Shown here in pieces: positions 1-64,000 of a stretch of 64,000 nucleotides of DNA. The DNA is taken from NCBI GenBank assembly GCA_021789995.1, contig JAJYIQ010000003.1, positions 7,767-71,766 on the forward strand, given 5' to 3'. The number at the start of each line of letters is the position of its first letter. Positions within the stretch are counted from its first letter, which is position 1. The DNA is from a bacterium. Lineage in GTDB: Bacteria; Patescibacteriota; Microgenomatia; UBA1406; GWC2-37-13. The position numbers and the translations under genes are program-made. The notes under the pieces were generated by a model. It saw only the letters and a program-made list of their open reading frames with translations. It was not told where the DNA came from and made no database searches.

Positions 1-216
1 GACAGGCTGACTATCGAACAATTCTTGAACTTATCAAAAAACGCCGGTAATATCGTCCAATCGGCAGACGCGGTAGGTAAAGACCAAATTGTCAGGGAAA
101 TATTCTTGAACCTAGAAGTTGATGAGGAAAAAGTGGCGTTGTATCGGCTCAAAGAGCCATTTGCCACACTGCTTAAACAGCGACAAATACTACCTAGTCG
201 GGACGGCGAGACTTGA
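1..216 (+). CDS. 3' end of an unidentified protein (open at the window edge)
   Basis: Frame 1 is open from nt 1 to the TGA at 214-216 (...IFLNLEVDEEKVALYRLKEPFATLLKQRQ...). No diagnostic motif. The last codons overlap the 3' end of tRNA-Pro on the other strand. A recombinase-like C-terminus is only a guess. Confidence 0.4.
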   Translation, partial: DRLTIEQFLNLSKNAGNIVQSADAVGKDQIVREIFLNLEVDEEKVALYRLKEPFATLLKQRQILPSRDGET

Positions 217-271
217 ACTCGCGACCTTACGCTCCCAAAGCGTACGTTCTAGCCATCTGAACTACGTCCCG
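198..271 (-). tRNA. tRNA-Pro (anticodon TGG)
   Basis: The reverse complement folds as CGGGACG-TA-GTTC-AGATGGCTA-GAAC-G-TACGC-TTTGGGA-GCGTA-AGGTC-GCGAG-TTCAAGT-CTCGC-CGTCCCG-A. The cloverleaf is canonical, with C1:G72 and A73 as in bacterial tRNA-Pro. No CCA is encoded. Confidence 0.9.
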
Positions 272-510
272 TATAAATGAATAATATTTTTAAGTAATTC
301 CCTTCCTTTTCCACTCTTCAAAAATTTTTCTCTTATTAATGCTGTCTTTTTAGAACTATATTCTTCTTTATAAACGAGTTTCCACGGACCTTTATTCTTA
401 GTGTATCCGCTTAAATTGTTGTTATGATACCACAATCGCTTATTTAAATCCGATGTTATTCCTTTATATAGCTTACCTTCTTTATTTGTTAAAACATAAA
501 CTATTTGCAT
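262..510 (-). CDS. GIY-YIG (URI-domain, COG2827-like) nuclease family protein, 82 aa
   Basis: Motifs seen: IVYVL...KLYKGIT (GIY/YIG), KRLWYHN (Arg), and REKFLKSGKGRELLKN (catalytic Glu region). The ORF has no stop of its own. It reads into tRNA-Pro nt 1-10 (TAC GGG ACG TAG) and ends at the tRNA U8-A9-G10. Confidence 0.85.
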   Translation of the reverse strand: MQIVYVLTNKEGKLYKGITSDLNKRLWYHNNNLSGYTKNKGPWKLVYKEEYSSKKTALIREKFLKSGKGRELLKNIIHLYGT

Positions 511-521
511 TATGCTTATTT

Positions 522-602
522 TGGTCGGGACGGCCCGCCTTAGGCGGGCGACCTTGCGGTCCCATCCGCCAAAGGCGGACTATCCATCTGAACTACGTCC
601 CG
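522..602 (-). other. tRNA-Pro-derived tRNA-like element (acceptor stem plus two GC hairpins, encoded CCA)
   Basis: Reverse complement: CGGGACG-TAGTTCAGATGGATAG-[TCCGCC TTT GGCGGA]-TGGGACCGCAAGGTC-[GCCCGCC TAA GGCGGGC]-CGTCCCG-A-CCA. The first 19 nt and the 3' acceptor strand are identical to tRNA-Pro at 198-271. There is no canonical D stem, anticodon loop or T loop. Confidence 0.55.
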
Positions 603-642
603 TGTTTTACTATTTTATCACACATTCGGGTACAATGATTGT

Positions 643-1182
643 ATGCGCCGGCTGCCAAGACTGACAAAAAAACGGGTCATTTCGGCCATCGCGGTAATCA
701 TAATCAGCATCATCGGGCAATTTCTTCTTCCATCGTCCAAATTACCCAATCCCTCGCCACCGGTTGCTCCTCCTTCAACATCACCAACATACGCCAAAGT
801 CATAAGAGTCATTGACGGCGATACCATTGAAATCGCCGGTGGTCAACGGGTACGCTATATCGGTATCAATACATCGGAACTGGCAACTGCCAAAAAGCCG
901 GATGAATGCTTTGCCCGGGCGGCTTCTGATAAAAACAAGGAGTTAGTCGAAGGCAAAACTATCCGCTTGGAAAAAGACATTTCCAACACCGATAAATATG
1001 GCCGCCTGCTACGCTATATTTATCTAAATGATTTGATGGTTAATGATTATCTGGTAAAAGAAGGTTATGCCAAAGCAACACCGATCCGACCCGATATCAA
1101 ATATGCCAAAATTTTTGCCGCCAGTCAGATAGAGGCAAAAAAGGCGGCGAAAGGTTTATGGCAACAATGCCAACAGTTGTGA
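643..1182 (+). CDS. membrane-anchored thermonuclease (staphylococcal nuclease/SNase family)
   Basis: N-terminal TM helix followed by VIRVIDGDTIEI...RVRYIGINTSE...DKYGRLLRYIY...NDYLVKEGYA, the typical SNase core. Confidence 0.8.
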   Translation: MRRLPRLTKKRVISAIAVIIISIIGQFLLPSSKLPNPSPPVAPPSTSPTYAKVIRVIDGDTIEIAGGQRVRYIGINTSELATAKKPDECFARAASDKNKELVEGKTIRLEKDISNTDKYGRLLRYIYLNDLMVNDYLVKEGYAKATPIRPDIKYAKIFAASQIEAKKAAKGLWQQCQQL

Positions 1183-1791
1183 CTTTTTGAAGGAAAAATG
1201 TTTTTTTTCACGCTTAATTAACTTTCTTCTTTCCAGGTCGTTTAAAATAGTGGTTACGATTTGCCGTGATACACCAAGCATTTGTGCTAATTGCTCATGG
1301 GTAAATTTGTCCGTTATCAACATTTCATCCGAAGTATTTTCGTTGGTACTTCCCAAATAAATCAGCAGTTTTATCAATTTTTGGAACACGTTATCAATTG
1401 CTATCGAAGCGCTCTTTCTGTTTAAAATCGACAACCGCTGAACAAGATATTTAATTATTTTTATCGCTAATTGAGGTTGTCGCTGTAAGAAAAAGAAGAA
1501 TGTATCGGATTTCATTGACAATACACAAGTATCCTCAACCGCTTCCATATACATATCCGGCCCAGAATCCAGTTGGAAATCGCCGAATATGTTGCCGGAT
1601 TTAAAATAATCAACAATATATTTTCCGCCTTCTTCATCCAGATGGTAGAATTCGACTCTTCCCTGTTTAACAATAAACAGCTTGTTTCCATCACCTGTCC
1701 GGTAAATAATTTCACCCTTATGATAATTTTTTTCTTCGGCATTATTATTTAACGCGGAAAAATCTTCGGTTTTTATGCGTATTTTATCCAT
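1156..1791 (-). CDS. Crp/Fnr family transcriptional regulator
   Basis: Has a cNMP-binding beta-roll (IYRTGDGNKLFIVKQGRVEFY...GNIFGDF) and a C-terminal HTH (HEQLAQMLGVSRQIVTTILNDLERRKLI). Confidence 0.85.
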   Translation of the reverse strand: MDKIRIKTEDFSALNNNAEEKNYHKGEIIYRTGDGNKLFIVKQGRVEFYHLDEEGGKYIVDYFKSGNIFGDFQLDSGPDMYMEAVEDTCVLSMKSDTFFFFLQRQPQLAIKIIKYLVQRLSILNRKSASIAIDNVFQKLIKLLIYLGSTNENTSDEMLITDKFTHEQLAQMLGVSRQIVTTILNDLERRKLIKREKKHFSFKKSQLLALLP

Positions 1792-1846
1792 TTTGTGCCA
1801 TTATAAACTGTTTGCGTTAAAAACAGGTTAAAAATTTGCTAATATA

Positions 1847-1884
1847 ATATATAGATCTCATCGTATAGAATTCTATCTATATAT
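1847..1884. promoter_or_regulatory. 10-bp inverted repeat ATATATAGAT-N18-ATCTATATAT just upstream of the polyprenyl synthase start
   Basis: The arms at 1847-1856 and 1875-1884 are perfect reverse complements. The repeat lies in the Crp / polyprenyl synthase divergent intergenic region and ends 6 nt before the ATG at 1891. It shares the half-site ATCTATA/TATAGAT with the palindrome at 9529-9544. Confidence 0.35.
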
Positions 1885-1890
1885 TGTGTA

Positions 1891-2787
1891 ATGTTTATAT
1901 CATACCTCAAAAATAAAAAGAGTCAAGTGGATGACGAATTGCTAAAAATCCTTGAAAACCAAAAACCATTCCTGGGCACCGCTTCTTCCTGGGGACCGGA
2001 AGCAATAGATAAGCTGGAACGGTTTGCCGTTGCCGGCAAAACTATCCGCGGCAGCCTCGTTTTTTTGGGGGCGGAAATGTTTGGCTATAGGGATAACAGA
2101 GTTTTACTGCCCCTCGCCTGCGCCATGGAGCTTATCCATTCGGCCTTCCTCGTCCACGACGATATTATGGACAATGATTTAACCAGACGCGGCGGTCCAG
2201 CAATCTATGCCAGCTACTTGCCGTCCGGGCCGGTTGATTTTGCCAAATCAATGGGCATCTGTGTTGGTGATTTGAGCTTGTTTTTAGGCATCCATTGCAT
2301 TGGACTTATCAAAACCGATGCCCGCTTGCAGGCGGCAATCATCCGAAAATTAACGTCAGAAATTAGCAAAGTGGGGGTTGCCCAGATGGCCGATGTTTAT
2401 TTCAGTACAAACAAACATGAACCGACATTGGCTGAGATTAATAAATTATATTTATATAAAACCGCCCGCTACACTGTTTCCCTACCGCTTACCCTCGGTG
2501 TCATCGCTGCCGGTAAACCACCGAAGATCATTCACCAAGTGGAAAAATTAGGTGAAAGTATCGGAATGATCTTTCAAATAAGAGATGATGAATTCGACTT
2601 AAAGGCTGATATCCGGGAAAATAAAAAAACCCTGATTCGGAAGTTAAATAATCCGTCTTTAGTGAAGAAAAAAATTAATCGGTTGGCATCCCAAGTAAGA
2701 ACCATCATCGCTTCACTTCCGGTGAGCAGTGAGTATAAAAAATTACTTCTCGATATGCTCTATTTTATGGAAAGGAGAGAAAAATGA
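1891..2787 (+). CDS. polyprenyl (geranylgeranyl/farnesyl) diphosphate synthase
   Basis: First Asp-rich motif FLVHDDIMDND and second motif FQIRDDEFD, the trans-isoprenyl diphosphate synthase signature. Confidence 0.85.
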   Translation: MFISYLKNKKSQVDDELLKILENQKPFLGTASSWGPEAIDKLERFAVAGKTIRGSLVFLGAEMFGYRDNRVLLPLACAMELIHSAFLVHDDIMDNDLTRRGGPAIYASYLPSGPVDFAKSMGICVGDLSLFLGIHCIGLIKTDARLQAAIIRKLTSEISKVGVAQMADVYFSTNKHEPTLAEINKLYLYKTARYTVSLPLTLGVIAAGKPPKIIHQVEKLGESIGMIFQIRDDEFDLKADIRENKKTLIRKLNNPSLVKKKINRLASQVRTIIASLPVSSEYKKLLLDMLYFMERREK

Positions 2788-3401
2788 AATTTTATCTGTG
2801 GATAGGCCTATTATTTCTGTTGTCTTTTTTTTGCTTTACTTTCATCGTAAAAACGGGGTTATTAGCCGGTTTTGACTACAATGCGACCGTCAAAATCCAA
2901 AATCACGTCCCAAAAAATTTGGATGCCGTTTTATCATTCTTCAGCCTGTTAGGCAGCGTGGAAGTCCTGTCAGTCGCATTGTTCATTGTTCTCCTTTTCC
3001 ACCGGAAACTGCTTGCCTTTACTTCGCTGTTTATTTTTTTCCTGGCTCACCTGATTGAAATTATCGGAAAATCTTTCCTTTATCACCCAGGGCCGCCATT
3101 CCAATTTTTCCGCTATGACCTACCGTTTCTTTTCCCCAGCTCCTATGTCCAGCCCGGTTCGTCATACCCCTCAGGCCACAGCTTAAGGATTATTTTTGTA
3201 GCTATCGTTTTCACCTTTATTGTGCAAAAAAATAAAAAGCTTCGGCCGATGACTAAAACATTACTTCAGTTTTTGATCGTTGCCTTTACGGCAGCCATGC
3301 TGGTCACCCGCATCAGTTTGGGCGAGCACTGGTCAACCGACGTCATCGGCGGTTTGCTTCTCGGAATCAGTTTTGGCTTATTCTCCCTGATGTTTCTTTA
3401 A
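2784..3401 (+). CDS. PAP2-family phosphatase (undecaprenyl-diphosphatase-like), polytopic membrane protein
   Basis: PAP2 motifs YPSGHS and SLGEHWSTDVIGG, multiple TM helices, and a 4-bp overlap with the upstream synthase gene. Confidence 0.75.
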   Translation: MKFYLWIGLLFLLSFFCFTFIVKTGLLAGFDYNATVKIQNHVPKNLDAVLSFFSLLGSVEVLSVALFIVLLFHRKLLAFTSLFIFFLAHLIEIIGKSFLYHPGPPFQFFRYDLPFLFPSSYVQPGSSYPSGHSLRIIFVAIVFTFIVQKNKKLRPMTKTLLQFLIVAFTAAMLVTRISLGEHWSTDVIGGLLLGISFGLFSLMFL

Positions 3402-3580
3402 ACGGATTTCAATTTATCGATTAAAGCAGTCAGTTTATTAATTTGCTCATCCATTTTTTGCAGATATACCTGGGTTCGTTTTTCATTCTTATACCTATCC
3501 TTAAGCAGGTAAACATAAACTTTCAGACTGGTAAGAGGAGTTTTCAGATCATGGATAACAGTGTCATTCATAGCTGACAT
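3398..3580 (-). pseudogene. histidine-kinase remnant: HisKA (DHp) domain only, 60 aa
   Basis: H-box HDLKTPLTSL followed by a coiled helix. No sensor/TM region and no HATPase_c domain. About 380 bp with no long ORF separates it from the OmpR-type regulator upstream. Confidence 0.5.
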
Positions 3581-3960
3581 TATACTGGAAACAACTACCC
3601 GTCGCCCCTTTTAAAAACAGATTAGATCTAATTTATCAAAAAACAATTAACTATCGGTAATACTTTCGTAAGAAAATGCCGAATGCCTTACTCAACCTTT
3701 ACCTGACTATTATTAGGATTTCACACTGTTATTTTATTCTTTTTTCATGAAAAGATTTTTCAAAAAAAATAGGGAGCAAATTGAATTTGTACGCGAACAA
3801 TTTATCAAATTACGGGCCAAGAAATTATCAGTTCCCGTCAGTTTAATCAAATTATGAAAAGACAAAAACTACTGCGGCAGTTGAAAAGATCCTTATTAGG
3901 ACAATTTTATATTCTGCTGACCGCACCGATCAAATAACCATTCGAATATAAGGCGTAAGT

Positions 3961-4635
3961 CTATTCTTTTATCATGTAGCCGAAACCACGGATCGAACGA
4001 AGAAGTTTTTTATTGAAGCCGGCGTCAATCTTTTTCCGCAGGTATCCCATATAGACATCAACAACGCGGGTTTCAATATCATAAGAATAAATCCATATCC
4101 GGTTCAGGATCATGTCCCTGGTCAGCACTTTTCCCTGATTGCTCATCAGGTAATGCAGTAATTTGAATTCTTGGGGTGTCAATTTAATTTTCTTACCTTT
4201 GCGCACGACTTCGACAGTTTTAGTATCCATTTCCAGATCGCCGACTTTCAGTTTGGAATCGTCGGTCGTATTATGGGCGCGTAGATGCGCTTTTACCCGG
4301 GCTAAAAGTTCCACCATTTCAAACGGTTTCGGGATATAATCGTCTGCACCCAAGTTCAACCCTTTAACAATATCATCGGTTGTCCCCTTGGCTGTCAGAA
4401 TAATTATGGGTATGTCGGGATACATTTTTTTAATTTCGGCACAGACGGTTTCTCCACCCATCGTCGGCAGACCCAAGTCGAGAATCACCAGATCGGGCGG
4501 CGATTTTTTAATTAGACGTAAAGCGACTGCACCGTCGTTAACCCCTTTCGCCGAATAACCGCTGTCAAGCAATTTATCTTTTACAAAATCGCGCAGGTCG
4601 GTATTATCCTCAACAACAATTATTGAATTTGACAT
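3961..4635 (-). CDS. OmpR/PhoB-family response regulator
   Basis: Receiver domain (VVEDN...DLVILDLGLP...LTAKG...DDYIPKPF) plus a winged-helix Trans_reg_C domain (LTPQEFKLLHYL...VDVYMGYLRKKI...RGFGY). Confidence 0.9.
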   Translation of the reverse strand: MSNSIIVVEDNTDLRDFVKDKLLDSGYSAKGVNDGAVALRLIKKSPPDLVILDLGLPTMGGETVCAEIKKMYPDIPIIILTAKGTTDDIVKGLNLGADDYIPKPFEMVELLARVKAHLRAHNTTDDSKLKVGDLEMDTKTVEVVRKGKKIKLTPQEFKLLHYLMSNQGKVLTRDMILNRIWIYSYDIETRVVDVYMGYLRKKIDAGFNKKLLRSIRGFGYMIKE

Positions 4636-4678
4636 GATTGAAATTTAACTGACAATCGAAAGTATATTGTTAAGATTC

Positions 4679-4725
4679 TGTAAGAGAAATGTAAGAATTG
4701 ATCATTTCCCTTACCGATATCTTAC
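4679..4725. promoter_or_regulatory. candidate response-regulator binding site: TGTAAGA direct repeat at 11-bp spacing plus an inverted copy
   Basis: TGTAAGA occurs at 4679-4685 and 4690-4696, and an inverted GTAAGAT at 4719-4725. The site lies 45-90 bp upstream of the regulator start at 4635. An 11-bp phased direct repeat is the classic OmpR/PhoB site geometry. Confidence 0.35.
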
Positions 4726-4861
4726 TTCCTTCTTGTGGTATTTTCAATAAGGGAGATGATAATGATTTATAGAAAGGAGGGACCGATTATGTGAAATACT
4801 TGACAAATAGGTAATGACAGCGGGCAATAATGGACAGTTTTCTAATCAAAAAATATGAAAC

Positions 4862-4896
4862 AGATAGCCGCCACAGACGGCTATCTTGTTTTTTTT
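4862..4896 (+). terminator. rho-independent terminator-like hairpin with no annotated gene upstream
   Basis: AGATAGCCG-CCACAGA-CGGCTATCT followed by TGTTTTTTTT. Only very short ORFs precede it (ATG-TGA after an AGGAGG, and a 22-codon ORF). Confidence 0.5.
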
Positions 4897-4959
4897 AAAC
4901 ACCAGACTTGACAAATTCATTCTGCTATATTAAACTTACATATAGATGAGGAATTATTT

Positions 4960-5313
4960 ATGAGAAAATACTGCGCCCAGGTTATTTTGGAAAATTTTTT
5001 TGAGCCGTGTATTCTATATCTTTTATTAAAAAAACCCAATTACGGATACGAACTGAGTAAGAATCTAAAAGACCGTTGTGAATGTGATGTTAATATCGGT
5101 AATCTATATCGGGGATTAAACCGTTTGGTAAAAGAAGGTTATATTACCAAGAAAAAAAAGAAAAGTAATATCGGCCCGACAAAAATCGTTTATACGATAA
5201 CCGAATCAGGCAAAAACTATTTACGCACCTGGATTGAGAGCTTAAAAAAACAAAAAGATACTATCAATAAGTTAATTACCAATTATCATCATTATTATGA
5301 AACAAGTCACTAA
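4960..5313 (+). CDS. PadR-family transcriptional regulator
   Basis: ILYLLLKKPNYGYELSKNL...GNLYRGLNRLVKEGYI, the winged-helix PadR signature. A GAGGA RBS lies upstream. Confidence 0.8.
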   Translation: MRKYCAQVILENFFEPCILYLLLKKPNYGYELSKNLKDRCECDVNIGNLYRGLNRLVKEGYITKKKKKSNIGPTKIVYTITESGKNYLRTWIESLKKQKDTINKLITNYHHYYETSH

Positions 5314-5875
5314 GACTAATTTTAAGGAGGAAGTTGTCAATTTCCAGGGCGTCATTGTCGCCGATTTTTATGCCGACTGGTGCGGGCCGTGCAAAATGCT
5401 TTCCCCCATGATCGAAGATATGGACAAGGAAAACAAGGATAAACACGTGAAATTCATCAAAGTCAACGTCGATGAAGAACAAGCATTGGCCGAACTTTTT
5501 AGCGTTATGAGCATTCCGACAGTTATTTTTTTCAAAGACGGGAAAATGGTCAACCAACGGGTCGGCGTTACGTCAAAAGAAGATTACCGAAGCTTGATTG
5601 ACCAGGCAAAATCCGAACCGGCAGACAAAGCCAAAGACGGTAAAAAGGAAGTGATTATTTTTACGACACCCACTTGCCCTTATTGCCACATGACTAAAGA
5701 CTATTTGAAACAAAAAAACGTTACTTATAAGGAAATCGATGTCTCCCGCGACCAGGCCTGGGCGATCAAAATGGTCCAGAAATCCGGCCAGATGGGTGTA
5801 CCACAACTATGGATCGGTGATCAGACGGTCATTGGTTTCAACCGGCCGCAGATTGATATGTTATTAAATCTTTAA
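5297..5875 (+). CDS. thioredoxin / glutaredoxin-like (NrdH/YruB-type) fusion protein
   Basis: The N-terminal half has WCGPC (thioredoxin). The C-terminal half has TCPYC...GVPQLWIGDQTVIGFN (glutaredoxin-like). Confidence 0.8.
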   Translation: MKQVTKTNFKEEVVNFQGVIVADFYADWCGPCKMLSPMIEDMDKENKDKHVKFIKVNVDEEQALAELFSVMSIPTVIFFKDGKMVNQRVGVTSKEDYRSLIDQAKSEPADKAKDGKKEVIIFTTPTCPYCHMTKDYLKQKNVTYKEIDVSRDQAWAIKMVQKSGQMGVPQLWIGDQTVIGFNRPQIDMLLNL

Positions 5876-5876
5876 T

Positions 5877-6173
5877 ATGCAAACTTTGCAGCCTATCGGA
5901 GACAAAATTTTAGTCGAACCGGTAAAAAACGAAAATTACACCAAATCCGGTATTTATCTCCCGGAGACGGCCAACAATAAAACCACTAAGATTGCCAAAG
6001 TGGTTTCCCTCGGCGATGACAAATTGCTTACCGGCAAAGTCGCCCCCCGCGATACCGTCATAATCAATTCCTTTTCCGGACAGGAAGTGATCTTGGATAA
6101 TAAACAGTATCTGGTGATTGTCTTAAATGATATATTGGGAAAATTGGTTGATACCCAGTCCCTGAAAAAATGA
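5877..6173 (+). CDS. groES: co-chaperonin GroES
   Basis: LQPIGDKILVEP...KSGIYLPE...AKVVSLGDD, the Cpn10 pattern. No groEL follows it in this window. Confidence 0.85.
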   Translation: MQTLQPIGDKILVEPVKNENYTKSGIYLPETANNKTTKIAKVVSLGDDKLLTGKVAPRDTVIINSFSGQEVILDNKQYLVIVLNDILGKLVDTQSLKK

Positions 6174-6601
6174 TTAAAAGCCATTATTGCCGGGGAGTTT
6201 TTATTGTTTCTTTTGCCGTTGGTTATTTACTTATCCCCAGAGTTTTGTTTTCCCGCTATACTCTATTAGTTTTGATATTCATAACTTTATTTGCTCTCAA
6301 CATTACCTGCATCATTTATCATATAAAAGAACGGGTGAAGACAGCCAGATTCTATAAAAGATCTATTTGGGGAATTATTGCTTCAGCGGTCGGCCTATCG
6401 GTTTTACAGGTCTGCGGCATCGGCTCCCCAATGTGCGGTGCCTCAATTAGCATGGGCATCTTCTCCACCTTTTTTCCCCATATTATTTTGCCTTTTGTCC
6501 AGCAATACGGTCCGTATCTGATAATTTTGTCGATTGTCCTACAAATTGCCTCGCTTTACTCAATGAAGTGCTTTTTCCCGCCGCATCGACTGCAACACTA
6601 A
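6170..6601 (+). CDS. hypothetical polytopic membrane protein
   Basis: Four predicted hydrophobic helices and a 4-bp overlap with groES. No motif recognised. Confidence 0.5.
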   Translation: MIKSHYCRGVFIVSFAVGYLLIPRVLFSRYTLLVLIFITLFALNITCIIYHIKERVKTARFYKRSIWGIIASAVGLSVLQVCGIGSPMCGASISMGIFSTFFPHIILPFVQQYGPYLIILSIVLQIASLYSMKCFFPPHRLQH

Positions 6602-7183
6602 GTCGGCTTCCCGGAGTGCCGCGTCTTTGTGGCTCCCTAAATAGCTTGGGGCATTGATTAAACCGATTAAATAAGCAGCTTCGTCAAGGGAAACGACCAT
6701 CGCCGGCCGCTGGAAATAAAATTCGCTTGCCTTTTCGATTCCATAGGTATTATTGCCGTAATAGATCGAGTTGAGATATAGTTCGAGAATGGTATTTTTG
6801 GGATATTCGGCGGTTGCCGTTACCGCCAGTATTTTTGTCAATATATCCGTTCTCAAATCATCAATATCGCTGAAATAAACGTTTTTGATCAATTGTTCGG
6901 TAATCGTACTCGCCCCCTGTCTTTTACCGGTAGTAAGCGTATAGTAAATAGCTCTTGCCGTTCCCCGCAGGTCAATGCCGGAATTGGTGGAAAAACGCTC
7001 GTCTTGGGAAGCGATGGCCGCCTCCCGAATGTTACGGTTGATTCCCGATAAAGACACATACGTGCCACCTTTTTGCTGTAGTGCTAATTTGGCTTTTTGG
7101 GGCATATCAGCCAGAAAACGGACGGAACAATAACCGGTGGCAAAAACGGCAACGATAAAAAATATAATTATTATTTTTTTCAT
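6560..7183 (-). CDS. monofunctional peptidoglycan glycosyltransferase (GT51)
   Basis: Start moved to MKKIIIIFFIVAV (ATG at 7183, an ATGA overlap with the ATPase stop). GT51 motifs SQDERFSTNSGID and RQGASTITEQL are present. The longer 301-aa version in the track overlaps the ATPase gene. Confidence 0.8.
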   Translation of the reverse strand: MKKIIIIFFIVAVFATGYCSVRFLADMPQKAKLALQQKGGTYVSLSGINRNIREAAIASQDERFSTNSGIDLRGTARAIYYTLTTGKRQGASTITEQLIKNVYFSDIDDLRTDILTKILAVTATAEYPKNTILELYLNSIYYGNNTYGIEKASEFYFQRPAMVVSLDEAAYLIGLINAPSYLGSHKDAALREADLVLQSMRREKALH

Positions 7184-9528
7184 AGCATGACTTTTTGCTG
7201 AAAGATTTTCATCCCTTCGCTCACCTGCATCCAGAAGAAGGCCCACAACCAGACAAAAATTACCTGCCACAATACTAGCTTTCCGGACATTAAAAATCCG
7301 GTCAGGGCCAATCCCGTTGCCACTAATTGGGTGATGGTCGTTGCCAGTATCACCTGAATGCTTGGAAAAAATTTCCACCAGCGTTCTTTGGTATGGGCAA
7401 CATAAATAAGCATATGGCCGGAAACGGTCAGTTTGAGGAAAAACATCGATTGGAGAATGTTCCAATTTAAATGCCAGATATTTCGCATCAGAAAAAATAG
7501 TAACAGACTGTTAACAATACCGGCCACGCCGTATAGCGATCCCAGTACGAACCGTTTCTTGACTTCAATCCGCGCCGGCCGGTGGGCGATTTTCACCCGG
7601 TCAAACGCCAGGGAAATAATCGGGATGTCATTTAACAAAGCAATAAGTATTATTTGCAATGACGTCATCGGATAACTGCCGTAAAAGATACCTAAAACGG
7701 TAATCGTTACGATAAGACGCAGGCTTTCGGAAATACGATAAAGGGAATAAACATACAGCCGCTCGAAGATTTTTCGGCTTTCGATAATGGCATCCCGGAT
7801 GACACTGATGCCGTCTGATAGAAGAACGATATCGGCCGTCGCCTTCAAAGCGGCAACGGCGTTTTTGACGGCAATCCCGACATTGGCCGCCTTGATCGCC
7901 GGCAGGTCGTTAACGCCGTCACCGTTGGCGGCGACGATAAAAAACTGTTTTGCCTTTTGAACCAAGTGAAATTTGTCTTCCGGCAAAATTTCGGCAAAGG
8001 CCCCTGTTTTTTGGAAAAAATCGGCCGACATTTTATTCTTGTCCGTTTTATCCAGCTCATCTTTCGTCACAATCCGGCCTTTACTAATCGATAGCTGTCT
8101 CGCAATCTGAGCCGCAATCGCCCGGTTGTCGCCGGTGACCATACTAATACCAATGCCGTTTTCCACCAAAAACTGGACGACCGATTTGGCATCCGGCCGG
8201 AGAGTATCGGATAAAGCCATTAAGCCAACTATCTTCATCTTTTCCTCCCGATTGTTATCGGCGACGGCAACAGCCAGCGTCCGGTAACCGGCGGCAGCTA
8301 AAGTCGCGACCTCCCGGATGAATTTTCCCTCCATTTGGTGATCGAGGGAACAAAAACCGGCGACGATCTGCGGCGCGCCGACGGTGATCGTCGTGTACTT
8401 ACCCTCCCGTTCGATGACAATCGTGCTCCGTTTCCGGTCGGAATCGGCCGGGACGAAATTACATTTGGTAAACGGCGGCAAAGGCAGACGGATGGACTGG
8501 GCTTTCTCCATAATAGCCGCATCGATCGGATTATCGCTTTCGACGGAAGCGGGAATGGCGGCATAAGCGACCACGTCGTTGTGGGTAAAACCATCGTAAG
8601 CATAAATATCCTGGACGGTGATTTTATTTTTAGTCAGCGTCCCGGTTTTATCCGTCAACAGAAAATTGACGTTGGCCAAATCATCCAAAGCCGACAGCCG
8701 GCGGACGATGGCGTTTTTTTTGGCCAGGGCCAACACGCCGAATTCGATGATTAAGGTCATTACTGTCGGCAAACTGACGGGAATACCGGCAATAATCAGA
8801 CTTAAATCAAGAGTCAACAGTTCCAGAAAAGGTGCTTTTTCCAGAAGTAATATGATGGTTAAAATGAAGACGGCAGCTATACTTAAGACGGTAAGAAATC
8901 GGGAAATATTGATAATGTCTTTTTCCAACAGGCTTTGTTTCCGTACCCGTTCGACGGAAAAAAGCGTCTTGCCGAAATTCGTTCGCGGGCCGGTAGCAAT
9001 GACGTTAACGATCACGATGCCGGTCGCGATAAACGAACCGGAAAAAACTGCCTCACCCGCTTTTTTATCCTTGGGAAGAGATTCACCGGTGAGGACTGAT
9101 TCATTGACGGAGATGTGGTCCCCTTCGACGATTTTACCGTCGGCCGGGACGACTTCGCCGGTTGATAATTTTATAATGTCGCCTGCCACCAATAACCGTG
9201 TACTTATATGCTGCCAGTGATTATCTCGAAAAACTTTGATTTTTTGTTCAAGATTTTTATTGAGTTTGTTGATCGCCTGATCGGCTTTATTTTCCTGCCA
9301 AAGAGTAATTCCGACATTTAGTATTAAAAGAATAAGGATAAAACTGCCGTCAAATGTTTTACCCAAAAAATAAGACAGGATCGCGGCCAAAAAAAGCATT
9401 AGGGAAATGGGGGAGGCAAGATTTTTTCCGATCTTTTGCAGGAAACCCGGCTTCTTTTCCGGAATCTCGTTCGGACCGTCTTGTTTAAAAAGTAAATCAG
9501 CCTGAGCAGCGGTTAATCCAGTATACAT
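7180..9528 (-). CDS. P-type cation-transporting ATPase (P3A/H+- or Mg2+-ATPase-like)
   Basis: Motifs DKTGTLT, TGES, MVTGDN and GDGVNDLPAIKAANVGIAV, with about 10 TM helices. The N-terminus GLTAAQADLLFKQDGPNEI resembles plasma-membrane-type pumps. Confidence 0.9.
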   Translation of the reverse strand: MYTGLTAAQADLLFKQDGPNEIPEKKPGFLQKIGKNLASPISLMLFLAAILSYFLGKTFDGSFILILLILNVGITLWQENKADQAINKLNKNLEQKIKVFRDNHWQHISTRLLVAGDIIKLSTGEVVPADGKIVEGDHISVNESVLTGESLPKDKKAGEAVFSGSFIATGIVIVNVIATGPRTNFGKTLFSVERVRKQSLLEKDIINISRFLTVLSIAAVFILTIILLLEKAPFLELLTLDLSLIIAGIPVSLPTVMTLIIEFGVLALAKKNAIVRRLSALDDLANVNFLLTDKTGTLTKNKITVQDIYAYDGFTHNDVVAYAAIPASVESDNPIDAAIMEKAQSIRLPLPPFTKCNFVPADSDRKRSTIVIEREGKYTTITVGAPQIVAGFCSLDHQMEGKFIREVATLAAAGYRTLAVAVADNNREEKMKIVGLMALSDTLRPDAKSVVQFLVENGIGISMVTGDNRAIAAQIARQLSISKGRIVTKDELDKTDKNKMSADFFQKTGAFAEILPEDKFHLVQKAKQFFIVAANGDGVNDLPAIKAANVGIAVKNAVAALKATADIVLLSDGISVIRDAIIESRKIFERLYVYSLYRISESLRLIVTITVLGIFYGSYPMTSLQIILIALLNDIPIISLAFDRVKIAHRPARIEVKKRFVLGSLYGVAGIVNSLLLFFLMRNIWHLNWNILQSMFFLKLTVSGHMLIYVAHTKERWWKFFPSIQVILATTITQLVATGLALTGFLMSGKLVLWQVIFVWLWAFFWMQVSEGMKIFQQKVML

Positions 9529-9544
9529 ATCTATAATTATAGAT
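9529..9544. promoter_or_regulatory. perfect 16-bp palindrome ATCTATAATTATAGAT abutting the ATPase start codon
   Basis: The sequence is its own reverse complement and lies directly 5' of the ATG at 9528 on the minus strand. It contains TATAAT 7 nt upstream of the ATG, so it may be a -10 element of a leaderless transcript and/or an operator. Confidence 0.35.
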
Positions 9545-9599
9545 AATTATCAATGGTTGTTATTGAAATTTCTAGAAAGTTCATGTAATACTTGTATTA

Positions 9600-10562
9600 A
9601 TGGACAAAAATGCTTTTGTCAAGTATTTTGTTATACCTGGAATATTGATTTTTTTACTGGCGCTTTTTGTCCTGGCAAATATTTTTGCTCCTCCCGGTAA
9701 GGGAAATATTTTTTCTCCCCCACAATCATCCGAACCGCCCTGGGCAAAGCCTCCGACATCGGCCCCGACCGTGATACCTAAATGGGTCGGTGAAGAATAC
9801 AATCAAATCGAAGTGGATCTGCGAAATTTTCCCCGGACCTATTGGGCTGGGAACGGCGTCGCCAATCCGCAGATGTCGGATAAAATCATTACCGCCAGTC
9901 CGGTCGATCCGGCGCAGATTGAGAGAATTTATAAATTCCGCTCTTGCCACGGACACGATTATTACGGGGCGGATTATGACGGAAGCGCAGAACCTAACAG
10001 CTCGATGAAGGATTATTTTAAACCGCTTGAAAGCCTGGAAAATACGAATAACAAGGTGAAGATTTTTGCCCCGTTTGACGGGGTGATCGTCCAAATCGAC
10101 CCCATGGATATTGTCCGGGGCCGCCATTTTATGATCATGCACGAACCTTTTGACGGCTGGTATGCGACTTTCATCCACATCAACTTTAAAGACTCGGAAA
10201 TTTATGAAGGCGCTCATGTCAAAGCCGGACAGCTTCTGGGATACGCGGTTACCGACAACTATGGACGGGACTTCGATTTTGCCCTGCAGCGATTTAAATA
10301 TGAAAATGTCCAATATAACGGCGCCTACGTCAACGATAATTTCCAAACATATCTGACACAAAATCTCGAACCGCCCTTTGCCCATATGACAAATGCCGTG
10401 CTCGCCCAGTGGGTAGTTAAAGGAGCGACGGCGTCCGACACGATTGTCAGCAAAGCGGACCGCGAAGCCAATCCCTGCACCTGCAAGGGTGGGGCGCCGG
10501 GAACGACCAGCTGTCATTACCATAATCCCAATGGCATGGATAGTGTTGTTGTAAAACAATGA
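9600..10562 (+). CDS. hypothetical membrane-anchored secreted protein with a degenerate M23/LytM-like core
   Basis: N-terminal TM helix. The segment FAPFDGVIV...GWYATFIHINF...GAHVKAGQLLGY resembles the M23 beta-core but lacks the HxH motif. Cys-rich C-terminus. Confidence 0.45.
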   Translation: MDKNAFVKYFVIPGILIFLLALFVLANIFAPPGKGNIFSPPQSSEPPWAKPPTSAPTVIPKWVGEEYNQIEVDLRNFPRTYWAGNGVANPQMSDKIITASPVDPAQIERIYKFRSCHGHDYYGADYDGSAEPNSSMKDYFKPLESLENTNNKVKIFAPFDGVIVQIDPMDIVRGRHFMIMHEPFDGWYATFIHINFKDSEIYEGAHVKAGQLLGYAVTDNYGRDFDFALQRFKYENVQYNGAYVNDNFQTYLTQNLEPPFAHMTNAVLAQWVVKGATASDTIVSKADREANPCTCKGGAPGTTSCHYHNPNGMDSVVVKQ

Positions 10563-10972
10563 TTAAACACAAATATTTGCTTTGGAAAATTTTGGGCCTG
10601 GTTTTCATCGTAATATTGGCATTTTTTGTCGTCGGAATATGGCGTGCCATGCACCCGACTGCCACCAGTAATCTTCAGGGGACGTGGACGACATTCAAAC
10701 CGGCGACGGCTGATTCTCCGGTAGTAACCATTATGTTTGCTAAAAATTTGACCGGCATTAAATACGCCATGGAAAACATAAGCTATATGGCTTCACGTTT
10801 TCAATATCAGGCGATAAATGGTCACACGCTGACAATCACCGATCAATCCGGAAGCAAAAACGTGACGGTTAAAATGCCGAATATCGACACCCTGATACTC
10901 AATACCGACGGCAATGAAGTTACTTTCCACCGGTCCAAGCTTGACTACGGGTATCTAAATACGTGGTATTAA
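10559..10972 (+). CDS. hypothetical membrane-anchored protein
   Basis: N-terminal TM helix and a 4-bp overlap with the upstream gene. No motif recognised. Confidence 0.5.
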   Translation: MIKHKYLLWKILGLVFIVILAFFVVGIWRAMHPTATSNLQGTWTTFKPATADSPVVTIMFAKNLTGIKYAMENISYMASRFQYQAINGHTLTITDQSGSKNVTVKMPNIDTLILNTDGNEVTFHRSKLDYGYLNTWY

Positions 10973-10976
10973 ATAA

Positions 10977-11456
10977 ATGAAGAAAAAAATTCCCTTTACC
11001 CGCGACGGGTTAATGCAAATACAAGTAGAGTATGAATTGCTGGAAAAAAGTCGGCCGGACGCCGTTAATGATCTTCGGCTTGCCCGAGAAAAAGGCGATT
11101 TAAGTGAAAATACCGCCTACCGCGCCGCCCGATCGAAGCTCTCCTCGATTGACAACCGTTTGCGCCGGTTGAAACGATTGCTTGACAATGCTTACGTCGT
11201 TGAAAACAAAAATGCCGATTTTATCGACATCGGCACTTTTGTAACTATTGTCGATGACAATAACATCAGCCAATCTTTTCAGGTCGTCAGTACCCACGAA
11301 GCCGACATTAACCGGGGAAAAATCTCCTCCTACTCACCGCTTGGGAAATCCCTTATCGGCAAGAGGACAAATGATAAAGTTACGATAATTACTCCGTCGG
11401 GAGTCAAGACTTACATGATAAAAAATATTTCTCTCGAAAGAACAATTAAATCATAG
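10977..11456 (+). CDS. greA: transcription elongation factor GreA
   Basis: The coiled-coil N-domain contains GDLSENTAYRAAR. A C-terminal FKBP-like domain is present. Confidence 0.85.
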   Translation: MKKKIPFTRDGLMQIQVEYELLEKSRPDAVNDLRLAREKGDLSENTAYRAARSKLSSIDNRLRRLKRLLDNAYVVENKNADFIDIGTFVTIVDDNNISQSFQVVSTHEADINRGKISSYSPLGKSLIGKRTNDKVTIITPSGVKTYMIKNISLERTIKS

Positions 11457-11539
11457 CATAATCCATAATTATCGGTCTTCTCGACTAACCGGACGCAGCC
11501 ACGAGCAACCAAGACAAAAAACAATTACCACATACAATA

Positions 11540-11959
11540 TTATTTAACTGCCTGCTTCACGAGAGCGGCAATTTTGGCTTCTACGGCCGGGGTTATTTTT
11601 GTAATAGCATACGTCACCGGCCAAAAATTGCCTTCGTCAAGGTTTGCTTTGTCGCTGAAACCTAATGTCGAGTATCTCGTTTTAAATTTACTCGCGTATT
11701 GGAAAAAACATACCACTTTACCATCGTTAGTTGCATATGCGGGAAACCCATACCAGGTTTTCGGAATAAGTTTTGGAGTGGTCTTTTTAATAATCTCATG
11801 GACTTGTTTGGCCAAACTCCGATCCGGTTCCGGCAGCTTGGTGATCGCCGCCAGCACGACACTTTCCCCTTCGGTTTTACCTTCCCGCAATTCCCGGGCA
11901 CGCTCCCGCATCGCCGCTTTCTCTTCATCCGAAAATCCCTTCTGTTTTGTGTTTTTCAT
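11540..11959 (-). CDS. DUF1801 (YdhG-like) domain protein
   Basis: KLIPKTWYGFPAYATNDGKVVCFFQYASKFKTRYSTLGF matches the DUF1801 pattern as I recall it. Confidence 0.55.
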   Translation of the reverse strand: MKNTKQKGFSDEEKAAMRERARELREGKTEGESVVLAAITKLPEPDRSLAKQVHEIIKKTTPKLIPKTWYGFPAYATNDGKVVCFFQYASKFKTRYSTLGFSDKANLDEGNFWPVTYAITKITPAVEAKIAALVKQAVK

Positions 11960-12141
11960 GATTTATTAAATTTATTAATGCGTTAATAATAGCAGAATAT
12001 ATTTTAAAAAATGTAATATTTAAACCAAATACTAGAAGTTATTTTTCCCAGTCTTATTATAGGCCGGTTAAAAAACGGCTTGAATATCGTTCTTACCATC
12101 TCGGCTATTTTGGCATTTTTGGGGCCACAACCGGCGATCTC

Positions 12142-12813
12142 TTATTTTGCCAGCAGTTTGAACAACCAACCGAATACACTAAATGATTGCTCTTCCAAGT
12201 TTATTTTATCCTGAAGAGCAGTGTTTTGATCAGTCAGCGTTTGAATCGCCGTCTGCACGAGGGTGATGTCGCCGGAATTGGTCAGCTGGGACTGCAACTC
12301 CTGCAGTTGTTTTATCCGTAACTGGTTTTGTTCTATCTGAACTTGCAGGTTTTTGACCGCGCCGAAATCGGTACCGGTCAACAGCCGTAACAGCTGGTTT
12401 TTAGAATCCAAATTGTTCAACTGAGTTTGGATCTGGGTCTGGGCCTGGTTTTGTTCCCGGGCAATCTGCCTGACCTGTTTACCGATCCCGCCTTCCGTCC
12501 TCACCTGCAGTAATTGCTGGACCTGGGTCGCTACCGCGCTCATGTGAAGAACTGCCTCTTCATTGCGGTTTTGTCCGGCTTCTCTCGTTCCTTCCTTTGG
12601 AGTTTCCATAACGGTAGTTTCCTGCTCCGGTGTCCCCTGATGGATTTGCGTACCCTCACCATGATTTTTAATCTCTGCTTGATTTTGGTTTTCGATCTGT
12701 TTATTTGGTTGTTTGTGTTCTGTTACCGGTTTTTCGCCAATATAGTCCATATTGGCCATCACCGGAAACGACAATATGAAAAAAAGCGCTAAAATAAATA
12801 TATATTTATGCAT
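12142..12813 (-). CDS. secreted Gln-rich coiled-coil protein, hypothetical
   Basis: Start moved to MHKYIFILALFFILSFPVMA (signal peptide), which is preceded by a GGAGGTGAG RBS. The rest is Q/N/E-rich and helical. Confidence 0.55.
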   Translation of the reverse strand: MHKYIFILALFFILSFPVMANMDYIGEKPVTEHKQPNKQIENQNQAEIKNHGEGTQIHQGTPEQETTVMETPKEGTREAGQNRNEEAVLHMSAVATQVQQLLQVRTEGGIGKQVRQIAREQNQAQTQIQTQLNNLDSKNQLLRLLTGTDFGAVKNLQVQIEQNQLRIKQLQELQSQLTNSGDITLVQTAIQTLTDQNTALQDKINLEEQSFSVFGWLFKLLAK

Positions 12814-12875
12814 GTACTCACCTCCTTTATATAAATAATAGCAAACCGGCGAGCCGATTTCTACCGGTGATAGAA

Positions 12876-13142
12876 TTAGAAGCAGTAACCTAATAAACAA
12901 ATTGGTAAATCATTATTTAAATACCATTTATTATGAAATTTAACAATCTTAATCGTTTCGCCCGAAGTCAGTTTGCATAATCCGTAATTGTCGGTTTTTT
13001 CAACTAATTGAGCACATCCCCGGAAAGCATAATAATTTTCAAATGTGCGATGCGCTTTGCGTAATGTTACCCATTGGTTTATAGCCACTGCCAGAATAAA
13101 TATTATTATCGCTCCCGATATCACCAAATATAATTTTCTCAT
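12876..13142 (-). CDS. small membrane-anchored hypothetical protein
   Basis: MRKLYLVISGAIIIFILAVAI is a TM helix, followed by a Cys-containing domain. The start is uncertain (ATG at 13142, or TTG at 13163). Confidence 0.4.
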   Translation of the reverse strand: MRKLYLVISGAIIIFILAVAINQWVTLRKAHRTFENYYAFRGCAQLVEKTDNYGLCKLTSGETIKIVKFHNKWYLNNDLPICLLGYCF

Positions 13143-13200
13143 ATACGGTATTAGTCCGGGCAAATCTTATCAATCATTCTAAACGTGCTATACTTCCCAT

Positions 13201-14955
13201 ATGAATAAGGAGCTGAAAGAAATCATGACGGGAATAAAACGCTCCGTCTCCCTGCTAAGCTCCCGGGAGAAAAAAAGTCTGGCGGTCGCCACCATTCTTA
13301 TCCTCATTTCCGGCGTTCTAAACAATTTGCCGGCGGTCATTTTGGGGCGGCTGGTCGATAAAATAGCCGGTCTGTCTCCAATCCCCTTCGGTTTGATTAC
13401 ACCATTTTTGTTGCTTATTATCGCCATCATTTTGATCAAGGAGGGATTGAATGTCATTTGGAAATATCTCATTGAAAATATTGCTACCCAAGTGGATAAG
13501 GAACAGACAGTCACCGTCATCGACCGGCTCTTGAAAACCGATATCGGCGGCTTTTTGCAAAAGCAGGCGATAGGCGCCATCCATGGCCGGGTCTTTCGCT
13601 CGATCCAGGGATTGATATTGATTCTGAAATTGACTTTCCGGGAATTCGCCCCGCTTTTTTTCAGTGCCCTGGCGGCAATCGCCATCGCTTTTTACCAGAA
13701 ACCGCCGATTGCCACGGTGATGATTCTTGTCATCCCGACCGGTTTATTTATCATCATTAAACAGGTCTCTTCCCAAAAAGGGATCCGCGTGTCTCTTCTT
13801 CGCGGCAAGGAACAGATCGACGGCAAAGTGGTAGAAATGTTAGGCGGCATCGAAACAATCCGCACTTTAAATACCGTACCGCAGGAGGTCGGCAAGATCG
13901 AAGGCATTGCTGAACGGTTACGGGTAATCGAGATCCGTCATCATATTTACATGGCCCTTTTTGATGCCGCCAAATATTTAAACGAAAGCTTTTTTTATAT
14001 CCTCGTCGTCGTCCTGGCCATATTTTTTGCCGCCAACGGGATAATCACTAAAGGCGATATTCTCGTTTATTCCATCCTGTTTTTGAGTATTACTTCGCCG
14101 CTAAGGGAAATCCACCGGATTCTTGACCAAGCCCATGAAAATTCCATCCGGGTAAACGATTTATACGACTTGCTGCACCAACCGATCGACATTTCATACT
14201 CGGCCAAAAAAGGCCCGGCGGCCGACAGACAAAAAACGGCCGTAATCATAAAAGATTTGCGTTTTACTTATCCCGGAAAAGCCGATATCCCGCTTGATGG
14301 CGTCAATCTGACGATCGAAACCGGCCAAAGCATTGGTATCGCCGGCGTCTCGGGCGGCGGGAAAACGACTTTCATCCATATTCTTTTGAAACTGATCCAC
14401 GGCTACTCCGGCGAAATCATTCTCTTTGGTAAAAATTTAAAAAATATCAGCCGGGAAGAAATCGCCGCCAAAATCGCCTATGTTCCCCAGCGGCCGTTTA
14501 TTTTTTCGGGGACGATAAAAGAGAATATTGCCTACGGCGTTGATCATCCGGCGGAGGCGGAAATTATTGCCGCGGCTAAAAAAACCCATATTTACAACGA
14601 AATTATGAACGATTTGGGCGGATTGAATGGCCCGGTGGACGAAAACGGTGCCAATTTAAGCGGCGGCCAAAGGCAGCGGCTGGCGATCGCGCGGGTGTTG
14701 CTGCAAAAACCGGAACTTATTATATTTGATGAAGCGACATCGGCACTCGATAATACCAATGAGGTAATTATCCAAAAAAATATCGAAAAGGAATTTCGGG
14801 GAAAGACGATGATGACGATCGCCCACCGGCTGACAACGCTGAAAGACTGCGACCGGATCATGGTTTTTGACCGGGGGAAAATCGTTCAGACGGGAACATT
14901 CGCTGAGCTTTCGGCCGCCAACGGCCTGTTTCGCACTTTCTTAAGGCAACATTAA
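13201..14955 (+). CDS. ABC exporter, fused permease/ATPase (MsbA-like)
   Basis: Six-TM domain followed by Walker A (GVSGGGKTT), the signature LSGGQRQR and Walker B (LIIFDEATSALD). Confidence 0.9.
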   Translation: MNKELKEIMTGIKRSVSLLSSREKKSLAVATILILISGVLNNLPAVILGRLVDKIAGLSPIPFGLITPFLLLIIAIILIKEGLNVIWKYLIENIATQVDKEQTVTVIDRLLKTDIGGFLQKQAIGAIHGRVFRSIQGLILILKLTFREFAPLFFSALAAIAIAFYQKPPIATVMILVIPTGLFIIIKQVSSQKGIRVSLLRGKEQIDGKVVEMLGGIETIRTLNTVPQEVGKIEGIAERLRVIEIRHHIYMALFDAAKYLNESFFYILVVVLAIFFAANGIITKGDILVYSILFLSITSPLREIHRILDQAHENSIRVNDLYDLLHQPIDISYSAKKGPAADRQKTAVIIKDLRFTYPGKADIPLDGVNLTIETGQSIGIAGVSGGGKTTFIHILLKLIHGYSGEIILFGKNLKNISREEIAAKIAYVPQRPFIFSGTIKENIAYGVDHPAEAEIIAAAKKTHIYNEIMNDLGGLNGPVDENGANLSGGQRQRLAIARVLLQKPELIIFDEATSALDNTNEVIIQKNIEKEFRGKTMMTIAHRLTTLKDCDRIMVFDRGKIVQTGTFAELSAANGLFRTFLRQH

Positions 14956-15004
14956 AATCAGCATTATTGACAATCACCGTGATATTTAGTAATTTAATTA
15001 TCCT

Positions 15005-15255
15005 ATGAATCTCCAAGTCGATGAATTTTTACGCAAAACTAAACAATGGCGGGAAAAATTTTCAAACTGTTTTTTAAAGGAGTATTACTGGAGAATCCCA
15101 AAAGGATTCTAATCCAGCAAACGGAAAATGTCCATGCAGGCCGCCAAAGAGCTTACCTTTTTTACTTTGCCCAGGCCAAACGATCAAAAACCCGTGAAGA
15201 AAGAATCGCCAAATATCTGCCGCAAATTCTTAAAGGAAAAGGATTAAACGATTAG
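15005..15255 (+). pseudogene. decayed YdeI/DUF1801-type gene (frameshifted and internally shortened)
   Basis: The ATG at 15005 opens MNLQVDEFLRKTKQWREK..., which stops at 15112. An overlapping +2 frame (15046-15255) carries the typical C-terminus AQAKRSKTREERIAKYLPQILKG. The two together are far shorter than a normal family member. Confidence 0.4.
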
Positions 15256-15311
15256 TTGACAGCCCTTTTAGCTAAATAACATACCGAATCAACGCCATCT
15301 TTTAAACAAAA

Positions 15312-16592
15312 TTACCGGTCATACGTTTGGGCATTTTCGGTAAATCCGGTAACCTGGTCAGCCCTCTTTCCTTCAAACAATTCCGCCTTTATTTTTCTGT
15401 CCCCTAACATCTGGACTAAAAATGTCCCTTCGGTCTGAAAATTAGCCGGGGCGGGAGAGCCCTCTGTCAAGCGGTCGCTCATTACTTCATATTTAACCAA
15501 ACCGGAAGTGACACCAATCTTTGCGGGATCCGGCTTGTTATTCTTAACAAAGTAAACCGAATTGGTCGGAATGTAGCCTATTTGGATCACGGACGGGTCT
15601 AAACTGAAATAAAAAAAGGATAAGGTTGGCATACCTCTCTTAAATTTTTTGTCTTCTTTTAAGGGAAACCAGTTTCCGACAAGCTTGCCGTCAACATCGT
15701 AAGCAAACTCCCCCGCTCTGGGTTCCGGCCTGATTGGCAATTTAGTGTAAAGCTGGCTTCTTAAAGGCTCGGCAAAGTAATCCAGCGGGTTAACGGAATG
15801 GCCCGATTTAGTACCGTATCTCTCGGGATGAATAAAATGGGCCTGTCTATTTAAATCAACCGCCCAGAGATCTACAGCGTCTATTGTCGGACCGCCGCCT
15901 CCCCGGCCGATAATTTCTCCGGCTTTGACGGGAATTTCATAAAAATTCTGGTCGCCTTCTGTAAGATTACCTACTTTATTCTTAATATCCGGAGATAAAT
16001 CAGTCAGATGGCAGATCATGAGAAATAAATTCTTTGAATATTGAAAATTCAGAGTATAATCATCCATTCTGCTCACATGATCGTTTGCCTCCCAACGGGC
16101 TTTCTGGTATTCGACCTGGACCAGATATCCGTCCGCTACAGCCCTGACATCGTAGGCTTGGGTCCGACCGGTTTTTTTATCTCCTTCGTGAACGTAAATA
16201 TGGTCGGCCGGGACATTATGGGATCCTGCCCCGGACGAATCCTGGGCCACGCCGGAATTAGCGCCGCCTAAAGGGCCAATTGACGTAATTTTATCAATTG
16301 GCATCGGGGGTACCGTAAATTTTACCTCTACGTCTTTTGGGAAAATCTTGCTCGTCAAAAAAATATCCCGGTACCCGCTTGTCTCCTGTTGGTTAGGTTG
16401 GCCGCTATTATTATTTTCCGATCTTTTATCAGAGTTGCCTCCGGTGACCGCCGCTATTATTACAAAAACCGCTATTGCGCTACAAATAAGCGCTATCCAC
16501 CAAAACCGTACGAGAAAAGGTTTTTTTACCGGCTCTTTTACATCTCTAATCTCCTCTACCCGATTGACAGAAGTGTCGATTTTCTCTTCCAT
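15312..16592 (-). CDS. hypothetical membrane-anchored secreted protein with a degenerate M23-like segment
   Basis: N-terminal TM helix (FWWIALICSAIAVFVIIAAV). The segment MICHLTDL...YEIPVKAGEIIGRGGGG resembles the M23 core without clear metal ligands. Confidence 0.45.
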   Translation of the reverse strand: MEEKIDTSVNRVEEIRDVKEPVKKPFLVRFWWIALICSAIAVFVIIAAVTGGNSDKRSENNNSGQPNQQETSGYRDIFLTSKIFPKDVEVKFTVPPMPIDKITSIGPLGGANSGVAQDSSGAGSHNVPADHIYVHEGDKKTGRTQAYDVRAVADGYLVQVEYQKARWEANDHVSRMDDYTLNFQYSKNLFLMICHLTDLSPDIKNKVGNLTEGDQNFYEIPVKAGEIIGRGGGGPTIDAVDLWAVDLNRQAHFIHPERYGTKSGHSVNPLDYFAEPLRSQLYTKLPIRPEPRAGEFAYDVDGKLVGNWFPLKEDKKFKRGMPTLSFFYFSLDPSVIQIGYIPTNSVYFVKNNKPDPAKIGVTSGLVKYEVMSDRLTEGSPAPANFQTEGTFLVQMLGDRKIKAELFEGKRADQVTGFTENAQTYDR

Positions 16593-16774
16593 AAGTTCCT
16601 CTCTTTAAATCAGTATAGCAAAACAAGAGAGAAGTTCTATCTTTTAGTAAATAAGCTTTAAAAACAAACAACCCACCGGATTTCTCCGTAACCAAAGAGT
16701 TGATTTTTCTTATCAATACGTTTGAACCTAAATAGTATAATAAAAGTAAATCATATAATAAGGAGGTGATAAAA

Positions 16775-17176
16775 ATGTTGAAAGGTTTTAAAGATTTTAT
16801 ATTGAGAGGCAACATGGTTGATCTGGCAGTAGCAGTTGTTATTGGTGCCGCTTTCAGTTCGATAATAAACTCACTGGTTAAAGACTTGATAACACCTTTA
16901 ATTGCCGCAATCGGTGGTAAACCCGACTTCTCTAACATTTATTTTACCGTTAACAAGAGCCGTTTTATGATCGGTGACTTTTTGAATTCCCTTATCTCGT
17001 TTCTTATTATTTCCGCTGTCGTATACTTTTTTGTAATCATGCCTATAAATAAAATAATGGATAGAATGAAAAGCGGTAAAAGCCCGGATCCGACTGAAAA
17101 AGCATGTCCCGAATGCCTCAGTCTTATCCTCATCAAAGCGAGAAGGTGCAAATTTTGTACTGCTGTTCTTAAATAA
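16775..17176 (+). CDS. mscL: large-conductance mechanosensitive channel MscL with a C-terminal CxxC...CxxC extension
   Basis: MLKGFKDFILRGNMVDLAVAVVIGAAF...LITPLIAAIGG is the MscL signature. An AAGGAGG RBS lies 8 nt upstream of the ATG at 16775. The tail CPECLSLILIKARRCKFC looks like a zinc ribbon. Confidence 0.85.
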   Translation: MLKGFKDFILRGNMVDLAVAVVIGAAFSSIINSLVKDLITPLIAAIGGKPDFSNIYFTVNKSRFMIGDFLNSLISFLIISAVVYFFVIMPINKIMDRMKSGKSPDPTEKACPECLSLILIKARRCKFCTAVLK

Positions 17177-17317
17177 ATTAAATGGCGATTTGCCGAAGTG
17201 ATTTACCGCCTGATTCTGCAGTAAACCGGTTACAAGCGACTTGAAGCAGACAAACACGGTTATATTAAGTACATTATTGCTCCCCCGAGAGGATTCGAAC
17301 CTCTAACCTCGAAGTTA

Positions 17318-17834
17318 CACTTGCCTTTTTGTTACCAAAAAGAGTGGACTATTTCATCCAGGTATCATTCGATATCTGGTCGGGTGTATAGTCTCTACAC
17401 ATTTTCCTTCGACGATGCTCAGGATTTAGCTCGAGATTAACCTCCGAATCGGAGGTCTTCCTCGAATTAGCCCGATTTTTCCTTTCCGAATTACTTCGGA
17501 AGGCTGCAAAATGCCGGCATGAATTTCTCTATGACAATTGGAACAAACCAAAATGCATTTATTAAGTTCCTTTTTAGTCCGCTCCCAAGATCTGGTTATT
17601 CCATCTTTCGAAAGACCAAAATCTTTCTTGTTTTCATCTAAATGATGAAAATCCAGAGCCGCTTGGCATCGTCTATAGCCACAATTCATGCATCTTCCAC
17701 CTTTATATTCAATCGCTTGTTCCCGAATTCTTTTACGTCTTCGGGTAACTGCCATTATCAAATATTCGCGGCGGTCGGCATAAGTCCTCTTTTCTGACAT
17801 AATCTAATTATAGTCAAAAAGCGACATTAGTGTT
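17318..17834 (-). mobile_element. group I intron (IC3-like core) carrying an HNH ORF in the P1 loop
   Basis: Elements on the minus strand:
- IGS GCAGCCUU (17500-17507), which pairs with the exon end GAAGCUGU through a U.G wobble.
- P2 CCGAA-GUAA-UUCGG (17486-17499).
- P3 UCGGG/CCCGA (17471-75 / 17380-84).
- P-like AAUUCGAGG, a P5 hairpin CCUCCGAUUCGGAGG, and Q-like AAUCUCGAGC.
- R GUGUAGAGACUAUA (17387-17400).
- A P8 hairpin (17358-17379).
- S GAAAUAGUCC (17346-17355).
- P9 CUUUUUG-GUAA-CAAAAAG.
- Terminal G at 17318. Confidence 0.75.
17426..17800 (-). CDS. HNH homing-endonuclease-like protein (intron-encoded), 124 aa
   Basis: CMNCGY...LDFHHLDENKKDF...LVCSNCHREIHAG is the HNH/zinc-finger motif. 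The 3' end of the ORF overlaps the intron core P3-P5/Q. A TATAAT lies 6 nt upstream of the ATG. Confidence 0.8.
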   Translation of the reverse strand: MSEKRTYADRREYLIMAVTRRRKRIREQAIEYKGGRCMNCGYRRCQAALDFHHLDENKKDFGLSKDGITRSWERTKKELNKCILVCSNCHREIHAGILQPSEVIRKGKIGLIRGRPPIRRLISS

Positions 17835-17847
17835 ACAGCTTCTTGCT

Positions 17848-18111
17848 CTACCGTTGAGCTACAGGGGAAATTAAATTTTTAAGGTACTCACGACCACGAT
17901 AACTTTTTAACTGTTTTTCTCTGATTAGCACTTTATTTCTACTGTCATGCTCTTCTTTATAAAACAGTTCCCAAATTCCATCAAACCTATTCGTATAGCA
18001 GCTTTTAAATTCATGTGTATTATATAATTTTATTCGTAAATCTAAATCTTTAGTTTGACCAATATAGATTTTCTTATGCTTCTTGTTGTAAATTGCATAT
18101 ACATAATACAT
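17848..18111 (-). CDS. GIY-YIG (URI-domain) nuclease family protein, 87 aa
   Basis: YVYAIYN...KIYIGQT, LRIKLYN and REKQLKSYRGREYLKN. It is a paralogue of the ORF at 262-510. It has no stop of its own. The last 6 codons plus the stop are tRNA-Asn nt 1-21 (TCC CCT GTA GCT CAA CGG TAG). Confidence 0.85.
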   Translation of the reverse strand: MYYVYAIYNKKHKKIYIGQTKDLDLRIKLYNTHEFKSCYTNRFDGIWELFYKEEHDSRNKVLIREKQLKSYRGREYLKNLISPVAQR

Positions 18112-18126
18112 ATCAATTCAATTATA

Positions 18127-18169
18127 CTTCTTGCTCTACCTCCGCCAGCTGGCGGAGAGCTACAGGGGA
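18127..18169 (-). other. duplicated 5' half of tRNA-Asn (nt 1-30) with a 16-bp GC palindrome in the D-loop
   Basis: Reverse complement: TCCCCTGTAGCTC-[TCCGCCAGCTGGCGGA]-GGTAGAGCAAGAAG. It is identical to tRNA-Asn nt 1-13 and 17-30, with AAC replaced by the palindrome. TATAAT and the GIY-YIG start follow it. Confidence 0.6.
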
Positions 18170-18293
18170 ATAGATTTTTAAAGTGCTTGAAAATATAATA
18201 ATTATATCATGATTGTAAGGTTAATCCAGCTTTTATTACGCGCCTCTTTGATTATTTCAGTTATTTTTAAGCAATTTATGCTATTTTTATCTT

Positions 18294-18725
18294 ATGAAAA
18301 AGTTGTTATTGTCATTATTCGTCGTTTTTCTGTTCGTGATTTACAGTCTGTCGAAAAATCAATCATTGAGCCAATCGCCGGCCACCCCGCCGATCGCCTT
18401 TCCCTCACCCACAGCGGATCGAACCAATAATAGTAGCAACGGTAATTATAAAAACGGACAGTATACCGGTGATTCAGTCGATGCCTTCTACGGCAATGTC
18501 CAGGTGCAGACGACTGTCCAAAACGGGAAAATTACCGATGTTCAATTTTTGCAGTATCCCAGCGACCGGATGACATCAAGAATGATCAATATGCAGGCTA
18601 TACCGATGCTGAAGCAGGAAGTGATCCAGGCGCAAAACGCCAATGTCGATATTGTCAGCGGTGCCACCGACACCAGCCAGGCGTTTATACAGTCGTTAAC
18701 CAGTGCCTTAAATCAGGCAAAATAA
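18294..18725 (+). CDS. secreted/membrane-anchored FMN-binding domain protein
   Basis: Signal/TM MKKLLLSLFVVFLFVIYSL. FMN_bind-type domain containing VDIVSGATDTS, which matches the Dxx(s/t)gAT flavinylation motif used by ApbE. Confidence 0.75.
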   Translation: MKKLLLSLFVVFLFVIYSLSKNQSLSQSPATPPIAFPSPTADRTNNSSNGNYKNGQYTGDSVDAFYGNVQVQTTVQNGKITDVQFLQYPSDRMTSRMINMQAIPMLKQEVIQAQNANVDIVSGATDTSQAFIQSLTSALNQAK

Positions 18726-18737
18726 TTTTTTAAATTA

Positions 18738-19484
18738 ATGAAAGCAACTCGGATATTGATGGATATGCCAATAACGGTAGACATCGTTGATAAAACAGCG
18801 ACAGCCAAAATGACTGATGCTATTTTTAATTATTTTAAATACATTGATGAAAAATTCAGCCCATTTAAACCAACCAGCGAATTGTCGCAAATTAACACCG
18901 GCCGAATTGATAAACATCAGTGGAGCCGGGATATGCAAATGGTTTTCAAATTAAGTCTGCAAACCAAACGGGAAACAAACGGTTATTTTGACATCCGTCA
19001 TAATGACAAATACAATCCGTCGGGTCTGGTCAAAGGTTGGGCGATTTACAACGCCGCCAACCTTTTGAAAAAACAGGGGGTTAAAAATTTTTTTATCGAC
19101 GCCGGCGGCGATATCCAGGTGGCCGGAAAAAATCATGAGGAAAAAAAATGGCGTGTCGGCATCCGCAACCCGTTTAACCGGAACGAAAACATAAAAATTA
19201 TTTTTATCAGTCATGAGGGGGTGGCCACTTCCGGTACCTATATCCGCGGCCAGCACATATATAATCCCCATGAACCGCACAAAAAAATAAACGATATCGT
19301 CAGCCTGACCGTCATCGCACCAAATATATATGAGGCGGACCGCTTTGTCACCGCGGCATTTGCCATGGGAAAAAAGGGAATCGAATTTATAAGTGAACTG
19401 AAAGGATTCGAGGGCTATATGATCGACTGCAAAGGAATAGCCACATTTACCAGTGGATTTAATAAATATGTCAAACCCGATTGA
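18738..19484 (+). CDS. apbE: FAD:protein FMN transferase (ApbE family)
   Basis: NPSGLVKGWA...FFIDAGGDIQVAG...GVATSGTYIRG matches the ApbE signature blocks. Confidence 0.8.
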   Translation: MKATRILMDMPITVDIVDKTATAKMTDAIFNYFKYIDEKFSPFKPTSELSQINTGRIDKHQWSRDMQMVFKLSLQTKRETNGYFDIRHNDKYNPSGLVKGWAIYNAANLLKKQGVKNFFIDAGGDIQVAGKNHEEKKWRVGIRNPFNRNENIKIIFISHEGVATSGTYIRGQHIYNPHEPHKKINDIVSLTVIAPNIYEADRFVTAAFAMGKKGIEFISELKGFEGYMIDCKGIATFTSGFNKYVKPD

Positions 19485-20955
19485 TAATTTTTTAAACCGG
19501 ATTACGATGTACCGGCTGGTACTTTATTATTTGATAGTCCTCGTTTTGGCGACGGCCGGCTTGAGCTATTTTCACCTGTTGAATTACGACCCGGTAGCCG
19601 TCATTTTGTCGGCCGCTTTCCTGTATTTTTTTAGCGGTTTTGTCAATGATTTTTTCGCCAAAATTTATCGTGTTCCGGCCAATGTCGAATCCGTCTACAT
19701 CACTGCTCTGATTTTGACTTTGATCGTCGCCCCCGCCAAATCGGTCACCGATTTTTTCTTTTTGGGAATCGTAGCCATTATCGCGATGACTTCCAAATAC
19801 ATCCTCAACATTAACGGTAAGCATATTTTTAATCCGGCCGCTATTGCCGTCGTCATCACCGCCTTTTTTTTAAACCGGCCGGCCGACTGGTGGATTGGCA
19901 ATCCGTATATGTTGCCATTTGTCATCGCCGGCGGCCTGTTGGTCGTCCGTAAAATCCGGCGGGAGAATATGGTTTTTGGTTTCCTGATATCGGCTATTTT
20001 CATCATCGTCGGATCATCCTGGATTAATAGCAATAATATCATCACCAGCTTGAGCCAGGTTCTTTTCCATTCCCCCTTATTTTTCTTCGCTTTTGTCATG
20101 TTAACCGAACCGCTGACAACACCGCCGACCGACATGTTGCAAATTATTTATGGGATACTGGTCGGGATTTTGTTTAACCCAAATATTCACCTGGGCAATA
20201 TTTATTCGACTCCGGAATTGGTTCTGGTCGCCGGTAATATTTTTTCCTACCTTGCCAGCCCGAAAGAAAAATTATTGTTACCGCTTAAGGAAAAAGTCAA
20301 AATCGCCAATAAAACTTATGATTTTATTTTCCCGAAAAATAATTTATCGTTTATTCCCGGCCAATACATGGAATGGACGCTCGCACATAACAATGTGGAT
20401 GATCGCGGCAACCGCCGGTATTTTACAATGGCGTCTTCGCCAACGGAAGATAATATCCGCCTTGGCGTCAAGTTTTATGAACCGGCCAGCAGTTACAAAA
20501 AAGCGATGCTGGTAATGGATCAAAACCAGGAAATTATTGCCGGTCAACGCACCGGCGATTTCACTATGCCTTCCGACAGGAATAAAAAACTGGTGTTTAT
20601 GGCCGGCGGCATCGGCGTCACCCCCTTCCGTAGCATGCTGAAATATTTGATCGACACAAACGAACGCCGCGATATCGTCGTTTTTTATTCCGACAAAAAC
20701 GAAACGGAAATCGCCTACAAAGATATTTTTGATGAAGCGCAGCAAAAATTAGGAATAAAAACAGTATACGTCTGCACCGAAAAAACGGGTCGAATAAACG
20801 ATAAAATTATTGTGCAGGAAATACCCGATTTTAAAGACCGTTATTTTTATCTCTCCGGCCCCCACGCGATGGTAGCCGGTTTTGAAACATTACTGAAAAA
20901 CTTAGGGATGGGCACATCTCATATCAAAACCGATTTCTTCCCGGGATATGTATAA
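19453..20955 (+). CDS. fusion of an RnfD/NqrB-like membrane domain and a ferredoxin-NADP reductase-like (FAD/NAD-binding) domain
   Basis: The N-terminal half has about 8 TM helices with FNPAAIAVV and MLTEPLTTPPT, as in the NQR2/RnfD/RnfE family. The C-terminal half has RRYFTMASSP (RxYS FAD motif) and MAGGIGVTPFRSML (NAD motif). The start is uncertain (19453 or the ATG at 19468). Confidence 0.7.
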   Translation: MDLINMSNPIDNFLNRITMYRLVLYYLIVLVLATAGLSYFHLLNYDPVAVILSAAFLYFFSGFVNDFFAKIYRVPANVESVYITALILTLIVAPAKSVTDFFFLGIVAIIAMTSKYILNINGKHIFNPAAIAVVITAFFLNRPADWWIGNPYMLPFVIAGGLLVVRKIRRENMVFGFLISAIFIIVGSSWINSNNIITSLSQVLFHSPLFFFAFVMLTEPLTTPPTDMLQIIYGILVGILFNPNIHLGNIYSTPELVLVAGNIFSYLASPKEKLLLPLKEKVKIANKTYDFIFPKNNLSFIPGQYMEWTLAHNNVDDRGNRRYFTMASSPTEDNIRLGVKFYEPASSYKKAMLVMDQNQEIIAGQRTGDFTMPSDRNKKLVFMAGGIGVTPFRSMLKYLIDTNERRDIVVFYSDKNETEIAYKDIFDEAQQKLGIKTVYVCTEKTGRINDKIIVQEIPDFKDRYFYLSGPHAMVAGFETLLKNLGMGTSHIKTDFFPGYV

Positions 20956-20956
20956 T

Positions 20957-21190
20957 TTATAGTTTCAGCAACTCCAACGATTTGTAAACAATCAGCGCCG
21001 GCCAGAAAAGCGCTTTCACAATACCAATAACCCACATCGATACGGTCGTGGCGTGCTGCAAAAAATAAAACAGGGCGCCGATGACGCCAATGCCGTATAG
21101 CGCTCCGCCGCCGGCCCCGCCGCCTCTTCCCCTACCGCATTTTCTCCATTCCTTCTTACAACAATCATTATCCTTTTCATCAGTTTTCAT
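20957..21190 (-). CDS. small Gly-rich membrane protein, hypothetical
   Basis: GRGRGGGAGGGALYGIGVIGALFYF followed by a second TM helix. No motif recognised. Confidence 0.4.
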   Translation of the reverse strand: MKTDEKDNDCCKKEWRKCGRGRGGGAGGGALYGIGVIGALFYFLQHATTVSMWVIGIVKALFWPALIVYKSLELLKL

Positions 21191-21331
21191 GGTGATGAAA
21201 TTTAATAATTAATAACTTATTCTATTTTTTCCCGAGATGCAGTATCTGCCGAACGTATAAATCTTACTGCTTTTTCCTCTTATTAATTATAAGAAGCGGA
21301 GTGCAGCTGAGGCTTATGATAAAATTGAAAA

Positions 21332-21466
21332 ATGATTATGACAGTTGTTGATATCTTACCGGCATATTTCAAGACCAACAATAAAGTGTTAAACGATTTG
21401 GGTATAATTTTGGATGACAGGGAAATCGTCAAAGATTTCCAGCAAATTATTGCTTTCCTTCAGTAA
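21332..21466 (+). CDS. possible 44-aa ORF (not in the supplied track)
   Basis: The ATG at 21332 opens MIMTVVDILPAYFKTNNKVLNDLGIILDDREIVKDFQQIIAFLQ, ending at the TAA at 21464-66. It lies in an otherwise empty 310-bp intergenic region. No clear RBS. Confidence 0.25.
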   Translation: MIMTVVDILPAYFKTNNKVLNDLGIILDDREIVKDFQQIIAFLQ

Positions 21467-21499
21467 ATTTTCAGATATTATAATTATTATTTTATGTAA

Positions 21500-22942
21500 A
21501 TGAAAATTGTCAGGCGACTTCCGGTAATATTAACGGGGTTATTGATCGTTGCCTATATCGTCATATTCTCATACGTCTCCATAGTCCGCTATCTCAGTCT
21601 TAATGCTCATTACTATGATCTTGGTATTATGGACCAGGTCGTTTATAATACCGCCAAAGGCAAAATTTTCGAAATGACCAACCCTGAAGGAACGCAGCAG
21701 ATCTCCCGCGCCGCCATTCATTTTGACCCGCTTATCATGGTGCTTGCCCCGCTATATTCGCTGAAACCGACACCAATCATTCTGCTGGTCGCCCAGACGA
21801 TAGTCCTGGCATTAGGGGCGATTGCCGTCTATCTCATTGCCAAAAAAATATTGAAAAACAGTTGGCTGGCGCTGTTATTTGTTTTCCTGTATCTTAACTA
21901 TTACCCGATGCAGCTATCCAATCTCTTCGATTTTCACACCGTCACTTTTGCCACCACCAGTCTCCTTTTCGCATTTTATTTTCTGGCGCTGGAACCATTG
22001 GCAAAAAAGAAGTGGAATTATCTGGTGGGAATCATGTTGATGATCGTTACTCTTTTTACCAAAGAAAATTCGTCCCTGACCCTGATGTTTTTCTCCGGTT
22101 ATCTCTGGCTGACAAAAAAAAATAAATTATACATCATTACTGGTATCGCCTGTGCATTATATTTTCTCATCGTTGTTTTCAAACTGATCCCCTCTTTCAA
22201 TAGTGCCGGCTCGTTTGCCATCAAATATTACGACTTTAATCATCCCCTTAATCTTGCCGGTCAGTTATTTTCCAAAACCAGTTTCCTTTACATCACCAGC
22301 CTGATGACGCCCTTCGGTCTGCTTTCATTAGCTGCCCCATTGCAATTTCTGATCAGTCTGCCTGAGCTGGCCCTGAATCTTTTATCTTCCAACCCCAATT
22401 TGCGCCAGTTCTATTTCCAATACACGGCGATGATAACACCGTTTGTCGTTATTTCCGCCATTTATGGTTATCACCGTCTGGAAAAATTAATTCCCAATTT
22501 TTCCCGGATTACTGTTGGTATCGTCAGTATCCTGCTAATTGTTAATGTCGCCAGCGGTTACCAGTCGGGGCCGGCCAAAACAATACAGTTAAAGGTTAAC
22601 CAGGAGACTTTAGCTGAAGTCGAATATTGGCGAAAATTGCTAAAAAACAACCGTTTTAAAATTTCCGCTACCGGTTCCATCGCACCTTTTTTTACCGAAC
22701 ACGAATACTTCTACGATTTTTTGTTTGATCCCGCCTATGCCGATGTGGGAGAAACAACCGCCGATGTCCTGAAAAATAGCGGCAAATATACCGCCGCCGA
22801 CTACGTCATTATTTTGACCAGCGATATCAATCTCCAGGATCCGTTGGTTACCCAATATTATAACAACCTGAAAAATAATCAGAATTTTCAGATGATTTCC
22901 GATAAAAACGGCGTCCAAGTCTATAAGAAAGATGCTGCTTGA
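21500..22942 (+). CDS. DUF2079-family polytopic membrane protein (GT-C-like)
   Basis: The N-terminal HYYDLGIMDQVVYNTAKGKIF motif and about 11 TM helices fit DUF2079 as I recall it. Confidence 0.6.
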   Translation: MKIVRRLPVILTGLLIVAYIVIFSYVSIVRYLSLNAHYYDLGIMDQVVYNTAKGKIFEMTNPEGTQQISRAAIHFDPLIMVLAPLYSLKPTPIILLVAQTIVLALGAIAVYLIAKKILKNSWLALLFVFLYLNYYPMQLSNLFDFHTVTFATTSLLFAFYFLALEPLAKKKWNYLVGIMLMIVTLFTKENSSLTLMFFSGYLWLTKKNKLYIITGIACALYFLIVVFKLIPSFNSAGSFAIKYYDFNHPLNLAGQLFSKTSFLYITSLMTPFGLLSLAAPLQFLISLPELALNLLSSNPNLRQFYFQYTAMITPFVVISAIYGYHRLEKLIPNFSRITVGIVSILLIVNVASGYQSGPAKTIQLKVNQETLAEVEYWRKLLKNNRFKISATGSIAPFFTEHEYFYDFLFDPAYADVGETTADVLKNSGKYTAADYVIILTSDINLQDPLVTQYYNNLKNNQNFQMISDKNGVQVYKKDAA

Positions 22943-22974
22943 TAAACCGGCCGGGGTAATACCCCAAGACATAG

Positions 22975-23439
22975 TTATCTTGAAGTATTACCGGTCGGTG
23001 TGCCCGAGGGATTACGCTGTAACGGGTTGATCTGAATATTTTTGGCCGTGACACTGCCGTCGGAATTAGCTTGACCAATTACAAGGACGTTGTCCCCCAC
23101 TTTCAAATCAGTTCTGGAAGCAGACGTCGTCTGTTCGATACTGGTCGAATCGGATAAGAGAATAATCCTGGTGCTGCCGTTAGCTAACTTAACGGTAATG
23201 GAATTGGCATCCATACTGATGATTTGGCCGACACCACCACCATTGCGGTTACGCGCCTGACCATTTCCATTTCTCACCATTCCTCCCGGCCCGTATTGGC
23301 CATTTCCAAACTGACCGCTACCGTATTGACTGGCAACAGTTGTCTGTTTACTTGATTGGTACTGCATGCCACCGAAAAAACCGGCGCCAAGACCGATAAT
23401 TAAAGCAATTATTCCGATTAAGATTACGTTATTTTTCAT
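22975..23439 (-). CDS. secreted Gly/Asn/Gln-rich protein with a DUF5666-like beta domain
   Basis: N-terminal TM/signal, a low-complexity GQ/GN region, then ISMDANSITVKLANGSTRIILL...VGDNVLVIG...DGSVTAKNIQI. It is the last gene of the efflux operon. Confidence 0.45.
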   Translation of the reverse strand: MKNNVILIGIIALIIGLGAGFFGGMQYQSSKQTTVASQYGSGQFGNGQYGPGGMVRNGNGQARNRNGGGVGQIISMDANSITVKLANGSTRIILLSDSTSIEQTTSASRTDLKVGDNVLVIGQANSDGSVTAKNIQINPLQRNPSGTPTGNTSR

Positions 23440-23495
23440 CTCTTTTCACCCCCGATCTGAATCATAAATAATTAATAACAAAACGGTTTTGGATT

Positions 23496-24719
23496 TTATT
23501 CATAACGAAGAGCTTCAATCGGCTGTAAGTTAGACGCTCTTTGTGCCGGATACCAGCCGAAAATGATTCCAATGCCGCCGGAAACAACAAATGCCAATAA
23601 AATCGCCTTCAGAGAAATAATGAACGGAAAACTGGTTAGTTTGGAAATGACGAAAGAAGCGGCAATTCCCAATATAGCACCAATTACTCCGCCGGTAAAA
23701 GTGAGAATGATTGATTCTGTCAGAAATTGGGTGGTGATCGTTTTTTTCTTCGCCCCGAGAGCTTTGCGCAAACCGATTTCCCGGGTCCGCTCGGTTACCG
23801 TCACCAGCATAATATTCATAATGCCGATGCCGCCGACCAGCAAGGATATGGCGGCGATGCCAGCAAGTAGCGAAGTAAACATGCCGGTCGTCGATGAAGC
23901 CATATTCAAAATATCCTGCTGCGACATGATGGAAAAATCCGCCTGTGTCGGATCCTTCAAATTATGACGGGCCAACAGCAAATAGCCGACCTGATCCTGG
24001 GCATCAACCATTACATCGGCCGACTTGGCCTCCAGGGCAATCGAGCTTAAATAGTTTTGGCCGAAAAGCACTTTCTGTGCTGTCGTCAGCGGCACATAAA
24101 TAATATCGTCCTGGTTCATGAAACCGCTGCCACCTTTACTGGCGGTGACGCCGGTAACTATAAGAGTCTGGCCGTTGATTCGCAATGTTTTACCGAGAAC
24201 ATCCGCTCCGTCACCATATAAATCGGTAACGACTTGTGGCCCGATAACAGCAACTTTCGCCATTTCGTCAACATCCCGCTGGGTAATGAAATTACCGGAA
24301 TCGACCGTCACCTTATGAACAATGGCATAATCGGGCGTAACGCCCACCACTTGGGTATTGGTATTACTGCCGCCGGTCGTCACCTGTGTCCGGCGGGACA
24401 CTTCCGGCGATACGCGGCTAACCGTCGTCACCTGACTGGAACTCATGATTGCTTTAGCATCATCAAGAGTGAGAGTGGTTCGGCCGCCGGCCGCTCCCCG
24501 GACACCGTTCTCGCTGGTCGATCCCGGCTCAACCGTCAATAAGTTGGCACCTAACGATTCAATTTGTGAAGAAACAGATTGCTGGGTCGCCTGGCCTAAA
24601 GATACCAAAGCAATAACGCTGCCGATCCCGATAACAATTCCCAAAATCGCCAAAAATGTCCGGGTTTTATTAAGAGTCAGCGTTCCTAAACTTTCCCAAA
24701 ATAGTTGAATATAGTCCAT
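23496..24719 (-). CDS. ABC transporter permease, MacB/FtsX-type
   Basis: Has the MacB_PCD-type periplasmic domain between TM1 and TM2. The C-terminal FtsX block is present (TVTERTREIGLRKALGA). Confidence 0.85.
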   Translation of the reverse strand: MDYIQLFWESLGTLTLNKTRTFLAILGIVIGIGSVIALVSLGQATQQSVSSQIESLGANLLTVEPGSTSENGVRGAAGGRTTLTLDDAKAIMSSSQVTTVSRVSPEVSRRTQVTTGGSNTNTQVVGVTPDYAIVHKVTVDSGNFITQRDVDEMAKVAVIGPQVVTDLYGDGADVLGKTLRINGQTLIVTGVTASKGGSGFMNQDDIIYVPLTTAQKVLFGQNYLSSIALEAKSADVMVDAQDQVGYLLLARHNLKDPTQADFSIMSQQDILNMASSTTGMFTSLLAGIAAISLLVGGIGIMNIMLVTVTERTREIGLRKALGAKKKTITTQFLTESIILTFTGGVIGAILGIAASFVISKLTSFPFIISLKAILLAFVVSGGIGIIFGWYPAQRASNLQPIEALRYE

Positions 24720-24722
24720 AGG

Positions 24723-25448
24723 TTAGGAAACAAATCGGCGCGCCTTCCGCTGTTTATGGCTGTTACCATCCTTTTGGATTTTGCCGTCGCGGATATACAT
24801 TATTCTTTTGGCGTGTTCGGCAATATCCGGTTCATGGGTAATCATCACAATCGTATGCCCTTCACCGTTGAGATGTTGGAAAATGGCCATCACTTCTTCC
24901 GCTTGAATCGTTGCAATATTGCCGGTCGGCTCATCCGCCAATAGAATTGACGGGTTCATTACCAAGGCCCGTGCGATCGCGACACGCTGTTGCTGACCGC
25001 CGGACAACTGGTTTGAAGTATGTCCCATCCTGTCACCGAGACCAACCATTTTCAGATATTTTTCCGCCTTGACAGTTCGATCTTCCAACGAAACACCGGC
25101 ATACATCATCGGCAACATGACGTTTTTTAATGCTGTTGTCCGCGGCAATAAATTATATGCCTGGAAAACAAAACCAATTTTCCGGTTACGTATATCCGCC
25201 AGTTCGTCATCATTCAATTTCCCTACATTCTCACCGTCAAGAATATAGGTGCCAGTAGTCGGCAAATCTAGCGCCCCCAAAATATGCATGAGAGTTGACT
25301 TGCCACTGCCGGATGGTCCCATGATCGCCACAAATTCCCCTTTATCGATCTGGAAAGAAATATCCGACAAGGCTGTTGTTTCCACCGCCTCGGTTTTATA
25401 AATTTTCGATAAATGATCGACTTGGATAATGGCATTATTGTTTTTCAT
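24723..25448 (-). CDS. ABC transporter ATP-binding protein (MacB/LolD-type)
   Basis: Walker A GPSGSGKST, signature LSGGQQQRVAIARAL and Walker B ILLADEPTGN. Confidence 0.9.
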   Translation of the reverse strand: MKNNNAIIQVDHLSKIYKTEAVETTALSDISFQIDKGEFVAIMGPSGSGKSTLMHILGALDLPTTGTYILDGENVGKLNDDELADIRNRKIGFVFQAYNLLPRTTALKNVMLPMMYAGVSLEDRTVKAEKYLKMVGLGDRMGHTSNQLSGGQQQRVAIARALVMNPSILLADEPTGNIATIQAEEVMAIFQHLNGEGHTIVMITHEPDIAEHAKRIMYIRDGKIQKDGNSHKQRKARRFVS

Positions 25449-25457
25449 AAGGTCAAA

Positions 25458-26720
25458 TTAACCACCGCGGCCAATCCGCATAATTCTCCCACCGCCGAAG
25501 ACAGATGTCCGTTGGCTGTTTTGATTGGTTGTACCGGATGAAATCACGCCGGTAACTACCGTATCACCTTCTTTTAATCCGGAAGTGATTTCTGTCTGGG
25601 AAGTGGACGATAGTCCGATAGAAACAGGTACGTTGGTCGGTTGGCCGTTTTTTAAAACCCGGACATAAGACGAACCGTTTTGCGTCTGGATCGCCGCCGA
25701 CGGCACAAGCAGGACGTCATTTTTTGTCGCCGTAATAATATTGGCAGTTGCTGCCATATTGGGCAAAATCGCCTCATCGTCCGTATCCAATTTAATAACG
25801 GCCGGATAATTCGTTACACCACTTACGACAACACCAGCCGTATCAATGCTGATTACTTTTCCGGTAAAGGTTCTGTCGGAAAAAGCGTCAAAAGTGATAG
25901 TTGCTTTATCGCCCAGTTTGATTTTGGGGATATCGATTTCCGTGAGATTGACCGAAACCATCGGCAGGGCTTTCGTCTTGATGCTGGCGATTTTCGTCGC
26001 GCTTTGTGCCGTATTATTGCTGTTGGCGGACGCGGTAATGACCGAACCGACCTGCAAAGAAAAACCATTGACCGTGCCGGAAATCGGGGCGTAAATTGTC
26101 GGCGAAGTCTGCTGATAGGAAGACCAGGCGGCACTTAACGCCGTTTGTGCCTGATTGACGACATTTTGTTGATTTTTATATTTGGCTTCTGCAGCCAACC
26201 AGTCATCATCAGCCGTCGTGAATTCCGGTAGCGTTCGGTTTGTCGTATTAGGCGTACCATCACCGTTTTGGTATTTACCGTCAGTAGCCAAATTAAAAAA
26301 TGTATTCCATTTACTAAACATATCCGATTGCGTCGTATACATCGCCGCCTGAGCGGCAGCCAGAGTATTTTGGGCACTCTGGTAACTGGACAAGGCTTGC
26401 TGGGCGTTTTGCTGACCCTGTAAATCAAGATCGATATCGGCGAGCTTATCGCCCGATTTTACTTCATCGCCGTCTTTAACGTAGAGTTTGGAAACGACAC
26501 CCGTGGCCAAAGTGGAAACCGTCCCGTTATTAGCGGTCGATACCTGGCCAGAACCGGTAACCGTCACTACTAAAGTCCCTTTTTCCACGGTCGCCGTCTT
26601 GTAAGAAACAGCATTATTTTTCGCGCCTAAGATTCGGGAATATCCCAACCATGCTAAAATAATAATCCCTGTCGCCAAAATAATTTTGGCTTTGAGAGAA
26701 AGCTGTTTAATATATTTCAT
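25458..26720 (-). CDS. efflux periplasmic adaptor (HlyD/MacA-type membrane fusion protein)
   Basis: N-terminal TM helix, a lipoyl-like segment (VVSKLYVKDGDEVKSGDKLADID), a coiled-coil hairpin and a beta-barrel (IYAPISGTV). Confidence 0.8.
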   Translation of the reverse strand: MKYIKQLSLKAKIILATGIIILAWLGYSRILGAKNNAVSYKTATVEKGTLVVTVTGSGQVSTANNGTVSTLATGVVSKLYVKDGDEVKSGDKLADIDLDLQGQQNAQQALSSYQSAQNTLAAAQAAMYTTQSDMFSKWNTFFNLATDGKYQNGDGTPNTTNRTLPEFTTADDDWLAAEAKYKNQQNVVNQAQTALSAAWSSYQQTSPTIYAPISGTVNGFSLQVGSVITASANSNNTAQSATKIASIKTKALPMVSVNLTEIDIPKIKLGDKATITFDAFSDRTFTGKVISIDTAGVVVSGVTNYPAVIKLDTDDEAILPNMAATANIITATKNDVLLVPSAAIQTQNGSSYVRVLKNGQPTNVPVSIGLSSTSQTEITSGLKEGDTVVTGVISSGTTNQNSQRTSVFGGGRIMRIGRGG

Positions 26721-26752
26721 TAAAACGAATTGTAATAAATAACGGCTGAAAA

Positions 26753-27757
26753 TCAGCTGAACGGTTTAGCCGGTAACTTAATGATAAAAGTCGTTCCTTT
26801 TTTCAATCGACTCTCAACATTTATCATACCATGATGCATGTCAACAATTTTCTTGGCAATTGACAATCCTAATCCGTATCCGCCGGATTTGGGTCTTGAG
26901 CGAGCCGTGTCCGCCCGGTAAAAACGGTCGAAAATATGGGGCAGATCTTTTTCGGCAATGCCGATTCCCTTATCACTGACAGTGATTGTTACCGATCCGT
27001 CGTTTTTTACCGATTTGACAACCACTGTTGTCGGTGGCGGGCTGTATTTTATGGCATTATCTAATAAAATTACAAGCAAATCAACCAGCCCGTATTTATT
27101 GCCATAGACTTTTTCGTCTTTGATCTGACTTTTAATCGTTATTTCTTTCTGTCTGGCCAACGGCTCAACTTTCCGGATAGCTTCCCGGACAATTTTCGAC
27201 AATAACAGCATCTCCAGCATCGTATTGCCGTTCGGTTTGTGGTATTGGGTCAACTGCAGCAATTCGTCGGACAAAAGCTGGAGTTTATTAACCTCGCCGA
27301 CGCTGTCGGTTATCAGTGACCGGGCATCGTCCAGTTTTAAATTCTTATCCCGTAGCGACACTTCCATTGTCGTTTTCAAGGAAGTCAGCGGCGTCCGGAA
27401 TTCATGGGAAGCGTCGCTGATAAAACGGTTTTGCTCATCAAGCATCTCTCTTATTGGCCGCAGGGTTTTGCCGGCTAAAAAATAGCTTAAGCCACCGGCG
27501 ACAACAAGGATCGTTCCGTTAATCACCGCCAGCATTATAATTGCTCTTTGTTTTGTTTCATTGATTAAATCTTGCCAATCATAGTTAATTACCGACGGAA
27601 AAGGAAAACTTCTTTCAAACCGTAATTCCTGCGCCCGGGCAAACCGCTCAGCTTCATTGCTGATTCCCTCATAAATAACACCGCTGAAAGCCACGCTGAT
27701 AAACATAATTATCAGCAAATACCACGCCGTCAATTTTAGCCTCGCCCTGTTAAACAT
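26753..27757 (-). CDS. sensor histidine kinase
   Basis: Two TM helices, H-box SHEFRTPLTSL, N box LLDNAIKYS, and G boxes DKGIGI and GGYGLGLSI. Confidence 0.9.
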   Translation of the reverse strand: MFNRARLKLTAWYLLIIMFISVAFSGVIYEGISNEAERFARAQELRFERSFPFPSVINYDWQDLINETKQRAIIMLAVINGTILVVAGGLSYFLAGKTLRPIREMLDEQNRFISDASHEFRTPLTSLKTTMEVSLRDKNLKLDDARSLITDSVGEVNKLQLLSDELLQLTQYHKPNGNTMLEMLLLSKIVREAIRKVEPLARQKEITIKSQIKDEKVYGNKYGLVDLLVILLDNAIKYSPPPTTVVVKSVKNDGSVTITVSDKGIGIAEKDLPHIFDRFYRADTARSRPKSGGYGLGLSIAKKIVDMHHGMINVESRLKKGTTFIIKLPAKPFS

Positions 27758-27760
27758 AAT

Positions 27761-28435
27761 TTAACTGCCAATTTTATAACCGAATCCGCGGACGGTATGA
27801 ATAAGCGGTTTTTTATTTTTAAAAGGGACGTCGACCTTATTGCGAAGATTACGAATATATACTTCCACCGTATTTGGAAGAATATCGGCGTCGTAATTCC
27901 AAACATGGGCGATAATCTGATCCTTGGTCAGAATTTTATTGGCATTGCGCATCAAATATTCAAGGAGCGAAAATTCCTTACTGGAAAGTTGAATCGCCTT
28001 TTTCGCCCGTTCAATCTGATAAGTTTTCGTATTAAGTTGCAAATCGTTAACGACCAAAGTATCGTCAAGTACGATTTTTGGCCGGCGGTTTAGCGCCCGG
28101 ACCCGAGCCAGCAATTCTTCAAAAGAAAAAGGCTTGGTCAAATAGTCATCGGCGCCCGCATCGAGACCCGCCACTTTATCCTGGATCTGACCTTTGGCCG
28201 TCAGCATAAGAATCGGCGTGTGAATTTTATTTTTACGTAGCTCTTTGCAGATCGTGATGCCGTCCATTTCCGGCAGCAGAAGATCAAGGATAATCAAATC
28301 ATAGTCTTCCGTTGATGCCAAATCAAAGCCGTCGGGACCGGCATAGGCGACATCGGTAGCGTAATTTTCCTGCTCCAACCCTTTTTTTATGGCATTGGCA
28401 ATCCGGTGCTCGTCCTCGACAATTAATATTCTCAT
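27761..28435 (-). CDS. OmpR/PhoB-family response regulator
   Basis: Receiver domain (ILIVEDE...DLIILDLLLP...LTAKG...DDYLTKPF) plus a winged helix (LSSKEFSLLEYL...VEVYIRNLRNK...RGFGY). Confidence 0.9.
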   Translation of the reverse strand: MRILIVEDEHRIANAIKKGLEQENYATDVAYAGPDGFDLASTEDYDLIILDLLLPEMDGITICKELRKNKIHTPILMLTAKGQIQDKVAGLDAGADDYLTKPFSFEELLARVRALNRRPKIVLDDTLVVNDLQLNTKTYQIERAKKAIQLSSKEFSLLEYLMRNANKILTKDQIIAHVWNYDADILPNTVEVYIRNLRNKVDVPFKNKKPLIHTVRGFGYKIGS

Positions 28436-28438
28436 GTC

Positions 28439-29148
28439 TTAATTATAGCCTGGAAACTGAAATAAAGCTGAAATAAACATTAATCGCTTTTGTAAACCGT
28501 AACCGTCATTTTTCAGAAAATACCCGCCGAGAAAAATAGCAATCACCAACCCTAACCAAACCGGAAAGCGGTCGGGAAAAATGCTTAACTTGAAAAAATT
28601 CAGGATATCGTACAGTGTTTTGTCTTTAACCGCCACCCGGCCGGCCCCCAGTGTCTTTCCCGTGGCGAAATTCATGATTTTATAAGAAACCCAAAGGATC
28701 AAATCGCGGGTCATGACAAAATGTCTTTGTCCGTCAACCAGAAAAAACGGTAAGAGCATTAAGGCAAACACATGGAAAGTAACCATAAAACCGATGACCA
28801 AAAATACCGGCCAGATCTTATCGGTCCGGTTACGACTCAAACGGAATACCAGAAACAACAGAAGATAAGTCAAAGGCAAAATATAATTAAAAAAGTCGGG
28901 CATATGGTTTAACCACCAATAAGCAGGCGAGGTGGCCAATAAAACGGAAGAAATAATCGCCGTTTCCCGGTCGAAGATTTTTTTGATGACAAAATAGTTA
29001 TAGTAGGGAGTGGCGCTTAACGCAACCAGGAGTGACTGGTAACAATGCCGTTTAATAAATATTCATGATTGGTAAAAGCCGGATTATTTCTAGATAATGG
29101 CGGGCGGTTTCGGCCGTAAACGCATCGGTAATGAACGGTAGGCTCATA
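28439..29148 (-). pseudogene. fragmented GT-C (ArnT/PMT-like) glycosyltransferase remnant
   Basis: The frame open from 29062 reads ...YNYFVIKKIFDRETAIISSVLLATSPAYWW..., like the loop1/TM region of GT39/ArnT enzymes, but has no ATG/GTG before the TTG at 28939. A different frame from the ATG at 29148 gives MSLPFITDAFTAETARHYLE... and stops at 29056. The total length is far below the usual 450 aa or more. Confidence 0.4.
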
Positions 29149-29730
29149 TTAAAATGGCAAAGTCAGCGGCATATCGGTACCATCCGGTTCCTCTTCCAGA
29201 TATTTACTCCAATCCACTTTAATTGTCATTTTTCCTTTTTCGTTCAGGTAATTTATTTCCCGGTTTTTAACGCCATAGTCAAAAAGATTCTTGGTTAAAA
29301 GCACATCGTCCAGACAATATCTTTTCAGCTCTTCCCACTTGCCTTCTTTGTAGTAATCGATCGCCATCAGACCATGACCGGTTTTCTTTTTGCCCAAAGT
29401 GGCATAAATCAAATCGTTTAATGCTAACCGCCGGCCGATTTTTTCCCGGACATCCTCCAGAATGTCAAATGCCGAAAAATGCTCCACTTTTCCCGGATAG
29501 TAACCTTGCAAAACAGCAATATCAAAACTAATAACATTGTATCCAATAATATAGGATGAATTTTCCAGATACGGGAATAACTGGCCGATTTCTTTCTCGG
29601 TAAAAACTCTTTCCTGGTCATTACCGTAATCATAAATGGCGGCAACGGAAATGCCCAGTTTCTTCGGATCATTAAACTCACGGAAAGTATGTTTTGTTTC
29701 CAGATCCAGAATGAGCGGGAATTTTTTCAT
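29149..29730 (-). CDS. RNase H-fold 3'-5' exonuclease-like protein (DEDD type)
   Basis: LILDLETK (Exo I), IIGYNVISFDIAVL (Exo II), YCLDDVLLTKNLF (Exo III-like). Confidence 0.55.
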   Translation of the reverse strand: MKKFPLILDLETKHTFREFNDPKKLGISVAAIYDYGNDQERVFTEKEIGQLFPYLENSSYIIGYNVISFDIAVLQGYYPGKVEHFSAFDILEDVREKIGRRLALNDLIYATLGKKKTGHGLMAIDYYKEGKWEELKRYCLDDVLLTKNLFDYGVKNREINYLNEKGKMTIKVDWSKYLEEEPDGTDMPLTLPF

Positions 29731-29734
29731 GATG

Positions 29735-30109
29735 TCAGTTTATTCTTTTAAGCGATTGTTTTTCGCGGAAGATTTCCATTTCTAGAATCGGTGTCGAGTT
29801 GGTGGAAAGTTCCGTTTGGAACTGCTGATAAAACCCGTCAAATATCCGGACAAAAACGTTTTTGTCTTTGGCTGGTAAACGGATGTATTCTTTTTGGAAA
29901 AGCTCATCTAACTTTCCCAGACTCCAAATCGTTTCCAGCAATTTATTATTTTTGAGGTCAATCTGGGAAATATCGCCGGCCACCGGATGGATTTTAAACT
30001 CCATCATTCGTACTTCATCAAGCATTTGCGACAGCGGCGGTTTTTTATCGATAATTTTTTGAAAATCGTTGATAATTGCCAAAACGTCCCGGTTCTGCTT
30101 TTTTTTCAT
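29735..30109 (-). CDS. hypothetical protein
   Basis: Uninterrupted 124-aa ORF in an operon position upstream of the exonuclease gene. No motif recognised. Confidence 0.4.
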   Translation of the reverse strand: MKKKQNRDVLAIINDFQKIIDKKPPLSQMLDEVRMMEFKIHPVAGDISQIDLKNNKLLETIWSLGKLDELFQKEYIRLPAKDKNVFVRIFDGFYQQFQTELSTNSTPILEMEIFREKQSLKRIN

Positions 30110-30125
30110 AGTGTATAATTATGAA

Positions 30126-30572
30126 ATGATCAAACAAAAATTACAAGATGAACAGATTGCAGCCTTGAAAGCGGGCGAAAAAGCCAGACTGGCTACATTA
30201 AGGTATATTTTAGCACAATTGAAAAATAAAGAAATCGAAAAAAATCTGCCGGCCGGTGAAGAACTGACCGATGATGAAGCAATCGCTGTCCTGAAAAAAA
30301 TTGTTAAAGAACTTAATGAATCGATTGATACTTTTACCAAAGCCAACCGGCCGGAACTGGCGGCGGAGTATCAAGCGCAATTGCATATAATTACCCCCTA
30401 TCTTCCCAAGGAAATTTCCGATGAAGAATTGACCAAAGAAGTCCAGCGGATCATTGAGGCCAATAAAAACCTGTCCAATCCGAAAGCGATTATCGGGATC
30501 TGTATGAAAGAGTTAAAATCAAAAGCCGACTCTTCACGCATTTTAAAAATATTAAACAAAATTTCCCCCTGA
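30126..30572 (+). CDS. GatB/YqeY domain protein
   Basis: Start moved to MIKQKLQDEQIAALKAGEKARLATLRYILAQLKNKEIEK, a typical YqeY N-terminus. Confidence 0.75.
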   Translation: MIKQKLQDEQIAALKAGEKARLATLRYILAQLKNKEIEKNLPAGEELTDDEAIAVLKKIVKELNESIDTFTKANRPELAAEYQAQLHIITPYLPKEISDEELTKEVQRIIEANKNLSNPKAIIGICMKELKSKADSSRILKILNKISP

Positions 30573-30614
30573 CTACTTGCTACTAACTACTTTTCTTAAT
30601 GTTATACTGGGGTT

Positions 30615-30956
30615 ATGAAGCTCTTGAAACAGGTTGTTGTTTTTTTTCTGCTGCTCTTTCTTTTATCCTCCCTCCTGCGCAACATTTTGAGCTACCACGA
30701 CAAAATCCGGTTTTACCAGGATTTCAAAAATAATTATGATCAGGAGAAAAAAGAAAATATTTCTTTGCAGACGGAGATTTTGAAGAAAAAAAGCTATAGC
30801 GAGCTGGAAAAAACCATCCGCGACAAATTAAATCTCCTTCAACCGGGGGAAATTGCCATCACTATCCCTACTCCGACCCCGGGTATTTCGACGATAACGC
30901 CGACTCCGGCCCCCAACTGGCAACAATGGTGGAATGTATTTTTTAACCATACATGA
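30615..30956 (+). CDS. FtsB/DivIC-like septum formation initiator
   Basis: N-terminal TM helix plus a short coiled coil (NYDQEKKENISLQTEILKKKSYSELEKTIRDKLNLLQPGE). Confidence 0.55.
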   Translation: MKLLKQVVVFFLLLFLLSSLLRNILSYHDKIRFYQDFKNNYDQEKKENISLQTEILKKKSYSELEKTIRDKLNLLQPGEIAITIPTPTPGISTITPTPAPNWQQWWNVFFNHT

Positions 30957-31074
30957 AAAACAATTTTTTCCTGATCGTGACCGAGTTATTTAGCTTCGAC
31001 GATGGAACCACGACCGTGGTGACATCGTCATAGTAGAAAAATATGCTTCCTTTTAGTATAATTTCTTCATAAAT

Positions 31075-31147
31075 TACGGGGTAGTGTACGGTTGCACAGG
31101 AGGCTCATAATCTCCTAGACCAGGTTCAACTCCTGGCTCCGTAACCA
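31075..31147 (+). tRNA. tRNA with CAT anticodon (elongator Met or lysidine-modified Ile2), CCA encoded
   Basis: TACGGGG-TA-GTGT-ACGGTT-GCAC-A-GGAGG-CTCATAA-TCTCC-TAGA-CCAGG-TTCAACT-CCTGG-CTCCGTA-A-CCA. Positions 1:72 are paired and there is no GGG/CCC anticodon stem, so it is not an initiator. Confidence 0.85.
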
Positions 31148-31215
31148 TTCGATTCGTCACTCCGCTCCTCGCTCATGACTATATCCAATTGCGAGCCGGA
31201 TGATATAATAAAAGA

Positions 31216-32145
31216 ATGAACGACTTCCTGTTATCAATTATCATCCCCGTTTTCAACGAAGAAAAAAGCATCGCTCCTTTATTAGACCGGTTGCTGCTCA
31301 TTCTCAAACCTTACCGTTGGGAAATAATATTTATCAACGACGGCTCAAAAGACCAGACAACGGAAGAAATCAAAAAATGCGCCCAGAAAAATAAACAGAT
31401 TAAACTAATTTCCTTCCGGCGCAATTTCGGCCACCAGATGGCACTCACCGCCGGCTACCAATATGCTCAAGGTAATGGTGTCATCAGTATGGATGCCGAT
31501 TTGCAAGACCCGCCGGAAATAATTCCGACGATGGTCAATAAATGGCAAAAGGGGGCAAAAATCGTTTACGCCAAAAGACAAACCCGAGAAGTCGACAATT
31601 TTTTCAAAAAACAGACAGCCCAGTTTTTTTACCGGCTGATTAACTTTTTATCCGACACGCCGATTCCTTCCGACGTAGCCGACTATCGTCTGCTTGACCG
31701 GGAAGTCGTCGATTTTCTCAAACACCTGAAAGAACACGCCCGCTTCTTGCGGGGACTGGTCGCCTGGGGCAGTTATCCGACCGATTATGTTTTTTTTAAA
31801 CGGGAAAAGCGGGCGGCCGGGCAAACCCATTATCCGTTTTCTAAAATGCTTAATTTTGCCTTGGACGGGATTACTTCTTTTTCCATCAAACCATTACGGA
31901 TAGCCACTTATTTCGGCTTTACCGTTGCCACTTTGGGATTTGTCGGAATTATTTACACTCTTATTCGTAAATTCATTCATCCACAGGATTACGTCATCGG
32001 CTGGACCGGCCTTTTTGTCGGTATCATGTTTTTGGGAGGAATACAATTAATAACGATTGGCATTATCGGCGAATATGTCGGAAAAATCTATCAAGAAGTC
32101 CAAAACCGGCCGCAATTTTTGGTTAAAGAGAAAGTGAATTTATGA
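31216..32145 (+). CDS. GT2 polyprenol-phosphate glycosyltransferase (DPM1/GtrB/ArnC-like)
   Basis: IIIPVFNEEKSI, NDGSKDQT and MDADLQDPPE, with two C-terminal TM helices. Confidence 0.85.
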   Translation: MNDFLLSIIIPVFNEEKSIAPLLDRLLLILKPYRWEIIFINDGSKDQTTEEIKKCAQKNKQIKLISFRRNFGHQMALTAGYQYAQGNGVISMDADLQDPPEIIPTMVNKWQKGAKIVYAKRQTREVDNFFKKQTAQFFYRLINFLSDTPIPSDVADYRLLDREVVDFLKHLKEHARFLRGLVAWGSYPTDYVFFKREKRAAGQTHYPFSKMLNFALDGITSFSIKPLRIATYFGFTVATLGFVGIIYTLIRKFIHPQDYVIGWTGLFVGIMFLGGIQLITIGIIGEYVGKIYQEVQNRPQFLVKEKVNL

Positions 32146-32294
32146 AAAATGTCGGTATTATCCTCATTGCCATCGGACTCGCTCTCTTTCTTTATGTCGG
32201 TTATTATTTTATTCGAGAAAGCAATAAAATTGCCTCACCAATTCCTGACGAAAAAGGGGTAAAGGTAATTCTCATTACACCCGGTTCTAAGTAA
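32142..32294 (+). CDS. small single-TM protein (50 aa, not in the supplied track)
   Basis: ATGA overlap with the GT2 stop. Sequence MKNVGIILIAIGLALFLYVGYYFIRES..., ending at the TAA at 32292-94. Confidence 0.35.
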   Translation: MKNVGIILIAIGLALFLYVGYYFIRESNKIASPIPDEKGVKVILITPGSK

Positions 32295-32330
32295 CGTAAA
32301 TTATCCTGAGTGAAGTCGAAGAATCTACAA

Positions 32331-32657
32331 TCACGGTCCGGGAATTTCGAATTTGAAGAGCCGGCACGAAGATCCGATCCCGCCAAGAAAAAGAAAACAG
32401 ATCGTATTTAAAATCAGATAGGAACCCAAAAATAATAAAAACCCAATGATTGCCAGCCGGAATGTTCCCTGGGCTTTTTTTACTTTTTCCGGACTACCAA
32501 ATGACGTCAGATATTGGAATCCGCCGACAAGAAACATAATAAATAAAACCAAAACAAAGAAAGCGCCGGCCATAAAAAGAATATTGCCAAAAACGACTTC
32601 CAAGCATTTTAATGTCGGTACACCTTCTGAAGTAACGCAACTTCCCCAATTATTCAT
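32331..32657 (-). CDS. VirB2/TrbC-like pilin-type small membrane protein
   Basis: The Cys-containing N-terminal segment (GVPTLKCLEVVFGNIL) is followed by two TM helices. The helices flank a short polar loop (YLTSFGSPEKVKKAQ). The family assignment is from memory of CPR pilin annotations. Confidence 0.45.
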   Translation of the reverse strand: MNNWGSCVTSEGVPTLKCLEVVFGNILFMAGAFFVLVLFIMFLVGGFQYLTSFGSPEKVKKAQGTFRLAIIGFLLFLGSYLILNTICFLFLGGIGSSCRLFKFEIPGP

Positions 32658-32666
32658 GACAGAAAG

Positions 32667-33062
32667 TTATTTAACTAGTTTTTGAAATCTAATCGGTTTA
32701 GTAATACCTAAACCGGAGTCGGGCGGGAAAAAAAGCTGCTCAATCAAACCGACAATTGCCAAGACGGCAAAAATAAGAATAACACCGATAACGGCATTCA
32801 TGATCTTGTCACGGGCTTTATCGACGGCTTCCTTGTTGCCGCCGGAGGTAATCCAGGAAAAGGCGCCTAATAGAAGATAAAGCATGGCGATGAGGCCGGC
32901 AATAATGAAAAAAATACGGATGATAAACGTCAATACGTCACCAAACTGAGGGATGGCAAAACCGACATTAATAGGAGCAACGGTAACATCCTGAGCATGA
33001 ACAGTTAGAAAGCTTAACATATATATGTCAATGAGTATAGATAATAAATACAGCTGTGTCAA
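32667..33062 (-). CDS. VirB2/TrbC-like pilin-type small membrane protein (paralogue A)
   Basis: Signal-like N-terminus, then two TM helices around WITSGGNKEAVDKARDKI. Its 53-aa core is identical to that of 33073-33417. Confidence 0.45.
   Translation of the reverse strand: MTQLYLLSILIDIYMLSFLTVHAQDVTVAPINVGFAIPQFGDVLTFIIRIFFIIAGLIAMLYLLLGAFSWITSGGNKEAVDKARDKIMNAVIGVILIFAVLAIVGLIEQLFFPPDSGLGITKPIRFQKLVK
32730..32890. repeat. 161-bp block, 100% identical to 33130-33290
   Basis: Direct base-by-base comparison. Identity starts and ends abruptly, and the flanks are unrelated at the DNA level. Confidence 0.95.
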
Positions 33063-33072
33063 GCGGTTATCC

Positions 33073-33417
33073 CTACGGGCTGCTTAGCGGCTGAAATATT
33101 ATAGACTTAGTGATTCCCAAACCGATGCCAAAAAGCTGCTCAATCAAACCGACAATTGCCAAGACGGCAAAAATAAGAATAACACCGATAACGGCATTCA
33201 TGATCTTGTCACGGGCTTTATCGACGGCTTCCTTGTTGCCGCCGGAGGTAATCCAGGAAAAGGCGCCTAATAGAAGATAAAGCATGGCGACTAAACCAGC
33301 GACTGTAAAAAAAATTCTTATCACAAAGGTCAACATCATACCGAAATCGGGAATGGGAAAACCTGGATGAACTTGTGCGACGGTAACCTGAACTCCTTGC
33401 GCCAATAAGTGTTTCAT
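33073..33417 (-). CDS. VirB2/TrbC-like pilin-type small membrane protein (paralogue B)
   Basis: Same architecture and identical core. The N- and C-termini are divergent. Confidence 0.45.
   Translation of the reverse strand: MKHLLAQGVQVTVAQVHPGFPIPDFGMMLTFVIRIFFTVAGLVAMLYLLLGAFSWITSGGNKEAVDKARDKIMNAVIGVILIFAVLAIVGLIEQLFGIGLGITKSIIFQPLSSP
33130..33290. repeat. 161-bp block, 100% identical to 32730-32890 (offset exactly 400 bp)
   Basis: Direct base-by-base comparison. Confidence 0.95.
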
Positions 33418-33459
33418 ATAAAAAAATAATAGTTAATTATTGTCGGCTTGTCAAGTAGG

Positions 33460-34983
33460 TTACCCCTCATCGTGCGTTCGAAATTGTAGAGCCTCGGCAA
33501 TATAAGGAAGCCGTATCTCTTCCGTATTATTAATATCGGCAATTGTCTGGGCAATTTTTATGGTTTTAAAATATGATCGGGCCGACAGGGAAAGTTTGAC
33601 AATCGCCTGTTTCAGCAAATCGGCCGCTTCCTTTTCCAACCGACAGAACTTTTTGATATCGGCGGTACTCATTTCGCCGTTTGTTTGAATACCTGCCTTT
33701 TTTAAACGTTGTTTTTGCCGTTCCCGGGCGGCCATTACTCGGGCCCGGACGGCGGCGCTTGATTCGGCGCTAAACTCGGCAGTCAGCTTTTCTTCATCGA
33801 CTGGTGGGACATCAACATGAAGATCGATTCGGTCAAGAAGCGGTCCAGACAACTTTTTCTTGTATTGCAAAATGCTTCCGGGCAGACACCGGCAATATCT
33901 TTTCGGGTGGCCCAAATAACCGCAGGGACAAGGATTGGACGCTGCCAGAAGCAGAAACCGGGAGGGAAAAGTCAGGCTGCCGGCGGCGCGGGAAATCGTA
34001 ACCATTCCATCCTCAAGCGGCTGGCGCAAGGCTTCGATCACCGACCGGGGAAATTCCGGTAGTTCATCCATAAATAATACTCCCCGGTGGGCCAAGGAAA
34101 TCTCCCCCGGCGCCGGACTGGTACCACCACCAATTAAACCGATACGCGAAGTCGTATGGTGCGGTGACCGGAACGGCCGTTTGGCGATAAAATATTGCTG
34201 CTGTAATAAACCGGCAATCGAATAAATTTTCGTCACTTCCACCATTTCTTTTTTTTCCATTGGTGGCAGGATCGACGGGAATGCCCGCGACAGAAGTGTT
34301 TTGCCGGCGCCGGGCGGCCCTTTGAGGTGGACATTGTGCATCCCGGCAGCAGCGATTTCGAGCGCCCACTTAGCCTGTTCTTGGCCGCGGATATCTTCAA
34401 AAACACTATCGAAAACGCCATCGGCAGCAAGCGCGGATAATTGTTTGACGGCTGCTTTCTCGAGCGTTTTTTGGTGGTTGAGAAACAGGATGAGATCAAT
34501 TAGGTTATGAATGGGATAAACATCTATGTTTTCGATCAGAGTCGCCTCGTCAGCGTTTTGAGCAGAAACAAATAAACGTTTTATCTTTTCCTTTTTCGCC
34601 AACAAGGCAATCGGCAATACACCGGTGACCCGCCGCAGTTTTCCTTCCAGTGATAATTCACCTAAGAATAGGCTGTCGGTAAGCATTTCCTTATCGACCA
34701 TGCCGGCGGCTGCCAATATACCGATGGCAATCGGCAAGTCAAAACCGCTGCCTTCTTTCGGAATATCGGCCGGCGCCAAGTTAATCGTCATCCGGGAGTC
34801 AGGCATGGCAAAATCCGCATTGACGATCGCCGTCCGAACTCTTTCTTTCGCTTCATCGATCGCTTTATTGGGCAAGCCGACAATCATAAACGTAGGAAAT
34901 CCCCGGTTGGCGACATCCACTTCCACCTCAATAAGTACCCCGTCCAAACCGATTGTCGCACCCGACAGTACTTTGGCTAACAT
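33460..34983 (-). CDS. comM: YifB/ComM-family Mg-chelatase-like AAA+ ATPase
   Basis: Start moved to MLAKVLSGATIGLDG. Has a Lon-like N-domain, Walker A GPPGAGKT, Walker B VLFMDEL, and a Cys cluster NPCPCGY...CRC. Confidence 0.9.
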   Translation of the reverse strand: MLAKVLSGATIGLDGVLIEVEVDVANRGFPTFMIVGLPNKAIDEAKERVRTAIVNADFAMPDSRMTINLAPADIPKEGSGFDLPIAIGILAAAGMVDKEMLTDSLFLGELSLEGKLRRVTGVLPIALLAKKEKIKRLFVSAQNADEATLIENIDVYPIHNLIDLILFLNHQKTLEKAAVKQLSALAADGVFDSVFEDIRGQEQAKWALEIAAAGMHNVHLKGPPGAGKTLLSRAFPSILPPMEKKEMVEVTKIYSIAGLLQQQYFIAKRPFRSPHHTTSRIGLIGGGTSPAPGEISLAHRGVLFMDELPEFPRSVIEALRQPLEDGMVTISRAAGSLTFPSRFLLLAASNPCPCGYLGHPKRYCRCLPGSILQYKKKLSGPLLDRIDLHVDVPPVDEEKLTAEFSAESSAAVRARVMAARERQKQRLKKAGIQTNGEMSTADIKKFCRLEKEAADLLKQAIVKLSLSARSYFKTIKIAQTIADINNTEEIRLPYIAEALQFRTHDEG

Positions 34984-35060
34984 ACAATACCACCATAACA
35001 TGATTTAAGGAATTTGTCAGTCGCTTATATGCGACAAATAAAGGTGATAAAATATATAGT

Positions 35061-35567
35061 ATGCGACAAATCAGGAAAAAAGCTACGCTGATAAAAGTGG
35101 TCATTTTCAGTCTGGCATTTGCTTATCTGGAAGCGGCCGTCGTCATTTACCTGCGACAGCTTATTAGCGCCAGTCATCCGGAAATCGACCGTAGCGCTAT
35201 CCTTCTGCTTCTGCCGGGCATTGCCTTTCTGCAGCCGAAATCAGTCCTTGATATAATCAACAACAGCCAGCTATTACAGATTGAACTTATGCGCGAATCG
35301 GCTACCCTCATTATGCTGGCGATGATCGCCTCGATCGCCGGCAAAAAAATCGGCCGGAAAATCGCTTTTTTCTTTTTCAGCTTTGCTATCTGGGACCTTT
35401 TCTATTACGTTTTCCTTAAACTGGTCATCAACTGGCCCACTTCCTGGACGGATATCGATATTTTTTTTCTGCTGCCTGTCCCCTGGCTCGGCCCCGTCTT
35501 TGTACCGGTAATTATCTCCACCCTGCTTATTATCGGGACGTCGTGGTATTTGGTAAAAAGTGAGTGA
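35061..35567 (+). CDS. hypothetical polytopic membrane protein
   Basis: Four to five hydrophobic helices. No motif recognised. Confidence 0.45.
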   Translation: MRQIRKKATLIKVVIFSLAFAYLEAAVVIYLRQLISASHPEIDRSAILLLLPGIAFLQPKSVLDIINNSQLLQIELMRESATLIMLAMIASIAGKKIGRKIAFFFFSFAIWDLFYYVFLKLVINWPTSWTDIDIFFLLPVPWLGPVFVPVIISTLLIIGTSWYLVKSE

Positions 35568-35568
35568 T

Positions 35569-35886
35569 CTATTTATTTTTCTTAGAAGATTCCTTCAGCT
35601 CCAGCCGTTTGAACCAGCTGCGGATATAGAGGACAGCAATGACGGCGTAGACGGCGATATCGATCCATGTTTCTTCGATTGATTCGTTGACCGGTTTTTG
35701 GTTGACGCTAATAATATGTTTTAATCGGTTCAGTTTATCGCTTACCCGGAAAGCGATCCCGAGCTCGCCGGTATCAAGAATATTCCCTTTACCGTAATCT
35801 TTATGTTTCTTGACAAATACGGCAAGCATTTCCTGACAAACCTGCATAAAAGCATCTTCTAGGGATTGCGGCTCTTTCATGAGCAA
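35569..35886 (-). CDS. DUF1599-like protein
   Basis: KKHKDYGKGNI...GIAFRVSDKLNRLKHI resembles DUF1599 (Nmad-type) proteins as I recall them. A hydrophobic C-terminal helix is present. Confidence 0.45.
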   Translation of the reverse strand: MLMKEPQSLEDAFMQVCQEMLAVFVKKHKDYGKGNILDTGELGIAFRVSDKLNRLKHIISVNQKPVNESIEETWIDIAVYAVIAVLYIRSWFKRLELKESSKKNK

Positions 35887-35887
35887 A

Positions 35888-37699
35888 TTATACCACAGGC
35901 GGAGACGTCGGTGGAATCGGTGGCATTGGCGGAGGGGCAGTCTGTCTTTTTTTCAAGAAATAAACAACAATGATGATGGCAACAATAATAATCAGGAAAC
36001 TAAGGGCAGCCGCCAGTAAGCCGGCATTGCCGGCCGCCATGCCGGCGACACTCGCTGTCGGCGAAACAACAGGGTTGCCCGCCACAGCCGGTGGAACTTG
36101 GCTGGCTGGATTATGAACCGCGCCATTTTTATCCTTATAACCGTAAAGATTTTCGTGTTGAGCAGTTATATAATCGGCATTTTCGGCAATGAATTTCGAC
36201 GGCGCTACCGTGACCGGCGCTCCCCCGCTTGCCGGCGTATATTTAACATTGTAGGCCATATCCGGCAGGTATTCCGACGAGATAACAAAATATCCTTTAT
36301 CATCAGTTTGTACCTCGTAAGCCGGTTTACTGGAAGAATTCAGATAGACGCCGACCGTCGCATTTGGCATAATCTGGCCGCCGGCGCTATAAGCATAGCC
36401 TTGCAGATAATTAGGAATCGGCTCAACCGAGAAAACCGTCGGTTTGGTAGTCGTATCAACCGCCGTCAGTTGATTGTAATTTGGTTTGATCAATTCAATG
36501 TCGCCAACCATTTCCGTTGGCTCCAGTTTGCTCATATCGATTTTGATTTCAAATTGACCCTGTTTATTGGCCTGGAAAGTCGCCAACAATCTCGTCCGGA
36601 CGAAACCGCTGGGATCGGTCGCACTTGGTTTTTTCCCGTAAACGTTGATTCTGGTCAACGGATGTGATACCCGTCCCTGAATAATAAATGCGTTGGCTGT
36701 TTTATCAAGCATGGAAAAATACGCTATCAATTTTACCGGTGCCGTGTAAGGTACGGTTTTCGAATCAAGAGGAATATCGCGGTGCTGGATTGCCCCCTGC
36801 TGGACAATGTCCTCGCCGTGATAAATATCGGAATAAATTTGGGAATAGTTATTATTAAGTTTTGTCGGGACGCTGGGGAAAGTAAAATTGGCGGCAGCGG
36901 CGTCTAATTTATATGTTCCATCGGGAACAAAAAACGAAAAAGCACCGCCATCGTCGGTATAAACCGGGTTAAGCAGCGATGCGAATTCCTGGCCGGTTGC
37001 CAGACTGTAAGTGCCGGTGGTTCCTTTTTGGAAAAGACTAACTTTAACGCCGGGAATAGGCTCCAGACTTTGACTATCAAAAACAATCCCGTACGGATCC
37101 CAAGATATGGCGATGCAGTGGGCAGCCGCGCCTTCAAAGGTGAATGTTCCCTGCTGCTGACCGCCGGCGCCGGGAGCAGTGCTGGTTGCGTTGACAAAAT
37201 TCAATGCTAAAAACCTTCGGCCAACACCTTTTGGTGAAGCATCGGTCCATTGTATCGGTTCGACTAATTGATTGGTTCCCCCGGCCCCCATCGGCGCAGT
37301 TAGTTTGCCTTGATCGTTGGAAACAATCTTATCCTTGGGCACCGGTTGACCATTAAAGCTAAATCCCAACTGTTGATAACCGCCAGTCGCCGTCGACTGT
37401 TTTAATCGGGTAAGGCCATCATAACCGACTGTTTGCTGATCTAAAGCCGAATTACCGGTCGTACAAACATTTCCCAACTCGGTAGCAAGACAGTCAAAAA
37501 TGTAAGTTTTGGAATTAGGTGGCACCGGATCATCGGCTTTAGTCGTCAGTTTAACGGTATGACCCTGGCCGTTAGCAGTTGTATATTCCGTATTTAAACA
37601 ATGCCATTGTTGGGCCTCTATTGCGGTTGCCGCCAAAATCGTAGGATGATAAATCAAAAAAGACAGAAAAACAATTAATCCGAATAAAAACTTTTTCAT
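35888..37699 (-). CDS. large cell-surface protein with a C-terminal TM anchor and a Pro-rich tail
   Basis: Start moved to MKKFLFGLIVFLSFLIYHPTILA (signal peptide). Has prealbumin/CarboxypepD_reg-like segments (YGIVFDSQSLEPIPGVKVSLF; VPDGTYKL). The C-terminus is LLAAALSFLIIIVAIIIVVYFLKKRQTAPPPMPPIPPTSPPVV. Confidence 0.6.
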   Translation of the reverse strand: MKKFLFGLIVFLSFLIYHPTILAATAIEAQQWHCLNTEYTTANGQGHTVKLTTKADDPVPPNSKTYIFDCLATELGNVCTTGNSALDQQTVGYDGLTRLKQSTATGGYQQLGFSFNGQPVPKDKIVSNDQGKLTAPMGAGGTNQLVEPIQWTDASPKGVGRRFLALNFVNATSTAPGAGGQQQGTFTFEGAAAHCIAISWDPYGIVFDSQSLEPIPGVKVSLFQKGTTGTYSLATGQEFASLLNPVYTDDGGAFSFFVPDGTYKLDAAAANFTFPSVPTKLNNNYSQIYSDIYHGEDIVQQGAIQHRDIPLDSKTVPYTAPVKLIAYFSMLDKTANAFIIQGRVSHPLTRINVYGKKPSATDPSGFVRTRLLATFQANKQGQFEIKIDMSKLEPTEMVGDIELIKPNYNQLTAVDTTTKPTVFSVEPIPNYLQGYAYSAGGQIMPNATVGVYLNSSSKPAYEVQTDDKGYFVISSEYLPDMAYNVKYTPASGGAPVTVAPSKFIAENADYITAQHENLYGYKDKNGAVHNPASQVPPAVAGNPVVSPTASVAGMAAGNAGLLAAALSFLIIIVAIIIVVYFLKKRQTAPPPMPPIPPTSPPVV

Positions 37700-37738
37700 A
37701 AGAGTCTTTAAATTAAAGATAACATACCTTAAAAACAT

Positions 37739-37767
37739 TTGTCAAGCAATAGAAAATATATTATGAT
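37739..37767 (+). promoter_or_regulatory. sigma70-like promoter candidate for the 37786 operon
   Basis: TTGTCA-N17-TATGAT in the 86-bp divergent intergenic region (measured from the revised 37699 start of the minus-strand gene). Confidence 0.3.
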
Positions 37768-37785
37768 GAATTTAACCAAATATCT

Positions 37786-38427
37786 ATGAAACGAGCTCTT
37801 TATTTTATCTTAAGCCTACTTGTAGTTTTTACCGCCTATCATCTTTGTACTCAACCGGTTTATGCTGTTCAGTACGATCTGATCGCGCCATCCGGACAGC
37901 TGACGCGCGGCAGCGACATTCAATTTACGGTCACAATTGACACCCAGGGAGAAACGGTCAGTACAGTTTCGATCGGAATGGTTTATGACAAAAGTATTTT
38001 GCAGTATGAAAAAACCGATCCCGGCAATACGTTTACGACCGTTTCCGCCACCCAGTCCGATGGCGGTCCAAGCAACGTCGGCAACGCTTCGTTTTCCCAA
38101 AGCGCCAACATCATTTTTAACGCTACCAGCGATACCGGCTATTCCGGCAGCGGTAATTTTGCCGTCGTCACTTTCAAACTGATTGCTACCGCTTCGGGTA
38201 GTACCAGCCTTTGCGTTCTTTTTAATCCGACAACGTCGCCAACAACTGCCCCCACCGCAGTACCAACAACACCCGGGGCAGCGCCAACAGCCTTACCCCG
38301 AACCGGCGCTATCGATAAAACTGATCAAGCGGCCGTTGCCGGGATCGCCTTTCTACTGGCGGCCGGGGCCGGCGTAATTATCGGAAAAAGGTTGACTCCT
38401 CACCGCCATCCTCGGTTGCATAAATAA
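37786..38427 (+). CDS. cohesin-like domain surface protein with an LPXTG-type sorting signal
   Basis: Signal peptide, a beta-rich domain (FTVTIDTQGETVSTVSIGMVYDKSILQY...GNFAVVTFKLIATASG), and a Thr/Pro linker. The C-terminus then has LPRTG, a hydrophobic helix and a basic tail (KRLTPHRHPRLHK). Confidence 0.6.
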   Translation: MKRALYFILSLLVVFTAYHLCTQPVYAVQYDLIAPSGQLTRGSDIQFTVTIDTQGETVSTVSIGMVYDKSILQYEKTDPGNTFTTVSATQSDGGPSNVGNASFSQSANIIFNATSDTGYSGSGNFAVVTFKLIATASGSTSLCVLFNPTTSPTTAPTAVPTTPGAAPTALPRTGAIDKTDQAAVAGIAFLLAAGAGVIIGKRLTPHRHPRLHK

Positions 38428-38442
38428 ACTTTTTTCTCTATC

Positions 38443-40818
38443 ATGAATTTAATGAGAAAAATTGCTCTCTTATTATTGTTGATTTATGGTTTTTTTCAAA
38501 TAGCTTCAATCAATCGTGTTCTTGCCGCTGACGCCCCGACACCGACTCCCGACCTGGCAAATATTCCCATCACCTGCGGCTGTCCGCCGGAGTTAGACTC
38601 AATTTATTTACAACAACAAAATGCCGAAAAAGGTCATGACGTATGTATTGCCAGTCCGAAAGGAGAATACGGTGCCGATGCTTACGAGACTTTTAAAAAA
38701 GACCCCGTTCATAATCATCTCTGGGTCGAAGATGCGACAATCACCGCCCAGGGGAAAGCCGATGAACGGGCACGTCAATTTATTTACTGGGTATTGACGC
38801 ATCCGGCTCTTGATAATAATCCGGTGCTGGTACACGTCTGGGCGGCGGCCCGGAATGTCGCTTATTTTTTTGTCCTAATTATCGGGGCGATAATGGGCTT
38901 GGGAATCATTATCAACCGGCGCAGCAATTTTAGTTCCTCGGTTAAAGTCTGGCCTTCAATTTGGAAAATTCTGCTTGTCCTTTTATATATTTCTTTTTCC
39001 GCCACCATTGTTATTACGTTAATTCAGTTATCGGAAGTGCTGATGAAATTTTTTATTGAGAATCTGGGTGGAAAAGACCTCTTCCAGATTTATTTCAGCG
39101 GTACCAATACGGAAAGTAGTTATCTGAATTTTGTCGGTTGCCGCGATTTGAATATCCGCGTCCAAGAACAAGTCGGCAACCAATTAATGCTCGCTAAAAT
39201 AACCAATATCACATATTATGTTATGGGCGGAATGATCCTTTTGCGAAAAGTGCTTTTATGGTTTCTTCTTTTTGCCTCGCCGTTTTTGGGAATTCTCATA
39301 CCATTTGTCTTTATCCGCAACATCGGTTGGATTTGGATTGGAGTGTTTTTACAATGGATATTCTACGGCCCGTTGTTGGCATTATTTTTAGGCGGCTTAG
39401 CCGCCATTTGGCACTCCGGTATTCCTTTCCCTTTTGATTTTTCCCGAGTAAATCAGGTTTCCGGTTACGTCTACCCGACTGCGACCGACATCGCTTTTGC
39501 CGGCCCGGCTCAAAACTGGATGATTTCGGATAAAGTCACCAACAATCTTAATTACATTGATACTTACGCCGAATATATTATTACCCTGCTCATGTTGTGG
39601 GCGGTGACTTTCTTTCCCTGGTGGCTGCTGCGGATTTTCCGCGATTATTGCTGTGACGCCATTAATGCTTCGAAAAATATATTAATGTCGATGTATGACC
39701 AGATGCGCGGCGGCCCGCAGCCTTCGGCGCCCACTCCGACGCCGGCACCAACCAATATCGGCGTGGCAATGAAAATTCCCCAATCGGTGCAAATCCCGAT
39801 CAAGGTGAAACTGGAGACGATGGAAGAAATCAAAAAGACAAAAACGGAAGACATCACCCGGTCGCTCAATATCAAAGCATCAACCCTGACTGACGTCGCT
39901 CATTTCGAAACCAATAAAGAACTGAATAAAACAGTCAATAAAAACATCAACTACCTGCAAAATCCGACACAGGCGGAAACGGCAACCGAACGGCAAAAAT
40001 ATATGAATATCCGAACCGAGCTTTTCAACCGGGCGGTCAAAGACGATGTCGTCGCCAAACAAGTCCTGACATCCATCTCCTCTTCCCATGTCGAACAGGT
40101 CGCCAAACGCCAGGAAATGCTTAAGACAATTTCCCAAATGGTACCGGTCACCAAATTGGAGCAAATCAAAATCAAGACGAACGATATCGATATCCCTGTA
40201 CCAACCGCTAAGCTGGAGCAGGTAAAACTCAAAACCGGTGAAATCAAAGTACAAATCCCGGTCAAAACACCGGAAAAAAGCATTGAACAAATAATTCCGT
40301 TGCCGCCGACGGTGCCGATCGAAGAATATGAACAAGTCAAGCGGATGTGGAAAGAACAGTACGAAAAAGGGGAAGTACCGACAACGGAAAATATCAAAAG
40401 CCGTGAAGCCTGGGTCGATCAGGATATTGTCTTTATTACCAACACATTAAACAAACTTTTCTCTTCCGATGAAAAAATCAAACAGGCCGGACTGGATGAT
40501 GTCGGCTACATCCTGCCGATATTTTTAGTCAATAATTTGAAAGGTGATCAGCTGGTTGTCTATCTGAAAGCAAAAGTCGAAGCAGCAAAAGAAGTTAAAG
40601 AAATGAAAGAAAAAGAAAAGGAAATTACGGAAAAATTGACAGCCGAAGCTGCTGAAGAATTTGCCACGGTCGCCAAACCGAAGGAACAAAAGGCGGAAAA
40701 AACAATGGAAATGAAAGAAGAGATTAAAGACGAAGTCAAGCCGGAAGAAACTAAACCTGAAGCAGAGCCTTCGGAAAACGGGTCAAAACCGCCGCCTGAT
40801 CAGACGCATCAACCATAA
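38443..40818 (+). CDS. 791-aa polytopic membrane protein with a long charged C-terminal region (possible VirB6/TrbL-like)
   Basis: Signal peptide, a Cys-containing extracytoplasmic domain, about 7 TM helices, then a K/E-rich tail with a tandem KLEQ(I/V)K(I/L)KT repeat. The VirB6-like call rests only on topology and the pilin neighbours. Confidence 0.5.
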   Translation: MNLMRKIALLLLLIYGFFQIASINRVLAADAPTPTPDLANIPITCGCPPELDSIYLQQQNAEKGHDVCIASPKGEYGADAYETFKKDPVHNHLWVEDATITAQGKADERARQFIYWVLTHPALDNNPVLVHVWAAARNVAYFFVLIIGAIMGLGIIINRRSNFSSSVKVWPSIWKILLVLLYISFSATIVITLIQLSEVLMKFFIENLGGKDLFQIYFSGTNTESSYLNFVGCRDLNIRVQEQVGNQLMLAKITNITYYVMGGMILLRKVLLWFLLFASPFLGILIPFVFIRNIGWIWIGVFLQWIFYGPLLALFLGGLAAIWHSGIPFPFDFSRVNQVSGYVYPTATDIAFAGPAQNWMISDKVTNNLNYIDTYAEYIITLLMLWAVTFFPWWLLRIFRDYCCDAINASKNILMSMYDQMRGGPQPSAPTPTPAPTNIGVAMKIPQSVQIPIKVKLETMEEIKKTKTEDITRSLNIKASTLTDVAHFETNKELNKTVNKNINYLQNPTQAETATERQKYMNIRTELFNRAVKDDVVAKQVLTSISSSHVEQVAKRQEMLKTISQMVPVTKLEQIKIKTNDIDIPVPTAKLEQVKLKTGEIKVQIPVKTPEKSIEQIIPLPPTVPIEEYEQVKRMWKEQYEKGEVPTTENIKSREAWVDQDIVFITNTLNKLFSSDEKIKQAGLDDVGYILPIFLVNNLKGDQLVVYLKAKVEAAKEVKEMKEKEKEITEKLTAEAAEEFATVAKPKEQKAEKTMEMKEEIKDEVKPEETKPEAEPSENGSKPPPDQTHQP

Positions 40819-41827
40819 CGGTATCTTCGACCCTCATCCCGTATTTTCCCGGTAAGTAAATTCCCGGTTCAATCGTAAATACCTGGCCGGCCCTGACGAT
40901 ATCCGTTGATTGAGCTGATAATTTCGGATATTCATGAATTTCCAATCCGACGCCATGTCCCAACGAATGGGTAAAACTCTGGTGACGCCGGGAATACTCA
41001 TCCAGTTTTTTGGCCGGCTCGCCGATTTCAATTTGGTCGATCGTTTCCGCCTGCAATTTTCGCAACTGATTATAAACGTTAATCATTTCCGTGTCGGGAT
41101 TGATAAACACCATCCGGGTAATATCCGACCGGTAATCGGCATATTTTGCCCCGAAATCGATAAGGACAACCGAATGCTTTTCCACCTTGCCAGCGCCGTC
41201 TTTGGTCGAATAATGGGGAACGGCCGAATTTTGATTGACGGCAACAATCGGGTCAAACGCCAGATCGTATCCGTGCTTTTTTAGCCACATTTCCAGCCGG
41301 AAAGCAATCTCCTTTTCTGTCTGTCCGACTTTAATTGTTCTTATTATTTCGGTAAGGCACTGGTCGGTGACCGTACAGGCTTTTTGGATTTTTCTAATTT
41401 CTTCGTCATTTTTTATTTCTCGGATTCTGATAATCAAATTATTGACCGCTACCAATCTGACCGACGGAAACGTCTTTTGCAATTTTTCGTATTCGTCAAC
41501 GTGCAGATCTTCGGCCTCAACTGCCAACGATTGGATTTTTTCTGCAGTTATAATATCCGATAAATGCCTCATGACGCTTTTCTCCGGCGCGATCAATTTT
41601 AATTGAAGATTGGAAATTGAAAATTGAAAATTTTTACCGAAGTATCGGCCATCGGTAAATAAATACATATTGTTTTTAGTGACTAAAACGAATGCTTCCC
41701 GTTCATCGGCCGTCAGTGTTTTGAAACCAGTAAGATAAAGGATGTTGTAGAAACTGGAAACCAGTAAGACATCGGTTTTCAATTCCGCCATTTTTTTTCG
41801 TAATTTCCGGATTCGATTGTTTTCCAT
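40751..41827 (-). CDS. Xaa-Pro aminopeptidase (M24B family)
   Basis: Creatinase-like N-domain plus a pita-bread C-domain containing HSLGHGVGLEIHEYP and MRVEDTV. Confidence 0.85.
   Translation of the reverse strand: MENNRIRKLRKKMAELKTDVLLVSSFYNILYLTGFKTLTADEREAFVLVTKNNMYLFTDGRYFGKNFQFSISNLQLKLIAPEKSVMRHLSDIITAEKIQSLAVEAEDLHVDEYEKLQKTFPSVRLVAVNNLIIRIREIKNDEEIRKIQKACTVTDQCLTEIIRTIKVGQTEKEIAFRLEMWLKKHGYDLAFDPIVAVNQNSAVPHYSTKDGAGKVEKHSVVLIDFGAKYADYRSDITRMVFINPDTEMINVYNQLRKLQAETIDQIEIGEPAKKLDEYSRRHQSFTHSLGHGVGLEIHEYPKLSAQSTDIVRAGQVFTIEPGIYLPGKYGMRVEDTVMVDASDQAAVLTRFPKALLQV
41601..41635. repeat. 5 x 7-bp AT-rich tandem heptamer (AATTGAA-like) inside the aminopeptidase ORF
   Basis: aattgaa gattgga aattgaa aattgaa aattttt. 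It encodes NFQFSISNLQL on the minus strand. Confidence 0.8.
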
Positions 41828-41847
41828 ATCTGTTAAAATTATACTTT

Positions 41848-42384
41848 ATGAAATATTATACCGACAAACTCTATCTCGCCCAGGTCGATAAAAATGATAA
41901 TGTCACCGGTCAAGTCGAACGCTGGGAAGCGCATAAAAAAGGCATTCTTCACCGTGGCTTCACCGTCATTTTATTTTATGGGGACAAAATCGTTCTCCAG
42001 CACCGCCGTCACCCGGCCTTCGATAAATTTTGGGACCTGTCCTTTTCCTCCCACCAGATATATAAGAACAATTCTTTGCAAAACAACCGGGAAGCAATCG
42101 GCGAGACTTTAAAACGGGAATGGAACATTGACAAAAATGGGTTAAAACGGGCGGTGCAATTTCTGGGAAAAATTTACTACCGGGCGAAAGACCCAAACAG
42201 TATTTATACCGAACACGAATTTGATTATATCTACTCCGCCGAATTAAAAAACACACCAAACCCTAACTCAAATTACGCTTACGGTTTTGAGCTGATTGAT
42301 AATTCTGAATTCTCAATTCTAAATTCTAAATTCTCTTTGACTCCCTGGGTTGAAAAAATCATCGCGGAAATCGCTATAATATAG
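41848..42384 (+). CDS. Nudix-fold protein, type-1 isopentenyl-diphosphate isomerase-like
   Basis: HKKGILHRGFTVILF...LQHRRHPAFDKFWDLSFSSHQ...TEHEF parallels Idi blocks (LHxAFS, RRxxxKxxWP, ENE). The position of the catalytic Cys reads Ser, so the activity is uncertain. Confidence 0.55.
   Translation: MKYYTDKLYLAQVDKNDNVTGQVERWEAHKKGILHRGFTVILFYGDKIVLQHRRHPAFDKFWDLSFSSHQIYKNNSLQNNREAIGETLKREWNIDKNGLKRAVQFLGKIYYRAKDPNSIYTEHEFDYIYSAELKNTPNPNSNYAYGFELIDNSEFSILNSKFSLTPWVEKIIAEIAII
42301..42335. repeat. 5 x 7-bp tandem heptamer AATTCTN inside the Nudix/IDI-like ORF
   Basis: aattctg aattctc aattcta aattcta aattctc. It encodes NSEFSILNSKFS. Confidence 0.85.
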
Positions 42385-42386
42385 AA

Positions 42387-43787
42387 ATGCTCCAGGTTAA
42401 ACGGCGGTTAATTATTTTTTTTATTCTGTTAATCATCATCCTTCCTCTCCTTTTTCTGTTTTTCCAATACTTTTCCAAAGCGGCACCGATCAAAGCCAAT
42501 ATCGTCATCGATACCAAAAAAACAGTCGGTCCGGTCCCCGACCGCTGGAAGGCTCTCGCCCAAGGCGGTGAGGAAAGCGGCGTCCGGATGCTTGGCAACG
42601 TCATCCCTCAAGTCGCTGGCCTTTATCCCCGATATATCCGCCTCGACCACATTTACGATTATTATGATGTCATCAAACGCGATTCGTCCGGCCAGTTGAC
42701 TTTTGACTGGTCGAAACTCGATGAAACCGTCTGTGACATTTATCATACCGGCGCCAAGCCATTTCTTTCCCTGGGCTACATGCCGGAAGTATTATCCGGC
42801 GACAAATCATTGATTTCCGTTCCGCGCGACTGGAACGAATGGGCTTTGACGGTCCAGAAAACAATCGAACATTACAGCGGTACCAATAACCGGCTTTGCG
42901 GCCAGATCACTGGTTTCTGGAAAACCGATGTTTATTATGAAGTCTGGAATGAGCCCGACCTGGAAACATTTGGTAAATGGAGCATTTACGGCGGCAAGGA
43001 TTATAAAACGCTGTATTATTATTCGGCCATCGGCGCGGCAGCTGCCAAAAACGTTTACCCATTCAAGCTCGGCGGCCCGGTAACGACCGCTTTGTACAAA
43101 AACTGGATCCAAACATTTTTAAATTACATCAGCCAAAACCACCTCCGGCTGGATTTTATCAGCTGGCACCATTATTCCAAAAATACCGACGATTACACGA
43201 CCGATATGGATAATTTGAATCAATATCTTGCTCCGCCCCAGTACGCCCGCTACCGGGCACTGCCTAAAATAATCAGCGAATGGGGTTACGATTCCGACCC
43301 GAATGCTATTGCCGATACCAATATCGGCGCCGCCCATACAATTGCCTCCATCCGCAACTTTTTTGACGCCAATTACGAAATGGCGTTCTTGTTTGAAATA
43401 AAAGACGGGCCGACGCCGCGCTGGGGTCTACTCGGCTATAATGGAGAAATCAAGCCGCGCTACCGCGCTTTAGAGCTTCTTAACTTGCTTGAAGGAAGAC
43501 GACTACAGGTGACCGGCGAAGGCACTTATGTCAGCGCCCTGGCGAGCGTATCGCCGGAAAAAATTGCCGTCGTCTTGGTAAACTACGATATCCAAAATAA
43601 AAATAACGAAATGGTACCGGTGACTCTCACCGATCTCAATCCGGGCACTTACAATTTAATCATCCGCTATCTGGAAGGAAATACCGTCACCATTCCCAAT
43701 GTTATGCCGGTAAACGGCGAGTTACGGCGGGATATTCTAATGACCCCAAATTCCGTCATTGCATTGGAGTTGGTTTCAAACCATTGA
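42387..43787 (+). CDS. membrane-anchored glycoside hydrolase, clan GH-A (GH39-like)
   Basis: N-terminal TM helix, YYEVWNEPD (acid/base Glu), FISWHHYS and IISEWGYD (nucleophile Glu), and a C-terminal beta-sandwich. Confidence 0.65.
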   Translation: MLQVKRRLIIFFILLIIILPLLFLFFQYFSKAAPIKANIVIDTKKTVGPVPDRWKALAQGGEESGVRMLGNVIPQVAGLYPRYIRLDHIYDYYDVIKRDSSGQLTFDWSKLDETVCDIYHTGAKPFLSLGYMPEVLSGDKSLISVPRDWNEWALTVQKTIEHYSGTNNRLCGQITGFWKTDVYYEVWNEPDLETFGKWSIYGGKDYKTLYYYSAIGAAAAKNVYPFKLGGPVTTALYKNWIQTFLNYISQNHLRLDFISWHHYSKNTDDYTTDMDNLNQYLAPPQYARYRALPKIISEWGYDSDPNAIADTNIGAAHTIASIRNFFDANYEMAFLFEIKDGPTPRWGLLGYNGEIKPRYRALELLNLLEGRRLQVTGEGTYVSALASVSPEKIAVVLVNYDIQNKNNEMVPVTLTDLNPGTYNLIIRYLEGNTVTIPNVMPVNGELRRDILMTPNSVIALELVSNH

Positions 43788-43953
43788 TCGCATCCTGGAT
43801 CTGCATTGTTCCCTCCGACACTTGGCGGTTGACAGTCATTATTTTACGGTATAAATAATATTCGCCGGCGGCCAATACCAGGAAAGCGACCGTGACGACG
43901 GTAGTTACCAGCAGCGTATGGCGGCGGATATAATTGGCAATATCTTTTTCCAT
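43756..43953 (-). CDS. small single-TM protein, hypothetical
   Basis: A strong RBS (AAAGGGAGGTGAGAG) precedes the ATG at 43953. One TM helix (LLVTTVVTVAFLVLAAG). Confidence 0.5.
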   Translation of the reverse strand: MEKDIANYIRRHTLLVTTVVTVAFLVLAAGEYYLYRKIMTVNRQVSEGTMQIQDAINGLKPTPMQ

Positions 43954-44039
43954 TCTCTCACCTCCCTTTATTTTATCGTACCATAGTTTTTGTCAGTCAA
44001 ACAGAAAAAATTATTGCGGATAATGTACAATACAAAAAC

Positions 44040-45386
44040 ATGTTTGATCAAAACCTGGCCATTGTTGATTTGGAAACGACCGGCTTAAGCGGCGGCTACG
44101 ACCGGATTATCGAACTGGCGATCATTCGTGTCGAGAAAAATAAAATTGTTGATCAATATACCACGCTTATCAATCCCGAAACTTATATCTCGCCATTTAT
44201 CGAAAACTTCACCGGCATTGCCAAAGAAGAACTCTTGACTGCCCCCCTTTTTGCCGACGTCAAAAACCGGGTAATCGACCTGTTAACTGATGCCGTTTTT
44301 GTCGCCCATAATGTCCGCTTCGACTATACTTTCGTCAAAAATGAACTGAAACGGACCGGCACTTCTTTCCGCGCCAAAACCTGCTGCACCGTCAAGCTGT
44401 CGCGTCGGCTTTTTCCTCGTTATAAACGCCACGGATTGGAATCGATTATAGAACGCTATAATTTTCGTTATAAACACCGCCACCGCGCCTATGACGATGC
44501 CTATGTTTTGTGGCAATTTTTGCAAAAAATAAAAAGGACTGTCCCTAAAAAAAAGGTCGAAGAAATATGGAAGGCGTTAACGAAATCGGTATACAGCAGC
44601 GATAAAAATCTGGTCAAACAGATTGATAATTTACCGGAATCGGCCGGTATTTATATTTTTTATGACAAAAACCAAACGGCCTTGTATGTCGGAAAAAGCA
44701 AAAATATTTATCACCGCGTCGTCTCCCATTTTACCGCCGACGGCCGTTCGGACAAACACCTGGCGATGATGAAAGATGTCGCCCATATCGACTACCGGCA
44801 GACGGCCGGCGAACTGGGCGCTCTGCTTCGCGAAGCCCAATTGGTGAAGGAACTGCAGCCGTTTTACAACCGCGTCTTACGGAAAAAGGATTTATTTTAT
44901 ACCGTCAATAAATGGAAAAACAAATACGGCTATTTCGAATTTAAACTGGCGACGGTTGACAACTTAGACGAATTGGATTTTGACAATCTTTTTGGAAATT
45001 TCAACAGCCTGTCACAAGCCAAGGATTATCTGACAAACCTGACGGAGAAATATAAACTCTGCTCGAAACTAACCGGGGTAGAAACGACCAAGTCGTCATG
45101 CTTTAACTACAAACTGGGTAAATGCAACGGCGCCTGCATCAGAAAAGAAAGCGCCGGAAAATATAACAACCGTTTTTTGATTGCCTATATCGAAAATAAG
45201 CAATTCCGCCCCTGGCCATATAATGGAGCAATTGAGATTTTCGAAAAAGATGAGGAAAACGAATTATACGAAACATTTACGATCAATAACTGGCGGTTAA
45301 ACGGTAAGCCTTTCGACCTCGACCGCTACCGGATCTTTTCCCAGTATTTATCAAAGTCAAAAACCATATCCTACATAAAATCATAA
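44040..45386 (+). CDS. DnaQ-type 3'-5' exonuclease fused to a UvrC/Cho-like GIY-YIG domain
   Basis: N-terminus: AIVDLETTGL, FVAHNVRFDYTF and HRAYDDA (DEDDh). Middle: GIYIFYDKNQTALYVGKSKNIYHRVVSHF...ELQPFYN (GIY-YIG as in the UvrC N-terminus). Confidence 0.8.
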   Translation: MFDQNLAIVDLETTGLSGGYDRIIELAIIRVEKNKIVDQYTTLINPETYISPFIENFTGIAKEELLTAPLFADVKNRVIDLLTDAVFVAHNVRFDYTFVKNELKRTGTSFRAKTCCTVKLSRRLFPRYKRHGLESIIERYNFRYKHRHRAYDDAYVLWQFLQKIKRTVPKKKVEEIWKALTKSVYSSDKNLVKQIDNLPESAGIYIFYDKNQTALYVGKSKNIYHRVVSHFTADGRSDKHLAMMKDVAHIDYRQTAGELGALLREAQLVKELQPFYNRVLRKKDLFYTVNKWKNKYGYFEFKLATVDNLDELDFDNLFGNFNSLSQAKDYLTNLTEKYKLCSKLTGVETTKSSCFNYKLGKCNGACIRKESAGKYNNRFLIAYIENKQFRPWPYNGAIEIFEKDEENELYETFTINNWRLNGKPFDLDRYRIFSQYLSKSKTISYIKS

Positions 45387-45470
45387 CTTGGTGAATATTT
45401 ATCTACACCATAGTCACCTGTAGATAATACACGTTCATTAGTTAGCTTAAATCTCTGATAAAATAAGACC

Positions 45471-45920
45471 ATGAGAATTATCAATCGAAAGTTCCATCGA
45501 GAATATACCGAGCTGGAAAAATATGAGACGGGCATTATCCTCTCCGGTGCCGAGGTAAAATCGTTGCGGGAGGGGCGGTTGCAGCTGGAAGATGCTTTTG
45601 TCAGGCTTATGGGGTCGGAGGCATATCTCATTAATGCCAATATTCCCATCTACCAATATGCCCGGATGTCCGATTACGATCCAAAAAGGAGCCGGAAATT
45701 GCTTTTGCACAAGAAGGAATTGTTGCGCCTTAAGACCAAAATCGCCCAAGGCGGCGGGTTGACTTTAGCCCCGGTAAGCTGCTATAATAAGGGTGCTTTA
45801 ATCAAGCTCGAAATCGCGTTGGTAAAAGGAAAACGGGATATCGAAAAACGGAAACTGGAGAAAAAAAGAGATATTGAACGACAAGAAAAAAGAGAACTTA
45901 AAGAATGGACGAAAAGTTAA
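45471..45920 (+). CDS. smpB: SsrA-binding protein SmpB
   Basis: NRKFHREYTELEKYETGIILSGAEVKSLREGR...LLLHKKEL, with a basic C-terminal tail. It lies directly upstream of the tmRNA. Confidence 0.9.
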   Translation: MRIINRKFHREYTELEKYETGIILSGAEVKSLREGRLQLEDAFVRLMGSEAYLINANIPIYQYARMSDYDPKRSRKLLLHKKELLRLKTKIAQGGGLTLAPVSCYNKGALIKLEIALVKGKRDIEKRKLEKKRDIERQEKRELKEWTKS

Positions 45921-46000
45921 AATTGGTTTAAATTAGTTGAAATTAGATTAAACTAGTTTCAACAAATTTTTAACCAGTTTCATCCAGTTTTAACTGAATT
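45921..46000. repeat. degenerate ~10-bp phased repeat (NAGTTTNAAC x about 6) between smpB and ssrA
   Basis: tagttgaaat tagattaaac tagtttcaac ... cagtttcatc cagttttaac. A helical-repeat periodicity in the ssrA upstream region. Confidence 0.5.
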
Positions 46001-46405
46001 GGGGATGATAGGAATCGACGAGGAATCGGCACTTTTAAAAAATGTCAGGGCGCACCTGTTGCGTCAAACGGAAAAAATACTTGATAAAGAATCATCTTTG
46101 TCCCAAGCTGATGTAGCTTACTTGCAAGCGGTTAAGTCTGGTTTCAGACTTAACTATGCATACGCTGCTTAAGCGCGGCTGTTTGCAGTTTTTGTCCGAT
46201 TCAATCTGCAAATAGATAAACCAATCGGAATAGGATGACCGGAAGTTTTTGGTTGATCCGGAAGTCCGATAAACCCTCAACCAACAATCTATATACGGTT
46301 TGAATATTCCCCAAAATAGATTAGAGTAAAAAATATTCTATCCCTGGCTAAATTTTTTTCGAAGTGTTTCCCCGGACGCGGGTTCAATTCCCGCCATCTC
46401 CACCA
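46001..46405 (+). ncRNA. ssrA: tmRNA (ssrA)
   Basis: The 5' end is GGGGATGATAGGAATCGACGAGG. The 3' end is GGACGCGGGTTCAATTCCCGCCATCTCCACCA, a tRNA-Ala-like acceptor/T arm. The internal tag frame ends ...FRLNYAYAA-TAA (stop at 46170-46172). The resume codon cannot be fixed by eye. Confidence 0.9.
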
Positions 46406-46866
46406 GACAAAAGTTTTGGTCGGATAATCGGCCATCAGTTTTTCCATGTTCTGACGGTAATAATCCCAGCTGGCTTCGGTATCAATATAACAAAGCTTCA
46501 TCGTCATAACGTCGCGTTGCACCGCCTGGGCTGCTGCCTGGATGACCAGGTCATCGATTTTTTGTTTCCAGCCCGGATTGCCCCGGTTCTGAAAAACCCA
46601 GTTGGTACGGTTGTATTTTTGATTGCTGTTCTGCAAGGCGTTTAAACCGCTATTGATATTTTCCCCGGAAGTGTCATCGATGTTGGCGATAGTTTGTTTA
46701 ATATTGTTTCTCTTTGCGTCCGGGCCTGCATTAGATCCATAACGATGGAATAACCCAATCCTAAAAGAATGACGATTGCCGCCAATAGGATAACCACCCG
46801 AAAATGATTTGGCCGATTATGAAAGTATTTAAGCGGAGTATAATTTTGCCATGTAGAACGCTCCAT
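46406..46866 (-). pseudogene. probable disrupted gene abutting the 3' end of ssrA (TM-anchor ORF plus a frame-shifted soluble part)
   Basis: ORF 46642-46866 encodes only a signal anchor. A second frame from the TTG at 46636 (NRTNWVFQNRGNPGWKQKIDDLV...MADYPTKTF) has no stop before it reads antisense through the tmRNA T-arm/acceptor. The two frames differ. Confidence 0.35.
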
Positions 46867-46915
46867 ATATCTATATATATATGCTTTTCGACTCCCATCG
46901 CTGTTGTCTAACCGA

Positions 46916-47080
46916 TCATTTTCTCAATCTTTTCTGATCCTCCTTGCTTAAGATTTTAAAAAGCTTCATACCGTTATAGTCAACTTTCGCTGCTTTGCGT
47001 CCGTTTTTCATCGTGGTGACGGTAACGTCGCGATCCGGCACGTCCACTTTTTTTCTTGTTTTGACATTAAAAAACTGCAT
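46916..47080 (-). CDS. small basic protein, hypothetical (54 aa)
   Basis: Start moved to MQFFNVKTRKKVDVPDRDVTVTTMKNGRKAAKVDYNGMKLFKIL, preceded by a GGTGAG RBS-like sequence. Family not recognised. Confidence 0.45.
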   Translation of the reverse strand: MQFFNVKTRKKVDVPDRDVTVTTMKNGRKAAKVDYNGMKLFKILSKEDQKRLRK

Positions 47081-47206
47081 ATTGCTCACCCCACTTTCCA
47101 CCCTATGGTAGCTTCCGAATGTAAATATGAGGTAAGATCTTCTTCTCACTATTCTCTTACCGAATATATTGGAGCATTTTACGAAACTGTTTTACGATTT
47201 ACAAAT

Positions 47207-47689
47207 ATGGAAAATTCTAACCGAGAGCAACATAATAATTATGGTAAACGACCGTTGTGGCAATGGGTGGCAATTTATGTCGTTATCGCCCTTGTTATTT
47301 ATGGCGGACTCTATTATTTTTTCCTGAATAAAAACGGCACCTATAACGCTAATCTGTCAGCGTCGAATATGCCAACTAATGCACCAATACCAACAGGCGC
47401 TCCCCAAACCGGCGCGGTCCAAATGGCCGTCACCGGCACCGATTTTGCCTTCAACCCGTCAACAATTACCGTTAGCGCCGGCCAATCGGTCCAGTTAACG
47501 TTTAAAAATAAGGGGCAATACTCGCATAATCTGACAATCCCCGACCTGAACGCACAAACTAAAACCATCCAACCAGGCCAGCAGGCGATAATTACCTTTA
47601 CTCCGACGCGGGCCGGTTCGTTCGAATATCTCTGCACTGTTCCCGGCCATGCTGACCGTGGGATGATCGGAACAATCATGGTGCGTTGA
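47207..47689 (+). CDS. membrane-anchored cupredoxin (plastocyanin/amicyanin-like type-1 copper protein)
   Basis: Start moved to MENSN. Has a TM helix, then a beta-sandwich containing HN...YLCTVPGHADRGMIG (His, Cys-x-x-x-x-His-x-x-x-x-Met ligand pattern). Confidence 0.75.
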   Translation: MENSNREQHNNYGKRPLWQWVAIYVVIALVIYGGLYYFFLNKNGTYNANLSASNMPTNAPIPTGAPQTGAVQMAVTGTDFAFNPSTITVSAGQSVQLTFKNKGQYSHNLTIPDLNAQTKTIQPGQQAIITFTPTRAGSFEYLCTVPGHADRGMIGTIMVR

Positions 47690-47712
47690 TTTTTCCGCTA
47701 TAATACTTCTAT

Positions 47713-48219
47713 ATGATCGTCAAGAATCCCAACCAACGCGTTGCTGTTCTCGTCGATGTCCAAAATCTTTATTATTCGGCCAGAAATTTATACCGGGCCC
47801 GTGTCAGTTTCAAGAACCTTCTCAACCTGCTGGTCGCTGACCGAACGCTTGTCCGGGCGATTGCCTACGTTATTAAAGCCGGCGAAGAAAAGGAAGAAGA
47901 ATTTTTCGAGGCGTTAAATGCTGCCGGATTCGAAATCAAGGAAAAAAAGCTACAGATTTTTTACGGCGGGGCTAAAAAAGGCGACTGGGATATCGGCATT
48001 GCTATGGACGCCATCCGCCTCGGCCACAAAGTCGATTCCATCATCCTCGTCTCCGGCGACGGCGATTATATGCCGGTCGTCAATTATCTGCAGCAGGCGC
48101 TCGGGTGTCTGGTCGAAATTGCCGCTTTCCGCCGGACGGCCAATAAGGAACTGACAACGATGGCTGACGATTTCACCAATATCGAAGACCACACTTCATC
48201 TTTACTTTTCCGAAAATAA
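47713..48219 (+). CDS. NYN/LabA-like (PIN-fold) domain protein
   Basis: VAVLVDVQNLYYSA...GDWDIGIAMDAI...ILVSGDGDYMPVV is the typical NYN signature. Confidence 0.8.
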   Translation: MIVKNPNQRVAVLVDVQNLYYSARNLYRARVSFKNLLNLLVADRTLVRAIAYVIKAGEEKEEEFFEALNAAGFEIKEKKLQIFYGGAKKGDWDIGIAMDAIRLGHKVDSIILVSGDGDYMPVVNYLQQALGCLVEIAAFRRTANKELTTMADDFTNIEDHTSSLLFRK

Positions 48220-48334
48220 ACAATACCTAATCCTTACTCCACTCCCATTGATTTTTTATATTCCTGTGCCAAGATGATTGTGTTCCAGAGAGTTAAAGCT
48301 GCAACTTCTCGATTTTCGTAGTAAAATAGTTTTC

Positions 48335-49675
48335 ATGCAAATTATTGCCGACTTGCATATCCACTCCAAATATTCCCGGGCCGTTTCCCAGAAAATGGAT
48401 TTGTTTGAAATCGCATCCAGTGCCACCGCCAAAGGAATCCAGTTGGTGACAACCGGCGACTGGACTCACCCCCTGTGGTTTCGGCATTTGACGGAAAATC
48501 TTCAGGAAACCGATTCGGGGGTTTATATCCTAAAAAACGGCCGATATAAAAACGTTCGGTTTTTGCTGACGACGGAAATTTCCAGCATTTATTCCCAAGG
48601 GGGAAAGCTGCGCCGTATCCACAACCTGGTTTTTTCGCCATCTCTGGCAGTGACGGAAAGAATAAATAAAAAATTGGAAAGTGAAGGTGCAAAACTCCTA
48701 TCTGACGGCCGGCCGATTATCGGCCTTTCCTCACGTGATTTATTAGCCCTGCTTTTAGCGATTGACCAAAACATTATGCTGGTTCCCTGTCATGCTTGGA
48801 CGCCTTGGTTTTCCCTGTACGGTTCCAAGTCCGGCTTTGATTCTATTGAGGAATGTTTCGGCGAATATGCTAACGAAATTTACGCCGTCGAAACCGGCCT
48901 GTCAAGCGACCCGATCATGAACTGGCAGATAAAGGAACTCGATCAACGGGCAATTATTTCTTCCTCCGACGCCCATTCGGGTCCGAAACTTGGCCGGGAA
49001 GCAACCGTCTTTATTCCAACAGTGAAACAATTGAATAATGAAAAAGTGGGCTTTAACTATACCGATATTACCGGTGCCATTAAACAGAATCCTAACAGTA
49101 GGTTAAAAATTGGCTACACCATCGAGTTTTTCCCCGAGGAAGGTAAATACCACTGGACCGGTCACCGGGCCTGCAATATCCGCTACAACCCGCTCGAAGT
49201 CCGCGAAAAAGGGGTAATTTGTCCTGTTTGCCGGCGGCCGCTGACAGTCGGCGTGGAAAACCGTGTTCTTGATTTGTCGGCCCGGACGATTACCAAAGAC
49301 GGTTTGCTTTTTCTCCAAAATAAAGCCGGATTGACTTTTGTTTACGATAAGGAAAAAAAACGCAAACCATTTGTTTCTCTGATTCCCCTTTTGGAAATTT
49401 TAACGGAAATAAACGACGGCTCCCAAGTTAAAGCTATCCAGCAATACGACAATTTAACCACTCAGCATACCGAATTTGACATTCTCATGCGGGTCAATTA
49501 CGATGAAATTGCCAAAATCGCCAGCGAAAAGCTGGCCGAAGCCATAAGAATTGTCCGGGAAAGAAAAGCCTATGTCGATCCCGGTTATGATGGCGTATTC
49601 GGCAAAGTAAAAATTTTTAACCGCAATGACCAAAAAGAGGCCACCACGGCCGCCAGCCAGGAATCGCTTTTCTGA
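48335..49675 (+). CDS. PHP-domain protein, endonuclease Q-like (TIGR00375-type)
   Basis: Start moved to MQIIADLHIHSKYSRAVS. Also has ...VPCHAWTPWFS...SSSDAHS and a zinc-finger CPVCRRPLTVGVENRV. Confidence 0.65.
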   Translation: MQIIADLHIHSKYSRAVSQKMDLFEIASSATAKGIQLVTTGDWTHPLWFRHLTENLQETDSGVYILKNGRYKNVRFLLTTEISSIYSQGGKLRRIHNLVFSPSLAVTERINKKLESEGAKLLSDGRPIIGLSSRDLLALLLAIDQNIMLVPCHAWTPWFSLYGSKSGFDSIEECFGEYANEIYAVETGLSSDPIMNWQIKELDQRAIISSSDAHSGPKLGREATVFIPTVKQLNNEKVGFNYTDITGAIKQNPNSRLKIGYTIEFFPEEGKYHWTGHRACNIRYNPLEVREKGVICPVCRRPLTVGVENRVLDLSARTITKDGLLFLQNKAGLTFVYDKEKKRKPFVSLIPLLEILTEINDGSQVKAIQQYDNLTTQHTEFDILMRVNYDEIAKIASEKLAEAIRIVRERKAYVDPGYDGVFGKVKIFNRNDQKEATTAASQESLF

Positions 49676-50858
49676 CAGCCTGCTATTTATATTGGTCCTT
49701 TTTCTTCCTGTCCAGCTGGGCCGCCATTTCTTTCCGCCTTATTCCTATATCAACGGCGTCCGGGTAGACTATCTGGCACCGACGGTTTATTTGACCGATA
49801 TTATTGCCTTTATTTTACTGGTGACTAATTCCAAAACTGTCTTTTCATTTTTTGCGACCAAAAAAATCGCGGTTATTTTGGGCATTTTTTTACTAACCGT
49901 ATCTTTATCTCAATCAAAATTAATTTCATTATATGAATATGTAAAAATTATCGAATGGCTGATAATTTTCGCCGTTTTCTATAAAAAAACTTTTGACAGC
50001 CGGTTAATGCTGATTGCTTTTAGCGGCGGCGCGCTGACGGAAATAATATTGGCATTGCAGCAATTTATAAACAAACAGTCGGTCCAAGGCGTCTTTTATT
50101 TTCTGGGCGAACGGTACTTCACCTTGTTGACCCCGGGCATAGCCTTGGCCACGATAAACGGCCGGGAATTCCTGCGACCGTATGGCACTTTTTCCCATCC
50201 TAACTCTTTGGCAGGATTTTATTTACTGATTTATTTTTTTATTTTGACCAGCCAGCGTTTCAAACCTTATTTTTGGTTAAAAAACATTTTGTTGTTTTTT
50301 TCTTCCCTGTTAATTGTAATTTCTTTTTCCAAAACTGCCATTATTACTTACCTTATACTTAATACGCTATACTTCATATTTAATATGAAAAAAACTTGCC
50401 GCCTTTGTCTGGTTGCCAAAGTTTCGGTTATAACAATTCTCGCTTTAATTATTTTACGCGCTCAAGGAGATACGCTAACTCTTCAAAAACGCTGGGAATT
50501 AATTACCAATGCTTTTTCCATTATCATCCGTCATCCGATTACCGGCGTCGGGCCAGGGACATACCTTTTGTCGCAAAGCCGATTTATTTCCCGGTTTAAT
50601 TTATTTTTCAACCAGCCGGTCCACAATATTTTTCTCCTTTTTTTAACGGAAAACGGCCTATTGGCCGGAGGATTAATCCTGGTTTTTTTAATTATCACCG
50701 TCAAAAATTATCGGTCTACCCTTTTGTATGTTTTTTTGGCAATTGCTTTAACGGGATTGTTTGATCATTATTGGCTGACGCTGCAACAGAATTTCTTGTT
50801 GGCAGCAGTAGTTATGGGAGCTTCTTCAATTCGTTTGCCGCTTGAACATTCAGATTAA
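49626..50858 (+). CDS. O-antigen ligase (Wzy_C)-family polytopic membrane protein
   Basis: About 10 TM helices. The large loop contains TFSHPNSLAGFYL, typical of O-antigen ligase-like proteins. The start is uncertain (50-nt overlap with the upstream gene). Confidence 0.65.
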   Translation: MTKKRPPRPPARNRFSDSLLFILVLFLPVQLGRHFFPPYSYINGVRVDYLAPTVYLTDIIAFILLVTNSKTVFSFFATKKIAVILGIFLLTVSLSQSKLISLYEYVKIIEWLIIFAVFYKKTFDSRLMLIAFSGGALTEIILALQQFINKQSVQGVFYFLGERYFTLLTPGIALATINGREFLRPYGTFSHPNSLAGFYLLIYFFILTSQRFKPYFWLKNILLFFSSLLIVISFSKTAIITYLILNTLYFIFNMKKTCRLCLVAKVSVITILALIILRAQGDTLTLQKRWELITNAFSIIIRHPITGVGPGTYLLSQSRFISRFNLFFNQPVHNIFLLFLTENGLLAGGLILVFLIITVKNYRSTLLYVFLAIALTGLFDHYWLTLQQNFLLAAVVMGASSIRLPLEHSD

Positions 50859-51363
50859 TTATCAGATTGATCGAGTCGGTTGAACCCTGGGGTAGATCTT
50901 TAAGGAGGGTGTCAAGCAGTTCCTTATGCTTGGCATTACTTAATTTTAGCGTATCGATGAAGCTGGAAGGCGCACTGACCCCTTGTTTTTTTGCATTCGT
51001 GACTAAAGGCGATATTTGCAGGAAATATTTTTCGGCTTTGGAAAACGTATCGATCGCCAAGGCATTTTTACCTTCTTTAGCCAGCAACATAGCCATGGCT
51101 GCCCGTTTGTCGGAATACAATAAATACAATTGGGCTTTTTTCAGGTTGTCACGAACGAGAAATTCGTTTATCCGGTCGCGGATGATTTTCAAAAAATATA
51201 ACGGGTGGTCGGGTAAGATACCGGGATAAGGCAGGTTGTAAATCACTTTCTCCTGATTGACAACGACCGCCAATGTTTCCCCTTCCATTACAAAATAAGC
51301 GGTCAAGGGAATAATTAATATAAAAAAGATGACAAATAGCAAGCGAGAAAGCTTTAGCAACAT
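50812..51363 (-). CDS. DUF5667-like secreted protein
   Basis: N-terminal TM helix plus YPGILPDHPLYFLKIIRDRINEFL, the hallmark N-terminal motif of DUF5667 as I recall it. Confidence 0.6.
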   Translation of the reverse strand: MLLKLSRLLFVIFFILIIPLTAYFVMEGETLAVVVNQEKVIYNLPYPGILPDHPLYFLKIIRDRINEFLVRDNLKKAQLYLLYSDKRAAMAMLLAKEGKNALAIDTFSKAEKYFLQISPLVTNAKKQGVSAPSSFIDTLKLSNAKHKELLDTLLKDLPQGSTDSINLIINLNVQAANELKKLP

Positions 51364-51388
51364 ATTTTAATTATATAGAATTTAGTCT

Positions 51389-51433
51389 AAAAAAACAACC
51401 CCGTACTTAAATAAATACGGGATTGTTTTTTTT
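51389..51433 (-). terminator. rho-independent terminator downstream of hup (also hairpin plus T-run on the plus strand)
   Basis: The minus strand reads ACAATCCCGTA-loop-TACGGGGTTGT followed by TTTTTTT. Confidence 0.7.
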
Positions 51434-51441
51434 AACAAAAT

Positions 51442-51714
51442 TTACTTTACCAATCTTTTAAGGCTTTTGCCCGCGGTAAAACCGGGAGTTTTCGTCGAAG
51501 GAATCTGAATTTCCGCTCCGGTTTGTGGATTGCGTCCTTTTCGGGAAGCTCTTTTTCGCACCATGAATGTCCCGAAACCGGTGACAACGACTTTTTCGCC
51601 TCTTTTCAATGCGTCAGACATCGTACCAAAGACGGCGCCGACGGCATCTTTAGCGGCTTTTGCGGTTAACCCGGCCTTTTTGGCGACTTGCGCGACTAAA
51701 TCAGCTTTTGTCAT
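51442..51714 (-). CDS. hup: HU-family DNA-binding protein
   Basis: MTKADLVAQVAKKAGLT...GFGTF...R.GRNPQTGAEIQIP is the canonical HU pattern. Confidence 0.9.
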   Translation of the reverse strand: MTKADLVAQVAKKAGLTAKAAKDAVGAVFGTMSDALKRGEKVVVTGFGTFMVRKRASRKGRNPQTGAEIQIPSTKTPGFTAGKSLKRLVK

Positions 51715-51772
51715 TTGTTTTTCACCCGCTTTCTTTGTAGACTAATTGATAATTTAAAAAATATTCGTTAAC

Positions 51773-51801
51773 AGAATATTACTTTTATGGCTTCTTGTCA
51801 A
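51773..51801 (-). promoter_or_regulatory. sigma70-like promoter candidate for hup
   Basis: The minus strand reads TTGACA-N17-TATTCT, about 60 nt upstream of the hup ATG. Confidence 0.4.
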
Positions 51802-51989
51802 TCCGTATTTAAACTATCTTATTGTAACAATCTATATCAGAACGGAGCCTTGCAACAATGAAGATAAAACCAGATATTAAGCGTTGGAAAATAGAAGCCG
51901 GATCTTGAAGTTGAAAACTGGATATCAGATCAAGTTTAATCCCAGGCGTGAAATTTTGGCTTTCATTCTCAATCGTTCAGCACCACATT

Positions 51990-53432
51990 TTAGATTTTAG
52001 TCGTTGCTTCTGTCCGGTATTCGCGAATGACGGTGACTTTGATCTGTCCCGGAAAAACCTCGAATTTTTTCTCCAGCTCTTCCCTGATTTTTTCCGCCAT
52101 AATCGTCGCCTCATCATCGGTCACTTCTTCCGGCTTGACCAATACCCGTAGTTCCCGGCCGGCCTGTAAAGCATATGCTTCCCGGACGCCTTTTTGTGTT
52201 TTTGCGGCATCTTCGATGGTTTTTATTCTTTTCAGATATTCCTCAAAATCTTCATGCCGCGCTCCCGGCCGGCCGCCGGAGACGGCATCGGAAATGTAAA
52301 CGATCATCGATTCAACCGTCGGAAACGGAATATCTTCGTGGTGGGCGGCAATACAATCAACAACCGCCTGTGGAAAACGGTATTTTTTAGCCAACTCCAC
52401 TCCCAAATCGACATGTGAACCTTCCTTGTCGGAAATAACTTTCCCAATATCGTGAAGCAAACAACCCAATTTGACAACATTGACATCAGCTTTCAACTCA
52501 TGGGCCAGTGCCACGCCGATTCGCGTTTCCTCAAGTGTATGGGCAATCATATTCTGGCCATAAGAATAACGATATTTAAACCGTCCTAACAGTTTCGTAA
52601 TTTCCGTCGGAAGGTTAAAAATACCGACTTTGTGGCATAAATCCTCGCCGGCCCGGTAAATTTCTTTTTCGACATCTTCCCGGACTTTTTTAACGATTTC
52701 CTCAATCCGCTCCGGCTGGATTCGACCGTCTTTTATCAACCGCTCAAGCGATATCCGGGCAATTTCGCGCCGGACCGCATCAAAGCTGGATAAACGGATA
52801 ACTCCTTCCTCTTCCAAATCAACATCGACGCCGGTCGCCAGTTCAAACGCCCGGACATTACGGCCTTCCTTGCCGATAATCCGGCCTTTGTAATCCTCAT
52901 TAGGCAAATTGACGACCGACAACGTATATTCGGCCAGATAATCGGTGGCCCCATAGCGCATTGCATCAGCCAGTATTTGTTTTGCTTTTTCATCAGCTTT
53001 AGTCTTGGTTTCTTCCTCAGCCTGTTTGACTTTCTTGGCAATTTCCGCTTTCAGCTTATCCTCCCACCCGGCCAGCAACAGCTCCCGTGCTTGATCCTTA
53101 TTTAGTTGGGCAATTTTTTCCAGCTTAAGGAGAGTGGCCTCTTTTTTTTCTTCCAGCTCTTTCCGTAGCCGGTCAATCTGCTGGCGGGACTGTTCGAAGG
53201 AATTTTTTTCCCGGGAAAAACCGATATCCCGGTCTTCCAATTGCTGTTCCTTGCGGGCAAGCCGTTTTTCCAACTCGATCGCTTCGGTCATCGCCGACCG
53301 GGCTTCTTTTTCCGCTTCTTCGCGGATCCGCAACGCTTCTTCATTGGCTTTAAGAATAATTTCTTTTGCCTGCTGTCTTACTTCATCCTGTTTCTTGGAA
53401 GAGACAAACTTCCGGAAAAATTTTTGTAACAT
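51990..53432 (-). CDS. rny: ribonuclease Y
   Basis: Coiled-coil N-region, KH domain (GRIIGKEGRNVRAFE) and HD domain (LLHDIGKV...AAHHE). No N-terminal TM helix is seen in this ORF. Confidence 0.9.
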   Translation of the reverse strand: MLQKFFRKFVSSKKQDEVRQQAKEIILKANEEALRIREEAEKEARSAMTEAIELEKRLARKEQQLEDRDIGFSREKNSFEQSRQQIDRLRKELEEKKEATLLKLEKIAQLNKDQARELLLAGWEDKLKAEIAKKVKQAEEETKTKADEKAKQILADAMRYGATDYLAEYTLSVVNLPNEDYKGRIIGKEGRNVRAFELATGVDVDLEEEGVIRLSSFDAVRREIARISLERLIKDGRIQPERIEEIVKKVREDVEKEIYRAGEDLCHKVGIFNLPTEITKLLGRFKYRYSYGQNMIAHTLEETRIGVALAHELKADVNVVKLGCLLHDIGKVISDKEGSHVDLGVELAKKYRFPQAVVDCIAAHHEDIPFPTVESMIVYISDAVSGGRPGARHEDFEEYLKRIKTIEDAAKTQKGVREAYALQAGRELRVLVKPEEVTDDEATIMAEKIREELEKKFEVFPGQIKVTVIREYRTEATTKI

Positions 53433-53582
53433 AACAATAATATTGTGGCTTGAAAAGGAAGCTTAGTGCAATAGAAACGATTCGAACGATGAATAAGTCA
53501 TACTAAATGATTTTAACTTCTGTTATCCTTTCAAGCAATTGTTAACTCTCCTATTTTACCGCATTGGTAAAAAATCTGCAAA

Positions 53583-54056
53583 TTATTTCTCTTCCATCAA
53601 TCGGATGGTTTTTTTGATGATTTCAAAACCGAATCCCCGCCGCATAAGGTAAGCGGCGGCTTTTTGGAACCGGTCGCGGGGAAGAAGATTTTTAAAGCGG
53701 GACCAATGACGCTCGAGCGCTTTTAATGCCAACCCTTCTTCATTTTGCGGATGACCGGCAAAATATTCGTCAATTATTTCTTTGGAAATACCATGTTGCC
53801 GCAATTCTCTTCTTAAGACAAATTCGCTTTTTGGTTTTACCAGATTTCTTTGTTCGACAAACATACGGATGAATTCCCGGTCATTAAGCATCTCTAATTC
53901 CAGCAATTCTTTAATCGTTTTTTCGACGTCGTCGCGCGACCAGTGCCGTTTCTCAATTTTCTTGTAAAGATAATCCCGCATCTCTTTTACAGTACGAGGA
54001 CGGAATTTGAGATAGAAGTAAGCGTAGTTAAGAAGACCTTGTAAATCGTCTGTCAT
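53583..54056 (-). CDS. recX: recombination regulator RecX
   Basis: Three-helix repeat pattern ([23 protein letters not shown]...). It lies immediately downstream of recA with a 4-bp overlap. Confidence 0.8.
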
Positions 54057-55057
54057 TTTTTGGCGGCTACTTTATCCATGACCTCCTTAGCGATATGGTG
54101 TTTCAGTTTTTCGTCCTTCTCCAGCATCTCCTTGACGGTATCTTTTCCCTGCCCAAGCATCTTGTCGCCCATTTTCAGGAAAGAACCGCTTTTGGTGATT
54201 ATGCCGGCGCCAATAGCCGCTTCGATGAGACTTTCTGCCTGATCAATACCGGTAGCGGTGATAACGATTTCCGCATCCTTGAAGGGTGGCGCTACTTTGT
54301 TTTTGACGATCCGGATCCGGGCGCGGGTGCCATAAACCTGATTGTCTTTTTTGAGCGTTTCGATCTTGCGGACATCCATCCTGACCGAGGCGTAAAATTT
54401 GAGCGCCAAACCGCCGGGTGTCGTTTCCGGATTACCGAACATAATGCCGATTTTTAACCGTAGCTGGTTGGTGAAAACAATCGTTGTTTTCGATTTTGAC
54501 AACACACCGGTTAATTTCCGCAGCGCCTGCGACATAAGCCGCGCCTGGACGCCCATTGACGAATCACCCATTTCTCCTTCGATTTCGCTGCGGGGAACCA
54601 AAGCGGCCACCGAATCGACAACGACCAGATCGACGCCGCCGGAGCGTATCAGCGCTTCGGTAATCTCCAACGCCTGTTCGCCGGTATCCGGTTGGGACAC
54701 CAGAAGATTATCGATATCAACCCCCATTATTTTCGCCCATGACGGATCAAAGGCATGTTCGGCGTCGATAAAAGCAGCAACGCCGCCGGCTTTTTGCGTT
54801 TCCGCAATAACCGACAAACACAGGGTGGTTTTTCCCGAAGATTCCGGCCCGAAAATTTCAATTACCCGGCCTTTGGGAATGCCACCGATGCCAAGAGCGA
54901 TATCCAAAGGAAGAATGCCGGTTTTAATGACTTCCATCGCTACATGGGGAGTTTCTCCCAAACGCATAATCGATCCCCGGCCAAACTGTTTCTGAATCTG
55001 CTCAATCGCGAGAGTAACCGCTTGTTTTTTCAGGTCTTTTTCGTCGTTAGTTTTCAT
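54053..55057 (-). CDS. recA: recombinase RecA
   Basis: [17 protein letters not shown], Walker [20 protein letters not shown] and FTNQLR. Confidence 0.95.
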
Positions 55058-55123
55058 AAAACACTTAATAATTTGTAAAAAAGTAAGTATTGTATTTTAT
55101 CACAAATCAAGGCTGATTTCACT

Positions 55124-56047
55124 TTAAAAAACATAAATTAACGAAACAATAAACAATCCCCACAAAAGCACGGTAATAATCAGCGGGACATCGGACGTGA
55201 TCAGTTTTTCCGGCTGCTCCCCTTCGGCTTTTTCATAAAGAAGCTGGGCATAACGGGCAATACCATAGACGACAAACGGAATAGTAATCATCATCCATTT
55301 GCGCGCTTCGAAAGTCGGAAACAGATCGGTCGTAAAAAAAGTAGATACAAGATTGCTGCTTTGGGTCGGCTTTTCCGCATAAGTATATGTCGCATAGGCA
55401 ATAATAGTCGCCGTCGCAAACGTGTTGGTCAAAAAATCCAGAAGATGTTCTTTATACCGGTAAAGCGATTCCCGCGTTTCCTGGCCGTGGACGACGAGTT
55501 CGGCGTGTCTTTTGACCGCCGCCATAAATAAAGAAAGAAAAAAGATGGTAAAAAGCAACCAGATCGGGATGTGGAAACCGGAAACGACTTCGCCGGCCAG
55601 GGCCCGAATCATAAAGGAAAAAGAAATGGCAAAAATATCGATCACTGGAAATTTTTTCAAGTAAAGGGAATAGAAAAAATGAAGCAGAATAAAAAGCAAA
55701 CTCATGAAAAAAAATGGCACGGAAAAAAATAACGACAGGATGAGCGAAAGCAAGGAGAGGATAAAAACGATGAATGTCGCTTCGGGAATACTGATGGCGC
55801 CGGAGGCGATCGGCCGGTGCTTTTTGACAGGGTGTTTCCGGTCATAAGGAAAATCGATAATGTCGTTTAAGACGTAAGAGCTTGACGATAACAAACAAAA
55901 GACAAAAAAAGCATACAATGTCGGCAAAAAAACATTCGGATCAAACAATTCACCCGAAAAAATAATCGCCGTAAAAACGATGAAATTTTTGATCCATTGA
56001 TTGACGCGCAGTGCCCTGAGAAGATTTCTCACCCGATCATTTTTCAT
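55124..56047 (-). CDS. UbiA-family prenyltransferase (decaprenyl-phosphate phosphoribosyltransferase-like)
   Basis: NDIIDFPYDRKHPVKKHRPIASG (NDxxDxxxD motif) and about 8 TM helices. Confidence 0.75.
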   Translation of the reverse strand: MKNDRVRNLLRALRVNQWIKNFIVFTAIIFSGELFDPNVFLPTLYAFFVFCLLSSSSYVLNDIIDFPYDRKHPVKKHRPIASGAISIPEATFIVFILSLLSLILSLFFSVPFFFMSLLFILLHFFYSLYLKKFPVIDIFAISFSFMIRALAGEVVSGFHIPIWLLFTIFFLSLFMAAVKRHAELVVHGQETRESLYRYKEHLLDFLTNTFATATIIAYATYTYAEKPTQSSNLVSTFFTTDLFPTFEARKWMMITIPFVVYGIARYAQLLYEKAEGEQPEKLITSDVPLIITVLLWGLFIVSLIYVF

Positions 56048-56078
56048 TTATGGTAAATTATAATATAATCATTAAGCT

Positions 56079-56507
56079 ATGACAAACTTTTCCACTGTCC
56101 CCTTTCAAAAAAGAGTTGAAAAACCGTGGGGATATGAAATTCACTGGACACCGGACAATCTTCCATATATGGGAAAAGTCTTGCACATTGACGCCGGCAA
56201 ACGATTATCTTTGCAACGACATGATAAAAAACAGGAAACATGGTATATCTTAAACGGCCGGGCAAAAGTAATTTGGGACAATCAAATTGGCGAATTGACT
56301 GAAACTGAACTGGAACCGGGCAAAGGTTACACCTGCATGATCGGGCAGCGGCATCGGCTGATGGGCATTACTGATTGCGATATCGCTGAAGTCTCCACTC
56401 CGGAAATCGGGACGACCGAACGATTGGAAGACGATTATCATCGCCCGGACGAAACACAAACGGTCAGAAATTCTCCCAACCGCGGCTGGGATAAAAGACA
56501 ACCATGA
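56079..56507 (+). CDS. cupin-domain protein (type II phosphomannose isomerase-like)
   Basis: KPWGYEIHWT...GKVLHIDAGKRLSLQRHDKKQETWYILNGRAKV is a cupin motif. Confidence 0.7.
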   Translation: MTNFSTVPFQKRVEKPWGYEIHWTPDNLPYMGKVLHIDAGKRLSLQRHDKKQETWYILNGRAKVIWDNQIGELTETELEPGKGYTCMIGQRHRLMGITDCDIAEVSTPEIGTTERLEDDYHRPDETQTVRNSPNRGWDKRQP

Positions 56508-57778
56508 AACTGACTTTTTTCAATACTTGTCAATTGCCAAATAGCGACATTGAAAAAACCGCCAGAACGCTTCTCCCCTATCTTAAGCATCTACAAATGA
56601 TGACGGATAAAAATAATTACGATTTTGATGAAAGCTCCATCAATCTTCCGTTTGACGAAAAATCGGCCGGTGAAGTAAAAAAATTGGTTAACAAATTGAA
56701 AACGGAAAAATTAAAATACATTGTCGATATCGGTATCGGCGGCTCCAATTTGGGAACAAAAGCGGTTTACGATGCGTTATTTGGTTATTTTGACATTATC
56801 CAGCCGAACCGGTATCCCAAAATGATTTTTTTAGATACTAACGATCCGGAATTTATTACCCGGCTGGTAAAACTGTTGAAAGGAATAAAGTTGCCGGAGG
56901 AAATTGTCATTAACGCGATCAGCAAATCGGGCGGGACAACCGAAACCATTACCAATCTGGAGATTGTATTGGCGTCAGTAGATAAAACGATAGCTAATGC
57001 ACGGCTGGTGGTGACCTCCGATAAAGGATCGAGTTTTTGGAATTTGGCAACAGAAAAAAACATTCCCTGCCTGGAAATTCCCAAAATGGTCGGCGGCCGC
57101 TATTCGGTACTTTCTCCGGTTGGACTGTTTCCGTTGATGATGGCCGGTTTGGATGTCGATAGCGTGCTGGCCGGTGCCCGCTCAATGAGAAATGAGTGTT
57201 TGTCAGAATCGGTGTTGGCTAATCCGGCCTTGATTTCGGCAACGATACTGTTTCTTCACAACACCAAAGGAATCAATATCAATGACAATTTCTTTTTCCA
57301 TCCCGAACTGGAATCGGTCGGCAAATGGTACCGGCAGCTCATGGGGGAAAGCATCGGCAAAGACGGAAAAGGCATTACTCCCACCGTTTCCATCGGCTCG
57401 ACCGACCTCCATTCGGTCGGACAACTTTATTTCGGCGGGCCGAAAGACAAGGTAACGACGATTATCAGCGCGCCATCGCCCGAAACAATCGCTGTTTCCG
57501 GTAACATGATGTTTCCGCTGGTTGCCCATGTCGAAGGTAAAAAATTTGCCACCGTTATAGATGCTATCTGCCAAGGTGTCGCCGCCACATACAACAATCT
57601 GAAATTGCCCTATATGAAGGTTGTCCTTGATGATTTGTCGGAAAAATCGCTTGGCGAATTTTTACAGTTTAAAATGATTGAAATGATGTTTTTGGGAAAA
57701 CTTTTGGGAATAAACGCTTTCAACCAACCGCACGTTGAACTTTACAAAGTAGAAACGAAAAAAATTTTAAGCCAATAG
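56504..57778 (+). CDS. pgi: glucose-6-phosphate isomerase
   Basis: DIGIGGSNLGTKAVYDAL, SKSGGTTET, GGRYSVLSPVGL and GINAFNQPHVE. Confidence 0.85.
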   Translation: MKLTFFNTCQLPNSDIEKTARTLLPYLKHLQMMTDKNNYDFDESSINLPFDEKSAGEVKKLVNKLKTEKLKYIVDIGIGGSNLGTKAVYDALFGYFDIIQPNRYPKMIFLDTNDPEFITRLVKLLKGIKLPEEIVINAISKSGGTTETITNLEIVLASVDKTIANARLVVTSDKGSSFWNLATEKNIPCLEIPKMVGGRYSVLSPVGLFPLMMAGLDVDSVLAGARSMRNECLSESVLANPALISATILFLHNTKGININDNFFFHPELESVGKWYRQLMGESIGKDGKGITPTVSIGSTDLHSVGQLYFGGPKDKVTTIISAPSPETIAVSGNMMFPLVAHVEGKKFATVIDAICQGVAATYNNLKLPYMKVVLDDLSEKSLGEFLQFKMIEMMFLGKLLGINAFNQPHVELYKVETKKILSQ

Positions 57779-57862
57779 ATAGATGAGCTGATTTACTCCA
57801 TCCACCCTAATTATAAATGGCCTTGTTACAAGCTCTTCATCATAAATTAGCAAGAACAATTG

Positions 57863-59170
57863 TTATAAAAACCGGCTGACTTCTTTCCCCAACTTCACCG
57901 CATAGTTGGTACCGCGGTCGTAAGGATATGTCATGTCGAGGTTGGCAATATAAAAATTCTTGACTGGTGTGATAAAATTCGGTTTGCTTTTTAAGAAAGT
58001 TTTGTCAAATATCGGCTGCGCCCACGGCGCCTTAAATAGAAACGAATTGAGAATTGGTCCGCCGGCTGGCGGATGGAAATTGAAAATTTTCCTCAGGTGT
58101 GGTTTAACGAAATTAACAACCTCCTCTTTATCCATCTTTAACAATGGACTGTTGTTATCTACGTACCACCCGACATAAGTCAAATGATGATTTCCATAAT
58201 GTTTCTTGTCCATAAAGTTTGTGTGCTGGACAATCGCCATCATGGGAATTTTTTCATCGGTGACGTTCAACCAGTATGTTTTTTCCAGAATCGGTTTTTC
58301 CGTTTCCAATATCAATGTCACCGCGTGCAGAAATTTTATTTGATTCAATCGCTTAACGTAACCGGACGGCAAAACATCCTCCCCTATTTTAGTAATAACT
58401 GGGGTAGGTAACGTAGAAATAATAACGTCAAATGTCTCTGTTTTATTTGAACTTTGAATTTTAAACTTTGAGCTTTTAATTATCTTGTCTACACCACTCC
58501 CCTTCCTAATATCGATTCCTAACGACGTATTTTTTTTCTCCAGGTAATTAATTAGTGTTTGAAACCCTCCTTCCGCATATCCCAGCGTTTTGGTTCTTTT
58601 TTTGATCCGTGCCCAGATAAAAGCGGCTAAAATATTTTCCGCATATTTCCCGAACTTTTTCCGAAAAAGCCCTTGCCACAAGATTTCCCACCCCTCTTTT
58701 CCCATCGTTTTCGTTAAAAAATCCTGCGCTGTCTGCCGTTCGTAAACGGATAAAAACGGCGACAGTTTTAAAAAAGCGAGTATTGCCCCGGCCCGGAATT
58801 TCACCGGCCAGCTTAAAATCGGCAGTCTTAAGAAATCTTGCGGAGTATCTACGGGAAAAGCCTGCCTGCCGGCAGGCAGGTGCGGGAATCTTTCGGGAAT
58901 TATGCGGTAATAAGAAGCGGTTACCGGCTCTTTGAATATGAAGCGGTCAAAGCCTACTTCTTCGACAAACGATAATATGTCACTGTCACTGGTAAAAATA
59001 TGATGGTATGTCCGCTCCAGATACCAATCCCAGTTTATCACTCTAAATCCGGCAGCCAGCCCGCCAAGAACAGTTTCTTTCTCAAAAACGGTGACGAGGT
59101 GACCTTTTTTCTGAAGATAATAAGCGGCGGTCAGGCCGGTAAACCCGCCACCCAAAACAGCGATTTTCAT
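57863..59170 (-). CDS. FAD-dependent oxidoreductase (amine-oxidase/protoporphyrinogen-oxidase fold)
   Basis: Start moved to MKIAVLGGGFTGLTAAYYL...VFEKETVLGGLA (GxGxxG dinucleotide fold). The ORF carries three insertion-like tracts, described in the findings. Confidence 0.7.
   Translation of the reverse strand: MKIAVLGGGFTGLTAAYYLQKKGHLVTVFEKETVLGGLAAGFRVINWDWYLERTYHHIFTSDSDILSFVEEVGFDRFIFKEPVTASYYRIIPERFPHLPAGRQAFPVDTPQDFLRLPILSWPVKFRAGAILAFLKLSPFLSVYERQTAQDFLTKTMGKEGWEILWQGLFRKKFGKYAENILAAFIWARIKKRTKTLGYAEGGFQTLINYLEKKNTSLGIDIRKGSGVDKIIKSSKFKIQSSNKTETFDVIISTLPTPVITKIGEDVLPSGYVKRLNQIKFLHAVTLILETEKPILEKTYWLNVTDEKIPMMAIVQHTNFMDKKHYGNHHLTYVGWYVDNNSPLLKMDKEEVVNFVKPHLRKIFNFHPPAGGPILNSFLFKAPWAQPIFDKTFLKSKPNFITPVKNFYIANLDMTYPYDRGTNYAVKLGKEVSRFL
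58058..58073. repeat. GC palindrome TCCGCCGGCTGGCGGA inside the oxidoreductase ORF
   Basis: It shares the TCCGCC/GGCGGA arms (6-bp inverted repeat, 4-nt centre GGCT) and differs by 1 nt from the D-loop palindrome at 18141-18156. It encodes PPAGGP in frame. Confidence 0.85.
58445..58479. repeat. 5 x 7-bp AT-rich tandem heptamer (NTTTGAA-like) inside the oxidoreductase ORF
   Basis: atttgaa ctttgaa ttttaaa ctttgag cttttaa. It encodes SSKFKIQSSN on the minus strand. Confidence 0.75.
58861..58880. repeat. perfect 20-bp GC palindrome CCTGCCTGCCGGCAGGCAGG inside the oxidoreductase ORF
   Basis: The sequence is its own reverse complement. It encodes HLPAGRQA in frame and is embedded in AT-rich coding sequence. 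Confidence 0.85.
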
Positions 59171-59287
59171 TAAGCTATTATATATAATATACATTATATA
59201 TAGCGTCCCTTTCCACTTTATCCCTGTCTATATTTAAAACGATTTGGTTAAGGTTTAATAAATAATCCCCGCAGAATTAACGCAGAT

Positions 59288-60271
59288 TTACCGTATTTTT
59301 CTTTCCCGAAGAATTTCAATCAGTATCGTACCGACAAACAGGGTGGTTGGAACCGACAAAAGCACCCCCATGACACCGGCCAGTGTGCCACCGATAATTA
59401 ACGCCATAAGAGTGATTAACGGACTGAGACCGACCGCTTTGCGCATTACTAAAGGAACAATAATGTGGTTTTCCAAAAGTTGGATAACGATATAAAGCGC
59501 AATTGTTGACAATCCCAAAACATACGACTGGGAAATACCGATTAAAAAAGCGGGCACCCACGATAAAATCGGTCCGATATTGGGCACTACTTCCAACAAA
59601 CCGGCCAATACGGCCAAGGCCAGTGTGTAACGTATATTAATGGCGGTTAGGCCGATAAACGACATAATGCCGATCGTCAGCATAAGTGCCGCTTGCCCCC
59701 AAAACCAGGAATTCATCCGTTTTTCCGCCCGATCGAAAATAAGAACAACCCACCGTGTTTCTTTATCGTCAAGTATCTTTTGACTGATCCTGGCCACCAC
59801 GTTTTCTTCCATTAACAGATAAAAACTAAAAACTAATGTAGTCAGCAAAAAAACGGTATTGGAAAAAATTTTCTGCAGGACATCAACAAGCTGGGTAGTG
59901 ACATTCGGCAAATACTGGGTCAGAGAATTGAGACTGACATAGGGCGGTAATTTTGGTAATGTCATCTGGATAATGGCCGGAAGGCTTTTAAAAAGATTGG
60001 TGCTTTCAATGAGAAGCGGGGGAATAATCAAAATCAAAATACTAATAATTATTGCCAAAAAAATCAAATAAATAACGATTATTGACAATGACCGCGGAAA
60101 GCGTTTTTTTACCAGGTAATTTACGGCTGGCCGAAGGGCGGAAACGATAATAAAAGCAATAAACAAAGAAAAAATCAGGTCTTTTACCAACAGAAGAAAC
60201 TGTAAAAACAGAATAAACAATATGGTAAAAACAATTGTCCGCCAGGAAATTTCAATCCGTGAAGTTGACAT
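59288..60271 (-). CDS. AI-2E family transporter (UPF0118/PerM-like)
   Basis: Eight TM helices. The C-terminal block LEVVPNIGPILSWVPA...IVIQLLENHIIVPLVM is typical of the family. Confidence 0.75.
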   Translation of the reverse strand: MSTSRIEISWRTIVFTILFILFLQFLLLVKDLIFSLFIAFIIVSALRPAVNYLVKKRFPRSLSIIVIYLIFLAIIISILILIIPPLLIESTNLFKSLPAIIQMTLPKLPPYVSLNSLTQYLPNVTTQLVDVLQKIFSNTVFLLTTLVFSFYLLMEENVVARISQKILDDKETRWVVLIFDRAEKRMNSWFWGQAALMLTIGIMSFIGLTAINIRYTLALAVLAGLLEVVPNIGPILSWVPAFLIGISQSYVLGLSTIALYIVIQLLENHIIVPLVMRKAVGLSPLITLMALIIGGTLAGVMGVLLSVPTTLFVGTILIEILRERKIR

Positions 60272-60286
60272 AATGATCTTATTATA

Positions 60287-60967
60287 TCACCCTCTGGCCA
60301 CGACAAGAGCATAAACCGCTTTTGCCCCCGCTTGTTTTAATGCCCGGGCCGCTTCCTTTATGGTGGCGCCGGTCGTCGCCACATCATCAATTAAAATAAT
60401 TTTTTTGCCCTGAACCGGCGTCGTTACCTTAAACGCGCCGATGATGTTGTGGTAACGATTTTTGCCTGTTTTCAGTTGTGCCTGGGCCGCTGTCGCCCTG
60501 ATTCTTTTTAAAAAATCCGCCAGCGGGTAACCGGTATAATTTTGAAAAAAACAAGCGATTAATCGGGCCTGATTGAAGCCTCTTTCTTTTAAACGGCTCG
60601 GGTGAAGAGGAATCGGCTGCAAAAAAAATTCTGTCGACAACGACCGAAAACGGGAAATTTTATGGAGACTTTCCGGCTTTATAATACGACAAAAATCATT
60701 CCAGACATCGGTAGCTAACCGGTACTTGATACTTTTAATGACTTTTTTCAAAAAATCGTCATAGTAAAAAATACTTACCAAACCATCAAGTCGACTGGTT
60801 TTTTGACAACCCGGATGGGTTAGTCCGAAAAAACTGGGTCGGTTACAATAAGGACAAACGTCTTTTTCAACCGGCTTTAACTTTTTCAAACATTTAGGGC
60901 ATATATATATGCCCAGATACCCGCAACCGAGGCAAAATTTCGGAAAAAGGATGTCTTTCAAAAACAT
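60287..60967 (-). CDS. comF: ComF-family phosphoribosyltransferase-like protein
   Basis: N-terminal double CxxC zinc finger (CLGCG...CPKC, CPYC) and a PRT motif (IILIDDVATTGATI). Confidence 0.8.
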   Translation of the reverse strand: MFLKDILFPKFCLGCGYLGIYICPKCLKKLKPVEKDVCPYCNRPSFFGLTHPGCQKTSRLDGLVSIFYYDDFLKKVIKSIKYRLATDVWNDFCRIIKPESLHKISRFRSLSTEFFLQPIPLHPSRLKERGFNQARLIACFFQNYTGYPLADFLKRIRATAAQAQLKTGKNRYHNIIGAFKVTTPVQGKKIILIDDVATTGATIKEAARALKQAGAKAVYALVVARG

Positions 60968-60970
60968 ATC

Positions 60971-61004
60971 GTTATAACGGTTATAACCATTATAACGTTT
61001 ATAT
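60971..61004. promoter_or_regulatory. 3 x 9-bp repeat of the palindromic core TTATAAC upstream of nrdR (candidate NrdR-type operator)
   Basis: GTTATAACG GTTATAACC ATTATAACG TTTATAT. A 24-nt stretch TTATAACCATTATAACGTTTATAT recurs, nearly identical, at 61611-61632. Confidence 0.4.
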
Positions 61005-61160
61005 TCCGTTCAAATAAATTAAAACATTTGAAGAGGAGGTAAACATCGGGTAATAATTTCATAAGGGTTGAAGCTAAAAAAATCACTGATATATTTTGAT
61101 AGTATTTTGACCTCTTGCAAACCCAGGAGTAGTGGTATAAATTTTAAAGAGACACAAGAT

Positions 61161-61607
61161 ATGTTCTGTCCTTTTTGCAAACATACGGATACGGAAGTTA
61201 TCGAAACCCGATTGTCTGAAGACGAAACGGTCATCAGACGCCGGCGGCAATGCCCGAAATGCGAGAAACGGTTTACAACATACGAGCGGATAGAGGAACT
61301 ACCAATCCTGGTCATCAAACGGGATGGCCGGCGCGAACGGTTTAGCCGGGAAAAATTACGCGAAGGCGTTATGAAAGCGTGTGAGAAAACAGCGGTTACC
61401 GCCGACCAAATAGAAATGATAACCAATAGTATTGAAAGCGATTTAAAACAGCGGGATAATACCGAGGTGGAGAGTGGCGTCATCGGCAATTTAGTGGCGA
61501 AATATCTGAAAAAAATTGATAAAATTGCCTATATTCGTTTTGCCAGCGTGTTCCGGCGGTTTGTCGACTTGGAGGATTTTGAAAAGGAGCTGAAAAAATT
61601 ATTATAA
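61161..61607 (+). CDS. nrdR: transcriptional repressor NrdR
   Basis: Start moved to MFCPFCKHTDTEVIETR...RRRQCPKCEKRFTTYE (zinc ribbon), followed by an ATP-cone. Confidence 0.9.
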   Translation: MFCPFCKHTDTEVIETRLSEDETVIRRRRQCPKCEKRFTTYERIEELPILVIKRDGRRERFSREKLREGVMKACEKTAVTADQIEMITNSIESDLKQRDNTEVESGVIGNLVAKYLKKIDKIAYIRFASVFRRFVDLEDFEKELKKLL

Positions 61608-61610
61608 AAT

Positions 61611-61632
61611 TTATAACCATTAGAACCGTTAT
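61611..61632. promoter_or_regulatory. second copy of the TTATAACCATTAGAACCGTTATA motif, directly upstream of nrdJ
   Basis: It shares 22 of 24 positions (one substitution, one 1-nt indel) with 60981-61004 and ends 1 nt before the nrdJ ATG. Confidence 0.4.
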
Positions 61633-63993
61633 ATGAAACTTGATGGCATCTCCGAGAAAGTTTTCCTCGACCGCTACTCATTAAAGGATAAAAACGGCAA
61701 TCCGTTGGAAAAAAATCCGTTAGAAATGTGGCGTCGGATTGCGAAAGCAGTCGCCAGCGTCGAAAAAAAGAATAAACAAAAAGCCTGGGAAAAAGAATTT
61801 TTGGCCGCTCTGAAAGATTTCAAATATGTACCCGGCGGCCGGATTCTTGCCGGTGCCGGTACCGGTTATTCGGTCACTTTCTACAATTGTTTTGTCATTC
61901 CCTCTCCCAAAGATTCCCGTGACGGCATTCTGGATACACTAAAGAATATGGTGGAAATCATGGCTCGGGGCGGGGGAGTGGGAATCAATTTATCTTCACT
62001 GCGGCCCCGGGGCTCCCGGGTAAAAAAAGTCAACGGTTTTTCTTCCGGACCGATTAACTGGGCTGAACTTTTTTCCGTTGCCACCAAAGACATCATTCAG
62101 CAGGGAGGAACCAGGCGAGGTGCTCTTATGCTCATGCTGTGGGACTGGCATCCGGACATTGAAGAGTTTATTACGGTTAAGCAGGATTTGTCACGGATTA
62201 ATGGTGCCAATTTATCGCTCGCTATTTCCGATTCTTTTATGGAAGCGGTGGAAAAAGACGCTGACTGGCCGCTTATTTTTCCCGATACGACCGACTCCGA
62301 ATACGACGCCAAGTGGAACGGCGATATTGAGATTTGGAAAAGCCTGGGAAAAAAAGTAGTGGTCCGCAAAGTGGTCAAGGCCCGCAAAATCTGGAACCTG
62401 ATTGCGGAAGCGGCCTGGAAAAGTGCCGAACCGGGAGTGGTTTTCATGGAACGGTACAATAAATGGCACAATAATTATTATTGGAACCGGATTAATTGTG
62501 TCAATCCCTGCGGCGAAGAGGGTTTGCCGCCATGGGGCGTTTGCAATCTAGGATCAATCAATCTTTCCGCTTTCGTCAAGGGAAAAAACATCGATAAAAA
62601 AGGCACTTTTGATTTCCCCTTGCTGAAAAAAGTCGTCCGGACCGGCGTCCGTTTTCAGGATAATGTCGTCGAAATGGATCCGTATGTTTTTGCCGGCATC
62701 CGCAAAACCCAGCTTGAAGGCGAACGCCGGATCGGTTTGGGAACAATGGGGCTGGGCGACACATTGATTAAACTTCACTTGCGCTACGGGTCAGCCGAAT
62801 CGTTGAAATTTATCGATAAGGTTTATAAATCGATTCGTGATGAGGCATATCGTGCCGGGGTAGAAACCGCCCGGGAAAAAGGCGCATTCCCCAAGTTCGA
62901 TGTCAAATACTACCCGAAAGGCAAATTTATCCAAAAGCTCCCCATAGATATCCAGGAAAATATTAAGAAATACGGCGTCCGTAATTCACTCATGCTCATG
63001 CAGGCACCAACCGGCTCGACGTCGCTTATGACGGGGACGACATCCGGTATCGAACCGGTCTATGAATTTGAGTTTATCCGCCGCGACCGTTTGGGTGAAC
63101 ATGTCATTCGCCACCCCCTTTACGATCAATGGTTTTTAAGGCATGAAAAAGAGGTTAAAAATAACAATCTAAAAAAACCGGAGTGGTTTGTGTCGGCCAA
63201 CGACTTATCACCGGAAGATCACATCCAAGTCCAGGCCACCATTCAGAAATATGTCGACGCCTCCATTTCCAAAACCGTCAATGCGCCAAAAAGCCATACA
63301 GTGGAAGATGTCAAAAAACTTTATACCTTAGCCTACAAACTGGGCTTGAAAGGAATTGCCTACATGAGAGACGGTTCCCGTCCGGGTGTATTAAACCGAA
63401 AAGAAGAAAATAAGGAAGAAGCGCCAAAACTGCCCGATTACAAAATCAAGCCGCGGCCGATGGTCGTCCACGGCGCCACTTACCGGATGAATACCCCGGT
63501 CGGCACGGCGTTTATTACCCTGAATACTAATGGCGGCGATCCGCCGGAACCACTGGAGTTATTTATCACTGTTGGCCGGGCCGGCAGCGATGTTTTTGCC
63601 ATGGCCGAAGGATTGGGAAGAATGGTATCGTTGGCGCTGCGCTTCTCTTCCCATCTGCCGGTGGCCGAACGGGTCCAGGAAATTATTTCCCAACTGCAGG
63701 GAATCGGCGGAGCGCGGACATCCGGTTTCGGCAAGGATAAAATCAGAAGCTTGCCTGATGCAATCGCTAAAGTGCTGACGATGCATTACAGCAATGCCAA
63801 CGGGATAAAAAAAACCAACGGCAACGGCGAGCTAAAAAAAGAATTACTTTCTGAAACCAGTCAGCCAACGCTTATGGCTGCCGCGGTCGAGCGATCAACC
63901 TCCTTTGACATTTGTCCAAGCTGCGGCGAAGCTTCACTGGTCCATGAAGAAGGATGTAAGAAATGTTACGGATGCGGATATTCTGAATGTTGA
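61633..63993 (+). CDS. nrdJ: class II (adenosylcobalamin-dependent) ribonucleotide reductase
   Basis: NPCGEEGLPPWGVCNLGSINL (active-site Cys loop), SISKTVN and GLKGIAYMRDGSR, plus a C-terminal CxxC...CxxC zinc-finger tail. Confidence 0.9.
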   Translation: MKLDGISEKVFLDRYSLKDKNGNPLEKNPLEMWRRIAKAVASVEKKNKQKAWEKEFLAALKDFKYVPGGRILAGAGTGYSVTFYNCFVIPSPKDSRDGILDTLKNMVEIMARGGGVGINLSSLRPRGSRVKKVNGFSSGPINWAELFSVATKDIIQQGGTRRGALMLMLWDWHPDIEEFITVKQDLSRINGANLSLAISDSFMEAVEKDADWPLIFPDTTDSEYDAKWNGDIEIWKSLGKKVVVRKVVKARKIWNLIAEAAWKSAEPGVVFMERYNKWHNNYYWNRINCVNPCGEEGLPPWGVCNLGSINLSAFVKGKNIDKKGTFDFPLLKKVVRTGVRFQDNVVEMDPYVFAGIRKTQLEGERRIGLGTMGLGDTLIKLHLRYGSAESLKFIDKVYKSIRDEAYRAGVETAREKGAFPKFDVKYYPKGKFIQKLPIDIQENIKKYGVRNSLMLMQAPTGSTSLMTGTTSGIEPVYEFEFIRRDRLGEHVIRHPLYDQWFLRHEKEVKNNNLKKPEWFVSANDLSPEDHIQVQATIQKYVDASISKTVNAPKSHTVEDVKKLYTLAYKLGLKGIAYMRDGSRPGVLNRKEENKEEAPKLPDYKIKPRPMVVHGATYRMNTPVGTAFITLNTNGGDPPEPLELFITVGRAGSDVFAMAEGLGRMVSLALRFSSHLPVAERVQEIISQLQGIGGARTSGFGKDKIRSLPDAIAKVLTMHYSNANGIKKTNGNGELKKELLSETSQPTLMAAAVERSTSFDICPSCGEASLVHEEGCKKCYGCGYSEC

Positions 63994-64000
63994 CATGCCT

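Follow-up and report, generated by a model that had tools for sequence, protein, structure and literature searches.

The single-domain GIY-YIG nuclease SsnA of Neisseria meningitidis (94 aa) binds hairpin repeats and cuts single-stranded DNA just upstream of them (PMC11893778). Its gene is typically flanked by NTS hairpin repeats (PMC11893778, Chenal et al. 2025). Members of the Ssn family (CDD cd10448) consist of a single domain and measure about 90-100 aa (PMC11893778). The Ssn authors noted an IS-like repeat-gene-repeat layout, a role in modulating transformation has been proposed for SsnA in Neisseria, and tRNA is nowhere mentioned in the Ssn paper (PMC11893778). SegB of phage T4 is a free-standing GIY-YIG homing endonuclease encoded inside a tRNA gene cluster. 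It is preferentially inherited with the flanking tRNA genes, and was recently reported to drive segmental amplification of tRNA loci (PMC2330249; PMC13096335).

We analysed a 64,000-nt stretch of DNA (the window), in which an 82-aa GIY-YIG nuclease gene is located between an intact tRNA-Pro gene and an altered, palindrome-bearing tRNA-Pro copy. The nuclease resembles the Ssn proteins in being a single GIY-YIG domain of ~80-95 aa without a DNA-binding domain. Its gene is likewise flanked by short GC-rich hairpin repeats, which appear to be dispersed as solo copies too, and repeat type and protein co-vary. The TCCCGAG..CTCGGGA hairpins of some related loci resemble the NTS core TTCCCGCG..CGCGGGAA. 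Unlike in Ssn, the hairpins here are embedded in a duplicated tRNA copy, the module is located at tRNA genes, and the nearest solved relatives of the nuclease are UPF0213 and SLX1. The published pattern for Ssn-related motifs (SRMs), HGTCWYN(0-2)YYVSBRHN(0-5)WNVSBRGN(0-2)RNCYNB, has no match in the window and 55 loci. With one or two substitutions allowed, 15 and 126 matches were found, compared to 7-16 and 130-176 in shuffled sequences, and none of the relaxed matches listed overlaps the palindromes. Because there is no SRM signal above shuffles, the hairpins are not classed as SRMs.

As with SegB, the GIY-YIG gene is wedged between tRNA genes, and amplification by SegB recalls the tandem arrays at two related loci (L012 and L021). 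The presence/absence polymorphism with an uninterrupted target that marks Seg-type elements is also found among relatives (L177, L178/L179). At ~200 aa, SegB has several domains, DNA-binding modules among them, and acts on duplex DNA in phage co-infections. Seg-type enzymes combine an N-terminal GIY-YIG domain with C-terminal DNA-binding modules in about 200-250 aa. In contrast, the modules here are chromosomal, cross phyla and encode an 82-aa protein without a second domain. We know of no palindrome-bearing pseudo-tRNA described for SegB.

The best sequence and fold matches of the nuclease are UPF0213/COG2827 (BH0048, 1zg2; EF2693, 1ywl) and SLX1. SLX1 cleaves branched DNA in a structure-specific manner, in keeping with a hairpin or cruciform substrate. 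It requires SLX4 and carries a RING domain. The sole UPF0213-like relative sampled (L055) differs from the modules in having no nearby tRNA or palindrome.

Further likenesses are found in systems with unrelated enzymes. IS200/IS605 and REP/RAYT also pair a small enzyme gene with subterminal or dispersed DNA hairpins, and have many non-autonomous solo hairpins. Their enzymes are HUH/Y1 transposases that form covalent intermediates, whereas a GIY-YIG hydrolase cannot transfer strands alone, and these systems have no tRNA target duplication. Rickettsia palindromic elements (RPEs) and similar elements are in-frame palindromic insertions. Palindromes here are likewise in frame in a protein-coding gene, at variable surface-loop positions and in some orthologues only. 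RPEs measure about 100-150 bp and to our knowledge have no dedicated nuclease; the insertions here are perfect palindromes of 15-20 nt that co-occur with GIY-YIG genes. Integrase-borne islands and prophages target tRNA genes, regenerate a functional tRNA and leave a partial tRNA repeat. Unlike them, the ~0.4 kb unit here has no integrase, its repeat may be the 5' part or the whole of the tRNA and is always palindrome-modified, and it does not combine an internal recombinase with tRNA 3'-part repeats at both ends.

The preliminary description of this DNA knew of no described system with this layout. For the tRNA-flanked arrangement this stands in the full-text literature searched, with subscription-only papers outside it. 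It does not stand for the pairing of nuclease and hairpins, which resembles Ssn/NTS (PMC11893778, 2025). The literature search also brought up insertions in CPR rRNA genes.

Organization of the tRNA-Pro locus

The altered tRNA-Pro copy, a spacer, the nuclease gene and the intact tRNA-Pro follow each other on the minus strand (Table 1). This four-part order, the coordinates and the sequence statements of the preliminary description all hold on re-reading. The first 10 nt of tRNA-Pro are the final codons and stop of the nuclease ORF, and the TAG corresponds to tRNA nt 8-10, confirming the stop position claimed earlier. CTAG directly follows the intact tRNA. No Shine-Dalgarno sequence is evident in the spacer.

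A promoter-like site, probably that of the original tRNA-Pro gene, precedes the altered copy by ~35 nt. In this region, the number of promoter-like sites in a consensus scan is not above shuffles. No terminator was called between the altered copy, the ORF and tRNA-Pro. This anatomy is compatible with a tRNA-punctuated transcript.

The same arrangement is present in two other assemblies, the Logan contig L001 and the contig L002 of a Levyibacteriota MAG. A scaffold gap in L002 coincides exactly with the repeated tRNA 5' end. The same junctions in both assemblies rule out an assembly artefact.

Table 1. Features of the tRNA-Pro and tRNA-Asn loci in the window
Feature	Position	Strand	Basis
512-aa large serine recombinase gene (Resolvase domain, PF00239), 3' end	1..216	plus	L001 gene table
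Intact tRNA-Pro(TGG), CCA not encoded	271->198	minus	ARAGORN call; Rfam RF00005, 67.5 bits, E = 1.6e-14
82-aa single-domain GIY-YIG nuclease gene, ATG to TAG	510->262	minus	ORF listing
11-nt spacer AAATAAGCATA, CCA of altered tRNA-Pro copy to ATG	521->511	minus	read from sequence
Altered tRNA-Pro copy ('mimic'), non-functional	602->522	minus	comparison with intact copy; no tRNA-model match
Palindrome 2, GCCCGCC-TAA-GGCGGGC	533..549	minus-strand reading	scan and alignment
Palindrome 1, TCCGCC-TTT-GGCGGA	565..579	minus-strand reading	scan and alignment
Promoter-like site TTGTCA, 18 nt, TACAAT	638..667	minus	consensus scan
tRNA-Asn(GTT), split in anticodon loop	17280..17868; exons 17868->17835, 17317->17280	minus	junction read from sequence
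517-nt group I intron between tRNA-Asn exons		minus	Rfam RF00028, 77.4 bits, E = 1.5e-19
HNH endonuclease ORF inside group I intron	17800->17426	minus	ORF listing
87-aa GIY-YIG ORF	17848..18111	minus	ORF listing; family HMM E = 9e-28, six-frame scan
Altered tRNA-Asn 5' fragment TCCCCTGTAGCTC[TCCGCCAGCTGGCGGA]GGTAGAGCAAGAAG, palindrome 18141-18156 in D loop	18127..18169	minus	sequence

The altered tRNA-Pro copy and its palindromes

The altered and intact copies are identical at 58 of 75 positions and have ACGGGACGTAGTTCAGATGG (5' end) and GCCGTCCCGAC (3' end) in common. Of the tRNA, the altered copy retains nt 1-21, part of the anticodon loop together with the 3' strand of its stem, the variable loop and the 3' acceptor strand; its terminal bases are CCA. 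Palindromes have taken the place of two segments. Palindrome 1 stands where the 3' strand of the D stem, nt 26, the 5' strand of the anticodon stem and the first two bases of the anticodon loop would be (AACGTACGCTT). Its motif is found at the same position in the altered tRNA-Lys copies of L008, L009, L013, L014 and L016. Palindrome 2 replaces the inner T stem and the T loop, and has related variants in L013 and L035. TCCGCC-N2-6-GGCGGA occurs three times in the 64-kb window, compared to 0.06 expected. An origin of the palindromes in quasi-palindrome correction of the tRNA's own stems was ruled out, because identical 16-mers recur in different tRNAs and phyla. A terminator function of the hairpins was also ruled out, as a T-run is generally absent after them and none was called.

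No tRNA model accepts the element at 522-602, a point that the preliminary description had left for checking. An Rfam scan of positions 100-750 with permissive filters and E <= 10 gave no RF00005 match for it (gathering score, 29 bits), and ARAGORN made no tRNA call there. Other Rfam matches in 100-750 (miRNA, frameshift element) are noise, and the real tRNA is the only true match. No cloverleaf is left, with the T stem-loop and one strand each of the D stem (3') and the anticodon stem (5') replaced. The minimum-free-energy fold consists of the acceptor stem and a long rod in which the palindromes pair with each other (-47.7 kcal/mol, z = -4.7; none of 200 shuffles as good).

The element could instead be a functional tRNA-like RNA, whose arms were deliberately replaced by hairpins to make an RNase P/Z processing handle, a decoy or a regulator. 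The window copy has a perfect 7-bp acceptor stem, the discriminator base and CCA, is located at the 5' end of the presumed transcript, and the stability of its fold also speaks for such a role. The rejection by tRNA models and the rod-like rather than cloverleaf fold speak against it. Together with the variation among relatives described below, we consider a functional tRNA-like RNA very unlikely.

The nuclease

The 82-aa protein matches Pfam PF01541 (GIY-YIG) over residues 3-68 with 58.5 bits (cut-off 22.6, E = 8.2e-16). This is its sole Pfam domain, and covers nearly its whole length. Among 40 homologues, Y5, Y15, G17, R25 and E61 are invariant, and H29 and N30 are nearly so. From what is known of I-TevI and UvrC, we take Y5, Y15, G17, R25, H29 and E61 to have catalytic roles. 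An AlphaFold2 model (mean pLDDT 93) has the secondary-structure order E-E-H-E-H-H, and predicts that the protein adopts the GIY-YIG fold, a three-stranded sheet packed by helices. The best Foldseek matches to the model are 1zg2 (UPF0213 BH0048), 6seh (SLX1) and 1ywl (EF2693). A profile search of PDB sequences also recovered UPF0213 and SLX1 (BH0048, E = 2.5e-14), and no Ssn entry was among its matches.

The ORF is intact in 48 of the 53 related loci. Interruption in most homologous loci, which had been named as the mark of a dead remnant, is not what we found. The three ORF copies in the L012 array differ at 6.6-15.6% of nucleotides, and synonymous codon changes are at least as many as non-synonymous ones. 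The altered tRNA and palindrome segments of this array have differences of 1-2 nt only, up to the 3' end of the altered tRNA. Judged from these alignments, the nuclease ORFs are mostly intact and under purifying selection.

The layout recurs at many tRNA genes

The related loci sample one subfamily, because they were collected with peptide patterns such as WKLVYKEE. In 40 of the 53, the GIY-YIG gene directly adjoins an intact tRNA on the same strand. The tRNA ends 1-80 nt before the ATG in 22 loci, and begins at or just past the ORF stop in 18. The others are tandem arrays behind a tRNA (6), loci with tRNA fragments only (4), loci too short to judge (2) and one with neither tRNA nor fragment. 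Unrelated, non-tRNA positions of the gene in relatives would have counted against a cassette tied to tRNA genes, and are not the pattern in this subfamily. Fourteen tRNA specificities are involved in the related loci, and Pro in the window makes 15. The hosts include CPR bacteria, Bacteroidota, Ignavibacteria, Gammaproteobacteria and others. The preliminary description had suggested a mobile cassette that targets the 5' ends of tRNA genes and regenerates the target. A mobile cassette that keeps its target agrees with the 15 specificities and with the empty site described below; a restriction to 5' ends does not agree with the 22 upstream and 18 downstream tRNAs.

ORFs that run into a tRNA, for which a search in relatives had been suggested, were found. 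Among 17 related loci with a downstream tRNA, the ORF stop is inside the tRNA in 10 (nt 8, five loci; nt 13, three; nt 36, two). These stops cover all three reading frames. On this comparison, the stop-less ORF is a by-product of tight abutment to the tRNA.

Where both flanks are readable, nearly every locus has part or all of the local tRNA repeated on the opposite flank, with palindromes in place of some of its segments. The altered copy consists of the 5' part, the 3' part or the full length, and its palindrome is located in the D arm, the anticodon arm, the variable region or the T arm. Most copies in relatives are truncated, without the 3' or 5' acceptor strand. Since the altered copies are usually truncated, are found on either side of the ORF and have palindromes at varying tRNA positions, there is no conserved RNA architecture, which speaks against a functional tRNA-like RNA. 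The earlier suggestion of a decoy or regulatory mimic finds no support here, and the perfect stems are copies of dispersed palindromes that are also found outside tRNA contexts. Punctuation by tRNA is no general requirement either, because the truncated copy of most relatives is not processable like a tRNA.

Palindrome classes, which were assigned by eye, follow the protein clades, with a mean identity of 0.449 within and 0.393 between classes; none of 2000 permutations was as extreme, in a test that ignores shared ancestry. Nuclease clades mix phyla and yet keep one tRNA species and one palindrome family. The Lys clade comprises Gammaproteobacteria, Daviesbacteria and Saccharibacteria, and the Asn clade comprises Levyibacteriota, Gottesmanbacteria and Gammaproteobacteria, although the MAG taxonomy of short contigs may be wrong. 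A tblastn search of phage and plasmid collections gave distant homologues only (35-44% identity) and no evidence for phage vectors. No tRNA is near the GIY-YIG homologue at the one phage locus examined, and the more distant homologues in Rhizobium phages and L055 are not tRNA-linked.

A serine recombinase gene is convergent on tRNA-Pro. In L001 the full recombinase gene occupies 456-1994 of the minus strand (subtracting an L001 coordinate from 672 gives the window coordinate). The 3' end of tRNA-Pro is overlapped over 19 nt (window 198-216) by the final ~6 codons and the stop of this gene. tRNA genes are classic integration sites, and a recombinase that abuts the intact tRNA could have left the tRNA duplication as an att-site scar, with the GIY-YIG gene as cargo at the edge. 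The repeats, however, bracket the 249-bp ORF only, with the recombinase outside, and the recombinase-free empty site at L177 concerns the 5' side. In relatives, units of ~0.35-0.45 kb leave no room for a recombinase gene between the copies. In 17 related loci, it is the 5' part of the tRNA that is repeated, not the 3' part that integrases regenerate. We regard an att-site scar as extremely improbable. The recombinase gene probably belongs to a neighboring, separate integrated element.

A second module at tRNA-Asn

The window contains another module at tRNA-Asn, a gene that is itself split by an intron (Table 1). The stop of the 87-aa ORF is a TAG inside the D arm (GG-TAG-AGC) of the downstream tRNA-Asn. 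The 87-aa protein clusters with the tRNA-Asn-linked proteins of L034 and L036, where an arrangement homologous to the altered tRNA-Asn fragment is also present.

Empty sites in related genomes

The search for empty sites that had been suggested was successful in L177 and L178/L179. L177 contains an SNase orthologue (69% aa identity) and the same 40-nt flank, which leads directly into a single intact tRNA-Pro(TGG). A GIY-YIG gene and a second tRNA copy are both absent. The window flank (641->603) and the L177 flank before the tRNA differ by 1 mismatch in 40 nt, a comparison that concerns the 5' flank, as the 3' flanks differ. In L178 and L179, where the downstream gene order is shared, there is likewise a single tRNA-Pro beside SNase and no GIY-YIG gene. 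The internal segment TGGGACCGCAAGGTCGC of the altered copy matches the L178 tRNA-Pro allele at 17 of 17 positions, compared to 15 of 17 for the adjacent intact copy, which resembles the L177 allele. By these alignments, the two tRNA-Pro copies in the window are different alleles, and the nuclease module is an insertion relative to related genomes.

These results bear on whether the gene is resident and non-mobile, a host housekeeping or repair nuclease co-transcribed with tRNAs, next to a decaying tRNA duplicate that passively collects palindromes. Its closest solved relatives, UPF0213 and SLX1, are cellular proteins, a promoter-like site precedes the altered copy with no terminator between the parts, and palindromes are also found far from any GIY-YIG gene. 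A resident gene would not readily account for empty sites in closely related genomes, two different tRNA alleles, one protein clade at one tRNA species across phyla, or diverged yet intact ORFs in tandem arrays. A palindrome in almost every altered copy is not expected from passive accumulation. We consider a resident nuclease unlikely.

Palindrome copies inside and outside the modules

In the GIY-YIG subfamily, nearly every gene has hairpins next to it, and TCCGCC-N-GGCGGA is carried by 15 of 55 loci (~3 kb each). Within one locus the palindrome is a locus-specific repeat, loop included. The window has one further class-A and one class-C palindrome copy inside a coding gene. In the encoded FAD-oxidoreductase (443 aa), HLPAGRQ and PPAGGP are in-frame palindrome insertions. 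An alignment of 26 orthologues shows HLPAGRQ in 5 and PPAGGP in 2, at variable surface-loop positions; in a search of PDB sequences with the 443-aa protein, the palindrome sites were not covered. The same palindromes within protein-coding genes also argue against a functional tRNA-like RNA.

Solo palindrome copies are common in metagenome contigs. Among the matches listed for the exact sequence TCCGCCAGCTGGCGGA (80 metagenome loci), a GIY-YIG gene is within 400 nt in 1, and tRNA arm motifs are nearby in 7, compared to ~2 expected; chance matches are possible in so large a collection. Over all matches listed in the palindrome-first scan, GIY-YIG genes are near 1-2 of 80 loci, which rules out that the palindrome is exclusive to nuclease modules. 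The scan fits a dispersed repeat with rare autonomous copies. From these occurrences, the palindromes are dispersed repeats that also exist solo, including in frame within coding genes, and their link to the nuclease is correlative.

Discussion

We propose that a very small selfish nuclease-plus-hairpin module has probably inserted at a tRNA-Pro(UGG) gene in this locus. The module would comprise the 82-aa GIY-YIG gene and the palindrome-bearing, non-functional tRNA copy. As one tRNA-Pro stays intact, the host would lose nothing essential. By analogy with SsnA/NTS and the structure-specific SLX1, the palindromes may be the cognate sites of the nuclease. Hairpins extruded in single-stranded or branched DNA would be bound by the enzyme, which would then cut close by. 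A break in tRNA-homologous DNA could then lead to recombination with a recipient chromosome at its tRNA gene, which is highly conserved, either by homing or through one crossover with an excised circle. Survival would be limited to products that retain one intact tRNA, which would explain palindrome copies on either side of the ORF, partial copies and tandem arrays. An intact and presumably cleavable tRNA beside the nuclease gene is awkward for classical double-strand homing.

The nuclease could be expressed from the tRNA promoter, in a co-transcript of the altered copy, the ORF and tRNA-Pro. With the stop at tRNA nt 8-10, cleavage by RNase P would turn the transcript into a non-stop message, which could hold nuclease levels low.

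From the layout, these modules look like members of a little-known family of mobile elements of very small size. More tentatively, these may form an unrecognised class of minimal mobile elements, in which an ~80-aa hairpin-directed nuclease and its palindrome cross phyla with tRNA genes as ready-made homology arms. Each insertion would always leave one working tRNA and one palindrome-tagged pseudo-copy. Solo palindromes, also in frame in coding regions, would be non-autonomous derivatives, and a stop in the tRNA would couple nuclease dosage to tRNA processing.

If this is correct, tRNA genes are targeted by a ~0.4-kb nuclease cassette too, beyond integrase-borne islands and introns, and its hosts include CPR bacteria, Bacteroidota and Gammaproteobacteria. 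For single-domain GIY-YIG proteins, of which thousands are uncharacterised, it would supply a biological context, selfish spread at tRNA genes. They would also be linked to the Ssn single-strand nucleases, which are of interest as ssDNA-cutting tools. In low-GC genomes, the cassette would account for many pseudo-tRNAs and many unusual GC-rich palindromes, small in-frame protein insertions among them. In practice, the repeats break assemblies, as at the scaffold gap in L002, and mislead tRNA and gene callers.

Architecture of the tRNA-Pro and tRNA-Asn modules

A small GIY-YIG nuclease gene is located between an intact tRNA-Pro(TGG) and tRNA-Pro*, an altered, non-functional second copy. The preliminary description gave this layout accurately, and identical junctions are found in two further assemblies, a Logan contig (L001) and a Levyibacteriota MAG contig (L002). 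Compared to the real tRNA-Pro, tRNA-Pro* is identical at 58 of 75 positions, with full agreement over the first 20 and last 11 nt. It ends in CCA and bears two perfect GC palindromes, TCCGCC-TTT-GGCGGA and GCCCGCC-TAA-GGCGGGC. tRNA models fail to recognise the element, even with the cut-off relaxed to E <= 10. Its fold is much more stable than that of shuffled sequence (z = -4.7), and at minimum free energy the element forms no cloverleaf but an acceptor stem and a rod in which the two palindromes pair with each other. The L002 scaffold contains a 10-N gap (373-382) precisely where tRNA-Pro* starts; the tRNA repeat breaks short-read assemblies.

Features of the two modules, neighboring genes and related arrays (window positions unless a contig is named)
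Feature	Position	Strand	Evidence or remark
tRNA-Pro*, tRNA-like element	602->522	minus	sequence reading
Spacer, 11 nt	between tRNA-Pro* and ORF	minus	
GIY-YIG ORF, 82 aa	510->262	minus	Pfam PF01541, 58.5 bits, E = 8e-16
tRNA-Pro(TGG), intact	271->198	minus	ARAGORN and Rfam (67.5 bits)
Promoter-like site, TTGTCA, 18 nt, TACAAT	667->638	minus	motif scan
SNase-like gene	643-1182		diverges from tRNA-Pro*
Large serine recombinase gene, 512 aa	1-216; L001 456-1994	plus (window)	converges on tRNA-Pro
tRNA-Asn* 5' fragment	18169->18127	minus	TCCGCCAGCTGGCGGA in D loop
GIY-YIG ORF, 87 aa	18111->17848	minus	TAG stop in D arm of downstream tRNA-Asn
tRNA-Asn(GTT)	17280-17868	minus	split in anticodon loop by group I intron
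HNH endonuclease ORF, 124 aa	17426-17800	minus	within group I intron
FAD-oxidoreductase gene, 443 aa	57863-59194	minus	holds two palindromes
Class A palindrome in FAD-oxidoreductase gene	58058-58073		encodes PPAGG
Class C palindrome in FAD-oxidoreductase gene	58861-58880		encodes LPAGRQ
Tandem array, L012	1365-2520		tRNA-Met, then three ORF + tRNA-Met* units, period 341 nt
Tandem array, L021	1377-2310		tRNA-Thr, ORF, tRNA-Tyr* fragment, intact tRNA-Tyr, four tRNA-Tyr* 3' fragments

The second module is found at tRNA-Asn(GTT), for which ARAGORN made no call. The intron that splits this tRNA is 517 nt long (group I, Rfam RF00028, 77.4 bits). As it carries an HNH gene, two different nuclease-encoding elements occupy one tRNA gene. 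Elsewhere in the window, a long open frame (43905-45383, plus strand) weakly matches a GIY-YIG family profile (E = 5e-4) and is possibly UvrC.

Empty sites and insertion

Related contigs carry tRNA-Pro without the cassette. L177 encodes an orthologue of the SNase-like gene (69% identity). Its 40-nt interval from the SNase ATG to the tRNA differs from the window at one base and leads directly to one intact tRNA-Pro(TGG), with neither a GIY-YIG gene nor a second copy; this comparison covers the 5' flank alone. In a more distant relative (contigs L178/L179), a single tRNA-Pro adjoins the SNase gene, again with no cassette, and the downstream order of polyprenyl synthase, PAP2 and response regulator is that of the window. 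These sequence comparisons show that the cassette at tRNA-Pro is an insertion. Of the readings proposed in the preliminary description, a mobile cassette that leaves its tRNA target intact agrees with both the empty sites and the preservation of one intact tRNA.

In the window, the shared flank and promoter-like site lead into tRNA-Pro*, which occupies the ancestral place of the tRNA; the intact copy is 3' of the ORF. An internal segment of tRNA-Pro* (TGGGACCGCAAGGTCGC) equals the L178 tRNA-Pro sequence, and the corresponding segment of the intact copy (TGGGAGCGTAAGGTCGC) resembles L177. Judged from these segments, the two copies are different alleles and therefore not a fresh local duplication. 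One of them probably came in with the cassette.

The adjacent serine recombinase gene overlaps the 3' end of tRNA-Pro by 19 nt, which comprise the final ~6 codons of the gene and its stop. An attachment-site scar of this element does not fit the tRNA duplication, because the repeats enclose a 249-bp ORF alone and related tRNA/ORF/tRNA* units, at ~0.35-0.45 kb, are too short for a recombinase. The recombinase probably belongs to a separate integrated element using the same tRNA. On the 3' side of tRNA-Pro, L177 instead carries a pair of small ORFs together with an IS1595-type transposase.

Related loci

Scanning a single genome for each species with peptide patterns of one subfamily yielded 53 further loci with ORF relatives at 35-65% identity. 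An intact same-strand tRNA ends 1-80 nt upstream of the start codon in 22, and starts at or just past the stop in 18 (one truncated by the contig end). Six ORFs are within tandem arrays behind a tRNA, four loci have tRNA fragments alone nearby, two contigs are too short for judgement, and one UPF0213-like outlier (L055) has no tRNA. Distant homologues, in Rhizobium phages and L055, show no tRNA linkage. Fourteen tRNA specificities besides Pro are represented, and insertion has occurred at tRNA genes with one intact tRNA kept. The ORF is intact in 48/53 loci.

In nearly every locus with both flanks readable, the opposite flank carries a second version of the local tRNA. This tRNA* may be full-length or restricted to either its 5' or its 3' part. 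A perfect GC-rich palindrome replaces or expands its D arm, D/anticodon junction, anticodon arm, variable region or T arm. No architecture is conserved among relatives, which contradicts a functional tRNA-like RNA and, likewise, the decoy or regulatory mimic suggested earlier.

The 82-aa ORF does lack a stop of its own, and terminates at a TAG supplied by tRNA-Pro nt 8-10. Of 17 loci with a downstream tRNA, 10 likewise have the stop inside it, at nt 8 (five), nt 13 (three) or nt 36 (two). These stops cover all three frames, so the missing stop is a consequence of tight abutment rather than a designed feature.

Palindrome families

The palindromes were assigned by eye to class A (TCCGCC..GGCGGA), class B (TCCCGA(G)..(C)TCGGGA) and class C (CCTGCCTGC..GCAGGCAGG); further families occur. 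Copies within one locus are identical, loop included. Mean nuclease identity is 0.449 within and 0.393 between classes, and 0/2000 label permutations, which ignore kinship, were as extreme. The classes track nuclease clades, not host phylum. Each clade also uses one tRNA species across phyla: tRNA-Lys in Gammaproteobacteria, Daviesbacteria and Saccharibacteria, and tRNA-Asn in Levyibacteriota, Gottesmanbacteria and Gammaproteobacteria. Each nuclease clade is co-inherited with a palindrome class and a tRNA species; between nuclease and palindrome this is a correlation. The phylum-crossing clades, the near-universal palindromes, the empty sites and the allelic difference between the window tRNA copies all contradict a non-mobile, resident operon in which a tRNA duplicate is decaying.

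Palindromes are also found outside modules. The exact 16-mer TCCGCCAGCTGGCGGA is present in many low-GC metagenome contigs; among the matches listed, a GIY-YIG gene lies within 400 nt in 1/80 loci, and tRNA arm motifs are nearby in 7/80 (~2 expected). The FAD-oxidoreductase gene holds two palindromes. In an alignment of 26 orthologues, the PPAGG insertion is present in two and LPAGRQ in five, each in frame and in the same loop; the two closest relatives have neither. The preliminary description had noted stems replaced by new perfect stems. The stems are real, but since palindromes occur elsewhere, including in a coding gene, they are copies of mobile or dispersed repeat families and not engineered tRNA arms.

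Solo TCCGCCAGCTGGCGGA copies (metagenome contigs L057-L136) have asymmetric flanks among the matches listed: A..C in 28/83 and A..G in 22/83, against 12.5% expected for each. Several lie in the middle of longer inverted repeats that are AT-rich. Two copies 42 nt apart in one contig (L132) would give a repeated NPPAGGE peptide if coding. At another variable site, oxidoreductase orthologues P0149 and P0168 carry a different insert of ~25-30 residues (PERSEGSL...SEILR; in P0149 it runs on to FAQNDK), which may be the translation of another repeat element.

The nuclease and tandem arrays

All 40 homologues compared share Y5, Y15, G17, R25 and E61, and nearly all have H29. For the 82-aa protein, AlphaFold2 gives a confident model (pLDDT 93) whose structural matches are two UPF0213 proteins, BH0048 and EF2693, and SLX1, a structure-specific nuclease. 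The protein has no DNA-binding domain.

In the L012 array, the three ORF copies differ by 6.6-15.6% of nucleotides, with synonymous to non-synonymous codon changes of 15:12, 17:16 and 10:5. The tRNA-Met* and palindrome segments differ by 1-2 nt alone, as far as the tRNA* 3' end. Protein and altered tRNA segment alike are therefore maintained. In the L021 array, the first three of four tRNA-Tyr* 3' fragments are in tandem (period 111 nt), and TCCGCCGAATCGGCGGA replaces the anticodon loop in 5/5 tRNA-Tyr* copies.

Known systems and proposed mechanism

Phage T4 SegB offers the nearest precedent both for a GIY-YIG gene placed in tRNA clusters and for tRNA-locus amplification. It is larger than the present nuclease, multi-domain and phage-borne, and we know of no palindrome-tagged pseudo-tRNAs associated with it. 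Both its location inside tRNA clusters and the amplification have been described (PMC2330249; PMC13096335).

The closest described system is Ssn/NTS of Neisseria. SsnA is a 94-aa single-domain GIY-YIG protein that binds hairpin repeats, typically found on the flanks of its gene, and cuts single-stranded DNA only, just upstream of them (PMC11893778). The present nuclease is similarly of single-domain size with flanking hairpin repeats. Hairpins of the window and related loci do not follow the published Ssn-related motif, and the Ssn paper (PMC11893778) makes no mention of tRNA. In line with the preliminary description, which knew of no system with this arrangement, we found no account of the tRNA/GIY-YIG/tRNA* layout itself in open-access full-text literature; the combination of single-domain nuclease and flanking hairpins resembles Ssn/NTS.

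From the similarity to SsnA and SLX1, we infer the remaining mechanism. The palindromes would be cognate sites of the nuclease, recognised as extruded hairpins. A cut within tRNA-homologous DNA would stimulate recombination in which the recipient's own conserved tRNA gene is the partner. Viable products would be those keeping one intact tRNA, which would explain tRNA* on either side, partial copies and tandem arrays such as L012 and L021. The nuclease is probably expressed from the tRNA promoter. More speculatively, the message would lose its stop codon once RNase P cuts at the tRNA 5' end, which may limit nuclease output. A tmRNA gene (window 46001-46405, plus strand, tag peptide DKESSLSQADVAYLQAVKSGFRLNYAYAA) is of interest solely for this speculation that the nuclease message becomes non-stop.

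Follow-up and report, generated by a model that had tools for sequence, protein, structure and literature searches.

The known bacterial tRNA introns belong to subgroup IC3, and those of Azoarcus tRNA-Ile, Anabaena tRNA-Leu(UAA) and Agrobacterium tRNA-Arg contain no open reading frame (ORF). HNH enzymes are found in phage group I introns, such as I-HmuI of SPO1 and I-TevIII of RB3, and probably nick or cut DNA near the insertion site; these introns interrupt genes for proteins (DNA polymerase, nrdB), with the endonuclease genes in other loops. I-Ssp6803I is a PD-(D/E)XK enzyme rather than an HNH enzyme, and its intron has a narrow distribution, in a few cyanobacteria. It is encoded by the group I intron of the cyanobacterial tRNA-fMet gene (Synechocystis PCC 6803; Bonocora & Shub 2001, cited in PMC3984707). 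A preliminary description of the locus investigated here had called the known bacterial tRNA introns ORF-less, which, given the tRNA-fMet intron, is not fully right.

Three further reports concern related settings. The Azoarcus tRNA-Ile intron is 205 nt long (PMC13168695). Phage T4 carries a free-standing endonuclease, SegB, in its tRNA cluster, and in a related phage this enzyme prefers a cleavage site located inside the tRNA-Asn gene (PMC2330249). The rRNA genes of CPR bacteria harbour LAGLIDADG genes within group I introns (Brown et al. 2015, cited in PMC7143001 and PMC4736985). Group I introns in some CPR tRNAs are, as far as we found, mentioned only in passing (PMC8172020); the supplements of that paper hold nothing on a tRNA-Asn intron.

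Here, we analyse a split tRNA gene in a 64-kb stretch of bacterial DNA (the window). The element within it is very probably a mobile, self-splicing group I intron carrying an HNH gene, inserted between positions 35 and 36 of tRNA-Asn(GUU). It belongs to a family present in hundreds of mostly ultra-small (CPR) bacteria, which we have not found described in print; our search of full-text literature returned no account of a group I intron in tRNA-Asn or of its HNH gene.

A tRNA-Asn gene split in its anticodon loop

On the minus strand of the window, an insert of 517 nt (17834..17318) separates U35 from U36 in a tRNA-Asn(GUU) gene (17868..17280). In default mode, ARAGORN called no tRNA at 17868..17280; with introns allowed, it reported tRNA-Asn(gtt) and an intron of 517 nt, the junction reading gctgt-Intron-taact. 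Running a tRNA finder on the joined exons, a check proposed in the preliminary description, returned Asn(GUU): joined at 17835 and 17317, the exons form a cloverleaf with the 7-nt loop CUGUUAA (ARAGORN). Bacterial tRNA-Asn is identified by its G73 discriminator and U1:A72 first pair, features in which tRNA-Thr differs. The joined exons (UCCCCUG...CGGGGGA-G) have both, as do the tRNAs of all relatives (79/79), and the 5' exon ends in CUGU in 79/79 family members. CCA is not encoded in the 3' exon. The anticodon stem has an A27.G43 mismatch, which also occurs in one relative (L005). ARAGORN in default mode found no second tRNA-Asn gene within the 64-kb window.

We enumerated the splice registers from 17838-17831 against 17321-17314. 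Only two of them place a U before the intron and a G at its end: Asn (17835 joined to 17317) and Thr(UGU) (17837 joined to 17319). ARAGORN labelled the tRNAs of 27 relatives as Thr, Tyr, His or Ser, and we consider these labels artefacts of the repeated GU. The two Asn-like halves 517 nt apart, which the preliminary description had recognised, are borne out by ARAGORN's intron mode together with U1:A72, G73 and the GUU anticodon. Its splice site between U35 and U36, yielding the loop CUGUUAA, agrees with both the ARAGORN junction and the U.G wobble to the guide G.

Table 1. Features of the split tRNA-Asn gene, its intron and the HNH gene (window positions).
Feature	Coordinates	Strand	Basis
tRNA-Asn(GUU) 5' exon, positions 1-35, 34 nt, 3' end ...GAAGCUGU	17835..17868	-	ARAGORN, introns allowed
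Group I intron, 517 nt	17318..17834	-	ARAGORN intron call and RF00028 match inside
Leader before ORF with putative sigma-70-like promoter	17801..17836	-	Promoter scan, 10/12 matches
HNH endonuclease ORF, 124 aa (coordinates include the stop)	17426..17800	-	ORF list
Internal guide sequence GCAGCCUU, P1 3' strand	17500..17507	-	Sequence; GCAG invariant in 73 introns
P2 hairpin, 6 bp, GUAA tetraloop	17485..17500	-	Sequence and family covariation
P3, UCGGG 17475-17471 with CCCGA 17384-17380	17380..17475	-	Rfam alignment
P4	17465-17460 with 17436-17431	-	Rfam alignment
P5	17457-17439	-	Rfam alignment
P6	17430-17399	-	Rfam alignment
P7 5' strand GAGACUA, A17394 bulged	17395-17389	-	Rfam alignment
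P8 hairpin	17358..17379	-	Rfam alignment and family covariation
P7 3' strand UAGUCC (S element)	17346..17351	-	Rfam alignment
P9 hairpin 17342-17325 (GUAA loop) and 3' tail GCAAGUG	17318..17342	-	Sequence and family covariation
tRNA-Asn 3' exon, U36 to discriminator G73	17280..17317	-	ARAGORN and sequence

A compact and conserved ribozyme core

Searching the intron with RF00028, Rfam's single group I model, had also been proposed in the preliminary description, and gave a match at 17520..17325 of 77.4 bits (E 6.4e-18), above the gathering score of 50. The match spans the full model (1-253) and covers the 3' 190 nt of the insert. Together with the family-wide covariation described below, it confirms the group I core that had been recognised earlier, and the individual elements then listed (P2, P3, P4, P5, P7, P8, P9, the GUAA loops and the terminal G) are all present in the sequence as read (Table 1). 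The span of P3 encloses P4, P5, P6 and the 5' strand of P7, the presumed guanosine-binding helix. P1 consists of the U17835.G17507 wobble followed by G-C, U-A, C-G and G-C pairs; its pairing with the exon is short (only 4-5 base pairs). The terminal G is G17318, and a G precedes the 3' exon in 79/79 introns.

At 190 nt, the window ribozyme is the shortest among 79, making it a handy object for splicing assays. It lacks two extra hairpins found between P7 and P3' in most relatives, and its basal P6 stem has U:U at the third pair. Other compact ribozymes in the family are those of L034, L043, L046 and L049.

We measured covariation in an alignment of 73 introns with a hand-drawn P2-P9 structure, using 500 shuffles and slid pairing partners as controls. 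Pairing was found in 95.2% of cells, vs 72.4% in shuffles and 32-45% with slid partners, and 0/500 shuffles reached the observed pairing and covariation values. Compensatory changes occurred in 36/47 pairs, among them the long-range P3, where pair 38:228 is CG in 33 introns, UA in 30 and GC in 5. By helix, they affected 6/6 pairs in P2, 5/6 in P4, 8/9 in P6, 5/5 in P8 and 6/6 in P9. P7 is 99.5% paired and nearly invariant, and hence its covariation is uninformative either way. The first intron nucleotide (+1) and the base 5' of the guide G also covary, as G:C in 37 introns, A:U in 33, G:U in 4 and U:A in 1, with four introns unpaired here, and exon position 31 showed no covariation with the guide (G:C 65, A.C 11, C.C 3). 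The guide was assigned as GCAG followed by two pyrimidines, which sets aside the GCAGG of His-Ala-Gly codons in about 20 loci. RF00028 scored above its gathering score in 15 of the 18 intron loci tested. RNAalifold on the core alone paired the guide with the 5' strand of P3 and missed P3 and P7; we set this fold aside as an artefact of omitting the exon.

An HNH gene in the P1 loop

The ORF fills the P1 loop and continues across the guide, P2, P3, P4 and P5 to a UAA stop where P6 begins. The preliminary description had likewise placed a 124-aa ORF in the P1 loop, running into P3-P5, and the coordinates of guide and ORF agree with this. The bases of the guide double as codons for a conserved Leu-Gln-Pro of the protein.

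That the ORF encodes an HNH protein, also claimed earlier, is supported by a match to phrog_2255 (HNH endonuclease; E 2.8e-28) and to eight further PHROGs HNH families. The Pfam match is weak: HNH (PF01844) scores 17.5 bits against the window protein, under the cut-off of 21.4, and matches 19/27 relatives at E up to 0.01. NCBIfam gave no match for the window HNH protein. In 27 diverse relatives, C37, C40, H53, C86, N88, C89, H90 and H94 are invariant and H52 nearly so; the catalytic His and the four zinc-finger Cys (CxxC...CxxC) are kept throughout this sample. The AlphaFold model (pLDDT 80.6) has a folded domain of ~97 aa and a low-confidence C-terminal tail. Neither sequence profile nor Foldseek found a close solved relative in the PDB, only weak HNH-type matches (best Foldseek E 0.065, TM-scores 0.4 or less); the Foldseek matches listed are nearly all HNH nucleases, including the Cas9 HNH domain, the Gme HNH nickase, Cap5 and T5 SciA.

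The ORF is under purifying selection, with differences of 0.32, 0.20 and 0.59 at codon positions 1, 2 and 3 across family ORFs, and is intact in 76/77 loci. Its leader contains a putative -35 element (GTAACA, 17836-17831) and -10 element (TATAAT, 17812-17807). Because the latter lies only 6 nt before the ATG, the ORF may be expressed from its own internal promoter as a leaderless or near-leaderless mRNA. In most relatives, a -10-like hexamer, often as TGnTATAAT, occurs 6-9 nt before the start codon.

A widespread family in several arrangements

The HNH protein has 3018 homologs (clusters), and 552 species genomes out of 185,579 have a homolog. Among the 80 best HNH loci, 78 have a tRNA-Asn gene split at the identical site (...CUGU, the intron ending in G, then UAA), and in 76 of these 80 the ORF lies inside the intron at that site. 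The same intron and ORF are hosted by CPR lineages, a 5.5-Mb Pyrinomonadaceae chromosome, a 2.9-Mb Blastocatellia contig and an 88-kb Nitrospira contig; the genomes with the homolog span CPR lineages plus Acidobacteriota and Nitrospira. The preliminary description had expected an ORF-bearing tRNA-Asn intron to be unusual. Instead, the window holds one copy of a very widespread family; compared with the few known bacterial tRNA introns outside cyanobacteria, it may rank among the most widespread. Two further assemblies, of ENA metagenome contigs, contain the window locus with the same ORF sequence.

The nearest named relatives are Levyibacteriota and Saccharimonadales MAGs, and the bacterium that hosts the window intron probably belongs to the Patescibacteria (CPR) as well. 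A GIY-YIG ORF upstream was also considered as part of the element and rejected, as it is present in just 1/80 loci (L020).

The HNH gene and tRNA-Asn are combined in four ways. First, the gene is free-standing beside tRNA-Asn in phage tRNA arrays. Phage HNH relatives adjoin tRNA-Asn far more often than expected, and RF00028 had no match in 20 viral loci picked for having no obvious adjacent tRNA-Asn, indicating that the phage copies are not in introns. Second, in a few bacteria it is free-standing beside an intron-less tRNA-Asn gene, whose loop reads CUGUUAA (L059 and L075). Third, it lies outside, beside a tRNA-Asn gene bearing an ORF-less intron; in ORF-less introns (L046, 210 nt; L070, 244 nt), the P1 loop measures 8-10 nt at the very place that holds the ORF in the others. 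Fourth, it sits inside the P1 loop, as in the window.

We tentatively suggest that the HNH gene and tRNA-Asn could form one mobile module in several arrangements, with natural intermediates preserved, and that hundreds of CPR species might depend on self-splicing of their sole tRNA-Asn, although we would not give this broader proposal even odds. If true, the family keeps intermediates in which the endonuclease gene and the group I intron are becoming (or ceasing to be) one mobile element, and the decoding of Asn codons in hundreds of reduced-genome CPR species hangs on a ribozyme. The coexisting arrangements (ORF in the P1 loop, beside an ORF-less intron, beside an intron-less gene, and in phages) make a testable natural series, bearing on how endonuclease genes and introns associate. 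The split gene also has a practical consequence. tRNAscan-SE is not designed for group-I-split tRNAs, according to its authors (PMC8450103), and because standard tRNA finders miss such genes, carrier genomes will seem to have no tRNA-Asn, a point to heed when the completeness of CPR genomes is assessed.

Proposed mechanism and alternative explanations

From the arrangement of exons, core and ORF, we propose the following sequence of events. In the pre-tRNA, P1 would form between the exon end ...GCUGU and the guide GCAGC, which lies 327 nt downstream, with the U35.G wobble marking the cleavage site. Exogenous guanosine bound in P7 would attack after U35; the terminal G17318 would then take its place, and the freed 3'-OH of U35 would attack before U36, ligating the exons to a 72-nt tRNA with the loop CUGUUAA. 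P10 appears weak, and anticodon-stem pairing between the exons probably keeps them together, as in the Anabaena tRNA-Leu intron. The last ~28 codons of the ORF would be a read-through of the ribozyme, from guide sequence to P6, and because of this overlap translation and ribozyme folding should be mutually exclusive on one transcript. The most likely targets of the HNH enzyme are intron-less tRNA-Asn genes, which it would nick or cut close to the site of insertion, and repair of the cut gene would copy the intron in (homing). The spread across phyla and the linkage to tRNA-Asn in phages lend homing indirect support.

It is also conceivable, though unlikely, that the intron splices and is no longer mobile, being inherited vertically with the HNH protein kept as a maturase or general nuclease, say. 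Purely selfish homing genes often decay, whereas this ORF evolves under purifying selection and remains intact in 76/77 loci; its overlap with the ribozyme couples protein and RNA, and the free-standing copies adjoin intact tRNA-Asn genes, which they evidently have not destroyed. However, the nuclease motif residues are invariant, and the same intron with the same ORF in unrelated phyla fits horizontal spread; close relatives include phage HNH genes in tRNA arrays, enriched beside tRNA-Asn. To our knowledge, maturase activity is a property of LAGLIDADG proteins and not of HNH intron proteins.

We give much less weight to the idea that the window copy has died, leaving a split tRNA-Asn pseudogene with a non-functional ribozyme in a genome with a working intron-less tRNA-Asn elsewhere. 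None of the 79 has a smaller core, hairpins of most relatives are missing from it, one basal P6 pair is non-canonical, the anticodon stem carries the A27.G43 mismatch, and the view is of a 64-kb window of the genome. Yet the mismatch is shared with L005, and four other members are also compact (L034, L043, L046 and L049). The exons still form a complete cloverleaf with Asn identity elements, the ORF is intact and the Rfam score is well over the gathering score; all invariant columns of the 73-intron alignment are kept, as they must be by definition. That two more assemblies contain the locus with an unchanged ORF also speaks against decay.

Splicing two bases upstream (after U33, with G17320 as intron end) to give tRNA-Thr(UGU) is scarcely credible: the two registers look alike because GU is repeated at both junctions, both giving a 7-nt loop, an exon-end U and an intron-end G, and ARAGORN called 22/80 loci Thr (19 UGU, 3 CGU), but U33 would face a guide A with no U.G wobble, U1:A72 and G73 are Asn-like and unlike tRNA-Thr in 79/79 tRNAs, the CUGU...G-UAA boundaries fit 79/79, the covariation of intron +1 with the guide-adjacent base holds only in the Asn register, and the intron-less L059 and L075 read CUGUUAA.

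Comparison with known systems

As a probably mobile, self-splicing tRNA-Asn intron, the element resembles the tRNA-fMet intron encoding I-Ssp6803I, being an anticodon-loop group I intron of a bacterial tRNA with its own endonuclease gene. The host tRNA differs (Asn here, fMet there), and so does the spread, with an HNH homolog in 552 species genomes vs the narrow range of the I-Ssp6803I intron.

With the ORF-less introns of Azoarcus tRNA-Ile, Anabaena tRNA-Leu(UAA) and Agrobacterium tRNA-Arg, it shares insertion in the anticodon loop, a core of ~200 nt and a short P1, and the ORF-less relatives (L046 and L070) match the Azoarcus size class. The Azoarcus intron has GNRA loops on P2 and P9, as in the compact P2-P9 layout of the window, and the GUGUAGAGACUA segment of the window intron is presumably the same as its Azoarcus counterpart. 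Unlike these three, the window intron interrupts a different tRNA at 35/36 and has a 327-nt P1 loop with an ORF, and most of its relatives have the two extra hairpins between P7 and P3'.

Like I-HmuI and I-TevIII, the HNH protein is encoded within a bacterial-type group I intron; here, the protein is small (~97-aa folded domain) and the host gene encodes a tRNA. The CPR rRNA introns occur in the same host group and are likewise self-splicing introns in essential structural RNA genes, but their host gene is rRNA rather than tRNA and their endonucleases are LAGLIDADG rather than HNH. Finally, SegB parallels the free-standing HNH relatives beside tRNA-Asn in phage arrays, although it is a GIY-YIG enzyme that cleaves the tRNA gene close to its 3' end and has no association with an intron.

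A group I intron in tRNA-Asn(GUU)

The window contains a genuine and well-supported group I intron that carries an HNH gene and interrupts tRNA-Asn(GUU). With introns allowed, ARAGORN reported tRNA-Asn(gtt) with 'Intron Length: 517' and the insertion 'gctgt-Intron-taact', which, like the minus-strand sequence, places the split tRNA and its 517-nt insert exactly where the preliminary description had put them. In default mode it found no tRNA at this locus, and only tRNA-Pro, tRNA-Met and a tmRNA in the whole window. The RF00028 search proposed in that description gave a group I match spanning the whole model (77.4 bits, E 6.4e-18; gathering score 50). The guide sequence, P2, P3, P4, P5, P7, P8, P9 and the terminal G were all found in the sequence, as was the 124-aa ORF, confirming the split tRNA and group I core far beyond chance.

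Features of the tRNA-Asn intron in the window and of related loci
Feature	Location	Strand	Source
tRNA-Asn exon 1	17868..17835	minus	ARAGORN, introns allowed
Group I intron, 517 nt	17834..17318	minus	ARAGORN, introns allowed
tRNA-Asn exon 2, up to discriminator G73	17317..17280	minus	ARAGORN, introns allowed
RF00028 match	17520..17325		Rfam
Guide sequence (3' strand of P1), GCAGCCUU	17507-17500	minus	sequence
P2 and P9, GUAA loop on each		minus	sequence
P3, UCGGG/CCCGA		minus	sequence
P7, GAGACUA/UAGUCC		minus	sequence
Terminal G of intron	17318	minus	sequence
HNH ORF, 124 aa	17800..17426	minus	ORF list
Predicted promoter	-35 GTAACA 17836-17831; 18-nt spacer; -10 TATAAT 17812-17807	minus	promoter scan
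GIY-YIG domain ORF, 87 aa	17848-18111	minus	Pfam
tmRNA gene	46001-46405	plus	Rfam
Free-standing HNH gene and ORF-less intron	L046 1501-2090; L070 1501-2155
HNH gene and intron-less tRNA-Asn	L059 1380-2000; L075 1501-1915
GIY-YIG and tRNA-Asn	L020 1174-1443
HNH gene between two tRNA-Asn genes, Bacillus phage Bastille	NC_018856.1 5857-6685
HNH gene after tRNA-Asn, Cronobacter phage CR3	NC_017974.1 145846-146292

Because GU is present at each of the two junctions, the exons can be joined in two registers that yield a 7-nt anticodon loop, with the intron preceded by U and ending in G: one reading Asn(GUU) (join at 17835/17317), the other Thr(UGU) (17837/17319). In the Asn register, U35 faces guide base G17507 as a U.G wobble, followed by G-C, U-A, C-G and G-C. 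The tRNA has a U1:A72 first pair and G73, which typify bacterial tRNA-Asn, not tRNA-Thr. The reading CUGU-intron...G-UAA fits 79/79 family members, and intron-less relatives carry the loop CUGUUAA. These points together argue that the Asn register is right, upholding the tRNA identity and the U35/U36 splice site originally proposed, and make the Thr register much less likely. The ARAGORN labels Thr, Tyr, His and Ser among 27 relatives were rejected as artefacts of the GU ambiguity; the tRNAs so mislabelled likewise start with U and end in ...GAG or similar.

At 190 nt, the ribozyme part in the window is the shortest among the 79 introns. It lacks two hairpins between P7 and the 3' strand of P3 that are present in most relatives; the introns of loci L034, L043, L046 and L049 are similarly compact and also lack them. 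In our alignment of ribozyme parts (A2), the extra hairpins map to columns ~169-221, for example in L031 (1786-2010).

Conservation of the RNA structure

We scored a hand-drawn P2-P9 structure on an alignment of 73 distinct ribozyme parts, each running from guide sequence to terminal G. The observed share of paired cells was 95.2%, vs 72.4% with shuffled partners and 32-45% with slid partners. Compensatory changes occur in 36 of 47 pairs, and 0/500 shuffles matched any observed measure. Covariation is found in every pair of P2, P6a, P8 and P9, in most pairs of P4, and in the long-range P3, where pair 38:228 is CG in 33 introns, UA in 30 and GC in 5, and pair 39:227 includes four Watson-Crick types plus wobbles. 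P7 does not vary among these introns, which is uninformative as to covariation though expected of the guanosine site. The RF00028 gathering score was passed in 15 of 18 intron loci tested.

The exon side of P1 is nearly fixed across the family. Intron base +1 and the base immediately 5' of the guide G do covary (G:C 37, A:U 33, G:U 4, U:A 1, unpaired 4). Exon position 31 shows no covariation with the guide (G:C 65, A.C 11, C.C 3); P1 therefore consists of 4-5 exon pairs and 1-2 intron pairs. P10 in the window has 2 bp at most. In the Anabaena tRNA-Leu intron, anticodon-stem pairing of both exons reportedly does the job of P10 (work of Zaug et al. in 1993), and by analogy such exon-exon pairing probably takes over from P10 here. 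Splicing would follow the standard two-step group I pathway.

The HNH protein and its overlap with the ribozyme

The window protein has strong PHROG HNH matches (phrog_2255 at E 2.8e-28), in agreement with its initial assignment. Its Pfam HNH match is weak (17.5 bits, under the 21.4 cut-off); among 27 relatives, 19 reach E <= 0.01 with that Pfam model. No NCBIfam model matched the window protein. C37, C40, C86 and C89 (two CxxC pairs), H53, N88, H90 and H94 are invariant in 27 diverse relatives, and H52 is nearly so. Searching PDB with the family profile gave weak matches only, to a group II intron maturase endonuclease domain (E 0.026) and McrA (E 0.056). In the AlphaFold model (pLDDT 80.6), a long N-terminal helix precedes strand-helix elements of the kind an HNH fold should show; the model's best Foldseek matches are nearly all HNH nucleases, none significant.

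Across 76 ORFs, differences at codon positions 1, 2 and 3 are 0.32, 0.20 and 0.59, and the protein is, judging from the sequences, under purifying selection. That the intron is a dead relic is much less likely than a mobile self-splicing intron. Only one ORF among 77, in L042, has an internal stop; there, TGA takes the place of a Trp codon that is otherwise invariant in the TRSW motif, perhaps because the gene is a pseudogene, the sequence is in error or UGA is read as sense.

Past the HNH motif, the guide sequence uuGCAGCCu encodes a conserved Leu-Gln-Pro, so that RNA and protein constraints coincide. The residues that follow are ribozyme read-through and form a low-confidence part of the AlphaFold model. 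Read-through length varies, with the stop lying 13 to >100 nt beyond the guide G across family loci; in the window, the ORF extends 82 nt beyond it and stops at a UAA where P6 begins.

Only about 30-40 nt of leader separate the 5' splice site from the ATG. At least five of the six TATAAT bases are matched in this leader in 50 of 77 loci, and a -10-like hexamer (TATAAT or TATACT) usually lies 6-9 nt ahead of the HNH ATG, preceded by TG in about 27 loci, often as TGnTATAAT. The TATAAT of the predicted window promoter sits 6 nt ahead of the ATG at 17800. These motifs are matches to a consensus within AT-rich sequence that is related among the loci, so we suggest only as a hypothesis that a promoter within the intron may yield a leaderless or near-leaderless mRNA.

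The neighbouring GIY-YIG ORF (Pfam E 1.7e-13) also weakly matches TIGR01453 'group I intron endonuclease' and ends 21 nt within the 5' end of the tRNA-Asn gene. Since this arrangement recurs in only 1/80 related loci, the ORF is apparently a nuclease gene in its own right, possibly mobile, and not a component of the intron. Elsewhere in the window, a tmRNA gene (102.6 bits) has an unusually long predicted tag peptide, DKESSLSQADVAYLQAVKSGFRLNYAYAA.

Distribution in bacteria and phages

In a collection of metagenome and genome proteins, 3018 clusters are homologous to the ORF product; they are mostly about 110 aa, with 65-80% identity among the best 120 of them. A scan of 185,579 species, with one genome per species, gave 552 loci. 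Hosts are mostly Patescibacteria (CPR): Levyi-, Woese-, Falkow-, Magasanik-, Uhr-, Doudna- and Andersenbacteria, Saccharimonadales, Paceibacterota and others. Non-CPR copies lie on a 5.5-Mb Pyrinomonadaceae chromosome, a 2.9-Mb Blastocatellia contig and an 88-kb Nitrospira contig. tRNA-Asn is split at the same site in 78 of the 80 best loci, 76 of them with the ORF within the intron. Some taxonomic labels or bin assignments of relatives look unreliable: L001, L004-L006, L009, L012, L014 and others are typically CPR-type loci titled 'uncultured Gammaproteobacteria bacterium', and L051, on a 3.2-kb contig labelled Methylomirabilota, has exons identical to Doudnabacteria locus L038.

Other arrangements also occur. 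L046 and L070 have the HNH gene just upstream of a tRNA-Asn whose intron, again at the same site, lacks an ORF, measures 210 and 244 nt respectively, and forms a P1 loop of only 8-10 nt. In L059 and L075, the tRNA-Asn downstream of the HNH gene is intron-less. Ahead of the ORF, L059 retains the 5' exon-intron junction in decayed form (GGTAGAGCAATTCGTTGT followed by GGAACATT); beyond its tRNA, the anticodon loop and 3' half are partly repeated. Together these look like remnants left when an intron was lost or the locus was rearranged.

At least 558 HNH relatives occur in IMG/VR viral contigs; the best 80 (45-64% identity) lie in phage tRNA arrays and are strongly enriched beside tRNA-Asn(GUU). 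This tRNA is within 300 nt in 49 of these 80 loci, and is the nearest downstream tRNA in 29/54 and the nearest upstream in 20/44, although Asn accounts for only 68 of their 633 tRNAs. In one locus (L139), the ORF stop codon overlaps the first bases of tRNA-Asn. RF00028 found no introns among 20 viral loci lacking an obvious adjacent tRNA-Asn. Among cultured phages, 448 records contain relatives, annotated simply as HNH endonuclease. Bastille has the order tRNA-Asn, HNH, tRNA-Asn; in CR3, the HNH gene starts 18 nt after tRNA-Asn; in the crAss-like phage DAC15, the gene is in a tRNA array with no Asn tRNA adjoining.

The bacterial and phage arrangements thus tie the HNH protein family as a whole to tRNA-Asn genes, as one would expect if the tRNA-Asn gene were its DNA target. 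HNH-initiated homing into intron-less tRNA-Asn genes would be the most likely route of mobility; an immobile intron with a re-purposed protein is far less probable. What the sequences show directly is the anatomy, its conservation and the selection, and from these catalysis, the target of the endonuclease and intron transfer are inferred.

Comparison with known introns

This intron is of interest for how widespread it is, for what it means for annotating tRNAs in reduced genomes, for a natural series of arrangements of endonuclease, intron and tRNA that is shared with phages, and for the very compact ribozyme in the window. We found no description of the tRNA-Asn intron or its HNH gene in the full-text literature searched, which includes few subscription-journal papers, and such absence is not proof. 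CPR bacteria are known for intron-bearing rRNA genes, according to two papers (PMC7143001, PMC4736985), and a passing remark in a methods paper mentions group I introns that hamper detection of some CPR tRNAs (PMC8172020). The relevant passages of the tRNAscan-SE 2.0 paper name group-I-split fMet and Ile2 tRNAs, and no Asn (PMC8450103). The window ribozyme is similar to two compact tRNA introns, those of Azoarcus (205 nt; PMC13168695) and Anabaena. The earlier remark that known bacterial tRNA introns are ORF-less is not quite right, because the cyanobacterial tRNA-fMet group I intron is described as carrying its own endonuclease gene (PMC3984707); it is the closest precedent for the tRNA-Asn intron.
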